A DNA stretch of 64,000 bases, from positions 199,950,001 through 200,014,000 of the forward strand of contig OZ024743.1 in assembly GCA_964016885.1 (NCBI GenBank), read 5' to 3'. Position numbers and translations under genes: made by a program. Positions 1-64,000 of the stretch are shown here, piece by piece; position 1 is the first letter of the stretch; the number at the start of each line of letters is the position of its first letter. The stretch comes from Eledone cirrhosa (Eukaryota). The notes under the pieces were generated by a model. That model was not told the origin of the DNA and searched no databases. It was given only the letters and a program-made list of their open reading frames with translations.

Positions 1-294
<294 letters not shown>

Positions 295-711
295 AGAATA
301 GCTTATTTTAATATTAGATATCACTACACCCCCACCCTGTACTTATCAACCCCGAAAATAAGAAAGAAAGACAGAAGAATAGAAAGATTGAGCAAGTCTT
401 GAATCAGAACAGAAAAATATAATAAATGAAATAAAATAAAAACTTAACTATATACCTCCGCCGTCATTTTGCCTGAGACTTTAGTGATTCAGCAAAGCCA
501 CAGCATAATCGACTATTTCCCATCCCGTAAATATGTGGTGGTGCATCTATGCTAAAAGCAGTTGCAGACTGGCAGAACTGTGAGAGCCTAGCACAAAATG
601 CCGGGCAGTATTTAGTTTCGACCGTTTACGTTCTTACGAATTCAAATCCTACCAAGGTCAACGTTGCTTTACTGTGGTTCATTTAATCGACTTCACTGTC
701 CCAGATATTAC

Positions 712-910
712 CAGACCTGTCAACGCTCCCCGTCCGACTGGGAGATTTGCAATAGCTTTGGGATGGTTGAGAGATGACTTGACTTCTCTTGTGAAAATGG
801 GTATAGTTTTCAATATGTAAAATCTCCGTATTTTACCTCATTTCTATTCGTTTTGGGGCACTTTTTTGTATGGTACTCCCCGTTTGGGCTTTTAGAGGTT
901 GGCAGGTCTG
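712..910. mobile_element. Non-autonomous DNA transposon (MITE), copy 1, 6-bp TSD
   Basis: TIRs CAGACCTGTCAAC / GTTGGCAGGTCTG, with TATTAC on both flanks; second copy at 2897-3269. Confidence 0.8.
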
Positions 911-1786
911 TATTACTGGCCTTTCCCCTAAATTAGGAAACTTTTTTTGTAACGTACTATGAAGCTGGTGTTTCACATAGAGGGTATCTTTATAGTAAGA
1001 TATATTCATATTTCTACCGGGATTCAAGAAAAAAAATAACAGGTTTTATTTTGTTTTTTTGTAACATTTTCTTCTTCTTTTACAGCCGACAAAGTCCTAA
1101 CTCCAGTTAATGAACTAACAGACAATATTGCTAGAAATAAGATAAAAGTAAATTTAAAAACCTATGTTTCCGTAAAAACAACAGTAACTAATGTTTTCTA
1201 AATCTGGCAAAATGCCAATCCTTTTGGTAGAGGCAATACTCAATTTACTTTCCTTTTTCTTCATTTTATGAAGAATGATGTCCTCGGCGGAATAGAAACT
1301 CAGGACATTAAGGACTATAATTAAATACTGTAAGGCGTTTATGAGGAGTTTTGATGATTCATTAATTTACTACCCTTATTAACAATTTCAAGCACAAACT
1401 TATGGACGTGGTGTTATCGCATGTTTAACAAATTTGGCTCGCAATCATTAAGTCCTGAGTTCAAAACTTCTATCTGTCCTTTTAGACCTGTGTTATTTAC
1501 CATCTCTGTAGATCGACTAATTTTTCGTAAATTGAAATTAGATAGACTGAAACTGTTTGGAAGGCCGTCGGATTGACCGTGTCTCTAATTAAAAGGCCCG
1601 GGTTTAGCATACACTGTGTATCGCTAGATTTTTCTCAGAATTAAGTTATGGGTATATGTGGCTGTGGAATACTCAACCAATTACACGCTAATTTTATTAT
1701 TTAACAATTGGGACATTCGTCGTCAAATCAGATCATAAATATACGGTCACAGATTATTAGAGGATGTTACTATTAAATCTATACAA

Positions 1787-1905
1787 GTACTTGACTTAAA
1801 TCCATACTAGTACTTGACTTAAATCTATTCTAGTATGTTACTTAAATCTATACTAGTACTTTACTTAAATCTATACTAGTACTTTACTTATATCTATACT
1901 AGTAT
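1787..1905. repeat. Minisatellite, ~23-bp unit ACTTAAATCTATACTAGTACTT, about 5 copies
   Basis: Degenerate tandem unit visible directly. Confidence 0.8.
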
Positions 1906-2896
1906 TTTGCTGGTATTTAATTTATTGTTGCCGGAAGGATAGAAGGTAAAGTTAACATCAATGAGATTTGAACTCAGAACGTAAATAAACGAAAGGTATT
2001 TATTTCGCCAGGAACACAATATGGTTTGTAGTGAGGAAAGGAGTTATAGTCGTCTATATCATCTCAAGTATAATTAATAATGTTATTATTTTCTCAGTCC
2101 ATCAGAGTAGACAGTAGAGGTCGGTCCCGAAGGAATTTGATCTAAAAGATACAAGATTCTTATACAAAAACAACATTAAAGAGATGCTGTACTCTTAACG
2201 CAAAAGATAACACAAAAGTAGCTATTATAAGTAAGGTAAAAACATCAAACAGAAACATATTATTACCATTTATCATTAGAACTCTCACGTCACTAAAGGA
2301 ATGGATTTGGGATGTATTTGTTTTTAAATAGAAAATAGACTTAATCCATCGCTCGGCTTAACATAACCATGTGGCACTTGGATTTTTTCTTTATTTGTGT
2401 CTACTTTATTGTAAGCGTTTGAGTCAGATCTCCGGCCTGAAGACAAGGTCCTTCCTTTCTCCCATCAGTTTTGAAGACCTTGAAAAGTATCACGGGTGCT
2501 GCCTTTTATCTTTGGTCTAAGCCATTAAAAATTCCCTAGCAATAATTGTTTCTACTTTTGGCACAAGATCAGCAATCACCCCAGTGCATTACTAGTACTT
2601 TATTTTATGGCCCAGTAAGGATGAAAGGCAAAGTTAACCTCGGCGGGAATAATATCTATTAATTTCCTTCAGTCATATATTTATTTGCACGTTCACTCCC
2701 GACAAGGGTAATCCAGCATATTCAAATAGAATATATTGGAATAAGAAAATACCGCATGTAGCGAGAGGTGAAAGTGATTCTGGTCACGATGTTGTGCTTG
2801 TTTGTCATGACGTTTGTCTTCTCAGTGCTGACTGCCATTTCGTATCTGATGGCATCTTCGTTAAGATGGTTCATTAAGCTGTGGATTTCTCTTTTA

Positions 2897-3269
2897 CAGA
2901 CCTGTCAACTCTCCCCGTCCGACGGGGAGATCTCCTACCCACTTTGGGGTGGGTGAGAGATGTCTTCTCTTGTGAAAATGTGTATAGCTTTCATTATGTA
3001 AAATCTCCCCTAGAGGGTTGGACGCCATGTTTTCTAGCATAGTTACGTCCCTTTACAGTCTGAGTTCAAATCCCGCCGAGGTTAACTTTGCCTTTCATCC
3101 TTACGGGGTCGATAAAATGAAGTACCCGTAATGCACTGGTAATTGCTGGCCTTGTGCCTAAAGTAGAAACAATTATGTAAAATCTCCTCATTTTGCCTCA
3201 ATTTTATCCGTTTTGGGGCACCCTTTTCCATGGTACTCCTCGTTTGAGTGTTTAGAGGTTGCAGGTTTG
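2897..3269. mobile_element. MITE copy 2 with nested SINE
   Basis: CAGACCTGTCAAC...GTTGCAGGTTTG with CTTTTA on both flanks. The interior matches 712-910 apart from the SINE insertion. Confidence 0.8.
3009..3171 (+). mobile_element. tRNA-derived SINE, 5'-truncated, nested in the MITE
   Basis: B-box-like GAGTTCAAATCC plus the family body; flanked by a ~16-bp TSD ATTATGTAAAATCTCC. Confidence 0.85.
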
Positions 3270-4337
3270 CTTTTATTACCTGCTAGTTCATCGGTGTTAT
3301 CGGTGAATCTATGGTTGCTGACATTACTTCATCCCAATCTGGGGGCGCTAACCATCTGAATGACATATGTTTATCCAAAATGGTTGAGAACGAAAATGTT
3401 TCAAGTTCCTGAAATGATTGTATGAAACCTATATAAAATGTGATAGCTTGAAGGTGAACTTAGCGAGTACATATTCGAGAATATTACTTCGTGGATTTTC
3501 TGAGGTTTTCGGCTTCGAAATTTCGAATAACATTTTATCAACTTGTGTAAGTATTACTAAGGTTGTAATTTGGCAGGTAGTTAGAATGTTGGACAGAAGG
3601 CTTTGCGGTACTTGTTTCTGCTCTCTGTGCTCTGAGTTCAAATCTCACCAAAGACGAGCTCTATCTTTCAAGGTCGATACAAAAAATACAACCCCTACTG
3701 GATTCAATTATTCCTCTATATCTCCTCTCACTATCCTCGTATCTCTTCCCCTCTTTCTCTCTATTTCTAAAAGAAATCAGTTATATTCTATCCGCCAGAT
3801 ATATAATTTCAAGATAGGCCGTACATTACAGCAGTATTCCTATAACTTCACCAGGAGTTAAAGGCTGATGAATAAGTGTAAATCAACATAGAATTGTTAA
3901 TACCTAACATTTCTACAAGTATTGGTGTACATTAAATGTGATAGAGTTAGTATATATGAAGTGTTCGAGGCTGCAAGACCCAACAGATCACCTATACATG
4001 TTAAGTTGCAGAGTAAATATAGTTATATGGTATAGGCCAAAGGGTGGACCCTTTTTGTTTCGGCTAGCTGTTAGGTTCATTAACGATTTCTATAAATGCT
4101 TTTGTGTATTTGGACATTATCGATGTATTGACGGAGTAAAACACACTTCAACAACATGTATGCCTGTCTTTCCCACACCAATTAGGACTGCCTGAAGAGG
4201 TCACAGCCAATGATGGTTGTCACCGAAATATATATATGAGAAATAACAACACAACCCGGAGCTGGATATATCGATGTATTGACGGAGTAAAACACTCTTC
4301 AACAACATGTGTACCTGTCTTTCCAACACCAATTCGG

Positions 4338-4392
4338 ATTGCCTGAAGAGGTCACAGCCAATGATGGTTGTCACCGAAATATATATAGCAGT
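4338..4392 (+). ncRNA. Type I hammerhead ribozyme, canonical core
   Basis: ATTGC-CTGAAGA-[GGTCACAGCCA atga TGGTTGTCACC]-GAAA-TATATA-TA-GCAGT. Stem I is ATTGC/GCAGT and stem III is the palindrome ATATATAT. The upstream copy (4187-4236) lacks the 3' strand of stem I. Confidence 0.75.
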
Positions 4393-4395
4393 ATA

Positions 4396-5258
4396 TCTAT
4401 AATCTATATATATAAAGCTGTGGTTGTCTGTCTGTCTATCGATTTTTGGCACACATCTTCTCTTAGAATCTCTGACGGAATTGCACCGAAATTGCTATAC
4501 TTGTACATTGAGCCATAGCGAAGACAACGGAAAAAAAATATTTCAAATTGACCCCCCCCTATGTGACGAAATCGAATCTAATGTATCGATTTTTGAGCGT
4601 AAGTGACGAGTTATTTCCCTTTGTTCTATATATATAAAGCTGTGGTTGTCTGTCTGTCTATCGATTTTTGGCACACATCTCCTCTTAGAATCTCTGACAG
4701 AATTGCACCGAAATTGTTATACTTGTACATTGAGCCCTAGCGAAGACATCGGAAAAAAATATTTCAAATTGACCCACCCTATGTGACGAAATCGAATCTA
4801 ATGTATCGATTTTTGAGCGTAAGTGACGAGTTATTTCCCTTTGTTCTGTTTACATTTTCTGCGTGCAAAAATAAAAAAAATTACGCTGGCTTTCTCAGCG
4901 TTTAAAATGACATTAACACAATACACGAACAGTTGTCGAGCCAGCAAAATTTTGACCTGCAAAATTCATCAGTTCGAACACTAAGCTTCCGTTTTGCTTC
5001 ATTTCCATTTAAAAGCCTTTTAAAACAATATTTTTACTTGAAAACAAGTCTATTTAAAGACTACGTAAAACAAGCAAATATTTCGTAAAAAAAAGCAAAA
5101 TTTATATAAGTTTATTTAAAATATATGTATCTGTAAATTTCGTTAGGCGTGCAGACAGACAGTCGTGCAGAGAGACTTTAAGCCAAAAAAGAAACTTAAT
5201 ATTGTAACTTTAACACAGCTACTGAGCGACCCCGAGCAACACCGGGCTTTACTGCTAG
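4396..5258 (+). mobile_element. Non-autonomous Helitron with internal 222-bp tandem duplication
   Basis: Starts A|TCTATAATCTATATATATAAAGCTG, has subterminal hairpin CCCGAGCAACACCGGG and ends CTAG|T; no TSD. 4404-4625 is repeated at 4626-4847. Confidence 0.85.
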
Positions 5259-5789
5259 TTTATAATAAACGAAGCCAAATTTTACATATTTGACTTAATT
5301 ATTTTACATTACTCCGGAGTAAACAAACCAACCTGCGTACTTCGTCGAGTGCTCCAATCTGCATACTGAGTTGTCGGTAAACAACCAACATATACTAAAC
5401 AAAATACATATATATGAAGTGTTCACGGTTCGGAGACCCTGAAGATCGCTTGATGCATGTTAAGTTGCAGAATAGATATAACTATATGATATAAACCCAA
5501 CAGAGGGCCCCTCTCCGTTTCAGCCGGCTATCAGGGTCGCTAGCAATTTCTATAAATGTTGTTGTCCGTTAGTAGCTGTGATATAGTTTAGTACATTTTA
5601 TAAAGAAGGTGAATTAATAGTGTCTGGTTGTTAGTAGGTGATGCTGACTTAAACTAGGTTGTTGGGTTCCTCCTCCTCCTCCAATTCATCTCTCCCTCCT
5701 CCCTTCACTAATATAATTGGTATTGTTGTTATTGCTATTGTTGCTACAGTTTCTATCTTATTCTTCCTATATTGACCTTCATATTTCAT

Positions 5790-6093
5790 CTATTGTTGTT
5801 GGTGTCGTTATTACAGCTGCTCCTATTCCTATTGTTTCTCTTCACGACCTTGCTGCTGCTGTTGTGGCTGCTGCTGCTGCTACTACTGATGCTACTGTTG
5901 CTGCTGCTGTTGCTGCTACTGATACTGCTGCTGATGCTGCTGCTACTGAAGCTACTGATGCTGCTGCTACTAAAGCTACTGATGCTGCTGCTGTTGTTGC
6001 TACTGTTGCTGCTGCTGCTGCTAATGATGATGCTGCTGCTGCTGCTACTGATGTAACTGACGCTGCTGCTGTTGCTGCTACTATTGCTGCTGC

Positions 6094-6124
<31 letters not shown>

Positions 6125-8637
6125 ACTGTTGCTGCTGTATTGCTGCTACTGATGCTGCTGCTGTGTTGCTGCTACTGATGCTGCTGCTGATGTTGCTGCT
6201 ACTGATGCTGCTGCTGTTGCTATTGTTGCTACTGGTGCTGCTGATGATGATGATAATGCTGCTGCTGTTGCTGCTACTAATGCTGCTGGTATTGCTATTG
6301 TTGCTACTGGTGCTGCTGTTGATGATGATAATGCTGCTGCTGTTGCTGCTACTGATGCTGCTGCTGTATGCCAGTGATGCTGCTGCTGCTGTTGTTGCTG
6401 CTGTTGTTGCCGCAGTTGTTGCTGCAGTTGCTGTCAACATTGTTGTTGTAGTTGTTGTTGTTATTATTCTAGTTGTTATTGTTATTGATGTTGTTATTGC
6501 TGCTGTTGATAATGAAAATAACATTGTTATTGCTGCTGCTGCTGCTGTTGTTGTTGGTAGTGGTGGTGTTGTTGGTGGTGTTGTTGTTGGTGTTGTTGGT
6601 GGTGTTGTTGTTGTTGGTGGTGTTGTTGGTGTTGTTGTTGGTGGTGTTGTTGGTGTTGTTGTTGGTGGTGTTGTTGGTGTTGTTGTTGGTGGTGTTGTTG
6701 GTGTTGGTGGTGTTGTTGGTGGTGGTGTTGTTGTTGGTGGTGTTGTTGGTGTTGTTGTTGTTGGTGGTGTTGTTGGTGGTGTTGTTGGTGTTGTTGGTGG
6801 TGGTGTTGTTGTTGGTGGTGTTGTTGGTGTTGTTGTTGTTGGTGGTGTTGTTGTTGGTGTTGTTGGTGGTGTTGTTGTTGTTGGTGGTGTTGTTGGTGTT
6901 GTTGGTGGTGTTGTTGGTGTTGTTGTTGGTGGTGTTGTTGGTGGTGTTGTTGGTGTTGTTGGTGGTGTTGTTGGTGGTGGTGTTGTTGTTGGTGGTGTTG
7001 TTGGTGGTGTTGTTGGTGTTGTTGGTGGTGGTGTTGTTGTTGGTGGTGTTGTTGGTGGTGTTGTTGTTGGTGGTGTTGTTGTGGTGTTGTTGGTGGTGTT
7101 GTTGTTGTTGGTGGTGTTGTTGTTGGTGTTGTTGGTGGTGTTGTTGTTGTTGGTGGTGTTGTTGGTGGTGTTGTTGGTGGTGTTGTTGGTGTTGTTGGTG
7201 GTGTTGTTGGTGGTGGTGTTGCTGTTGGTGGTGTTGTTGTTGTTGTTGGTGGTGTTGTTGGTGGTGTTGTTGGTGTTGTTGGTGGTGGTGTTGTTGTTGG
7301 TGGTGTTGTTGGTGTTGTTGTTGTTGGTGGTGTTGTTGTGGTGTTGTTGGTGGTGTTGTTGTTGGTGGTGGTGTTGTTGTTGGTGGTGGTGTTGTTGTTG
7401 GTGGTGTTGTTGGTGGTGGGGGTGTTGTTGGTGGTGTTGTTGTTGGTGGTGGTGTTGTTGTTGGTAGTGGTGGTGTTGTTGGTGGTGGTGTTGTTGGTGG
7501 TGTTGTTGGTGGTGGTGTTGTTGTTGGTGGTGGTGTTGTTGGTGGTGTTGTTGTTGTTGGTGGCGTTGTGGGTGGTGTTGTTGTTGTTGGTGGTGTTGTT
7601 GTTGTTGGTGGTGTTGTGGGTAGTGTTGTTGTTGTTGGTGGTGTTGTTGTTGGTGGTGGTGTTGTTGGTGGTGGTGTTGTTGTTGGTGGTGGTGTTGTTG
7701 GTGGTGTTGTTGTTGTTGGTGGTGTTGTGGGTGGTGTTGTTGTTGTTGGTGGTGTTGTTGTTGGTGGTGGTGTTGTTGGTGGTGTTGTTGGTGGTGGTGT
7801 TGTTGTTGGTGGTGGTGTTGTTGGTGGTGTTGTTGTTGTTGGTGGCGTTGTGGGTGGTGTTGTTGTTGTTGGTGGTGTTGTTGTTGTTGGTGGTGTTGTG
7901 GGTAGTGTTGTTGTTGTTGGTGGTGTTGTTGTTGGTGGTGGTGTTGTTGGTGGTGGTGTTGTTGTTGGTGGTGGTGTTGTTGGTGGTGTTGTTGTTGTTG
8001 GTGGTGTTGTGGGTGGTGTTGTTGTTGTTGGTGGTGTTGTTGTTGGTGGTGGTGTTGTTGGTGGTGTTGTTGGTGGTGGTGTTGTTGGTGGTGTTGTTGT
8101 TGTTGGTGGTGTTGTTGTTGGTGGTGATGTTGTTGGTGGTGTTGTTGGTGGTGGTGTTGTTGGTGGTGTTGTTGTTGTTGGTGGTGTTGTTGGTGGTGGT
8201 GTTGTTTGTGGTGTTGTTATTGGTGGTGTTGTTGTTGGTGTTGTTGGTGGTGTTGTTGTTGTTGGTGGTGTTGTTGTTGGTGTTGTTGTTGGTGGTGTTG
8301 TTGGTGGTGGTGGTGTTGTTGTTGGTGGTGTTGCTGTTGGTGGTGGTGTTGTTGGTGGTGTTGTTGGTGGTGGGGGTGTTGTTGGTGGTGTTGTTGTTGT
8401 TGGTGGTGTTGTTGTTGGTGGTGGTGTTGTTGGTGGTGTTGTTGGTGGTGGTGTTGTTGGTGGTGTTGTTGTTGGTGGTGGTGTTGTTTGTGGTGTTGTT
8501 GTTGGTGGTGTTGTTGTTGGTGGTGTTGTTGGTGGTGGTGGTGTTGTTGTTGGTGGTGTTGCTGTTGGTGGTGGTGTTGTTGGTGGTGTTGTTGGTGGTG
8601 GGAGTGTTGTTGGTAGTGTTGTTGTTGGTGTTGTTGG

Positions 8638-8683
<46 letters not shown>

Positions 8684-11600
8684 GGTGTTGTTGGTGGTGT
8701 TGTTGGTGGTGGTGGTGTTGTTGTTGGTGGTGTTGTTGTTGGTGTTGTTGTTGTTGTTGGTGGTGTTGTTGGTGGTGTTGTTGGTGTTGTTGGTGGTGGT
8801 GTTGTTGTTGGTGGTGTTGTTGGTGTTGTTGTTGTTGGTGGTGTTGTTGTGGTGTAGTTGGTGGTGTTGTTGTTGTTGGTGGTGTTGTTGTTGGTGGTGT
8901 TGTTGTTGTTGGTGGTGTTGTTGGTGGTGGGGGTGTTGTTGGTGGTGTTGTTGTTGGTGGTGGTGTTGTTGATGGCAGTGGTGGTGTTGTTGGTGGTGGT
9001 GTTGTTGGTGGTTTTGTTGGTGGTGGTGTTGTTGGTGGTGTTGTGGGTGGTGTTGTTGTTGATGGTGGTGTTGTTGTTGGTGGTGGTGTTGTTGGTGGTG
9101 TTGTTGGTGGTGGTGTTGTTGGTGGTGTTGTTGTTGTTGGTGGTGTTGTTGGTGGTGGTGTTGTTTGTGGTGTTGTTATTGGTGGTGTTGTTGTTGGTGT
9201 TGTTGGTGGTGTTGTTGTTGTTGGTGGTGTTGTTGTTGGTGTTGTTGTTGGTGGTGTTGTTGGTGGTGGTGGTGTTGTTGTTGGTGGTGTTGCTGTTGGT
9301 GGTGGTGTTGTTGGTGGTGTTGTTGGTGGTGGGGGTGTTGTTGGTGGTGTTGTTGGTGGTGTTGTTGTTGTTGTTGGTGGTGTTGTTGTTGGTGGTGGTG
9401 TTGTTGGTGGTGTTGTTGGTGGTGGTGTTGTTGGTGGTGTTGTTGTTGGTGGTGGTGTTGTTTGTGGTGTTGTTGTTGGTGGTGTTGTTGTTGGTGGTGT
9501 TGTTGGTGGTGGTGGTGTTGTTGTTGGTGGTGTTGCTGTTGGTGGTGGTGTTGTTGGTGGTGTTGTTGGTGGTGGGGGTGTTGTTGGTAGTGTTGTTGTT
9601 GGTGTTGTTGGTGGTGGTGTTGTTGTTGTTGGTGGTGTTGTTGTTGGTGGTGGTGTTGTTGGTGGTGATGTTGGGGGTGGGGTGGGGGTGGGGGTGGTGT
9701 TGTTGTTGGTGTTGTTGTTGTTGGTGATGTTGTTGGTGGTGGGGTTGTTGTTGGTGGGGTTGTTGTTGGTGTTGTTGGTGGTGTTGTTGTTGTTGGTGGT
9801 GTTGTTGTTGGTGTTGTTGGTGGTATTGTTGTTGTTGGTGGTGTTGTTGCTGGTGGTGTTGTTGTTGGTGGTGATGTTGTTGGTGGTGTTGTTGGTGGTG
9901 GTGGTGTTGTTGGTGGTGTTGTTGGTGGTGGGGGTGTTGTTGGTGGTCTTGTTGTTGGTGTTGTTGGTGGTGTTGTTGTTGTTGGTGGTGGTGTTGTTGG
10001 TGGTGTTGTTGGTGGTGTTGTTGGTGGTGTTGTTGGTGATGTTGTTGTTGGTGGTGGTGTTGTTGGTGGTGGTGTTGCTGGTGGTGTTGTTGGTGGTGGT
10101 GGTGTTGTTATTGTTGGTGTTGTTTGTGGTGTTGTTGTTGGTGTTGTTGGTGGTGTTGTTGTTGGTGGTGGTGTTGTTGTTGGTGCTGGTGTTGTTGGTG
10201 GAGGTGTTGTTGGTGGTGTTGTTGTTGGTGGTGCTGTTGTTATTGGTGGTGTTGTTGTTGGTGGTGGTGTTGTTGGTGGTGTTGTTGGTGGTGGGGGTGT
10301 TGTTGTTGGTGGTGTTGTTGTTGGTGGTGTTGTTGTTGGTGGTGTTGTTGGTGGTGGGGGTGTTGTTGGTGGTGTTGCAGTTGTTGTTGTTGGTGGTGTT
10401 GTTGTTGGTGGTGTTGTTGTTGGTGGTGTTGTTGTTGGTGGTGCTGCTGTTGTTGGTGGTGCTGTTGTTGTTGGTGGTGGTGCTTTTGGTGGTGGTGGTG
10501 CTGTTGGTTGTGGTGTTGCAGTTGTTGTTGTTGTTGTTGTTGTTGGTTGTGGTGTTGCAGTTGTTGTTGTTGTTGGTGTTGTTGTTGTTGGTGGTGGTGT
10601 TGCAGGTGTTGTTGTTGTTGGTGGTGTTGTTGTTGGTGGTGGTGTTGTTGGTTGTGCTGTTGCAGTTGTTGTTGTTGTTGGTGGTGTTGTTATTGGTGGT
10701 GGTGTTGTTGGTTGTGGTGTTGCAGTTGTTGTTGTTGTTGTTGTTGGTGGTGTTGTTGTTGGTGGTGGTGTTGTTGGTTGTGCTGTTGCAGTTGTTGTTG
10801 TTGTTGGCGGTGGTGTTGTTGTTGGTGGTGGTGTTGTTGTTGCTGGTGGTGTTGTTGGTTATGGTGTTGTTGGTGGTGTTGTTGTTGGTGGTGTTATTGT
10901 TGGTTATGGTGTTGCAGTTGTTGTTGTTGGTGTTGTTGTTGGTGATGGTGTCGTTGGTGGTGGTGTTGTTGGTTGTGGTGTTGCAGGTGTTGTTGTTGTT
11001 GTTGGTGGTGTTGTTGTGCTGTTGCAGTTGTTGTTGTTGTTGTTGGTGGTGTGTTGGTTGTGTTGTTGCAGTTGTTGTTGTTGTTGGTGGTGGTGTTGTT
11101 GTTGGTGGTTGTGGTGTTGTTGGTTGTGGTGTTGCAGTTGTTGTTGTTGTTGGTGGTGTTGTTGTTGTTGGTGGTGGTGTTGTTGGTTGTGGTGATGCAG
11201 TTCTTGTTGGTTGTGGTGGTGGTGGTGTTGGTTGTGGTGTTGCAGTTATTGTTGTTGTTGTTGGTGGTGGTGGTGTTGTTGGTTGTGCTGTTGCAGTTGT
11301 TGTTGTTGTTTGTCGTGTTGTTGTTGGTTGTGGTGTTGCAGGTGTTGTTATTGTTTTTGGTGGTGTTGTTGTTGGTGGTGGTTTTGTTGGTTGTGCTGTT
11401 GCAGTTGTTGTTGTTGTTGTTGGTGGTGGTGTTGTTGTTGGTGGTGTTGTTGTTGGTGGTGTTGTTGTTGGTGGTGCTGTTGTTGTTGGTGGTGCTGTTG
11501 TTGTTGGTGGTGGTGCTTTTGGTGGTGGTGGTGCTGTTGGTTGTGGTGTTGCAGTTGTTGTTGTAGTTGGTGGTGGTGTTGTTGGTTCTGGTATTGCAGT

Positions 11601-13191
11601 TGTTGGTGTTGTTGTTGGTGGTGTTGTTGGTTGTGGTGTTGCAGTTGTTGTTGTTGTTGGTGGTGGTGTTGTTGTTGGTGGTGTTGTTGGTGGTGTTGTT
11701 GTTGGTGGTGGTGGTGTGTCGGTTGTGGTATTGCAGGTGTTGTTGTTGTTGTTGGTGGTGGTGTTGTTGGTGGTGGTGTTGTTGGTTATGGTGTTGCAGG
11801 TGTTGTTGTTGATGTTGTTGGTGTTGTTGTTGGTGGTGCTGTTATTGGTGGTGGTGTTGTTGGTTGCGCTGTTGCAGGTGTTGTTGTTGTTGGTGGTGGT
11901 GTTGTTGTGGTGTTGCAGTTATTGTTGTTGTTGGTGGTGTGTTGGTTGTGGTGTTGCAGTTGTTGTTGTTGTTGTTGTTGCTGGTTGTGGTGTTGCAGTT
12001 GTTGTTGTTGGTGGTGTTGTTGTTGGTGGTGGTGTTGCAGGTGTTGTTGTTGGTGGTGTTGTTGTTGGTGTTGGTGGTGTTGTTGGTTGTGCTGTTGCAG
12101 TTGTTGTTGTTGTTGGTGGTGTTGTTGTTGGTGGTGGTGTTGTTGGTTGTGGTGTTGCAGTTGTTGTTGTTGTTGTTGCTGGTTGTGGTGTTGCAGTTGT
12201 TGTTGTTGTTGGTGGTGGTTATGGTGTTGCAGGTGTTGTTGTTGTTGGTGGTGGTGTTGTTGGTTATGGTGTTGCAGTTGTTGTTGTTGATGTTGTTGGT
12301 GTTGTTGTTGGTGGTGGTGTTGTTGGTGGTGGTGTTGTTGGTTGCGGTGTTGCAGGTGTTGTTGTTGTTGGTGGTGGTGTTGTTGTGGTGTTGCAGTTAT
12401 TGTTGTTGTTGGTCGTGTGTTGGTTGTGGTGTTGCAGTTGTTGTTGTTGTTGTTGTTGCTGGTTGTGGTGTTGCAGTTGTTGTTGTTGTTGGTGGTGGTG
12501 TTGTTGGTTGTGGTGTTGCAGTTGTTGTTGTTGTTGGTGGTGTTGTTGTTGGTGGTGGTGTTGCAGGTGTTGTTGTTGTTGGTGGTGTTGTTGTTGGTGG
12601 TGGTGGTGTTGTTGGTTGTGCTGTTGCAGTTGTTGTTGTTGTTGGTGGTGTTGTTGTTGGTGGTGGTGTTGTTGGTTGTGGTGTTGCAGTTGTTGTTGTT
12701 GTTGTTGTTGCTGGTTGTGGTGTTGCAGTTGTTGTTGTTGTTGGTGGTGGTGTTGTTGGTTGTGGTGTTGCAGTTGTTGTTGTTGTTGGTGGTGGTGGTG
12801 TTGCAGGTGTTGTTGTTGTTGGTGGTGGTGTTGTTGGTTGTGCTGTTGCAGTTGTTGTTGTTGTTGGTGGTGTTGTTGTTGGTGGCGGTGTTGTTGGTTG
12901 TGCTGTTGCAGTTGTTGTTGTTGTTGTTGTTGGTGTTGCTGGTTGTGGTGTTGCAGTTGTTGTTGTTGTTGGTGGTGTTGTTGTTGGTGGTGGTGTTGTT
13001 GGTTGTGCTGTTGCAGTTGTTGTTGTTGTTGGCGGTGGTGTTGTTGTTGGTGGTGGTGTTGTTGTTGCTGGTGGTGTTGTTGGTTATGGTGTTGTTGGTG
13101 GTGTGTTGGTGGTGTTGTTGCAGTTGTTGTTGTTGTTGTTGGTGGTGGTGTTGTTGTTGGTGGTTGTGGTGTTGTTGGTTGTGGTGTTGCA

Positions 13192-13222
<31 letters not shown>

Positions 13223-13302
13223 TTGTTGGTTGTGCTGTTGCAGTTGTTGTTGTTGTTGGTGGTGTTGTTGTTGGTGGCGGTGTTGTTGGTTGTGGTGTTG
13301 CA

Positions 13303-13333
<31 letters not shown>

Positions 13334-14596
13334 TTGTTGGTTGTGCTGTTGCAGTTGTTGTTGTTGTTTGTCGTGTTGTTGGTTGTGGTGTTGCAGGTGT
13401 TGTTGTTGTTTTTGGTGGTGTTGTTGTTGGTGGTGGTTTTGTTGGTTGTGCTGTTGCAGTTGTTGTTGTTGTTGTTGTTGGTGGTCTTGTTGTTGGTGGT
13501 GTTGTTGTTGGTGGTGTTGTTGTTGGTGGTGTTGTTGTTGGTGGTGTTGTTGTTGGTGGTGCTGTTGTTGTTGGTGGTGCTGTTGTTGTTGGTGGTGTTG
13601 TTGGTGGTGGTGTTGTGGGTTGTGGTGTTGCAGTTGTTGTTGTTGTTGGTGGTGGTGTTGTTGTTGGTTGTGCTGTTGCAGTTATTATTGTTGTTGGTGG
13701 TGTGTTGCTGGTTGTGCTGTTGCAGTTGTTGTTGTTGTTGGTGGTGATGATGTTGGTTGTGCTGTTGCAGTTGTTGCAGTTGTTGGTGGTGGTGTTGCTG
13801 GTTGTGCTGTTGCAGTTGTTGTTGGTGGTGGTGTTGTTGTTGGTTGTGCTGTGCAGTTGTTGCAGTTGTTCGTGGTTGTGTTGTTGGTTGTGCTGTTGCA
13901 GCTGTTGTTGTTGGTGGTGTTATTGTTGGTTGTGCTGTTGCAGTTGTTGTTGTTGGTGGTGGTGTTGTTGCAGTTGTTGTTGTTGGTGGTGGTGTTGTTG
14001 CAGTTGTTGTTGTTTTTGGTGGTCGTGTAGCTGGCTGTGTTGTTTCAATTGTTGTTGTTGTTGGTGGTGGTGTTGCTGGTTGTGTTGTTGCAGTTGTTGT
14101 TGTTGTTGTGGGTGCCTATGTTGGTTGTAATGTTGCTGTTGTTGTTGTTGGCGGTGGTGTTGTTATTGGCGCTGGTGTTGTTGTTGGTTGGGCGGTTGTT
14201 GTTGTTTTTATTGCTGTTGTTGTTACTGTTGTTCTCGGTAGTTTTGTTGTTATTGTTGTTGCCTATGTTACTGCTGATGTCGGTGTTAATGTTGTTATTG
14301 CTGTTGCTGTTGATAATGCTGCTGTAGATGTTGGAAATACACCTGTTGTGTAGTGGTTTCTGTTATTGTTATTGTTGTTGTTGGTCTGATTGATGTAGTT
14401 GTTGTTGTTGTTGCTGGTGGTAGAGCTGCTGGGGCTATTATTTTTGCTGTTATTGTTGCTGGTGTTGTTGTCGTTGTTAGTGGTAGTGCTGTGCTCTTGC
14501 TGTGTTGTTTTCATTGTTGTTGTTGCTTTTGCTGGGGTTGATGTAGTTTTTGTTGTTGTTGCTAATGTTGTTGTTGTTGGTGGTGGTGCTGGGGCT

Positions 14597-14632
<36 letters not shown>

Positions 14633-14913
14633 TGTTGTTGTTGTAGCTATTGCTGTTGTTGTAGCTATTGCTGTTGTTGTAGCTATTGCTGTTGTTGCTG
14701 TTTTTGTAGATATTGCTGTTATTGTTGCTGTTGTTGTTGTTGTTGCTGTTGTTGTAGCTATTGCTGTTGTTGTAGCTATTGCTGTTGTTGTTGCTGTTGT
14801 TGTTGTTGCTGTTGTTGTAGCTATTGCTGTTGTTGTTGATGTTGTTGTTGTTGCTGTTGTTGTAGCTATTGCTGTTGTTGTTGATGTTGTTGTTGTTGCT
14901 GTTGTTGTAGCTA

Positions 14914-14946
<33 letters not shown>

Positions 14947-15385
14947 CTGCTGTTGTAGTTATTGCTGTTGTTGTTGCTGTTGTTGTAGCTATTGCTGTTG
15001 TTGTTGCTGTTGTTGTGGCTATTGCTGTTGTTGTTGCTGTTGTTGTTGTTGTTGCTGTTGTTGTAGCTATTGCTGTTGTTGTTGCTATTGTTGTTGTTGT
15101 TGTTGTAGCTATTGCTGTTGTTGTAGCTATTGCTGTTGTTGTTGCTGTTGTTGTTGTTGTTGCTGTTGTTGTTGTTGTTGTTGCTGTTGTTGTAGCTATT
15201 GCTGTTATTGCTGTTGTTGTTGTTGTTGCTGTTGTTGTAGCTATTGCTGTTGTTGTTCCTGTTGTTGTAGCTATTGCTGTTGTTGTTCCTGTTGTTGTAG
15301 CTATTGCTGTTGTTGTTGCTGTTGTTGTTGTTGCTGCTGTTTTTGTTGCTGCTGTTGTTGTAGCTATTGCTGTTGTTGTTGCTGT

Positions 15386-15416
<31 letters not shown>

Positions 15417-15461
15417 TTTGTTGTTGTTGCTGCTGTTGTTGTAGTTATTGCTGTTGCTTTC
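5790..15461. repeat. ~9.7 kb degenerate GTT/GGT/GCT/GCA trinucleotide tract
   Basis: Directly visible, with block duplications; runs into the assembly gap. Confidence 0.95.
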
Positions 15462-15661
15462 NNNNNNNNNNNNNNNNNNNNNNNNNNNNNNNNNNNNNNN
15501 NNNNNNNNNNNNNNNNNNNNNNNNNNNNNNNNNNNNNNNNNNNNNNNNNNNNNNNNNNNNNNNNNNNNNNNNNNNNNNNNNNNNNNNNNNNNNNNNNNNN
15601 NNNNNNNNNNNNNNNNNNNNNNNNNNNNNNNNNNNNNNNNNNNNNNNNNNNNNNNNNNNNN
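15462..15661. other. Assembly gap (200 N)
   Basis: N run. Confidence 1.
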
Positions 15662-15695
15662 TGTATCTATGTATGTATGTATGTATGTATGTATG

Positions 15696-15728
<33 letters not shown>

Positions 15729-16015
15729 TATATATATAATATATATATATGTTGTGTGTGTGTGTGTGTGTTTGTGTGTGTGTGTACATAATAATATATA
15801 TATATATAGTATTTATATCATATATGAATGTATAGTTATATATGAATGTATGTATATATAATATTATAATATATGTGTATGTACGTATATATATATATAT
15901 GTATATATATAGAGAGAGAGGGAGAGATGATAAATGAGTCGACAATATATGTGTATGTGTTTGGGTATATATATATATATGTGTGTGTATGTGTATGTGT
16001 GTATGTGTGTGAATA

Positions 16016-16067
<52 letters not shown>

Positions 16068-16442
16068 GTGTGCGTTTTGTGTATATAAGTGTGTATAAGA
16101 AAAGTCATCAAGGGTAAACCACACAAAAGAACAATACAATACACTGATGTTTTGTTAGTTTAACACTTGATATAGTGAAAAAATAATCTTCAAAAGATTC
16201 CTAAAATGATTCGGGTGCTAGTCCTTCATCGGATGATAGAAAAAAGAGAAAAGAGAAAATGTTTGGGTGAAAGAAGGAATAAGGAAGACAGGCGTGGGTA
16301 GAGAGAGGAAAATTCATTTGTTGTGAGTTTGCTATCTTAGAAAAGCGGGAAGGTGGTGCCCCAGCATAGCCGCAGTTTATTGACTGAAGCAATTAAATAA
16401 AAACAAATTATAAACAATCCACAAACAATAGTGGAACTATAT

Positions 16443-16635
16443 AATTGTTTCTACATTGGGCACAAGGCCAACAATTATCCCAGTGTATTACTGGTACTTC
16501 ATTTTATCGACTCCGTAAGGATGAAAGGCAAAGTTAACCTCGGCGGGATTTGAACTCAGATCATGAAGGGCCGTAACTCTATGCTGAAAAGCATGGCGTC
16601 CGACCTTCTACCGATACTACCAATCCACCGCCCTA
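16443..16635 (-). mobile_element. tRNA-derived SINE, near full length
   Basis: Reverse complement of the family consensus with A-box-like and B-box-like motifs. Confidence 0.85.
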
Positions 16636-16847
16636 TCTATAGTGGAACTATATAATGTTAATAGTTCGTCACTACCGCCTATCAAAGGAAAACACATATA
16701 TCTAGCACGGGATGCATAAATAATGAAAGTACTGTTGAGCTTTCAAAGGATTTGAGCATGCGTTTGTCTACTTTCAAGACCTGCTCGTTAGTTTACCAGA
16801 ACCTGTCAACATCTTTTCCCGCATCGAATGCCATGTACTATTCTAAG

Positions 16848-17078
16848 CAGGGCCAGATTTAATGAAGGCTGAAAACGACAATTGGCCCGGGCTCCGTTTT
16901 TGTTTAGGGCTCCCAACAGTGACTGCCATAGCAATTTATTTGTGCCCTAAGCTGCGCTTTTTAGTTTTGGGATGGTTAGGGATTTTGAATTTAATACTGT
17001 ATGTATAACCTTTCAATTCCATTTACTGGCGCCAAGCTGACTTAGATATGTAAAATTGGTGGGATTTGCTGTGTTTTC

Positions 17079-17127
<49 letters not shown>

Positions 17128-17184
17128 TTGGGGCTCCCCAAATCTGAAGTGTTCCGGGTCTCCCAAGATCTATATCCAACCCTG
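16848..17184. mobile_element. Possible degenerate hAT/Tip100-like MITE
   Basis: Ends CAGGGCCAGATTTA / TATATCCAACCCTG are imperfectly inverted; no TSD recognisable. Confidence 0.4.
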
Positions 17185-17244
17185 GCTGTGAGTTAAAATC
17201 TGTCTTTCATTCTTCTTCTTCTTCTTCTTCTTCTTCTTCTTCTT

Positions 17245-17276
<32 letters not shown>

Positions 17277-17935
17277 CTTCACTCTTTGCGAAACAAATCG
17301 TTTATTACTTCGTTCATTTAAAATATATCTATTTTGCATCCTAAACTCGGTTTTATTTCTTGTTAAATTTCTATGTCAGCGAAATGTTAAATATTTTCAT
17401 GAATCATGCATAGGAAATTGAATGAATTATTATGGTACGATTTCATTGGTTACTATAGTAAGTGCTACAAAACAACAAGAAAATATCAAGAAAACGGGTG
17501 TGTTCAAAGTTGATAGCCAAATAGGTGTGACAAATATTATTGATCATCTCCGTTAAACTGGCGTAGGTCATATTCTGAAGGGTGGGGGTGAAAACACTTA
17601 TGAAGGAAATTTGAACCAGATGGTAACTGAAGAGTGAAAAAAATACAATGTTGGTAGAAAGAGAGGAGGGGTTGAGAGAGAGAGAGAGAGGGGGGAGCGA
17701 GAGAGAGAGAGAGCGAGAGAAAGAGAGAGAGAGAGAGAGAAGAAAGAAGGATATTTGCAGGTAAAGAGTTGAATGGTTGAGGAGTGCGTGTGTGTGTGTA
17801 GGTATGTATGCATGCTTATATGTAGATATGTATTATGCTTGTGTGTATATATGTATGTATGTATGTATGTAAGTATGTATGTATATATGTATATAAGTAT
17901 GTATGTAAGTATGTATGTATATATGTATGTATGTC

Positions 17936-18532
17936 GGGTCACTCTTGAGTGCTACTGGTAACATGTAACCCAGTTGTTGGGTCGTTGGCGACTAAACCGG
18001 CAACCCCACCAAGTTTACTTGATGAGGAGGGTGATTTTGGACACCCTGCAGGACAAAAAACAAAAACTTACAAAGGGCGGAAGAACTCATAAGATTCAAC
18101 AGCCATCCAAAAATGTGTAAATATGTATATACACATATACATATGTATGTATATGTATATATGTATATGCATGTGTGCATGTGTATGTATACGCACGGGG
18201 ACATAGAAATAGTCGGGTTGGATACTCGATCGCACCGTTAAACCACTGGGAGTGAAGGACCCCCTAGCCTTTGTCAAGGTATGCTTCTAGGAGAAGGCAA
18301 CTCAGGAAACTGGGATAACTCCGACATAAAACCTGCAGCTCAGTAGTTACCGATGGTGTAGATCTTTTCTTCTTTTCAGGTTATAGCTACTGTCGCTCAG
18401 AGAGTGGGATTGGCTCATTGCAGTCTTTCTTCACATCATGCACAGGCATTGCACGAATGCATTAATTGATAATTATTAATAATGTTATATCGTGCAATGG
18501 CTATACTCGATAACACGGGGGCAGCCATCATG
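17936..18532 (+). mobile_element. Non-autonomous RTE-related retroelement (5'UTR-like part plus 3' tail)
   Basis: RTE-5'UTR-like CTAGGAGAAGGCAACTC...AAACCTGC. It shares GAGAGTGGGA..GG, GCACAGGCATTGC and the 3' end GGCAGCCA(T/C)CATG(TATG)n with 44710-45048, and sits in (TATG)n. Confidence 0.55.
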
Positions 18533-18744
18533 TATGTATGTATGTTCTTCTGGTTTTATAATTTCACAAAGTTTTCCCAATAGAGAGAGAGTCGGTTTCT
18601 AACATAGACACAAGACTCTCTCATTGGAATTTACACAACATCAACTAGGTAGATATGGATGTTATTGTATGTGTGAATGTGTATGTTTTGAGTTGTATGT
18701 GTGCATGTGTATATGCTTTGTATCTGTATATGTGTATATGAAGT

Positions 18745-20110
18745 TATTACATGCAACATTTTTGGAATGTCTTACATATTTTTACTGTTCCATTAATGGA
18801 TTGTACTTGTAATTTCCTAATTAGTTGTGTTCTTTCTGTTCCTGTGAAGCCTAGCTTCTCAAGATTACTCACACTCTGGAGCTTCCTGGCAACATATCCA
18901 TGCATGATCTTTTGCTGATAGGCATGCAGTTTTTCATCCATGGACTCACTGCGATACTGCTGAGCGACATCCCTGGGTGTGAGTTTTGATTATCACACAG
19001 GGAATATCTCTCAAGGAGTTCCTTCCCAACTCTCATGATCTTATCTGTTTCATGCAGATAGACTTGCTCGAGAAACGGGCTCCTACGCTTCGAGGTTCGT
19101 AGATGTTGTCGGAGAGATATGATGCGACATTCAAATGTTGTCTGGACTGATGTTAGGCCTCTGCCTCCCCTGCTTACGTTTCAAGTAAAGACGGTCTATA
19201 TCACTGTGATATGAAAGTTTCGGGTGTTGTTTAGTGTTTTTCGAGTTCCAACATCAACTACTCGGATTTCGTCTATCGTCCAATTGAGTATTCCAAACGT
19301 TGGTGTTAGGACAGGCACAGCAAACACATTGTGAGCCACTGTTTTGTTTTGCGTAGAGAGTTCCGATGACCAGATCCTTCTTAATCGGGTGTAGTATTCC
19401 TTGGTTACGCGTTCTTTATTACTGATACTATTATAGGATATGTTCTCATCTATCCCCAGGTATCTGTAGCAGTCCTCATCAGATATGGGTGAAACAGTTA
19501 GGCCATTGATGACAATGTTGCTAGATTGGGTTGTTGTTTTTCCCCGCTTTACAGTCATGTATGAGCATTTATCTTGGCCAAACTCCATTCCTATATCCTT
19601 TGAGAACGTTGTTACCAGGTCAAGATTTTTCTTCATCCCATCCATGTTCTTGGCATAGAGTTTCAGATCATCCACAAAGAAATTATGGGTTAGGTTCGTA
19701 TTTCTGTCCTCCTGTGATCCAATGATGTATCCTTCACATTTCTTGAGCAGAAAGAACAAGGGGTTTAATGACAAGATGAATAATATCACAGAGAGACTGT
19801 CCCCCTGAAATACACCCCTGCAATATTTTATTTTATCAGTGAAAATAGAATCCTCCTTCTCTGTCTTTAACCTTAGGATAGTAGCCCAAGAAGAAGACAG
19901 CCTCTCTATGGCTCTGACAATAATGTCTGGGACTTTAGCAAGTTGGAGGGCCTCTATCATCCAAGAGTGGGGAACAGAATCGAAAGCTTTCATGTACTCC
20001 AGCCAGACTGTAGCCATATTCCTCCTAAGTTGTCGCACCTCCGACATCGCAGTTTTGTTGATTAGGAGTTGTTCAGCACATCCCCAAACCCCTTTCTTTC
20101 CAGCTGCTTG
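18745..20110 (-). pseudogene. R4/Dong-clade non-LTR retrotransposon fragment (RT domain, internal deletion, C-terminal tail)
   Basis: Motifs KAFDSVPHSW, GVFQGDSLS, FFVDDLKLY and YRYLG; tail GTVKICKTF is homologous to 59.4-62.1 kb. The N-terminus of the listed ORF is microsatellite. Confidence 0.9.
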
Positions 20111-20157
20111 TATGCATGTATGTATGTATGCATGTATGTATGTATGTATGCATGTAT

Positions 20158-20247
<90 letters not shown>

Positions 20248-20569
20248 AAACTTCCGCATTCTTTAAACCTCCTTTAATATTTGACATATTGATACGATTG
20301 AAATTTATTCGAAATAACGTATAGCAATATTTCCTACATAGATATGGACAGTATCGACATAACGTGTAACAACATGATTTGAGGCAAAAAGTAACGTACC
20401 TTTACATTCTGAGCTCAAATCCCGCCGAGGTTAGCTTTACCACCTTTCATCCTAACGGGGTCAATAAAATAAGGGAAGGAGAAGGAGAAACAAATAAGTC
20501 CTCGAATGAAAATCTTTAGCCTTATGCCTATATTAATAAATCTATGATTATCGTCATTATTTTCAGTGA

Positions 20570-20885
20570 ATTGACAGTATCGATAGAGGGTCGGACACCA
20601 TACTTTGCAGCATAGAGTTACGCCCCTTTATTATCTGACTTCAAATCCCGCCGAGGTTAACTTTGTCTTTCATCCTTACGGGATCAATAAAATAAAGTAC
20701 CAGTCACGCACAGGGGTCTTTCCTCTCCTCCCAAATTACTGGCCTTGTGCCTATATAAGAAACCATTATTTTTGTTAACAACCCGCCGAGGTTGACTTTG
20801 CCTTTCATCCTTACGGGGTCGATAAAATAAAGTACCAGGCACTGGATAATTGCTGGTCTTGTGCCTAACGTAGAAACAATTATTT
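20570..20885 (+). mobile_element. Two tandem SINE copies
   Basis: Family body GCCGAGGTTAACTTTG..TTTCATCCTTACGGG occurs twice. Confidence 0.8.
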
Positions 20886-21108
20886 TTGTTAACAACAGTT
20901 ACAACGCCATATCACAAAGAATATTAGGGAATATTAAAATATCATTGAATTATTCATTGTTTTATTCTTCGAAATCAAATTAATCTTGTAGACTGTTATA
21001 GTTTTTAAAGCAATTTATGAAGTCTGTATCGGGATGAAAGATGTTGTTTCTTTCTATTTCTCTCTCTCTCTTTCTTTCTCTCTCTCTTTCTTTCTTTCTC
21101 TCTCTCTT

Positions 21109-21191
<83 letters not shown>

Positions 21192-23775
21192 AGCAATCCT
21201 CCTTATACGTCTGACATCCTCTCTGAACAATTCTCTCCTTTCTTTCCTACTGTTTCTTAATCGTCATTTTTTATATCTCTGACATCCTGTCTCTCCCTTC
21301 CTTTCTTTCTCCTACCTCTCTCTCCTTCTCTACTCTTCCCCCTCTCTCTCTGTCACTTAATATTCATTCGGCTCTCTCTTACTTTTAATCTTTTTAGACT
21401 TATTTATGCATATTTTTAATAATCTCATTTGTTTCCTCGCTCATCTTTCTCTTTAACTCTCTTTCTTTTTCTCTCATTCTATCTGTCTCTATTTCTCTTT
21501 CTCTCCCACACACACATACACAAGCACTGTCAAGCTCACTTAATCTCGTTTACAAATGTTCTGTGAGGTAGCATAATAAACTATTTTTAATAATTTTACA
21601 ACTGTTGTGATCTACTTCACCACCACTAACTCCACCACTAGCAGTACCCTCCGCCATCCACCACCACCCTCCGCCATCTACACCACCACAAAGAAGCTTT
21701 TTCTTTTTTCTTCTTCATTTTCACTTTTTTCACTCCATCCCCCCCCCCCCCCCCTCTTTCTCCCTCTCTATTTATCTATCAATATATCTATCTATCTCTC
21801 TTTCTCCGACTATATCTTTCAAATCAGTGATTTTCTGATTAAGCTGAGGCCGAAGCACAAAGTGTGTAAATCCTAATGACTTACTTAAACTATTTCGAGT
21901 GTAAACATCTTAATATCGTCATCATGTTCATCATTGCCCTTACCTTTCCACCACTGACCGTCACACTACCACCGGCACTGCTACTACATCTCTTCACCAC
22001 TTTCTATTTCCTCTTCATAAGTACCCGTAAACTTGTCCTCGGTAAACAAACAAAATAATACATACTAATCCCTACTTTCGTTATTAAGGAAGTTCATTCC
22101 ACTCATTTGAGGCATTCTGCTACTTTAATATGGCCACGAGATAATTAATGATTTCTAATATAGAATCAAGGCCAGCAACTTGAACAGAGAGCAACGTCTA
22201 ATTGTATCGGCCTCAATATTTAACTGGCATTCTATTTTATCGGCCCCAGATGGACGAAAGGCAAAGTTGACCCTGGTGGGATTATTATATAATTGGAATG
22301 TAAAAAAAACTAAAAATCCCAGCGCCATCCTGTATTTATTTTTATGCATTAGATCATATGTTGAATTCGGTATATAGAAATATTTTCTTACAACAATCCT
22401 ATTTTAATGAGTTCTAATAAACAATATCAGAACAAACCTACGGCTAAACAATAACAGCAACAACATCAACAATACGATTACAAATTCGATATTGTATATA
22501 TTCCTAGTTTCCGATTGAAGCCATTTCACTTCAAACGCGGTCATAATCTCCTTTCGTAAAGCATGAAGGTCAAAATATCCCATGTTTTTTCCCCTTTGGA
22601 AAGATCTGGATCATTATGACATGTCAAAGAAAAAAAACAACTCAATGCTTGAAATCAGATGATGGCGTAATTTTTACAATGCTTTATAATTTAAAGACAT
22701 CAAAGTAGTTATAGTTCATTTGAAGCACTGTGTGGTATTTGGTTATGGTTGCTTTGGAAAAGTCGGTATGATGCAAATTAGAAATACAAGAGCAAAGTAA
22801 GAAAAACAAAATAAAACAAAATAACAGCTTACGCTTTCATCATATATATCATGTTATTTCGAGTTTATGGCACCTTTTTCAAAAGAAAAGAAATGAAGTG
22901 TGATGTTGGTGACGAGTAAAGTATTCATACGTTGTTCATTTCTACTTCATATATCTTAGGGTGAAATAGAAAGAAAACTGATTTTAACTGAATTATTGTA
23001 CTGTTTCCTGATTTCAGCTGGCCAGGTGTTTACTTCATATATTGAAACAAGGTCACATATCTTATGTCATTCCACATCTCAGACCGGATCCTACAGCCCA
23101 TGTTTTTCTTCACTGTTGTAGAAGAAAGCAACAGTGAGTTGACGGAGTTCATATCACAAAATAAAGTGAAATAGAGACAGAAAGAATGGGTCTGTATCTT
23201 CAAAACACCTATTATTAATGACAGCGTCAGACAACTACTTTTCAAAAACATGTGCATTCCCATGCAGCATCGGACGTTTCCCCAATAGTAAAGAGTTCCA
23301 GTGGTGTTTCTTCAACTAGTGGAAATAGCAAAGATATGTGACTTATTTACCGACTACTCAGAGTAGGTTGCATGAATTTTCGTTGTCTCAGATCACATTG
23401 GAAGCATGGTTGTTTGCTCAACAATCACGGATACTAGATATAGATGTGACAGACATCAGCATGATCAGTATGTTCCGGACATAAGCACTCGCACTCATTT
23501 CCTACGTATACTAGGTCATGAATGTGTCACGCTCTCCCTCGACATTCAGTGATCAACTTGTTCAATCAACATAACAGCGTACTTATGAAATTAACGTGCA
23601 AGTAGCTGAGTATTTCACAAACACGTATAACCTTAACATCGTCTTCGGGAAGGTTCAGCGTGAAACAAAATGTGACAAGTCTTGCCCATTGAATTACAGG
23701 TACAGTCCATCCAACGGGCTTCCAAATAATGTCCCTCAACCCAATTTCACTAACAAGGCATAAGTCGATACGAGG

Positions 23776-23819
<44 letters not shown>

Positions 23820-23821
23820 CG

Positions 23822-23888
<67 letters not shown>

Positions 23889-25343
23889 ATTTGCGTATAG
23901 AAGTCAGGATAAATCAGGATCTGTGTAGTTCTTTGGTTATCTCTTTCTTTGGTACTATTTGTGATCTTTTTTTTTCTTTTTACACGTACGTAATCTCCCA
24001 TTGTTTTCTATCCTTGCCTTTGTACCCTATTGTCTTTGTACCCCTTTTTATCTTGTAGTCTTTGTGTCTCCTGGTTTTGTGCCTGAATTAGAAACCATTA
24101 GCTTTGCAGCATTTAAGTACCGCCTTCTGAGTTCAAATTCTGTCGGGGTCAATTTTTTCTTTCATCCTTCCAGGGTGGATAAATAAGATATTTGTCAAGT
24201 ACTGAGAATGATTTAATCGACTTTCCCATTTCCACAAAACAATGTTTGTCTTGTACCTAAATAAGAATCCATTTGGTGTGCAGGATTTAACTACGGTGAT
24301 TTATGCTGTGAGTTCAATTCTCGCCGATAAAATAAAGTACTAATCAAGTACTGGGGTCGATTTAATCGACTTTCCCTTCCCATAAAAACTCTTGGCCTTA
24401 TGCCTAAATTAGAAACAATTATTATTATAACCTTAGTTTATTCTTAATTCTCGCCCACTGAGATTTGGAAAAACATGCTACATCTCTGATTGAAGAGATC
24501 ATTTCATCACACACTCTCTCTCTTTCTCCTACTTTTATCTTTTACTTAGCCTCTCCCCCTCTCCCATTTTTATCTATTTATCTTTCTATCTCTGCGGATC
24601 TATCTGAAATGATAAAGAATTTGGTTCTAAACAAACGATGGTATTTATCAACGATGCTAACCTCAGAGAACGAGGATTTTTGCTTAATTCAACCAAGCGT
24701 GAGACTATTTGCACTAGAATATATCCACAGAGTCACATTTGGTAAATGTATGAAAAGACTATTAATATTATCATCTCTATTATTATTACTATTATCATAA
24801 TTGTTGTTGTTTTTGTTACCGTTGTTGTTAGCATTTAGTTGTTTTTCTTTGTTGTATAGATTTATATTCTATTTTGCCTGTCTTTTATCACAGTGTTTGC
24901 TCATTATCGGTTGGGGATTATGGCTTCAAAATGACCTTATTGAGATTTGGGCTTGGGGTGAGGAGTTTGGAGTTTGGGTGTGACAATGACTGTTGTTACA
25001 GCGATGATAATAGGAAACGGCCTGTGCCGAGAACAATAATTAACTACCTAAAATAAATGGTATAAAAGATAAAAGGTAAAGTTTATGGAAGCACAGAGAA
25101 TATTATAATGGAAATAAAACAGCTACGTAAATACACATACACGCAAACATACACATACACGCACACATACACACGCGCACACATACGTTCTTTTATTTGT
25201 ACTTATCTATCATATATACGTATATATGAGTATACTACGTGTGCGTGCTCGTATTTTTCTGTATATGTACACACGAATGGATGGATAGATAAATAGATAG
25301 ATAGAGAGAGCGATAGGAATAGACACAGAGACATAAATACACT

Positions 25344-25455
25344 ATAGATTACTACTACTACTACTACTACTACCGCCGCCACTACGACTACTACTACCAC
25401 TACCAGCAGCACCACCGCCGCCACTACAACTATCACCACTACCACCCTCACGGCC

Positions 25456-25490
<35 letters not shown>

Positions 25491-25606
25491 CACAACCACC
25501 ACCACTACTACTACTACTACCACTACTACTACTACTACTACCACTACCACTACTACTACTACTACTTCCGCTACCACTACTACTACTACTTCTACTACTA
25601 CTACTG

Positions 25607-25649
<43 letters not shown>

Positions 25650-25838
25650 CATCACTACCACCGCCACCACTACTACTACCACCACCACCACCACCGCCAC
25701 TATTACCACCACCACCACCACTACTACTACTAATACTACTACTACTACCGCCACCACCACCACTACTACTACTACTACCACCACCACCACCACCACCACT
25801 ACTACTAATACTACCACAACTACTACTACTACTACTAT

Positions 25839-25904
<66 letters not shown>

Positions 25905-26010
25905 CGCTACTACTACTACTACCAGCACCACCAGCACCACCACTACTACTATTACTACTACTACTACCACCACCACCATCATTACTACTACTACTACTAC
26001 TACTACTACT
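25344..26010. repeat. (ACT/ACC)n compound microsatellite
   Basis: Directly visible; explains the poly-V and poly-S/G ORFs. Confidence 0.95.
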
Positions 26011-26994
26011 AGAAAGAGACATCTGGCGAGACTAATGGATGATGGACAGGGCGTTAGATTGTCGAGAGGAAGAAAAAGAAGAAAAAGAAGCAGAAGAGGA
26101 GAGATATTTGAGATGGGAGGAGGGAGTGAAGGGGGGGGGGGGGGGGGGGGTAGATAAAAATTGTTTGTTCTATCATAAGAATGAGATGAAGACGATGGCA
26201 AATTGAACCACCTCAGTAGCTTATTACAGGTTCTAACACCGCTCTACTGACCGAAATATCCAAACAAGTACACTTTCAGATAAGAAACAACCCCCTAAAG
26301 AAACTGGAGACAATATCTGAATGTAGCAACAAACCCTTTCAAATGATTCACCATTATTGGTTTCGTTCTTTATATCTTTATTTGTCTTTTTTTTTTTTTT
26401 GTTAACAACTCCCTTAAGAAACTAGAGACAATATCAGAATGTTGATGCCCCTTTCAAATAATTCACCATTATTTATTTATTTGTTTGTGTCGTTCTTTGT
26501 TATTATTTTTATGTAGCTGTTCCCTTATTTCAGTGTGGCTTTTGTTCGAGGTTAGCACACCATATAGAAGAAGAAGAAGAAGAAAAAGAAGAAGGAAACA
26601 ATAATAAAAAGCAGTCAAAGATAGTGTATCTAAATAAGGGCCATAGTAGCAAGACACACCAGCGACAATTACAATAACAGTAGTAGCTAAAATAGAAATA
26701 ACAATATCAATAAGATTGAAAGAGCCGTTATGAAGTCACTCGACCTGTTAGAAATAGCAGCCAAGTATCTCCTAAATCACGTACTACCGAATCGAAGATA
26801 CTGTATCTAAAGAGCCATTGAAGTAAACCACACCAACAACAATAATCACCATACTAGTAATAACAACAATAACAATAACAACTCAGAAGCTTCTATGTGG
26901 TTGCTTGATCTGTTAGAAAGAGTAACCAAATCTCTTTTCAATCACACTCCTACCACTTCGAAGGCACTGTATGTCCGTGAAACATATACATATA

Positions 26995-27410
26995 CACCAT
27001 GTCCGAACACAACAGAACCAAACTCCCACTGTCACTGCCTCCGACTCTCCCGCTCTCCCCATCTCTCACTATTGTAAGTAAATGGGGGCCCACGCGCTGG
27101 CCACCTCGTGGCCCCGACGGACAGAATAGAGAAGGTGTTCCCCTGGAGGGTGGTGAAGGAGACCTGTTAGATGAGCCATTCCAGCTCATGAGGTTCACAC
27201 TTGTGTGTAGCCAACTCTTTGCCGATGGTAGTTAGCAGGGAGGTGGCCTCAGCGCCAAGGACACCAGAAGTCGCCATTGCTTCGGGCTCGACCGCAAACC
27301 TGTTGGAGAGCGACCGATATTTGGAGAGCTTACCCTCCTCGTCCCGAAGTGCAGTAGAGCCTGGGTTAGTCGCAGACTGTACCTAGAGTAAGAAGGTACA
27401 GTCGCAACAC
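26995..27410 (-). pseudogene. CRE-clade non-LTR retrotransposon 3' fragment (RLE C-terminus and 3'UTR)
   Basis: Manual minus-strand translation: SATNPGSTALRDEEGKLSKYRSLSNRFAVEPEAMATSGVLGAEATSLLTTIGKELATHKCEPHELEWLI*QVSFTTLQGNTFSIL. This fits the CRE pattern E..K..KY...P.A.E..G..G...QR.S....RGN. Confidence 0.75.
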
Positions 27411-27845
27411 ACAACAGCAACAATAATTACATGAACAGTAGTAACATTAATTACAAAAATACTGCGGGTACCTCAACATATTTGCTCAACAGGCTAGACA
27501 CGGCAGTCAGGTCTACTTTAAATCACATTATATCTAATCGAAGATACTTACCTAAATAAAGGTTTCTAATTCAGGCACAATAACAACAGTTTGGGGGGAA
27601 GGGGGAAGTCTGTGAATTTGTCAGGGAGATTCCGAGAATCGAACTCAGGACCTTACGATTGTGAATGAAGCAAACTAACCACTAAGTTACATGCCTGCAC
27701 ACAACAACAACACCTCTTTAAAATAAAGCTCTCCACTCTCTTGTACACAAAATAATGAGACGGTCATGGTGGGAAAGTCTTTGATCATATACCTGGAAAA
27801 TAAGAGCTGGCCTAAGGTTAAACAACAACAACGACGACGACAGTC

Positions 27846-27911
<66 letters not shown>

Positions 27912-28374
27912 ACAGCAACAATAACAATAGCTACGCCTAGAACAACAACAATGAAATTTAAGGAGATAGTCCGGTGATAAACGAACTTAAAGAAACAACA
28001 ACAACAACAGCAGCAGCAAGGAACAATTCTAATATAGTCAGATGATCTCTTCTTTATTTATAGGGAAAAAGGATAAATGAGATACTCTGGCATTTATGAC
28101 TTTCTTCGAAAGGACAACAATGACGTTTCTTATGGTTTTGAGGACTAATGATGGTGATCATTATGATAATGATAATGATGATGATGATGATGATGACGGT
28201 AGTGGGGGGTAAGGATGGTGATGATGATGGCGATGATAATGGTAATGTTGATGATGATGATGATGATGTGATGATAAAGATGAAGGTAATGGTGGTGGTG
28301 GTGTTTCTTTCACATATATTTGAAATGTCGGCGTCGTGATGTTGATGGATATATATATATATATATATACATAT

Positions 28375-28415
<41 letters not shown>

Positions 28416-28442
28416 CACACACACCACACACACACACATATA

Positions 28443-28473
<31 letters not shown>

Positions 28474-29504
28474 ATAGCAGACGAATAAGCCGCTTCTAAA
28501 CATGATCCAGACTAGATAAGATTCATTAATTATGAAGGCGTTGCTATTGCCAAAGGTACCACCTATTTGCAGCTAAGTGAACTGAGTTAATTTGAGTTAA
28601 CTCCTTTTGACGGTCAACACTTTATTGGTGCCGTAAATAATAAGCCATCGACTCTTGATCAGTAACTAGTCTAAAACCTTATCAAATCAACCGATAACAG
28701 CTAAGGAACATTATCAAATGAATATAAAGCTTCTCCTCATTGTAACCTGTTCCAGTCTAAAAGCGCGTGTCTTAATAATTATTGTGTCTGGTTCACGATC
28801 GGAAGGCCTTGGTTTCGATTCTGGGGTGTGCGCTGTGGCCTTGCGTAAGAAACTTTATTTCTCGTTACTTAGGTCCATTCAGCTGAAAGAAAAATGAGAT
28901 GTATACATATAATCGATCGACAGTCGATCGACTTTCGTCAAATCGGACCGAGGAAACAATGTTTCCGTTGGTCTTTCCAATTGTTAAAACTCTCTATCGG
29001 TCGCAACTCCAGGCAGAAGGAGTAATGTGAAATAAAGTGTCTTGTTCAAGGACATAACGCATCGAACTCGCAAACTCACGATTGCAAATACAATTGTCTA
29101 ACCACTCAGCCACGCACCTTCACATATATATATATATGATATTTCAAATGGTTGACCTTATCACATTGAATTTCCTTGAGAATTACACTTATTTTACGAA
29201 CAGACAGTTCGTTAGACACTCTTCGTCAGAACCGACGGAAATCCAACGCACAACCTATTTCAAATGATCCTGTTCTTTTATTTAAAGACAGCTAGGTAAA
29301 GCATTAGTTTCACAACAACCTGTTGTTATATTTTTTCATATTTAGAAAAAGATATTTTGTTTTCATGTCTATGTGAGTCCACATTTAATTGTTGCTATTT
29401 TTAAGATGGCCTTATGAAAGTCGAACATATATTTATAAATGGCAAAATACGGTAGTGTTGTTATATTTGGGGATGGTTATGTTGTCAATATTACCAATAG
29501 AAAA

Positions 29505-30160
29505 AAGGGGCGGTGGATTGGCAGTATCGGTAGAGAGTCGGACATCAAGATTTGCAGCATAGAGTTACGGTCCTTTACGGTCTGAGTTCAAATCCCGCTG
29601 AGGTTAACTTTGCCTTTCATCCTTACGGGGTCGATAAAATAAAATACCAGTAACGCACTGCGGTCGATTTAATCGACTTCCCCTTCCCCAAAATTGCTGG
29701 GCTTGTGCCTATATAAGAAACTAATATTACCAATAGAAAAGGGGCGGTGGATTGGCAGTATCGGTAGAGAATCGGACACCATGCGGCAAAGCATGGTGTC
29801 CAACTCTCTACCTCTCTCAAATCCCGCCGAGGTTAACTTTGCTTTTCACCCTTATGCGGTCGATAAAATAACGTACTGGGATCGATTTAATCGACTTTCT
29901 CCTTCCTCCAAAATTACTGGCCTTGTACCTATACTAGAAATCAATATTACCAATAGAAAGAAACACACGTACTATATAATTTTCTCTTTATCTTTGTGGA
30001 TTGGCAGTATCGGTAGAGAGTCGGACGCCATGCTTTACGGTTTGAGTTCAAATCCCGCCGAGGTTCACCTTGCCTTTCATCCTTACGGTGTCGATAAAAT
30101 AGAGTACCAGTAATGTACTGGGTAATTGCTGGCCTTGTGCCAAAAGTAGAAACAGTTATT
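29505..30160 (+). mobile_element. Three tandem SINE copies
   Basis: Head GTGGATTGGCAGTATCGGTAGAG occurs three times with the family body. Confidence 0.85.
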
Positions 30161-30597
30161 CATTTGTTTATCAAAGTTATTTCGTCACACTTTCTGCGAA
30201 AATTATATGGTGCGTGTGTTCTTTCTTATAGAAAATATTAGTCACATGACTCTCCCTAAATATAACAATATCAGTTTCAACACACGATTTCACATAAAGA
30301 ATCTTGTAGAACAAGAACATAAACATAAAATATGGTAGTAGTTTTAGTAGTATTACAAATATCGTAGGTAGTGGTATTGTTGATCGTGAACGTGATAAGG
30401 ATAATGATGATGATGGTGATGATGGTGATGGTGATAAAAAGAATGGTGATTAAAATGATAATGATGATGATTATAATGAAAATGAGGATGATGATGATGA
30501 TGATGGTGATGGTGATAAAAAGTATAGTGATTATAATGAAAATGATGATGATGATGATGAAGATGATGATGATGGTAATAAAAAGAATGGTGATTAT

Positions 30598-30790
30598 AAT
30601 TGTTTCTACTTTAGGCACAAGGCCAGCAATTAATCCAGTACATTACTGGTACTTTATTTTATCGACCCCGTAAGAATGAAAGGCAAAGTTAACCTCGGCG
30701 GGATTTGAACTCAGATCATAAAGGGGAGTAACTCTATACGTTAAAGCATGGCGTCAGACCCTCTACTGATACTGCCAACCCACCGTCCCT
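30598..30790 (-). mobile_element. tRNA-derived SINE
   Basis: Reverse complement of the family consensus. Confidence 0.85.
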
Positions 30791-31126
30791 GTGATTATAA
30801 TGATAATGATGATGATTATGATGAAGATGATGATGATGATGACGATGACAGACAGAGAACCGTACTCAACAAAGTTTACAATAGTCATCACTCAATGTAT
30901 CTTTCTTATAATTTCATCACCCAACAGACAAGCATTCTCCCCCCCCCCCTCTTCTTTCCTTCTTTTCTTCCTTATCTATCACTTCTTCATTTCTTTCTTA
31001 TTTTCTTTCTTTCATTCTTTCTTCAGGTCTTCATATCACACATTTCATTATATTTTTATATATTGTAGTTTTGTATATTAGGAACTGAACACTTCTTTTC
31101 TCTCTTGCTCTCTCTCTCTCTCTCTT

Positions 31127-31169
<43 letters not shown>

Positions 31170-31174
31170 CTTTC

Positions 31175-31243
<69 letters not shown>

Positions 31244-31771
31244 CTTTCTCACTCTCTCTCTCTCTCTCTCTCTGACTCTTATCTTTCTCTTTTGCACTCT
31301 CTCTCATTTGTATACTCTGTGTATTTATAGATATATATATGTTCTTTATTCTTTTATTCTTCGCACCCAACTCTATCACTCTCTCTCTATATATATATAT
31401 ATATAAATATATATATACACACGCACAAGCACACACCACGCCGTACACACTTACTCATATATATATATACACACACACACATACACAGACAGACACACAC
31501 ACACACCCTCACACACAATCCTCGATACTTGGGATAGTAGAATGTAAATATATGGGTCCCGGAAAGTCTGGAATTTGCTGTCGAAAGGGCAAGAGCTCAG
31601 CCGTCGGGCCTCGAACCTCTTATATATATATTGATCTCATTATATATATATATATATATATATATAATGAGATCAATATCCCCATATATATATATATAAA
31701 ATATTCGAGGCCCGACGGCTGAGATATACCAACGCATATTATATAGAGCTCAGCCGTCGGGCTTCGAACCT

Positions 31772-31825
<54 letters not shown>

Positions 31826-32098
31826 CATTATCGGAGAAAGCTTTTAGCGATACTCCGGCCAAATCCCAACTCACTCAACAAACATTAGGAAATAAGTGAG
31901 TATATTCCTAATTAAACGTTCGGGGTGCTAACTAATTGTATTGTGTGGAAAATTGGGTGTATTATTTCATATGAGACATATCTAATATATCTCTTCCCAG
32001 ACGGACGTCTCGTTTCATTATAAGATTCCTACAATTTGGGTGAAATTATAGCAATTTATGTAGGAGCTTGTATAAGATCAACACACACACACACACAC

Positions 32099-32270
<172 letters not shown>

Positions 32271-32473
32271 TTAAGGATACTATTTATGGTTATGCATATA
32301 CAAAAACCTTTTGTAGTTATATATATTTTTTCAAACCCTAAATAGTGATAGGCAGTAATATATTACTACCTTATTACCAGTAAAATAAATAGCTCAATGT
32401 AATAACATCAGTTGTTTTACAGAGCAGTTATATATAAGTTATATGAATCAAAGTTCTGTTTAAATCATTTATA

Positions 32474-32520
32474 TGCTTACAATTGTTTCTTCCAAACCGA
32501 GGTTTGGAGTCTTCGGAGCA
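32474..32520 (-). ncRNA. Type I HHR-like motif, variant core CCGAAGA
   Basis: Mirror copy of 33683-33729. Confidence 0.65.
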
Positions 32521-33682
32521 ATTTATTAATGATTGATTACATACATGACCTCCTTTTCAACCCAAGAGACATACAGAAACATATGCATATATTGTTGCTT
32601 GGTGGGTTGACATCAATTATAACATTTAGCGTGGCAGTATACATTTAAAGATTACAGTCATATCAAAAGAGGATAAAATTAAAATTAAAGTTAAAATACA
32701 TGAAATTAATGCGATAGGACAGTCAGAAGCAGTTAGTGTGTGCAATAGTTACACGTATGGCAAGCACGTGTGTCTTATTTATATAATATTATAGTGTGGC
32801 AGGGTGTTACATGTAATACAAGCACTTCAAGCGGGCAATCAAGAGTATTAAGGGGGTTATACTGGTAATGTATCTTTTATATGAATGTTATAGAAGCTTG
32901 TGTGTAGAGAAATATTATAAATATTAAAAATATTAGAAATGTGTAGCAAAGCGATGTTATGGTTTTCGTGTACAACACCATTTTCACAGTCCGGAGAGGG
33001 TAATATCTAGATTATATGTCCCTCACATAATCCACGATGATTCAATATTGGATGTTTGATGATTCTGTTAGAGTATCATAGTTTGTTGGTCTTTAGTCCA
33101 ATTTATATAACAGGTTGTTTTAGTTGCGAGAATTAACATCCAACATCATCAAACATCCAATATTGAATCATCGTGGATTATGTGAGGGACATATAATTTA
33201 GATATTACGCTCTCCCGACTGTGAAAATGGTGTTGTACACGAAAACCATAACATCGCTTTGCTACACATTTCTAATATTTTAAATATTTATAATATTTCT
33301 CTACACACAAGCTTCTATAACATTCATATAAAAGAGACATTACCAGTACAACCCCCTTAATACTCTTGATTGCCCGCTTGAAGTGCTTGTATTACATGTA
33401 ACACCCTGCCACACTATAATATTATATAAATAAGACATACGTGCTTGCCACACGTGTAACTATTGCACACACTAACTGCTTCTGACTATCCTATCGCATT
33501 AATTTCATGTTGTATTTTAACTTTAATTTTAATTTTATCCTCTTTTTATAATCTTTAAATGTATACTGCCACGCTAAATGTTATAATGGATGTCAATCCA
33601 CCAAGCAACAATATATGCATATGTTTCTGTATGTCTCTTGGGTTGAAAAGGAGGTCATGTATGTAATCAATCATTAATAAAT

Positions 33683-33729
33683 TGCTCCGAAGACTCCAAA
33701 CCTAGGTTTGGAAGAAACAATTGTAAGCA
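33683..33729 (+). ncRNA. Type I HHR-like motif, variant core CCGAAGA
   Basis: TGCT-CCGAAGA-c[TCCAAACC ta GGTTTGGA]a-GAAA-CAATTG-TA-AGCA. Stem I is TGCT/AGCA, stem III is the palindrome ACAATTGT, and the site is GUA. Confidence 0.65.
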
Positions 33730-33764
33730 TATAAATGATTTAAACAGAACTTTGATTCATATAA

Positions 33765-33878
<114 letters not shown>

Positions 33879-34035
33879 ATAATAAGTTATCGTCAAAGTT
33901 AATCCAGTTAGAGGTTGTGAGTGCTCTGCGTCGTGGATAGTTTTAACGTACGGCTTTTTTTGACTCAACAAGGTACTTCCATAGTTATGCAGCGAGTTCG
34001 CGGTAATTTTTATGCAGGTTATACTTGGAGTAATA

Positions 34036-34393
34036 ATAGTTAAAGAATGAAGAGTAACATGGTTGGCTGTACAATAAAGACTTTACTTAAAGTACTGACA
34101 ATTGTTTCGTTGATCATGTGGGTCTAGAGTTCGCTAATCGCTTGATGTTGCGTTATTCGATCTCCAATACATTATTCACCTATGGTCAACACATCAGAGT
34201 ATGTACATAGGTATGTAGATATCTACATACTCTGATGTGTTGACCATAGGTGAATAATGTATTGGAGATCGAATCACGCAACATCAAGCGATTAGCGAAC
34301 TCTAGACCCACATGATCAACGAAAGAATTGTCAGTACTTTAAATAATGCCTTTATTGTACAGCCAACCATGTTACTCTTTATTCTTTAACTAT
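34036..34393. mobile_element. Fold-back element with ~170-bp arms, HHR-like motif in each
   Basis: 34036-34205 is the reverse complement of 34223-34393; the right end abuts (TA)n(GA)n. Confidence 0.8.
34093..34201 (-). ncRNA. Type I HHR-like motif, variant core CTGATGT, long stem II
   Basis: TACT-CTGATGT-[GTTGACCAT...ATGATCAAC]-GAAA-CAATTG-TC-AGTA with palindromic stem III and a GUC site. The plus-strand mirror at 34228-34336 has one stem III mutation. Confidence 0.6.
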
Positions 34394-34595
34394 ATATATA
34401 TAGAGAGAGAGAGATTATTTTAATATAGTGAGAGAGTAGAGGTTTAAAGGGGTAAGCGATACATATAGGTAATTACGAAAAGGTGGTGCATTTGTGCTCA
34501 AAGCTTGTGCCTACAGGGTTAAATATCGGAAGCAGTTAATACTTAGCGGGCGAGAATATAAGCAGAGCGGTTACAAATGAAAGGATTACAAAGAA

Positions 34596-34660
<65 letters not shown>

Positions 34661-34736
34661 TAAGTTATTCCGGGTTGAATCGGAGGTAACCACAGTAAGT
34701 AAGGTACTCAATACATAGCAGAGTATAAAAGTTTTT

Positions 34737-34864
34737 ATATAGATGAGATTCTACAGGACTAGAACTGTTTCATTCTTTAGAAATCATCAGGAATCTGGCT
34801 GTCCAGATTCCTGATGATTTCTAAAGAATGAAACTGTTCTAGACCTGTAGAATCTCATCTATAT
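34737..34864. repeat. ~62-bp-arm hairpin between (TA)n tracts with CTGATGA...GAAAC
   Basis: Near-perfect inverted repeat with a CTGT loop; CTGATGA at 34811 and GAAA at 34830, but stem I is not convincing. Confidence 0.75.
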
Positions 34865-34867
34865 TAA

Positions 34868-34906
<39 letters not shown>

Positions 34907-34910
<4 letters not shown>

Positions 34911-35878
34911 CAGAACGAAATTCCTGTTGATAAACTGAATCCTCCGTTCGATCACCAATACCATGAGCTTGCCATTCACGTAAGTCTGATATTTGATTTC
35001 GGATTCAAAGAAACACTTTAAACGATTGTTCGTTTGATTTGTCCAGATGTACTTTTCTCAACCTGATTAGTTCTATCGTTACTTTGGTATATATTGTGTG
35101 TTAGTTTCGCCTAGCACAATGTTCGATTTGTCAAGCTATTTAAACGTATGTTATTACTCTAAGGTCCTATCTTATCGAGTGCTTTGCTAACTCATCATTT
35201 CATATAAGTAGGCCAAATTAGCTTGCAAACCGCCAGAGATTCGATTTTACTGATTTCCAATTATATTATTCTCCTAGATTTAATAATTAACTAATTAATT
35301 TAATTAGACAATTCTTTTGATTGGTTAATTATTTGTGTTTGTGTTTTATAACATCTAGTTGAGAGCTTATCATGATGATTAGTGGAAATTAAAATATTTC
35401 CTTTCGCTAACATTTTGAATAACCCGCGCAAAACCGAGGGTTATTTCCCTTGCCGGAATTAACACGTGATAGCTATAGATACGATAAGCAGCATGTAGCA
35501 GCAACATATAATTTATCACTTCGTTCTTAGGCAGAACGAAATTCCTGTTGATAAACTGAATCCTCCATTCGATCACCAATACCATGAGCTTGCCATTCAC
35601 GTAAGTCTGATATTTGATTTCGGATTCAAAGAAACACTTTAAACGATTGTTCGTTTGATTTGTCCAGGTGTACTTTTCTCAACCTGATTAGTTCTATCGT
35701 TACTTTGGTATATATTGTGTATTAGTTTCGCCTACCAGAATGTTCGATTTGTCAAACTATTTAAACGTATGTTATTACTCTAAGGTCCTATCTTATCGAG
35801 TGCTTTGCTAACTCATCATTTCATATAAGTAGGTCGAATTTACTTGCAAACCACCAGAGATTCGATTTTACTGATTTC

Positions 35879-35887
<9 letters not shown>
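34907..35887. repeat. Partial tandem repeat, period 621 bp (360-bp direct repeats), between (TA)n tracts
   Basis: 34907-35266 closely matches 35528-35887. Confidence 0.9.
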
Positions 35888-35937
<50 letters not shown>

Positions 35938-36442
35938 GTATTCCGGAATGACGATAGATGAGAATTAGAACGAATGTGTAAATACTATCGGGAATGATAG
36001 ATTCACACACATATATATATGTGTGTGTGTGTATATATATATGAGTGTGTATGTATGGTGTGGTGTGTGTTTGTACGTGTGTATATATATATATTTAGCC
36101 CGACGGCTGAGCCGTTGCCCCTTCGACAGCAAATTCCAGACTCTATATAGTATGCGTTGGTATATCTCAAGCCTGATGTTTATAGGTATGGTGGGTTGTG
36201 TAGAGGTAGTCGTTGAACATAGTCTCGTAAGTGAGGATTGAGGGGAAGATAGATGTGAGGTGAGCAGGAGGAGCAATAAGGAGCTGGAAGGAAGACGTTA
36301 AAAGCGTGGAAGGGCGTTGAAGCAATGCCTCTCACAGAGTCACAAAGATGGAGCTTGCACACTGTGACGATGGCTGGTCAGGGAAACCATTATTGCTACC
36401 ACAACATTATTGACAGCAGCACAAATCCAATATGCCTTAAGG

Positions 36443-36607
36443 CAGACATGTCAAACTGAGGGTCCCTCTAGGGTCAGATGGGTCACATATGTGTTGTCTG
36501 AGGGACACACACGACAACTAATTGTGCACAATACAACTAATTTTACGAATGTAAAACATGCTCGCGCTGTAAATACCTTTGTGCGGGCCACATGTTTGAC
36601 ATGCCTG
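36443..36607. mobile_element. hAT-family MITE
   Basis: TIRs CAGACATGTCAAAC / GTTTGACATGCCTG; 8-bp TSD CCTTAAGG/TCTTAAGG. Confidence 0.8.
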
Positions 36608-36811
36608 TCTTAAGGAACGTAATTTATGAGCTAAACTGAGCATGTGGGGCTAACTGCATCGGTTCCACAAAGCGACAACTGCACCACAGAGGGAAGAACA
36701 CTTCGAAAAGACAAAACCGCCAAGCGCAGTGTTCCAACATAGGCAAGAATGTAGAAGAAGCATCACGACAAAAATACTTGTAGAACAAACAGACGCAATA
36801 AGGCTACGAAT

Positions 36812-37225
36812 AATGGTTTCTTATATAGGCACAAAGCCAGCAATTTTGGGGGAGGGGGAAGTCGATTAAATCGACCCTAGTGCGTGACTGGTACCTTATT
36901 TTATCGACGCCGTAAGGATGAAAGGCAAAGTTAACCTCGGCGGGGTTTGAACTCAGATCAAAAAGGGTCTATGCTGCAAAGCATGGCGTCCGACCCTCTA
37001 GCGATACTGCCAATCCACTGCCCTAAGCCTATGAATAATTGTTTCTACTTTTGGCACAAGGACAGCAATTATTCCAGTGTATTACTGGTACTTTATTTTA
37101 TCGACCCCGTAAGGATGAAAGGTAAAGTTAACCTCGGTGGGATTTGAACTCAGATCATAAATGGCCGTAACTCTTTGCTGCAAAGCATGGCGTCCGACCC
37201 TCTACCGCTACTGTCAATCCACCGT
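36812..37225 (-). mobile_element. Two tandem SINE copies
   Basis: Family consensus in reverse orientation. Confidence 0.85.
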
Positions 37226-39176
37226 GGAGGCGCATTTCATTAGAAAGTGAGAACCAGTCCTGAACCGTCGGAGTGATCTGAGGACTTGGAAATACCTGTA
37301 CACATATTCCGACGGTAAAGGATTTGCCAAAATGACAACAGAGTCCGACGAAGGATTTTAGAGCCGAAAGTGTTAAGCGCTAACCATCAATACACTAACC
37401 GACACTAACACGGCAACAAGGCTCGTAGTCAGTAGCTGCGAACCCATTCACGATAAACATACTAATCCTAGTTATAATTCTATCCTTTAATCTATTTTTA
37501 TCTTAGCCCTCATTCACACACAAGCACACACACACACACACACACACCTCTATCCTCACATGACCGAATGATACAACACAAATGGTTAACATTTTCAACA
37601 AGTTGTAATTATTTCTTCCTTCCAGCTCCCTATAGCTTACACTTCTCACCTCACGTTCAGCTTCCCCTCAATATTCACTTACGTAACTCTGCTAGCGATT
37701 ACATGCAACTACGACGTTTACACAACCAACTATATCTATCTATCCATCCATCCATCTGTCTATCTATTATACATATATATATATAATAATTGTTTCTTCT
37801 TTTGGCACAAGGCCAGCAATTACCCAGTGCATCACTGGTACTTTATTTTATCGACCCCGTAAGGATGAAAGGTAAAGTTAACCTCGGCGAGACATCAACT
37901 CAAATCATAAAGGGCCGTAAGGGCGAATGGTTAAGACTTCATTACGTTTACAGGTTGGTGACACGCGTTTCGTTATTGATCAGCTCAAGTATGAAAGCTT
38001 AACCATTGATCCTTGTATTATTATATTACACTCTGTCTAGCTCTACACCTCGATACTGAAGTGAACCTAAACATCGAGTGCTCACCTGGGTGAACCTACA
38101 GTAACTTCGCGTTACACTCCCTGGATTTATATATATATATGTAAATATAATTTCAGCGAGGTCGCATTTCGGCTGTGGTCTAAAACAAAGCGAAACGCAA
38201 TTTTCCAGATATGCGGCAAGCGCTCAATGGACTAAAAGAAGACCAGAGCAATTAACATAAGTTATAGAGGCAAACAAACTGAAAACGGCGGTCATGAAGC
38301 TATCAGCCACCCAAGCCTAAAAAAACACATATACATATATATATATATATTATCGGAGCTATAATTATATCTTTAAATTATGTGCCTCGCTGTAGAAAAG
38401 AAACAAGTGTAAATGCACTTCATTATCCCTTCCATACAGCCATTTACCTGTTTCTCAGCCTTTATCCTGCCGCTTACGAAGAGACATTATGTTGAACACA
38501 AATCTGAATTTACATGCTTTATTTCCATAGCTTGCATTCGCATAATATTGAAACCAATTTTATCATATATTTTGATGAACATTTATAGCAAAATTGATGT
38601 TTCGTCGGCCATATCTGGTAGATGGATGTAAGAGCCTAACAATATTTTAGATGTCTTGATCAGATGTATTTACTAGAGCCGAGGAAAAATGTGCCTGACA
38701 CAATTAGATCATAACTACATACTGCATTAGCATCTCTCTTGGTACTGCAGCCATAACGCAAATGTGTTCTTTCTTAGCAATGGTATACTGAGCTGTCTGC
38801 GTTGAGTTTTGGCAACAAATGTACCACTTAACTAGTGGAATACACCCTACAAGAACAAGCGAACAAGAAGACAGTCTCATCTAGTCAGATAAAAGCCAAG
38901 ACAAGTCAAGACAATCAGGCAATGAAATATACAGGAAGTGACGTATGATGATATTTGGAGACATGACAAACAGCAATACATAGGTTCACTAGTAAGGAAA
39001 TGCATCATAATACCCGGTAGTGAATGAGGAATCTGACATATATACATACCCCTCCATATATATATATATATATATATATATAAGTATGGTACAAGGAAAA
39101 ACAGGAATAACTAGGCAAAAGAAATTTATTTTGACTTATCTTCGTCTCTCTCTATATATATATGTGTGTGTGTATG

Positions 39177-39259
<83 letters not shown>

Positions 39260-39270
39260 GTATATATGTA

Positions 39271-39302
<32 letters not shown>

Positions 39303-39334
39303 CATATATACATATATATATATATATGTATATA

Positions 39335-39389
<55 letters not shown>

Positions 39390-39394
39390 GTATA

Positions 39395-39946
<552 letters not shown>

Positions 39947-42900
39947 ATGAGCCGCCAGTGTCCGCGCATTGCCTGGAGACTTAACTGAGAATAGACTTCC
40001 TGATGACGCAATGAATTCTCGACAGTTGAATTACGTAACTGTCTTTATCCCATTGCAGAAACTAATTAGTTGGAGTGAAAATTTAAGTAAGAAAAAAATT
40101 TTTTTTAAATTTTTTTAAAAAAATATTTTTTTATTTTACGTCCTTTATATTATTGTTCTGCATTCTCCTGCATTGAACCACCTAGGTACTATGACATAAC
40201 CTGTGTATTTGCTGGCATGGGCGTGCATCTGTGCGCTTATGTTAGTTGATATATTAAATTATCTATATTTATCTCCAAATCACTGATTTGTCGAGCAAAC
40301 TTGTCAAAACCACTTCTAAAAAAATTTTTTTTGGGGTGTTAGTAGGCGTCAGTCATCTTACCATCCCATTCCTTCTAACTAGCCTCTGTGTCACGTGATT
40401 GATTCTTTAGAATCGGCCATTTGACTTGAAGCAGTGAGAATTTCGGTACATAGAATTCAGTCCTCGCAAGCTGTTCGATTTACCGAATTATTATTATTTT
40501 TATATGAGCCGCCAGTGTCCGCGCATTGCCTGGAGACTTAACTGAGAATAGACTTCCTGATGACGCAATGAATTCTCGACAGTTGAATTACGTAACTGTC
40601 TTTATCCCATTGCAGAAACTAATTAGTTGGAGTGAAAATTTAAGTAAGAAAAAAATTTTTTTTAAATTTTTTTAAAAAAATATTTTTTTATTTTACGTCC
40701 TTTATATTATTGTTCTGCATTCTCCTGCATTGAACCACCTAGGTACTATGACATAACCTGTGTATTTGCTGGCATGGGCGTGCATCTGTGCGCTTATGTT
40801 AGTTGATATATTAAATTATCTATATTTATCTCCAAATCACTGATTTGTCGAGCAAACTTGTCAAAACCACTTCTAAAAAAATTTTTTTTGGGGTGTTAGT
40901 AGGCGTCAGTCATCTTACCATCCCATTCCTTCTAACTAGCCTCTGTGTCACGTGATTGATTCTTTAGAATCGGCCATTTGACTTGAAGCAGTGAGAATTT
41001 CGGTACATAGAATTCAGTCCTCGCAAGCTGTTCGATTTACCGAATTATTATTATTTTTATATGAGCCGCCAGTGTCCGCGCATTGCCTGGAGACTTAACT
41101 GAGAATAGACTTCCTGATGACGCAATGAATTCTCGACAGTTGAATTACGTAACTGTCTTTATCCCATTGCAGAAACTAATTAGTTGGAGTGAAAATTTAA
41201 GTAAGAAAAAAATTTTTTTTAAATTTTTTTAAAAAAATATTTTTTTATTTTACGTCCTTTATATTATTGTTCTGCATTCTCCTGCATTGAACCACCTAGG
41301 TACTATGACATAACCTGTGTATTTGCTGGCATGGGCGTGCATCTGTGCGCTTATGTTAGTTGATATATTAAATTATCTATATTTATCTCCAAATCACTGA
41401 TTTGTCGAGCAAACTTGTCAAAACCACTTCTAAAAAAATTTTTTTTGGGGTGTTAGTAGGCGTCAGTCATCTTACCATCCCATTCCTTCTAACTAGCCTC
41501 TGTGTCACGTGATTGATTCTTTAGAATCGGCCATTTGACTTGAAGCAGTGAGAATTTCGGTACATAGAATTCAGTCCTCGCAAGCTGTTCGATTTACCGA
41601 ATTATTATTATTTTTATATGAGCCGCCAGTGTCCGCGCATTGCCTGGAGACTTAACTGAGAATAGACTTCCTGATGACGCAATGAATTCTCGACAGTTGA
41701 ATTACGTAACTGTCTTTATCCCATTGCAGAAACTAATTAGTTGGAGTGAAAATTTAAGTAAGAAAAAAATTTTTTTTAAATTTTTTTAAAAAAATATTTT
41801 TTTATTTTACGTCCTTTATATTATTGTTCTGCATTCTCCTGCATTGAACCACCTAGGTACTATGACATAACCTGTGTATTTGCTGGCATGGGCGTGCATC
41901 TGTGCGCTTATGTTAGTTGATATATTAAATTATCTATATTTATCTCCAAATCACTGATTTGTCGAGCAAACTTGTCAAAACCACTTCTAAAAAAATTTTT
42001 TTTGGGGTGTTAGTAGGCGTCAGTCATCTTACCATCCCATTCCTTCTAACTAGCCTCTGTGTCACGTGATTGATTCTTTAGAATCGGCCATTTGACTTGA
42101 AGCAGTGAGAATTTCGGTACATAGAATTCAGTCCTCGCAAGCTGTTCGATTTACCGAATTATTATTATTTTTATATGAGCCGCCAGTGTCCGCGCATTGC
42201 CTGGAGACTTAACTGAGAATAGACTTCCTGATGACGCAATGAATTCTCGACAGTTGAATTACGTAACTGTCTTTATCCCATTGCAGAAACTAATTAGTTG
42301 GAGTGAAAATTTAAGTAAGAAAAAAATTTTTTTTAAATTTTTTTAAAAAAATATTTTTTTATTTTACGTCCTTTATATTATTGTTCTGCATTCTCCTGCA
42401 TTGAACCACCTAGGTACTATGACATAACCTGTGTATTTGCTGGCATGGGCGTGCATCTGTGCGCTTATGTTAGTTGATATATTAAATTATCTATATTTAT
42501 CTCCAAATCACTGATTTGTCGAGCAAACTTGTCAAAACCACTTCTAAAAAAATTTTTTTTGGGGTGTTAGTAGGCGTCAGTCATCTTACCATCCCATTCC
42601 TTCTAACTAGCCTCTGTGTCACGTGATTGATTCTTTAGAATCGGCCATTTGACTTGAAGCAGTGAGAATTTCGGTACATAGAATTCAGTCCTCGCAAGCT
42701 GTTCGATTTACCGAATTATTATTATTTTTATATGAGCCGCCAGTGTCCGCGCATTGCCTGGAGACTTAACTGAGAATAGACTTCCTGATGACGCAATGAA
42801 TTCTCGACAGTTGAATTACGTAACTGTCTTTATCCCATTGCAGAAACTAATTAGTTGGAGTGAAAATTTAAGTAAGAAAAAAATTTTTTTTAAATTTTTT

Positions 42901-43485
42901 TAAAAAAATATTTTTTTATTTTACGTCCTTTATATTATTGTTCTGCATTCTCCTGCATTGAACCACCTAGGTACTATGACATAACCTGTGTATTTGCTGG
43001 CATGGGCGTGCATCTGTGCGCTTATGTTAGTTGATATATTAAATTATCTATATTTATCTCCAAATCACTGATTTGTCGAGCAAACTTGTCAAAACCACTT
43101 CTAAAAAAATTTTTTTTGGGGTGTTAGTAGGCGTCAGTCATCTTACCATCCCATTCCTTCTAACTAGCCTCTGTGTCACGTGATTGATTCTTTAGAATCG
43201 GCCATTTGACTTGAAGCAGTGAGAATTTCGGTACATAGAATTCAGTCCTCGCAAGCTGTTCGATTTACCGAATTATTATTATTTTTATATGAGCCGCCAG
43301 TGTCCGCGCATTGCCTGGAGACTTAACTGAGAATAGACTTCCTGATGACGCAATGAATTCTCGACAGTTGAATTACGTAACTGTCTTTATCCCATTGCAG
43401 AAACTAATTAGTTGGAGTGAAAATTTAAGTAAGAAAAAAATTTTTTTAAATTTTTTTAAAAAAATATTTTTTTATTTTACGTCCT

Positions 43486-43490
<5 letters not shown>
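39947..43490 (+). mobile_element. Tandem array of 557-bp HHR-bearing units (retrozyme-like), 6 full plus 1 partial
   Basis: ATGAGCCGCCAGTG recurs at 39947, 40504, 41061, 41618, 42175, 42732 and 43289. Units look identical by eye; the array ends at (TA)n. Confidence 0.9.
39995..40076 (+). ncRNA. Type I hammerhead ribozyme (also at 40552, 41109, 41666, 42223, 42780, 43337)
   Basis: ACTTC-CTGATGA-c[GCAATG...GACAGTT..AACTGTC...CATTGC]a-GAAA-CTAATTAG-TT-GGAGT. Stem I is ACTTC/GGAGT, stem III is the palindrome ACTAATTAGT; predicted cut after 40071. Supported by covariation with 53176-53257. Confidence 0.85.
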
Positions 43491-43527
<37 letters not shown>

Positions 43528-43893
43528 ATTATGAGGGTGGTAGGTGGAGCTAATTAATAATGAAAGCACAGAAAAAAAGAATGTATATATGAGTGGGCGG
43601 GAGTGGGTGTAGCTTAATAAGTTGTGGCTAGAGGGAGGAATAAGGATATCGCATACATGATGAAGGGAGAGAGCGGGAGGTGTGATATATTCTGGAGAGA
43701 TGTGAGGTAGGGAATAATGGGTATATGGAGATGAGAGGCTAGGGAATGATGGGTATATAGAGATGAGAGGGTAGAGTATAGTTAATGTATGATAGAGAGA
43801 AAGGTATATGTGATAATGGCAAACAAGGGGAGGTGGCTGAGCTAAAAACCTATACTTCTGTGTTCGTACAGATGTGTGGCATCTGTGTGTGTG

Positions 43894-43951
<58 letters not shown>

Positions 43952-43953
43952 AG

Positions 43954-44087
<134 letters not shown>

Positions 44088-44097
44088 TATATAAGTA

Positions 44098-44149
<52 letters not shown>

Positions 44150-44194
44150 CATACACATAGTTGCCACACATCTGTACGAACACAGAAGTATGCG

Positions 44195-44338
<144 letters not shown>

Positions 44339-44654
44339 CATATACATGCATATATGCATATATAGATGTGTGTGTGTGTGTACGCGTGTGTATATACAAT
44401 GGAAATAGAGAGGAAGCGATGATGACTTTTTTAGATAGATGTGAGTGGGGAGTAAATGTTTGATGCACAGAATTATATTCAACTGAATATGTCGTCTGGT
44501 TGAGGATATAACTCAGAGAACAAGCGGGAAGTGGCAGACGATAGACGAAAAGCCCCTTCATCAAGATAAGATGAAGGGATAAAAAGGGTATTATGGGAGA
44601 TAACGAAGGTTATATATGAATATGTTCATATATATATATGAGTATGTCCATAGT

Positions 44655-44700
<46 letters not shown>

Positions 44701-44709
44701 TGTATGCAA

Positions 44710-45048
44710 CTCTGATGGTATCCAATGATGTTGACTTGTTCTTCTTTTTGGTAAATATCATCTTGGTTAAGAGAGTGGGACTGGCTTTGTGCAGTGCCTT
44801 TGCTCACTATAAAAGCTTCACGGCACAGGCATTGCTTTATATCTGGAGATCTCTCTGCACTTGCCGTCACATGGTACGATGGGCCCAGCACTATGTGTCA
44901 ATAATTGTCACAAGTGTACTGTTTGTACCAGAGTTTTCAAGTCGCTGGCTGGACTAAAAAGTCACACTCGTTCAGCACATCGGTAGGGGTTCTCCTACAT
45001 GGATATAAAGTAGTGGCCGTACTCGAAAACGAGTTGGCAGCCACCATG
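44710..45048 (+). mobile_element. RTE-related retroelement remnant with C-terminal C2H2 finger and 3' tail
   Basis: 44915-44980 translates to [22 protein letters not shown]; tail shared with 17936-18532; embedded in (TATG)n. Confidence 0.6.
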
Positions 45049-45217
45049 TTTGTATGTATGTATGTATGTATATGTATGTATATGTATGTATATAGGTATG
45101 TATGTGTATGTATTATATGAATATGTATATCTATGTATGCATGTATATGTTTGTATATGTATATATATATGTATATATATATATATGTGTGTATATGCAT
45201 ATATATATATATGTATA

Positions 45218-45260
<43 letters not shown>

Positions 45261-45323
45261 ATGTATATATGTATGTATGTATATGTATATATATATGTAT
45301 ATATATGTATATATATGTATATT

Positions 45324-45372
<49 letters not shown>

Positions 45373-45389
45373 GTATATATATGTATATT

Positions 45390-45480
<91 letters not shown>

Positions 45481-45495
45481 ATATATATATACACA

Positions 45496-45620
45496 CACGA
45501 GGTACGATGAAGATGTTTTGTGACTTTTCTCAGAGAGACATTTATTTAACTCAGATCAACACAAAACTCTAGTAACCCTCAAAGTAGGATCTTCCAAATT
45601 CAATGCACTTGTAGCATCGT
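45496..45620 (-). mobile_element. Mariner transposon 3' end remnant
   Basis: Minus strand reads RCYKCIEFGRSYFEG (mariner C-terminal R..KC....G.YFE) next to a CACGAGG TIR-like end. Confidence 0.6.
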
Positions 45621-46644
45621 TATTACGTTCAATTCATGACGTCATCACCGTCAAGATGATATAACCACGTCAGCGTAGAAGACATTGTTACGACGGCATT
45701 GTCGTCGTTACGCAATTACATCATCGCCGTGAAGGCTTGTGGCTTATTGTATAGGTTGCTAGAAATAGCAGCCAAATCTTGACCTGTTAGAAGCAGCAGC
45801 CAAATCTTGAACTGCTAGAAACAGTTGCCAAATCACACACCACCGCCCTAGAAAAATACTTAAATACAGTGAGTCTGGGTACCTAACCAACGCTTGGAAC
45901 GCCCTTGTTGACAGAATGCGCGTTCGGTGAAAATGACAAAAATCGGTCAGAATCGGCAATAGTCCTAAATTAAACGAAAGGGGAAAAGGAGTCCAAGTTT
46001 GTAGACCTCCTCGTGGTGGGTCCTGCTAACTAATCACTGATCTTTGATCTCGAACAGGTGAACGACAACAACGCAAATCTAACTCATAGAAAAAAGAGGA
46101 GGAGGAGGAGGAGGAGGAGGAGAAGGAGGAGAAGGAGGAGAAAAGAAAAAGTGTACGTTATCTGATTCATCTGTATAATAATAAATTTAGATTGACAAAA
46201 AAAAAAAAAATCTTGTTTATTAAAAGATGGTATATGAAACCAAAAATGATTAATATAGAATGAATGAATTTAAGTGAAAATGGTTAAAATTCCATTTGGG
46301 CTGTAGAGTCTGACATATTTGATAAATTCCATAAATGTGTTATCTCGATGATTATTACACCAGTGAAATTCTTCAAGGTACTTAACGCAGGCTATGGTTA
46401 ACGGCGATGAATAACGAAAATGACCAGATGTGTTATTTTCCTTAATGAACGATTCCGATGATTACCAGAAAGAAGTTGTCTGCGATCTTAAAACGTTATG
46501 TGTACTGGTCACAGATCTTTTCGATCTGGTCCGACATAGGGGGCTAAATAACAACAGCAGCAGCAGCAGCAACAACTACATCCATTATATATACATTTTT
46601 CTGTGGGTATATAGCTACTAGTACTCCATTATTTATTGGTATAT

Positions 46645-46838
46645 AGGGCGGTGGATTGTCAGTATCGGTAGAGGGTCGGACGCCATGCTTTGTAGCAAAG
46701 AGTTACGGCCCTTGCCATTCTGAGTTCAAATCTGGCTGTGGTTAACTTTAGCTTTTATCCTTGCAGGATCGATAAAATAAAGTACCAGTAATGCACTGGA
46801 ATAATTGCTGGCCTTGTGCCTAAATCAGAAACCATTAT
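46645..46838 (+). mobile_element. tRNA-derived SINE, near full length
   Basis: GGCGGTGGATTGTCAGTATCGG head, GAGTTCAAATC B box and family body. Confidence 0.85.
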
Positions 46839-46924
46839 TTTTGCTGTTGTTATTGTTGTTGATACTGTTGTTGGTGTTTTTACTATCATTACTGTTCTGT
46901 TGTATCTTGAGTGACGTATTTTTT

Positions 46925-47300
46925 CAACAGCTCCAAGAAAAGTCTATCATTATCTGGAATGGCTCTTCCAGCGTATCTCCCTTACCATCCTCCGGGGAAA
47001 AGCCTTCTCCATTCTGTGGGGCGGCCAGCACGTGGGACCCCATTTGCTCTCTACACAGAGAGATGGGGGCGATGACGGTAGGAGTTCGGCTCTTCAGTGT
47101 CCGGACACATTGCACCAGTCAAGAGTGTATATTGATGTACTTATAGCTGATATTTCCCAATACGGTAGCTCAAGATCAGTTTGTTATAGACAATAAAACA
47201 ACTATCTATATATCTATCTATCTGTCTGTTTTTATTGTATGTAAACTTCCCCCTTTGTATTTGTCCCCTTCTTTTGTGCCCCTGTGGCTAATAAAGAAAT
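46925..47300 (+). pseudogene. CRE-clade retrotransposon 3' end
   Basis: LEWLFQRISLTILRGKAFSIL; 3'UTR homologous to 26995-27120; ends AATAAAGAAAT plus (TATC)n. Confidence 0.7.
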
Positions 47301-48128
47301 ATATCTATCTGTCTGTTTGACTATCAAGTTTTAGTAGATGACGTTTGATAAAATTATTTCGCAAATTCCTTAACGTGTCAATCCAAATGTCTAGTGTAGA
47401 CAAACGCTCTGTCTTTTAAATATTTTATTTTTCCAATTCTTTCTTATGTACACTCTATTCAATATCGTATCTACCTGTATCGAAGTAAGTGACACTATTA
47501 GTACCAGTGGCGCACTGGGGTAGATTTAATCGACTTTCCTCTCACCAAAAATTGCTGGCCTTGTGCCTAAATCAGAAACCATTATTCATGGAGGTGAGAT
47601 CCCTTGCATATTTCGTGAACTATTTCGACGGGTACAAAGGGAAGATAATGGTATGAAAGAGCGAAGTAAGGACTGGTAAAAGAAACTTCGACAGCAAGGC
47701 TGGCTGTCAATTATCCATGTGTTCACCCGATTCACATCTACTTGGTGATATGGCAGAGTATGGAGTTACCAGTTACTAAGAACAAAGTTGTTTATCAACA
47801 TCCCAAAGAAATAAAATGACAAAGACAAGCAGCTGCAACTGCGGCGGTAGCAACAGCAGCAGTAGCAGCAGCAACATGTGCATTTTTGCATCTGCATTAA
47901 AATCATCATCATTATTATCACCATCGCCATCACACTATCATCTCCTCCTCCTCCTCCTCATCATCATCGTCGTCGTCGTCGTCGTCGTCATCGTCACCAT
48001 CAACATCATTATCATCCTCCTCATCGTCATCATCACCATCGTCACCATCGTCATCATCAGCATCATCCTCATCATTATCATCATCATCATTATCTTCTTC
48101 ATCATAAAGACTATTGCCATCATGATCG

Positions 48129-48164
<36 letters not shown>

Positions 48165-48243
48165 ACAACAACAGCTGAAGCATCTGATGTAGCGATATCA
48201 ACTTGAGAGTCCCCAACCACAACAATAACGACAATAATAATAA

Positions 48244-49577
48244 ATGTTTCTACTTTTGGCACAAGGCCAGCAATGTGAAATGAAGGGAAAGTCAATTAAA
48301 TCGAAGTCATTGCGTTACTAATACTTTATCTTATCGATCCCTTATCGACGAAAGAAGGGCAAAGTAAATATCAGGGAAACGTAAAGAGACCTAACTATAA
48401 GAGGCACAAAGCCAGCAATTATCCCAGTGTATTACTGGTACTTTATTTTATTGACCCGTAAGGATGAAAGGCAAAGTTAACCTCAGGGGGATTTGAACTC
48501 AGATCATAAAGGGCCGTAACTCTATGCTGCAAAGCATTTCGTCTGACCCTCTACCGATACTGCCAATCCACTGATAGTAATAATGTTTTCTGCTATAGAC
48601 AAAAGGCTAACAATTTTTGGGGTGGGGAAATACGAATATATCACATGTTGTTGACGCTCTACCGAACAATAATAATAATTGTTTCTACTTTTAGCACGAG
48701 GCCAGTAATTATCCCAGTGCATTACTGGTACTTTATTTTATCGACCCCGTAAGGATGAAAGGCAAAGTTAACCTCGACAATGATTTCTGATTTAGGCACA
48801 AGACCAACAATTTTGTGGGACGGGAAAGTCGATTAAATCGACCCCAGTACATTACTAATGCTTTATTTTATCAACGTCGTAAGGATGAAAAGCAAAGCTA
48901 ACCTCGAGAAGATTTGAACTCAACGTAAAGAACCATAACCCTGTGCCGCAAAGCATGATGTCCGACGCTCTACCGATACTGCCAATCCACTAATAATAAT
49001 GGGTTCTTATATAGGCACAATGCCAGCAATTTTTGGGGAGGGGAAAGTCGATTAAATCGACCCCAGGGCGTGACTGGTACTTTACTTATCAACCCCGTAA
49101 GGATGAAATGCAAACCTAACTTCGGCGGCATTTAAGATCAGTTCATAAAGGGCCGTAACGCTATGCTGCAAAGCATTATACTAACAATAATTGTTTCTAC
49201 TTTTGGCACAAGGCCAATAATTATCCCAGTGCATTACTGGTACTTCATTTTATCGACGCTGTAAGGATGAATGGCAAAGTTAACGTCGATAAGATTTGAA
49301 CTCAGAACGTAAAAGCCCGTAACTCTATGCCACAAATCATGTTGTCCGACGCTCTACCGACATTGTCAATCCACTAATGTAAAACTAATTGTTTCTACTT
49401 TTGGCACAAGGCCAGCAATTATCCAGTACATTACTGGTACTTTATTTTATCGACCCCGTAAGGATGAAAGGCAAAGTTAACCTCGGCAGTATTTGAACTC
49501 AGACCATAAAGGGCCGTAACTCTTTGCTGCAAAGCATGGCGTCCGACCCTCTACCGATACTGCCAATCCACCGCCAC
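48244..49577 (-). mobile_element. Cluster of ~7-8 co-oriented SINE copies
   Basis: Repeated GGCACAAGGCCAGCAATT...AGGATGAAAGGCAAAG units separated by short (AAT)n. Confidence 0.88.
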
Positions 49578-49596
49578 TAATACAATAATAATAATA

Positions 49597-49634
<38 letters not shown>

Positions 49635-49913
49635 TATCCTTATCAACGTGATGACCATCATCAATTCCCTCGACACCAGCAGCACCTCTAGTACCACCAG
49701 TGCCATATCACCATTGCCGCAACCACCACCGTCTTTATCACCATAAGCAACAACAACATTAGCAGTAACAGCAGTCAAATAAGCATAGCCATTACTTAAA
49801 CTTCAACACAATATGAATAACAGTAATGACAAAAGCAGCCACAGGGTATTTATTATATTCCCCGAAAATATCATTAAATATATACTGCTGATAACGCATA
49901 ATATATATGTATG

Positions 49914-49988
<75 letters not shown>

Positions 49989-50037
49989 TATGTATATATA
50001 TATATATATATATATGTAAAGTATATATATATATATT

Positions 50038-50069
<32 letters not shown>

Positions 50070-50258
50070 TCATGAATATATGTATGTAATTTTATATGTA
50101 TATATCTATATCTATATATACATATGTATGGAGTATGAATGCATGTGAGTATGTTTGTATGTATGCATCTATATATGTACGAATATACATTACCGGTATC
50201 TATCGATATAAATAACAATATCTATGTATAAATAATATATACACACATACATACATAC

Positions 50259-50299
<41 letters not shown>

Positions 50300-50859
50300 A
50301 ATGTATACTACATACGTATATACATACTCATATACATACATCTACCACGGTATGCTTGAGTGCGTGCGTGTGTATGTATGTTTGAGTGTAAAGTGATAAG
50401 ATAAGAATTGTAATGTAATTTTAGGAACTTTTCATCAAGTCATCCATGCTTAGGTAAGGCAATATTTATTGTATTATTCTCTACATCTATCTCTATAGTC
50501 AACATTTTGTGTGTTAACTAATTTTTATATTTCAAGCGCATGTTACTCTTTTTCAAGGTTTGCAGTTTTAAGAGGTTTTTTTTTTCTCTCTCTCTCTCTC
50601 AGATTTCTGCGTTTGTATATTTTTATCTTGTCTGTAACTTTGTAAACTTTGGTGCAATCACATTAAAATTTTAGTGGGGTTTCTTATACAGAATGCATGA
50701 AAGAATAGCTTTTCCACAGATGTATACATGCACACACATATATACCACAGCCACACATGCAGGCACACGCACACACACACACACACGCATATACATATAC
50801 ATACATACATATACATATATATATATATATAATATATATATACATATATATATATATGA

Positions 50860-50996
<137 letters not shown>

Positions 50997-51017
50997 TGTA
51001 TATATATATATATATAC

Positions 51018-51081
<64 letters not shown>

Positions 51082-51644
51082 GAAGGCCGATTTTGAAGTT
51101 CAACATTGGGTAATAAAAGTGCATCCTATACAAGTAAGGATTGGGTAGTATCTAAACCAACGTGGCATGAGCAGATAATGGAAAAAACGTGGACATCCTT
51201 TTCTTATCAGCTAACTACTGGAGATCACTAAAATGTTTATATGTTAATATCATTCGTTCCAGCACAATTTATTGGAACGCACAAACAAAATTGGATGAAA
51301 AAATACTCTAAAATAGAACTGAATGTGTTTTGCCAACAACTCAACATAAAAGGTAAAAAGTGTACGTACGACCCAGGGTGGTCTAAATAAAACAAAAAGA
51401 GAATGAAACGAGGGGAGGAAATAGAGAAATAGAGGAACATAAAGGAAATTATTCGGACGTTACTTCTAAGACAAAAGATCATCACGATTTTACCACCGAG
51501 GAGACTGTCAACTACCTGAGAAAGACTGACGTGGAGACGACGTGAGGCCAAGCGTGTAGTTGTATTGGTTCATCACAGTGAGCATACTAGCTGCACAGTT
51601 TCCAGTATTACTTTGGGGTTGGACTAATCAGAATGTAATCTTAA

Positions 51645-51835
51645 TAATTGTTTCTACTTTTGGGACAAAGGCCAACAATTATTCCAGTGTATTACTGGTA
51701 CTTTATTTTATCGGCCCCGTAAGGATGAAAGGCAAAGTTAGCCTCGGCGGTATTTGAACTCAGATTATAAAGGGCCGTAACTCTATGCCTCAAAGCATGG
51801 CGCCCGACCCTCTGCCGATACTGCCAATCCACCGA
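51645..51835 (-). mobile_element. tRNA-derived SINE
   Basis: Family consensus in reverse orientation. Confidence 0.85.
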
Positions 51836-52491
51836 GTGTAATAGTCATAATAAGTATGGACGAGGTGTCAAATTTTCATTAAGTTTATTCAAGTGTGATG
51901 CGCGTCTCGTGATTGATCATCTCAAGTTACGATCTCTATCGATCGGGCCTGACTCTGGAATCAAAAGCTCAAAAATACATATATAAATTTCACTTTATAA
52001 TACATTTACTCCGTTATGCACCACCAACAGGATTCAACATCAAAGATGGATGAGTTGCATAACCTCGAGTGATTTTCTCATATTACGTCATGGCTAATAT
52101 TGCAGAATGACCAATTCTACCCAGTGGTAAACAAGCACCAAAATTAAACGTATATATATATATATTGTATATATACATTCAGGAATACACACACACACAA
52201 ACACACTATTTTCGCACGCACGCAACCATACGTTCCCACGTATCCACACCACACAAAAACATACACACGTGCGTATCCTCACATACACATACTCTTTTTA
52301 ATTTGTCCCCCCCCCCCCGCCTTTTAATGTCCCCCCCCCAACCCCCCTCACACTCTCGAAACTCTTTTCCTTCCCACTTTTCTCCTGATGAAGGGATTAT
52401 GCTCGAAACGTCACCCCCCACCACACTCGCCAGCGCGAACCTAATACTAACACTTTGTACTGCACCCTTCGTTATTGTTTTTGTTTTAACT

Positions 52492-52617
<126 letters not shown>

Positions 52618-52862
52618 CATATATATATAATATATATATATATGTATATATATATATAACACAATTTAGGTGAATAACCAAAGTGTTTATAGTTCTGGTT
52701 TGAACTATAAGATTTCTGGTTATTGGTAATTCACCTAAATTGAATGATTATGCTCTGTATATTTCCATAAGCGACTAACACATTGAGCTTAAACGTACTT
52801 GATAACGAAGAAGCGTTTTGCCCTCTTCTATTGTTCTTATATATATATATATATAGAGAGAG

Positions 52863-53310
52863 AGAGAATTAGTATATTAGATATACTAATTCTCTATATT
52901 TATCTCCAAATTATTTGTTGAGCAAAACTTGCCGAAATTTACTGCTATGGTTCATGGTAGTAGTTAGGCTCTTGTCATAATACCACCCCACTCCTCACTG
53001 ATTAACCTCAGTGTCACGTGATTGATTCTTTAGAATTTTCCACTGACCAAGTAGGCAGAGAATTTTTCAGTGCCCTGGAATCTAGTCCCCGCTAGCTTTT
53101 TTCCATCCACTGAATTATTATTTTTATATGGGTTCCTAGTGTCCGCGCATTACCTGGGAACCTAGCTGAGAATAGACTCCCTGATGACGTAAGGACTTCT
53201 CTATAGTTGCGTTGCGTAACTATATTTATTCCCTTACAGAAACTAATTAGTTGGAGTGAAAATTTTAGTAAGTAAGTTAATTTTTAAAATTTTCTTATTT
53301 TACGTCTTTC
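52863..53310 (+). mobile_element. Diverged sub-monomer relative of the 557-bp HHR unit
   Basis: Colinear blocks CTATATTTATCTCCAAA, GTGTCACGTGATTGATTCTTTAGAAT, AGTGTCCGCGCATT, the HHR and TTATTTTACGTC; short 5' inversion at 52863-52895. Confidence 0.88.
53176..53257 (+). ncRNA. Type I hammerhead ribozyme, diverged family member
   Basis: ACTCC-CTGATGA-c[GTAAGG...TATAGTT..AACTATA...CCTTAC]a-GAAA-CTAATTAG-TT-GGAGT. Confidence 0.85.
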
Positions 53311-54308
53311 ATGTGCGTGTGTGTGTGTGTGTGTTCTTCCTCCTGCTTGACGAGGCTGGGGTCATCTTAAATCAATGATCACAGAAGTATGTGACCAGAA
53401 GCCTCTACGTAGAATAGAACACAGCATCTCTCGAATAGCGTGCGAGTGCGTTAACTATTATGCCAAGAGGTATGTATGGTCCCGTAACTCTTGATAGAGT
53501 CGTAAGGGCGCCGTATGGACATACGGCGTTTCTGGAGCATTTTAAGTCTGGCGGAGCCCATCCCTCTCCAGGCAGATTTCTTCCAGAGAAAGATAGAGTG
53601 TGAGAGAGAGGAAATGGGAAAGAGACATAGAGGAAGAATCCACCCCAGTACTAGACTGGTACTTTTTTATCGACCTGGAAAGGGTGAAAGGCAAAGTTGA
53701 CCTCAGAGAGCAGAAAGCCGCAACGAATACCATAAAGCATTCTATCCGACGTTCTAACGACTCTGCCAATTCGCCTAAACTAGGAGGTACCTGATTGCTA
53801 AATAAAGGCGGTATACTAAAGAGCTTGTGGTTAGACCCGGAAGTAAATCAATCAATGAATTTTTGAAGGGCTCTGATGATTTGAAATTTGAAAACGTTAG
53901 ATTCCCAAACTCAGAAAATAACTGTAATAAAAATCGATTGCTATAAATAATAGTTTAGAAAATATGGTAAATATAACCCTATAGAATCTATAGATGGAAA
54001 TAATATGCGCTTAGAATATCAAGAAAAATACCAGTGTGGACGGTAAAAAGGGCCTGCAGCTACGGAAAATCAAATGCCTGGTTTCTCACACAATGTGCAA
54101 GTGTTTGAAAGATAAGGAGTTCACTTCTACGTAGTGTTTGCTGCCCACATTTTTCCTTCTACAGTGGTGCCTTCTACAGTCTCGATATGTTAAGCTTATA
54201 TATTTTGGGATCGCTTGTTATTACAGCTATTTTCTGATCTTGGGTTTCGCACATTTTCGAATATACATGGACACACGCACACACACACACACATATATAT
54301 ATATGCAT

Positions 54309-54401
<93 letters not shown>

Positions 54402-54886
54402 GAGTGTGTGTGAGAGAGAAAAAGTGAGGATAAAGCTGATTACGACTTTGAAGTATGTCATAATTTATTTTACTTGAAATCATTATATTTCCCACTGTGA
54501 GGCTTTGTGCTTTCTTTTTCCAATGTTATTTAACCTTGTAAATAAATGTCCGCACGTCAATATATACCCGTATATATATGAATACGTACATACATGACGT
54601 ATATATATATACACATATATATATAGATACACGCACACACACACACATACACACACACACACACATATATATATGTATATATATATACACATTCATTCAC
54701 CGTTAATATTGTTGTAAAGGAACCCAAAAAATGATACATTAAATTTTGTGTGCGGTGCATATATGTGCACCTATGTATGTGATGTATGTGCACATATCTA
54801 TTTTCCTTTTTTCACGTATTTATGGTCTATCTGTGTGTTCGTGTATATACTATATGTGTACATGTCTATATGCTGCGTTTGTGCAC

Positions 54887-55067
<181 letters not shown>

Positions 55068-55122
55068 CAGATATATATATATATATATATATACATATAA
55101 ATATATATATATATATATATAC

Positions 55123-55175
<53 letters not shown>

Positions 55176-55672
55176 TTGCGTATATATATATATATACACA
55201 CCCTGTGTTTGAAAACAAATGTGTGTGTGTGTGTGCTGGAGGTTGCCTATGTATGCATGTATATGTGTACTAGTGTTCCTCTCTCTGTATACATATGTAT
55301 GCTCATGTGTATGTATATGTCGTTTGTTCATTTTTACTATATTGTTTCAAATATTGCTTTTCTATTGGCTATTGTTAAGTGTGTGCTGATTCCCATACAA
55401 TACCATTAATGGGGATAGGGAAATGTTTAATGCATTTATCATGTGTGTTTGTGATTTAATTGTGTGTTGAGTTTTGGGTTGCATTCGGATATATAGATGG
55501 GCATTGTTGTGTGTGAAAGATACTTTAATGGTGGTGCAGTAGTTTTAATTTTGGGGGCCATTTTCTTTTTATTTTGTTTTTCACGTTTTTCTTTGTTGGA
55601 CTTACTTTTTTATTATGTTTATATAAAACACTGCTTTATATTTTTATTTTCATTATCATTGTTCCATTATCA

Positions 55673-55740
<68 letters not shown>

Positions 55741-55867
55741 TTTTGTATAAATAAAAAAAACATTGCAATGTCTCCTTCCTACACACACAAAGGTAGGAAA
55801 CAGGTAAAACCTTGTTGTTAACCTAACACTTTTTTATTCTGCAGCGTTCACATTTATCTAAAAGGCA

Positions 55868-55958
<91 letters not shown>

Positions 55959-55976
55959 TGTATGTATGTATGTATA

Positions 55977-56047
<71 letters not shown>

Positions 56048-56063
56048 ATCTGTATGTATATGC

Positions 56064-56096
<33 letters not shown>

Positions 56097-56322
56097 AATG
56101 TATATGCATATATATATATATATATACATACATGTATATACATAAAAAACCATATTTATATATGCATATATATATATATATACGCACACATTTATATACA
56201 TATATATATATATACACATTTATGTATGTATGTGTGTATATATATATATACACATGTGTGCGTAAGTGAGTGTGTGTGTATTCTTGTGAGTGAGTGTGTG
56301 TTGGTGTGAGGTTTTGTGTGTG

Positions 56323-56451
<129 letters not shown>

Positions 56452-58704
56452 CCAATGATATTTCTGGTTAACAAAAGGTAATGCTGATTTGCTGTTTCCT
56501 GAAATTTGGATACGCTTCTTTATACATGTTCGCAGATTAAATATAAAATACAAAGGCGTGTGTCATTCAGGAGTAATTGTTAGCATGGCTTACTAGTAAA
56601 GAATGGACCCTTTCAACTACATAGGTTTCGAGTTCGATGCCACTGTGTGACCGCTATGGTAAATATTTTCTACGACAGCCTCTAATCAATAGAGTTAGCT
56701 GTAATGTTTGGTAGATAAAAACTGTGTAATAGCTTTTCTGGCAACAGTTCAAATTCTTCGTGGTATAAATGATCCGGCCCTCAATTGAACATTAACATTT
56801 GAATCTGAGGTGTCTTTAGTGGTCTCCATTCTGTTACACGCATTCGCTCATCTGAGTTCAAATTCTGACAAGGTTAGTTTCACCTTTCATCCTTACAGGG
56901 TCGATAAAATAAAGTACCACTAACATATTTGGATACATTTAATCAATTTTCCCCTCCCCTAAAATTGCTGGCCTTGTTCATAATCAGAAATACATATTAG
57001 GGTATATGAGCCCTAAAAAAAAATGTATTAACTAACGTGTGTTGAAATCGAACCAGCACCTCTATTTTCGCGATAAGTGTGTCAGATCGATTAAACCAAC
57101 ACCCGTTTAGCAAACTTATCGTGAAAATAAAATGCGTGGGTTTAATTCTCTCAAAGGCGAATGCCCATTTTTTTGGTTATCGGGTTTCATATGCCGTAAT
57201 TGTAGATTATTACCTGTAGTTAATTTACGGTGAAAGTTTCTAATCGTATTTTCAAAATTTTAGTTCAATTTAATGTTTTATTAAATATATTGGTTCGTGA
57301 TCCACGATTTTCCAAAAATCGGGAAATTGTTTCGTAGCAAAATATACTTAGGAAACACTGAACAAAATTATAGTTTGAAGGATGATTGTCGACTATTTCT
57401 AGCAAGTCAAGTTATCACATAGAAATTCCTCATACACATGTATTGTTATTTAACCAATGCTAGCCCACTATGATTTGAAGTATTCAAGCCGCAACCATCC
57501 CTTATTGTTCCTCATATCAAACACAGTATATCTAAGATTGCATTAATTAATATCCCCTTACTTTATTTAAGAAAGTAGAGAAGGATTTCAAGAAGACTTA
57601 GCTGCTATTTCTAACAGGTGTAAGGACTACTGGGGACTTCCCTCATTGGTCCGTCTAAATCTATGTCAGATTTATAAAAGTTTAGCAAATTAACCGAACG
57701 ACTGATTCACTGAACTGGCACAACCTCTTCTTACATTCACATCTGGTTTCTCTTAGACAACCACCGACTCCATTTCTATGGGTTTAATAATCATTTAAAC
57801 AGAACTACTCCCTCAACGCACGCATCCACTCATCGACATACACGTACACCCACACCCAATCAAAGAGACAAAATCGCACACATTTACATATACATGCATA
57901 GACTTGTAAATATACACAGGTACACATACACACACATATATATATACACCCACGTGCTCACGCACACACACACACACACACATACGCACATGCATATACA
58001 TACTTACACACACATACATAAGAAATATAAATAGATCCTTCGTCGATTTCGACGATTCGTATTCCAGTTGTTCGATCAATTGAACCACATATACACTGTG
58101 TTATTGTGCAGATAGCTGAGTATTCTACAGACACGTCTACCCTTCATATAATCTTCGTGTAGACTCAATGGGACACAATGTGTGACACTTTTGGTACTTT
58201 GAATTACTGGTACAACACATTCGACGCAGTTTCTCTCTATCGATTATAAACCACACGGCTTAGGTCGACTCGAAGCTATGGATATGGCCAATCAATGGGG
58301 TCGAACACGAGAACTCATGATTACAAAGCAAACATCTTAGCCATTCGACCATTCCTACTTATACCTACATAACGTTCCCTGCAGTTCTATATGCCATACA
58401 CACTACCTCGTAAGCTGAGGACATCACGTGTACCACCTCTCGCTATTTTAAAATATTTAGTATAAAACTACATCAGCCATATAAAAAATTCCCCAGGCTA
58501 GAGAAATGCATCAAACTATAAGTAGCTTTACAATCTATGTTCTAACTAGCAACATGAAATAAAGTCAACTATCATCTTCATCAGCTTAACCATACAGAGA
58601 ATCAAAGAGGGAACTACTACGACGCTATTGTTTCTGCTAGAAACAACAGCACAATTCTATCAAATTGCAATCTATATTTTTAGTGAAGGAAGAATACATT
58701 AGAC

Positions 58705-59022
58705 CAGCGGCGTACAACAGGTGGCCCGTGGGCCACATTCCGGCCCGCCAGACCAGTCAGAGTGGCTCGTGATGGCCGTTTTTAATTTACCTTGTAGGCT
58801 TATTTTAGAATTTTTTTCGTAACCGTAATACAATTTTCTGTTAGTTGCCCTACACTAAAGGGCTTCACTGATAGGGTTATGTGTGTTATAATTTTCCAGT
58901 TCCATGTTATGGAAATAAGTTGTGGTGAATATTTGGAATAGTGCTTAATAAATATTAATGCCCCTAATAGTTGTTCCAATGATCAAATGTGGCCCGCCAA
59001 TGGAATATGTTGAACACTCCTG
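58705..59022. mobile_element. hAT (Charlie-like) MITE
   Basis: Ends CAGCGGCGTACAAC / GTTGAACACTCCTG, subterminal GGCCCG repeats, 8-bp TSD CATTAGAC/AATTAGAC. Confidence 0.75.
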
Positions 59023-59353
59023 AATTAGACAATGTAGCCTTAGATATTAACAAAACGTTAGTATAATTTGAAGATAAATAGCATCATCATAAACATACAG
59101 AAGACAAGAGAAGAATGAAGCAAGATGAAAATATTTAAAGCGCTCACAGCTCATGTAGAAGACAGTAGAGAAAACTAAACTTCGTGCATTATTACATAAT
59201 CACATAATCACACACGTTTTTAACAATAAAACTCTTGTCATAATGTATGTGTGCTCCATCAGTTGATGTTTGGGTAAACATGAAATATGTCATTAGTTCA
59301 TTCAATACACATAGGTACATATACACATATATACATATTTGTGTATACATACA

Positions 59354-59421
<68 letters not shown>

Positions 59422-59424
<3 letters not shown>

Positions 59425-62135
59425 CAGGAAGACCTAAAAAATAAAGTTAGAGAAACGATTTGGAGATACAAAATTTAAAACTTTAAACTCCAAATTACAC
59501 CAGTTGAAACAACAACTCACAGCTACAACAGAAAGACTAAAATATAAGTCAACAGCACATAAACGACAAGAGCTAAATAGATTGTTTGCCAGAGATCCTA
59601 AATCAGTTTATCGCAGCTTCGGTAGCAAAAGCTCAATCTCTGTAAATGACACCCCTTCAAAAGAACAGGTTGAGAGCTACTGGAGATCTGTATGGGAAAC
59701 GGATGACGGATTCAACAGACAAACTAATTGGCTAAAAGAACTGGAACAGGACTACTGCCAACATGTCCAGACAAAACAATATGAGAAAGATGGGTCAATA
59801 CTGGAAACAGCTCTACAGAAAATGTCGAATAGGAAATCACCAGGCCCAGACCTCATTACAGGATACTGGTTGAAGAATTTCACTTTCTATCGACAAGATC
59901 TCATACGGCTGTTTACAGAAACCATTAAAGGCACACAAGAACTGCCCAGATGGTTATCAACTGCCACTACTCTCCTCATTCTCCAAAATAGCCAAACTAC
60001 CCTTGCTAAAAATTATCGCCCAATAGCCTGCCAAAACATCATGTATAAATTATATACTGGGTGCCTTAACCTGTTCTTACAGGATCACTGTGCTACCAAC
60101 AACATCATAACACCTGAGCAAGCCGGTGGAAAGAGGGAGGTGTGGGGTTGCATAGATCACCTACTAACTAATAAAATGATTCAAGAAAAAACAACATAGA
60201 ATCGCTGAAACATGACTGTGGTGTGGCTGGACTATCAAAAAGCATTTGATAGTGTATCTCATGGGTGGATTGTTAAGGCTTTACAGTTAGCCAACGTCCC
60301 ACAACCACTGGTAGCTGCTGTTGAACGTCTAACCAAGAACTGGTACACCAATTTGATCCTTAGAGGTGAGAAGGAGCAAGTGAAGGCTGATAAGATACAT
60401 TACCAGAAGGGCATCTTTCAGGGTGATAGCTTGTCAGTGCTACTCGTCGTTCTCTCACTAATCCACTATCTTACCTACTCAGGAAACAAGGTGGACAAAG
60501 AAGTGGGTCCAGAAGTATCTCCCATCTTTTCTTTGTTGATGACCTGAAATTGTATGGGCCAAATATCAATGACATCAAGAAACAATTGGACCTCATTGCA
60601 CAATTTTCAACAGACATCAAAATGAAATTTGGTGAGTCCAAGTGTGCATATTTGGCAGTAAAACGTGGAAGAGCTGTGCCCTCCTCTAGAAATATAGAGA
60701 TGAACGGCCTGACAATACAACCTCTACAGTCAGGTGACAACTACAGATATCTTGGACAGGATGAGAATGTCAGATATGATGGACCCATAAATAAGGAGAG
60801 AACCAGAACTGAATACCTCAGAAGAGTAAAGAAAATATGGTCATCAGAATTGTCAGTGTACAACAAATACATTGCCCACAATACTTATGCTGTGCCAATT
60901 CTAACGCCAACATTTGGCCTGCTGAACAGGTCATTGCAAGAACTAAGTGAGATGGATTTTAGAACTCGCAAACTTCTCAGTGTTACTGGGAACTTTAACA
61001 TCAATGGTGATGTGGATAGGCTATACTTCTCACGCAAGGAAGGTGGCCGGGGTCTAAAATCCATATTAACATCATATGAGACCGGGATAGTAACACTGAA
61101 GCAACATCTTCAACAGAGGAAAAAGGTTGGCAACCATCTTGCCCAGGTTTATGAGCATGAACAAAAAAATATCATTAGAATAGCCACTGATCTGGAGGAG
61201 ACATATGGAATAAAGCCTGATATAAATCTCTCACCCAGAGAAATCGGAAGATCCTATTCAATGTTCAAACAAGATGAACAAATTGACCAATTTACAGAAA
61301 AAGCTGTGCATGGATACTTGAGACGTAAAACACAGACCATAGAGGGGATAAACCACTCAAAAAGCCTGGCATGGAGTTCCGACAAGTTTATGACATCACA
61401 CCTTGAGGGATATCTCTATGTAATACAGGAACAAGAACTCCCTACCAAATATCTGCTGCACAAAAGGGGAGGGCCATCAGCTGACAATAAATGTAGGCTA
61501 TGTAAAAAAAAGATCGAGGATGTAAGCCACATTGTTGCCAGCTGCGAAAGAATGTCATCTCGCTACTACCTCCCCATGAGACACGATGGGAACCATCTGG
61601 AACGCACTTCGGAAAACAAAATTAACAACAAACGAGGAAGAATATATTGAGACAGATGGCACTAAGGAATACTGGTGGAACCTGAAAATAAAAACTGCCA
61701 CCAAATTAAAGCACAACCGGCCTGATATTGTTGTTTGGGACCACACATTGAAAACGTGTTCTGTTATGGAGATCAGCTGCCCACTTGATGTAAACGTTGT
61801 CAGAAAAATACAGAAGAAGGAGGACATTTACGGACCATTGATGAGGAGTTTACAAATCCAGTATCCAAGATACACCTTTAGCTTCATACCCATCATTATT
61901 GGAGCTACGGGTTATATACCAACCCGCTTGGACCAAAGTATGACTGAACTTGGATTTGCGGACAAAGAGCGCAGTTCCCTAATTCATAGTCTACAAATGG
62001 CTGCGATAGCTGGCACCTTCAAAATTTGCAAAACATTCTTGCGATTCAAGGGATGACAATTTCTTTTCTTTTACAATCTTGCCACCAGGAAGGTGGCCGG
62101 TCAAAAAGATATACTCCAAATTAAGAGAAAGAGAT

Positions 62136-62137
<2 letters not shown>
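59422..62137 (+). pseudogene. 5'-truncated R4/Dong-clade non-LTR retrotransposon (RT, CCHC knuckle, restriction-like endonuclease), disrupted
   Basis: KSPGPD, NYRPIAC, DYQKAFDSV, GIFQGDSLS, FFVDDLKLY, YRYLG, CRLC...HIVASC and RPDIVVWD...EISCP spread over four ORF pieces broken by stops and frameshifts; (TA)n on both sides. Confidence 0.92.
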
Positions 62138-62226
<89 letters not shown>

Positions 62227-62300
62227 CAAAGAGGGTGTTAAGTTAGCAGGTGGACTATAACGCACCAGAGTACTCGATACTTGGGGTAGTAGAACGGGTA

Positions 62301-62412
62301 ATATGAATAGATTCAGGACCCCGACGGCTGAGCTCCTGCCGTTTCGACTGCTAAATCCTTTCGGATCTAGCTGTCGAAACTGCCGGAGCTCAGCCGTCAG
62401 GGTCCTGAATCT

Positions 62413-62420
<8 letters not shown>
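62301..62420. repeat. 120-nt hairpin of a small (TA)n-associated repeat family
   Basis: Imperfect inverted repeat centred on CCTTTCGG; GAGCTCAGCCGTC(G/A)GG also occurs at 31590-31775 and, inverted, at 36098-36145. Confidence 0.75.
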
Positions 62421-62487
<67 letters not shown>

Positions 62488-62944
62488 TTTGTGCGTGGGT
62501 GTATGTATATATGTATATATAAACATATACATACATAAATTCATTAACATCGAGACACTTACATACAAATAGTGATACATACATACATGCAAATATACAT
62601 ACTTACATACATATGTACACATACATACACTAACTCTGTCACAGCATTGTCATAAACTCATAACTATTCAGCAACACAGATATTCACACGGTCACAAAAC
62701 AACTAGTCAAAACCTGTGTTCCTTTAACCAACACATATACAATAGTCCATCTTAAAGTCATTGAAAGTCTGAGACAAAAGGTTTCAAGTTTAAATCGACG
62801 TCAATAGTTTCCGGTCCGCACAATGCCATGTGTTCTGATGAGACCCTAGTGGCGTCACCTTCATCACGACCACTTTCTATTTGGGGGTCGGAAGTATTCC
62901 GCGATGACTGCTCCTTTAATTCGTTCCGCTTCGTAGCCGTCATT

Positions 62945-63064
<120 letters not shown>

Positions 63065-63331
63065 TATATAAATATATATTACTATATTACTATATTTCTC
63101 ATTTTTTGTTGTTGCTGCTGTTTTCTTCTAGCCACATGTACGTACATACGCACACATACACATACAGACATTTACATACACAGACAAATACATTCACGCA
63201 TTTACATACACACACTGATAATCAAACTCATAATTACACACAGATTCACAATCACTGATAATTTACGTATAAATACATACGCATAAGTAATGTATACATG
63301 ACTGGATATGTGTACGTGTTATGTATATACA

Positions 63332-64000
<669 letters not shown>

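What the first reader, a model, noticed from the sequence alone, without database searches (positions are those of the whole stretch)
53161..53257. Covariation supports the ribozyme fold, a stem II extension and a possible pseudoknot
Array versus diverged copy: stem I ACTTC/GGAGT vs ACTCC/GGAGT; stem II GCAATG/CATTGC vs GTAAGG/CCTTAC (two compensatory pairs); inner hairpin GACAGTT/AACTGTC vs TATAGTT/AACTATA (two compensatory pairs). The core and ACTAATTAGT are invariant. Conserved GAGAAT just upstream of stem I is complementary to ATTCTC (array) or TTCTC (relative) in the stem II internal loop. That could be a pseudoknot replacing the usual loop 1-loop 2 contact (inference).
Basis: partly seen in the sequence, partly recalled or inferred. 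Interest (0 to 1): 0.85.

Follow-up and report, generated by a model that had tools for sequence, protein, structure and literature searches.

The report
Pseudoknotted hammerhead in 13,000-copy retrozyme family
A hammerhead-type RNA motif, likely self-cutting, sits in each unit of a 480-570-base protein-less repeat with about 13,000 genomic copies, and matched base changes between subfamilies show an elongated second stem and point to a likely five-to-seven-base long-range pairing that I did not find described for animal Penelope-type hammerheads and that would help the ribozyme fold.

Summary
The "diverged copy" is a member of a second high-copy subfamily. The motif is a type I, Penelope-type hammerhead in a non-coding 480-570 bp repeat; two core patterns give 10,744 and 2,825 genomic matches. 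Stems I, IIa and the extension IIb covary widely.

Its middle pair is G-C in most subfamilies and A-U in at least three lineages. Genome-wide, GAGAA goes with a non-matching loop in at most 351 of 9,436 matches, and GAAAA in at most 123 of 3,035. G-U intermediates form arrays.

Against it: independent events are too few for a tree-based test (p 0.06-0.125); purine/pyrimidine tracts also pair in slid registers; one common subfamily breaks a pair; and in the window's group the same strand can also pair with two U-tracts. No RNA or cleavage data were available.

Stem I-stem II pseudoknots are known in hammerheads. I did not find this internal-loop form described for animal Penelope/retrozyme hammerheads, and Rfam misses it. 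Verdict: new variant of a known kind.

The parts
52878..53311 (+). Single, 5'-incomplete copy of the non-coding repeat unit (subfamily B), between (GA)n and (TG)n microsatellites; boundaries approximate
53119..53174 (+). Upstream hairpin P0 (core about 53129-53164); its base U-tract can also pair with the GAGAA strand
   Evidence: prediction; some covariation in the core, none at the base
53168..53172 (+). Pseudoknot 5' strand (GAGAA), 13 nt before the core
53176..53180 (+). Stem I, 5' strand
53181..53188 (+). Core CUGAUGA plus the extra nucleotide typical of Penelope-type hammerheads
   Evidence: PMC4209133
53189..53194 (+). Stem IIa 5' strand (pairs 53232-53237)
   Evidence: 99.3% of cells paired, one column with four pair types
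53197..53201 (+). Pseudoknot 3' strand (UUCUC), 5' side of the stem II internal loop, abutting IIb
53202..53224 (+). Stem II extension hairpin IIb
   Evidence: 5 of 6 pairs with two-sided change
53225..53238 (+). U-rich 3' side of the internal loop, stem IIa 3' strand and extra A
53239..53252 (+). GAAA core, palindromic stem III (53242-53251) and predicted cleavage site after U53252 (GUU)
   Evidence: cleavage inferred
53253..53257 (+). Stem I, 3' strand
39946..43490 (+). Tandem array of subfamily A, 557-bp unit, seven ribozyme copies, in (TA)n
39559..39946 (-). Inverted, 5'-truncated copy at the start of the array, with one ribozyme

Best explanation
This is a type I hammerhead motif in the unit of a high-copy, protein-less repeat that is likely a retrozyme moved by Penelope-like retroelements, and its transcript is predicted to fold with an extended stem II whose internal loop likely base-pairs with a 5-7-nt purine strand just upstream of stem I, which would hold stems I and II side by side for cutting. 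Shown: the sequence anatomy, copy numbers, tandem and inverted arrangement, covariation of stems I, IIa and IIb, and matched G-C/A-U states of the long-range pair. Inferred: the pairing forms in RNA and stacks on IIb; it takes the place of the non-Watson-Crick loop 1-loop 2 contact and offsets the missing pair at the base of stem II; because stem III is a weak palindrome, two neighbouring copies cut as a dimer, each pre-folded by its own pseudoknot (both strands lie on the non-cleaved side); cutting releases unit-length RNAs that are copied back into (TA)n sites by a Penelope-type enzyme acting in trans.
For: Copy number: 10,744 and 2,825 matches, controls 0 and 5. Units of the two groups are homologous over their length and 482-571 bp long. 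Helix covariation. Pseudoknot: five pairs intact in 23 of 23 group I representatives, middle pair G-C 19 / A-U 4; first 100 listed GAGAA matches all have UUCUC, 94 of the first 100 GAAAA matches have UUUUC; off-diagonals at most 351 of 9,436 and 123 of 3,035. G-U wobble versions occur in at least 10 loci, several as multi-copy arrays. A run of 5 or more Watson-Crick pairs in 50 of 59 representatives, mean 5.49 versus 4.26 when partners are permuted (0 of 20,000), control windows 3-10 of 59. With pseudoknot columns masked, A-U rows do not form one clade. The downstream rival pairing is absent in 26 of 27 group II representatives while the pseudoknot stays in 25 of 27. Stem III is a perfect palindrome in 43 of 59, in seven different sequences; hairpin +1.5 versus duplex -9.0 kcal/mol. 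Inverted 5' copy and microsatellite targets match Penelope-like insertions (PMC8557442 passages). Base-paired stem I-II contacts raise the cleavage rate in other hammerheads (PMC3088659 passages).
Against: Independent contrasts: 4-5 concordant, 0 discordant, sign test p 0.06-0.125, and that tree included two lone copies. One apparent extra event is a decayed single copy (its subfamily: 68 G-C, 1 G-U, 2 A-C, 0 A-U of 71), leaving about 3-4 family-level events. In group II, slid registers pair almost as well (80-83% versus 86%) and two have a higher covariation score (the alignment is one column off for 7 of 18 rows). G-to-A and C-to-U are the commonest mutations. A common subfamily (F3) has an A-G mismatch in the helix, and smaller ones lose an end pair. 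In group I the strand can also pair downstream (90.5% of cells, one compensatory pair) or with the P0 base, which RNAalifold prefers (it cannot predict pseudoknots). Six representatives of two other long-stem-II hammerhead families in this genome show no such pairing. No autonomous partner was found, and no cleavage was measured.
Confidence: 0.72

Rival explanations
1. The GAGAA strand pairs only in ordinary secondary structure (distal stem I with the downstream U-tract, or the base of hairpin P0), and the match to the stem II loop is a by-product of purine-rich and pyrimidine-rich tracts inherited together.
For: Group I distal stem I: 90.5% of cells paired, one U-A to A-U change; consensus folding puts GAGAA on the upstream U-tract; slid registers score almost as well in group II; few independent events.
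Against: Neither U-tract changes with the G/A switch, whereas the loop letter does; downstream pairing of 5 or more in only 1 of 27 group II representatives; native partners beat permuted ones, which keep the tract composition; G-U arrays exist.
Confidence: 0.13
2. All pairings are real and alternate: during transcription P0 captures GAGAA (off state), and the stem II loop later takes it over (on state), so the strand acts as a folding switch that delays or gates cutting.
For: A hairpin directly upstream of the strand is predicted in most representatives of both groups, often extending over the strand; its core has two-sided changes; the U-tract is nearly invariant in group I.
Against: The P0 base shows no compensatory change and uses two G-U pairs; U-tracts pair with any purine run; the extension is not predicted in several representatives. 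This is compatible with the best explanation rather than exclusive of it.
Confidence: 0.25
3. The structure, including the long-range pair, is kept for recognition by the Penelope protein or for circle formation rather than for cleavage rate; the ribozyme may cut little in vivo.
For: Penelope-type hammerheads are slow in vitro (PMC4209133); cleavage was not needed for transposition in vitro and no cut ends were seen in RNA-seq for an Anolis element (PMC11167929 passages); the base of stem II is unpaired in 41 of 59 representatives and the site is GUU in 27 of 59.
Against: Core boxes, A15.1-U16.1 and an NUH site are kept across subfamilies (my search patterns required most of these, so this is partly circular); the pairing sits where the known stem I-II contact sits.
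Confidence: 0.12

Closest known systems
Minimal type I hammerheads of metazoan Penelope-like elements (Cervera and de la Pena 2014, PMC4209133; parts 1-2 of 4 read, one of two supplement files searched)
   Same: Type I, short helix I, longer helix II, extra nucleotide after A9, palindromic helix III, many subfamilies per genome.
   Different: [quoted passage not shown]
Non-LTR retrozymes (Cervera and de la Pena 2020, PMC7229834, passages; Li et al. bioRxiv 10.64898/2026.07.22.740005, part 1 and passages)
   Same: Non-coding AT-rich tandem units each with a type I hammerhead; monomers to multimers; thousands of copies.
   Different: Units are longer (482-571 bp versus about 220-390 in the examples read); the hammerhead is of the Penelope type; circular RNA is not shown here. 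The mussel retrozyme was noted to lack the usual loop contacts; its figure was not visible to me.
Pseudoknotted hammerheads (Perreault et al. 2011, PMC3088659; passages and one section)
   Same: Base pairing between the stem I periphery and the strand continuing from the 5' side of stem II; predicted in about 40% of hammerheads of all three types, including the human C10 ribozyme; shown to raise the rate.
   Different: There the partner is a terminal loop or free tail; here it is one side of an internal loop closed by another hairpin, in a dimer-type retroelement ribozyme.
Type III hammerheads of toad and termite HDV-like RNAs and insect genomes (PMC7936874, passages)
   Same: 5-bp first stem I, 6-bp stem II, Watson-Crick contact involving an internal loop.
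   Different: Type III; the internal loop is in helix I and pairs with a terminal loop 2, the mirror image of this case.
Crystallised PK hammerhead (Zhan et al. 2024, PMC11300833, passages)
   Same: Hammerhead with a pseudoknot.
   Different: There the pseudoknot replaces helix II; here helix II is intact, so it is a different architecture.

Membership tests
Type I hammerhead ribozyme | CUGANGA, GAAA and NUH around a three-helix junction, helix I open | tested here: met
   (GUA 31, GUU 27, AUA 1 of 59)
Type I hammerhead ribozyme | Self-cleavage at the predicted site | not testable with these tools
   needs an in vitro assay or RNA ends
Rfam hammerhead families | Score at or above the gathering threshold | tested here: not met
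   no match in the window; no hammerhead family among 6 matches up to E 10
Canonical metazoan type I hammerhead | 4-bp helix II with a short terminal loop 2 and a base pair directly after A9 | tested here: not met
   6-7-bp IIa, internal loop and IIb; first stem II position pairable in 18 of 59
Penelope-type minimal hammerhead | Extra nucleotide after A9, short helix I, long helix II, palindromic helix III | tested here: met
   (43 of 59 perfect palindromes)
Penelope-type minimal hammerhead | Lies in the pseudo-LTR of an RT/GIY-YIG-coding element | tested here: inconclusive
   Penelope-like fragments lie near some copies but none is continuous with the unit; 1 of 29 loci of one endonuclease family carried it, as an insertion
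Non-LTR retrozyme | Non-coding tandem units, each with a type I hammerhead, dispersed in many copies | tested here: met
Non-LTR retrozyme | Expressed as unit-length linear or circular RNA | tested here: inconclusive
   only contig data could be laid
Pseudoknot-stabilised hammerheads (Perreault type) | [quoted passage not shown] | tested here: met
Pseudoknot-stabilised hammerheads (Perreault type) | Rate falls on disruption and returns on compensation | not testable with these tools
   bench test
Naiad elements with 'HHR_half_core' | Motif present in the Naiad consensus | tested here: not met
   group I stem III motif absent from the whole supplement; Naiad_Ovul read in full shows another arrangement

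The most novel reading that the evidence does not exclude
Animal Penelope-type hammerheads are not all 'minimal': an old lineage that fills this genome uses a Watson-Crick contact into an internal loop of a long stem II, gated by a competing upstream hairpin, so that a dimeric ribozyme is switched on only after refolding. Such long-insert forms are invisible to Rfam here and may escape short-loop descriptors, so they could be widespread and could explain why trimmed Penelope ribozymes look slow in vitro.
Probability: 0.25. Interest if true: 0.78.

Novelty: new variant of a known kind. Interest (0 to 1): 0.55.

Why it matters
Penelope-type hammerheads are reported as lacking recognisable tertiary contacts and as slow, and their role is an open question. 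This family offers about 13,000 copies and dozens of natural subfamilies, including G-C, G-U, A-U and mismatch states of one long-range pair. That is a ready series for testing whether a peripheral pairing speeds a dimeric hammerhead and whether it matters for amplification. It also shows a hammerhead form that Rfam does not detect. The principle (pseudoknot between stems I and II) and the host (retrozyme) are both known, which caps the interest.

Tried and rejected
Rfam: no hammerhead hit.

One search used a structure string with my column error for the pseudoknot and IIb; those rows are discarded, and the count was redone on the two groups separately.

F1c as an independent compensatory event: rejected.

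Helix-length compensation (offset of the two strands from the core): rho 0.16, p 0.25 on 56 of 59 rows; rho 0.62, p 0.014 on 15 hand-picked lineages, lost (p 0.56) without three distant ones. Inconclusive.

Showing that the A-U lineage arose from the G-U one: tree of 55 copies too poorly resolved.

Link to Naiad elements: not supported. Autonomous partner through one endonuclease family: 1 of 29 loci examined (30 fetched), an insertion.

Expression: no RNA holder listed; four runs laid were contigs, and the one guessed to be RNA gave nothing; this says nothing either way.

Other taxa: 38 metagenome and 5 viral pattern hits, 0 of 43 pass my stem I/II filter.

Literature searches for the motif found no description of it. 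Lunse et al. 2016 (PMC5785218) is not held; the supplement of PMC7229834 and one file of PMC4209133 could not be read, and figures are not visible. Any of these could show this architecture.

Distant candidates J and K (4-9-nt pairings, six single copies) are suggestive only; K has alternative pairings inside stem II.

Full report
Setting. The window is G000:C4:199950001-200014000 of a 3.0-Gb, microsatellite-rich animal genome. Size and repeat make-up suggest an octopus; that label is recalled and untested.

Observation. The array is a 557-bp unit with seven ribozyme copies, an inverted truncated copy at its 5' end and (TA)n on both sides. The 53181 copy belongs to another subfamily with 2,095 first-look candidates; the array subfamily has 862. 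Between these two sequences IIa and IIb each have two compensatory pairs, stem I has a one-sided change, and the proposed pseudoknot has no change in five pairs and loses the sixth.

Family size. Core plus the window's stem III gives 10,744 matches, reversed control 0 (group I). A second stem III pattern gives 2,825, control 5 (group II; by my reading 95 of the first 100 listed belong to the subfamilies studied). Units are 482-571 bp in most arrays, and groups I and II share blocks along the whole unit. Contigs of two other coded organisms carry related copies, and one run joins unit end to unit start. Rfam finds no hammerhead.

Secondary structure. I chose representatives by hand from about 220 fetched loci to span the subfamilies. 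In 23 group I rows IIa is paired in 99.3% of cells, one column showing four pair types, and IIb in 87.6% with two-sided changes in 5 of 6 pairs; slid controls give 34-53%. In 18 group II rows all 7 IIa pairs and 3 of 5 stem I pairs change on both sides. RNAalifold on 18 longer rows recovers the three-way junction, IIa, IIb and an upstream hairpin P0. Stem III is a perfect palindrome in 43 of 59 rows, in seven sequences; the first stem II position can pair in only 18 of 59; the site is GUA 31, GUU 27, AUA 1. The stem III hairpin costs +1.5 kcal/mol and the intermolecular duplex gives -9.0, which points to dimeric cutting as described for Penelope-type hammerheads (PMC4209133).

Pseudoknot, for. 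Seen states (upstream/loop): GAGAA/UUCUC, GAAAA/UUUUC, GGAAA/UUUCC, with a sixth pair that is U-A, G-C or A-U in different subfamilies. In group I five pairs hold in 23 of 23 rows, the middle one G-C in 19 and A-U in 4. Genome-wide, GAGAA before the core is followed by TT(C/G/T)TC in 9,436 places, of which 351 read TTTTC; GAAAA in 3,035, of which 123 read TTCTC (controls 2-22). These off-diagonals are upper bounds. Of 17 hand-picked G-U-list loci, 10 were true wobbles (several as arrays), 6 still had UUCUC in another register and 1 was not parsed. Of 3 A-C-list loci, 2 mostly kept GAGAA and 1 was another subfamily. In 59 representatives the longest Watson-Crick run between the upstream window and the loop window is 5 or more in 50, mean 5.49 against 4.26 +/- 0.15 for permuted partners (0 of 20,000); at the level of 13 lineages that I defined p is about 5e-6; three control windows reach 5 in 9, 3 and 10 of 59. 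These permutations ignore relatedness. On a tree of 53 rows with the pseudoknot masked, A-U rows are rejected as one clade and sit nested in G-C clades in both groups.

Pseudoknot, against. Independent contrasts are 4-5 concordant and 0 discordant, p 0.06-0.125. One of them rests on a lone decayed copy (68 G-C, 1 G-U, 2 A-C, 0 A-U among 71 of its subfamily), so about 3-4 family-level events remain. In group II slid registers pair at 80-83% against 86%. Subfamily F3, common, has an A-G mismatch in the helix; smaller groups lose an end pair. Six rows from two other long-stem-II families show runs of only 2-4, so the contact belongs to this lineage, not to every long stem II. In group I the strand has two other possible partners: the downstream U-tract (90.5% paired, one compensatory pair; runs of 5 or more in 19 of 25, mean duplex -3.0 versus -5.5 kcal/mol for the pseudoknot) and the base of P0. 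Neither changes with the G/A switch, and the downstream one is present in only 1 of 27 group II rows against 25 of 27 for the pseudoknot.

Mechanism. Most likely the pairing ties the stem I periphery to the strand leaving stem IIa, stacks on IIb and holds the helices parallel. This is inferred from its position, which is that of the rate-raising pseudoknot of Perreault et al. (PMC3088659). Both strands lie on the non-cleaved side, so the contact would form in monomer or dimer. Tandem copies would supply partners, release unit RNAs and be copied by a Penelope-type enzyme in trans; the inverted 5' copy and microsatellite targets fit that (PMC8557442). No autonomous partner was found. A switch role for P0 is possible but lacks covariation at its base.

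Comparison and novelty. Retrozymes (PMC7229834; bioRxiv 10.64898/2026.07.22.740005), Penelope-type minimal hammerheads (PMC4209133) and stem I-II pseudoknots (PMC3088659, about 40% of hammerheads; PMC7936874 for a mirror-image type III case) are known; the crystallised PK hammerhead (PMC11300833) is a different fold. Eight literature searches did not show this internal-loop form in animal Penelope or retrozyme hammerheads. Lunse et al. 2016, two supplement files and all figures were not visible. PMC6765202, PMC10085705 and PMC11167929 were seen as passages. Earlier scan notes list other pseudoknotted hammerheads in Penelope-like repeats (unchecked), which suggests the theme recurs.

Verdict. 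Observation confirmed; fold and extension about 0.95; pseudoknot about 0.8; full mechanism 0.72. New variant of a known kind, interest 0.55.

Noticed in passing
Supplement of PMC8557442: consensus just before Naiad-3_Nbra, and one in part 13: By eye, two Naiad consensus sequences look like non-circularly permuted hammerheads (stem III 3' strand, cut site and stem I 3' strand lie inside loop II), and both have an 8-12-nt upstream segment complementary to the 5' side of loop II. Naiads are reported to lack canonical hammerheads; rearranged hammerheads are described in PMC10085705 from other sources.
   Followed up: no
window:53265-53277 and the same place in groups I, D, F, G, J: A splice-donor-like site (AG/GTA or A/GTAAGT) sits 13-20 nt after the predicted cut site in most subfamilies; Penelope elements carry introns near their repeats.
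   Followed up: no
window:53011-53030 and 40387-40406: A block with a CACGTG palindrome is nearly invariant in group I units about 160 nt before the core; a possible promoter element.
   Followed up: no
window:53311, 43487, 39559; L188, L200, L205, L206, L212, L218: Insertions end at two preferred places, about 60 and about 190 nt after the cut site, each running into a microsatellite.
   Followed up: partly
L086, L109, L123, L133, L135, L137, L141, L064, L114, L156, L164: At least six further hammerhead families (short stem II with 6- or 8-nt palindromic stem III, and long stem II without this pairing) turned up in flanks, so the genome is very rich in them.
   Followed up: partly
L132, L133, L142 (subfamily F3): A successful subfamily with long identical arrays carries an A-G mismatch inside the proposed pseudoknot; a natural test case.
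   Followed up: partly
window:6440-15456: About 9 kb of (TTG/TGG)n with extreme strand skew.
   Followed up: no
window:32698-33510 and around 34750-34860: A 366-bp inverted repeat (98%) and a smaller fold-back element.
   Followed up: no
window:19199-20401 (-), 59438-61647 (+), 63442-63999 (-): Open frames that look like non-LTR reverse-transcriptase fragments (label by eye).
   Followed up: no
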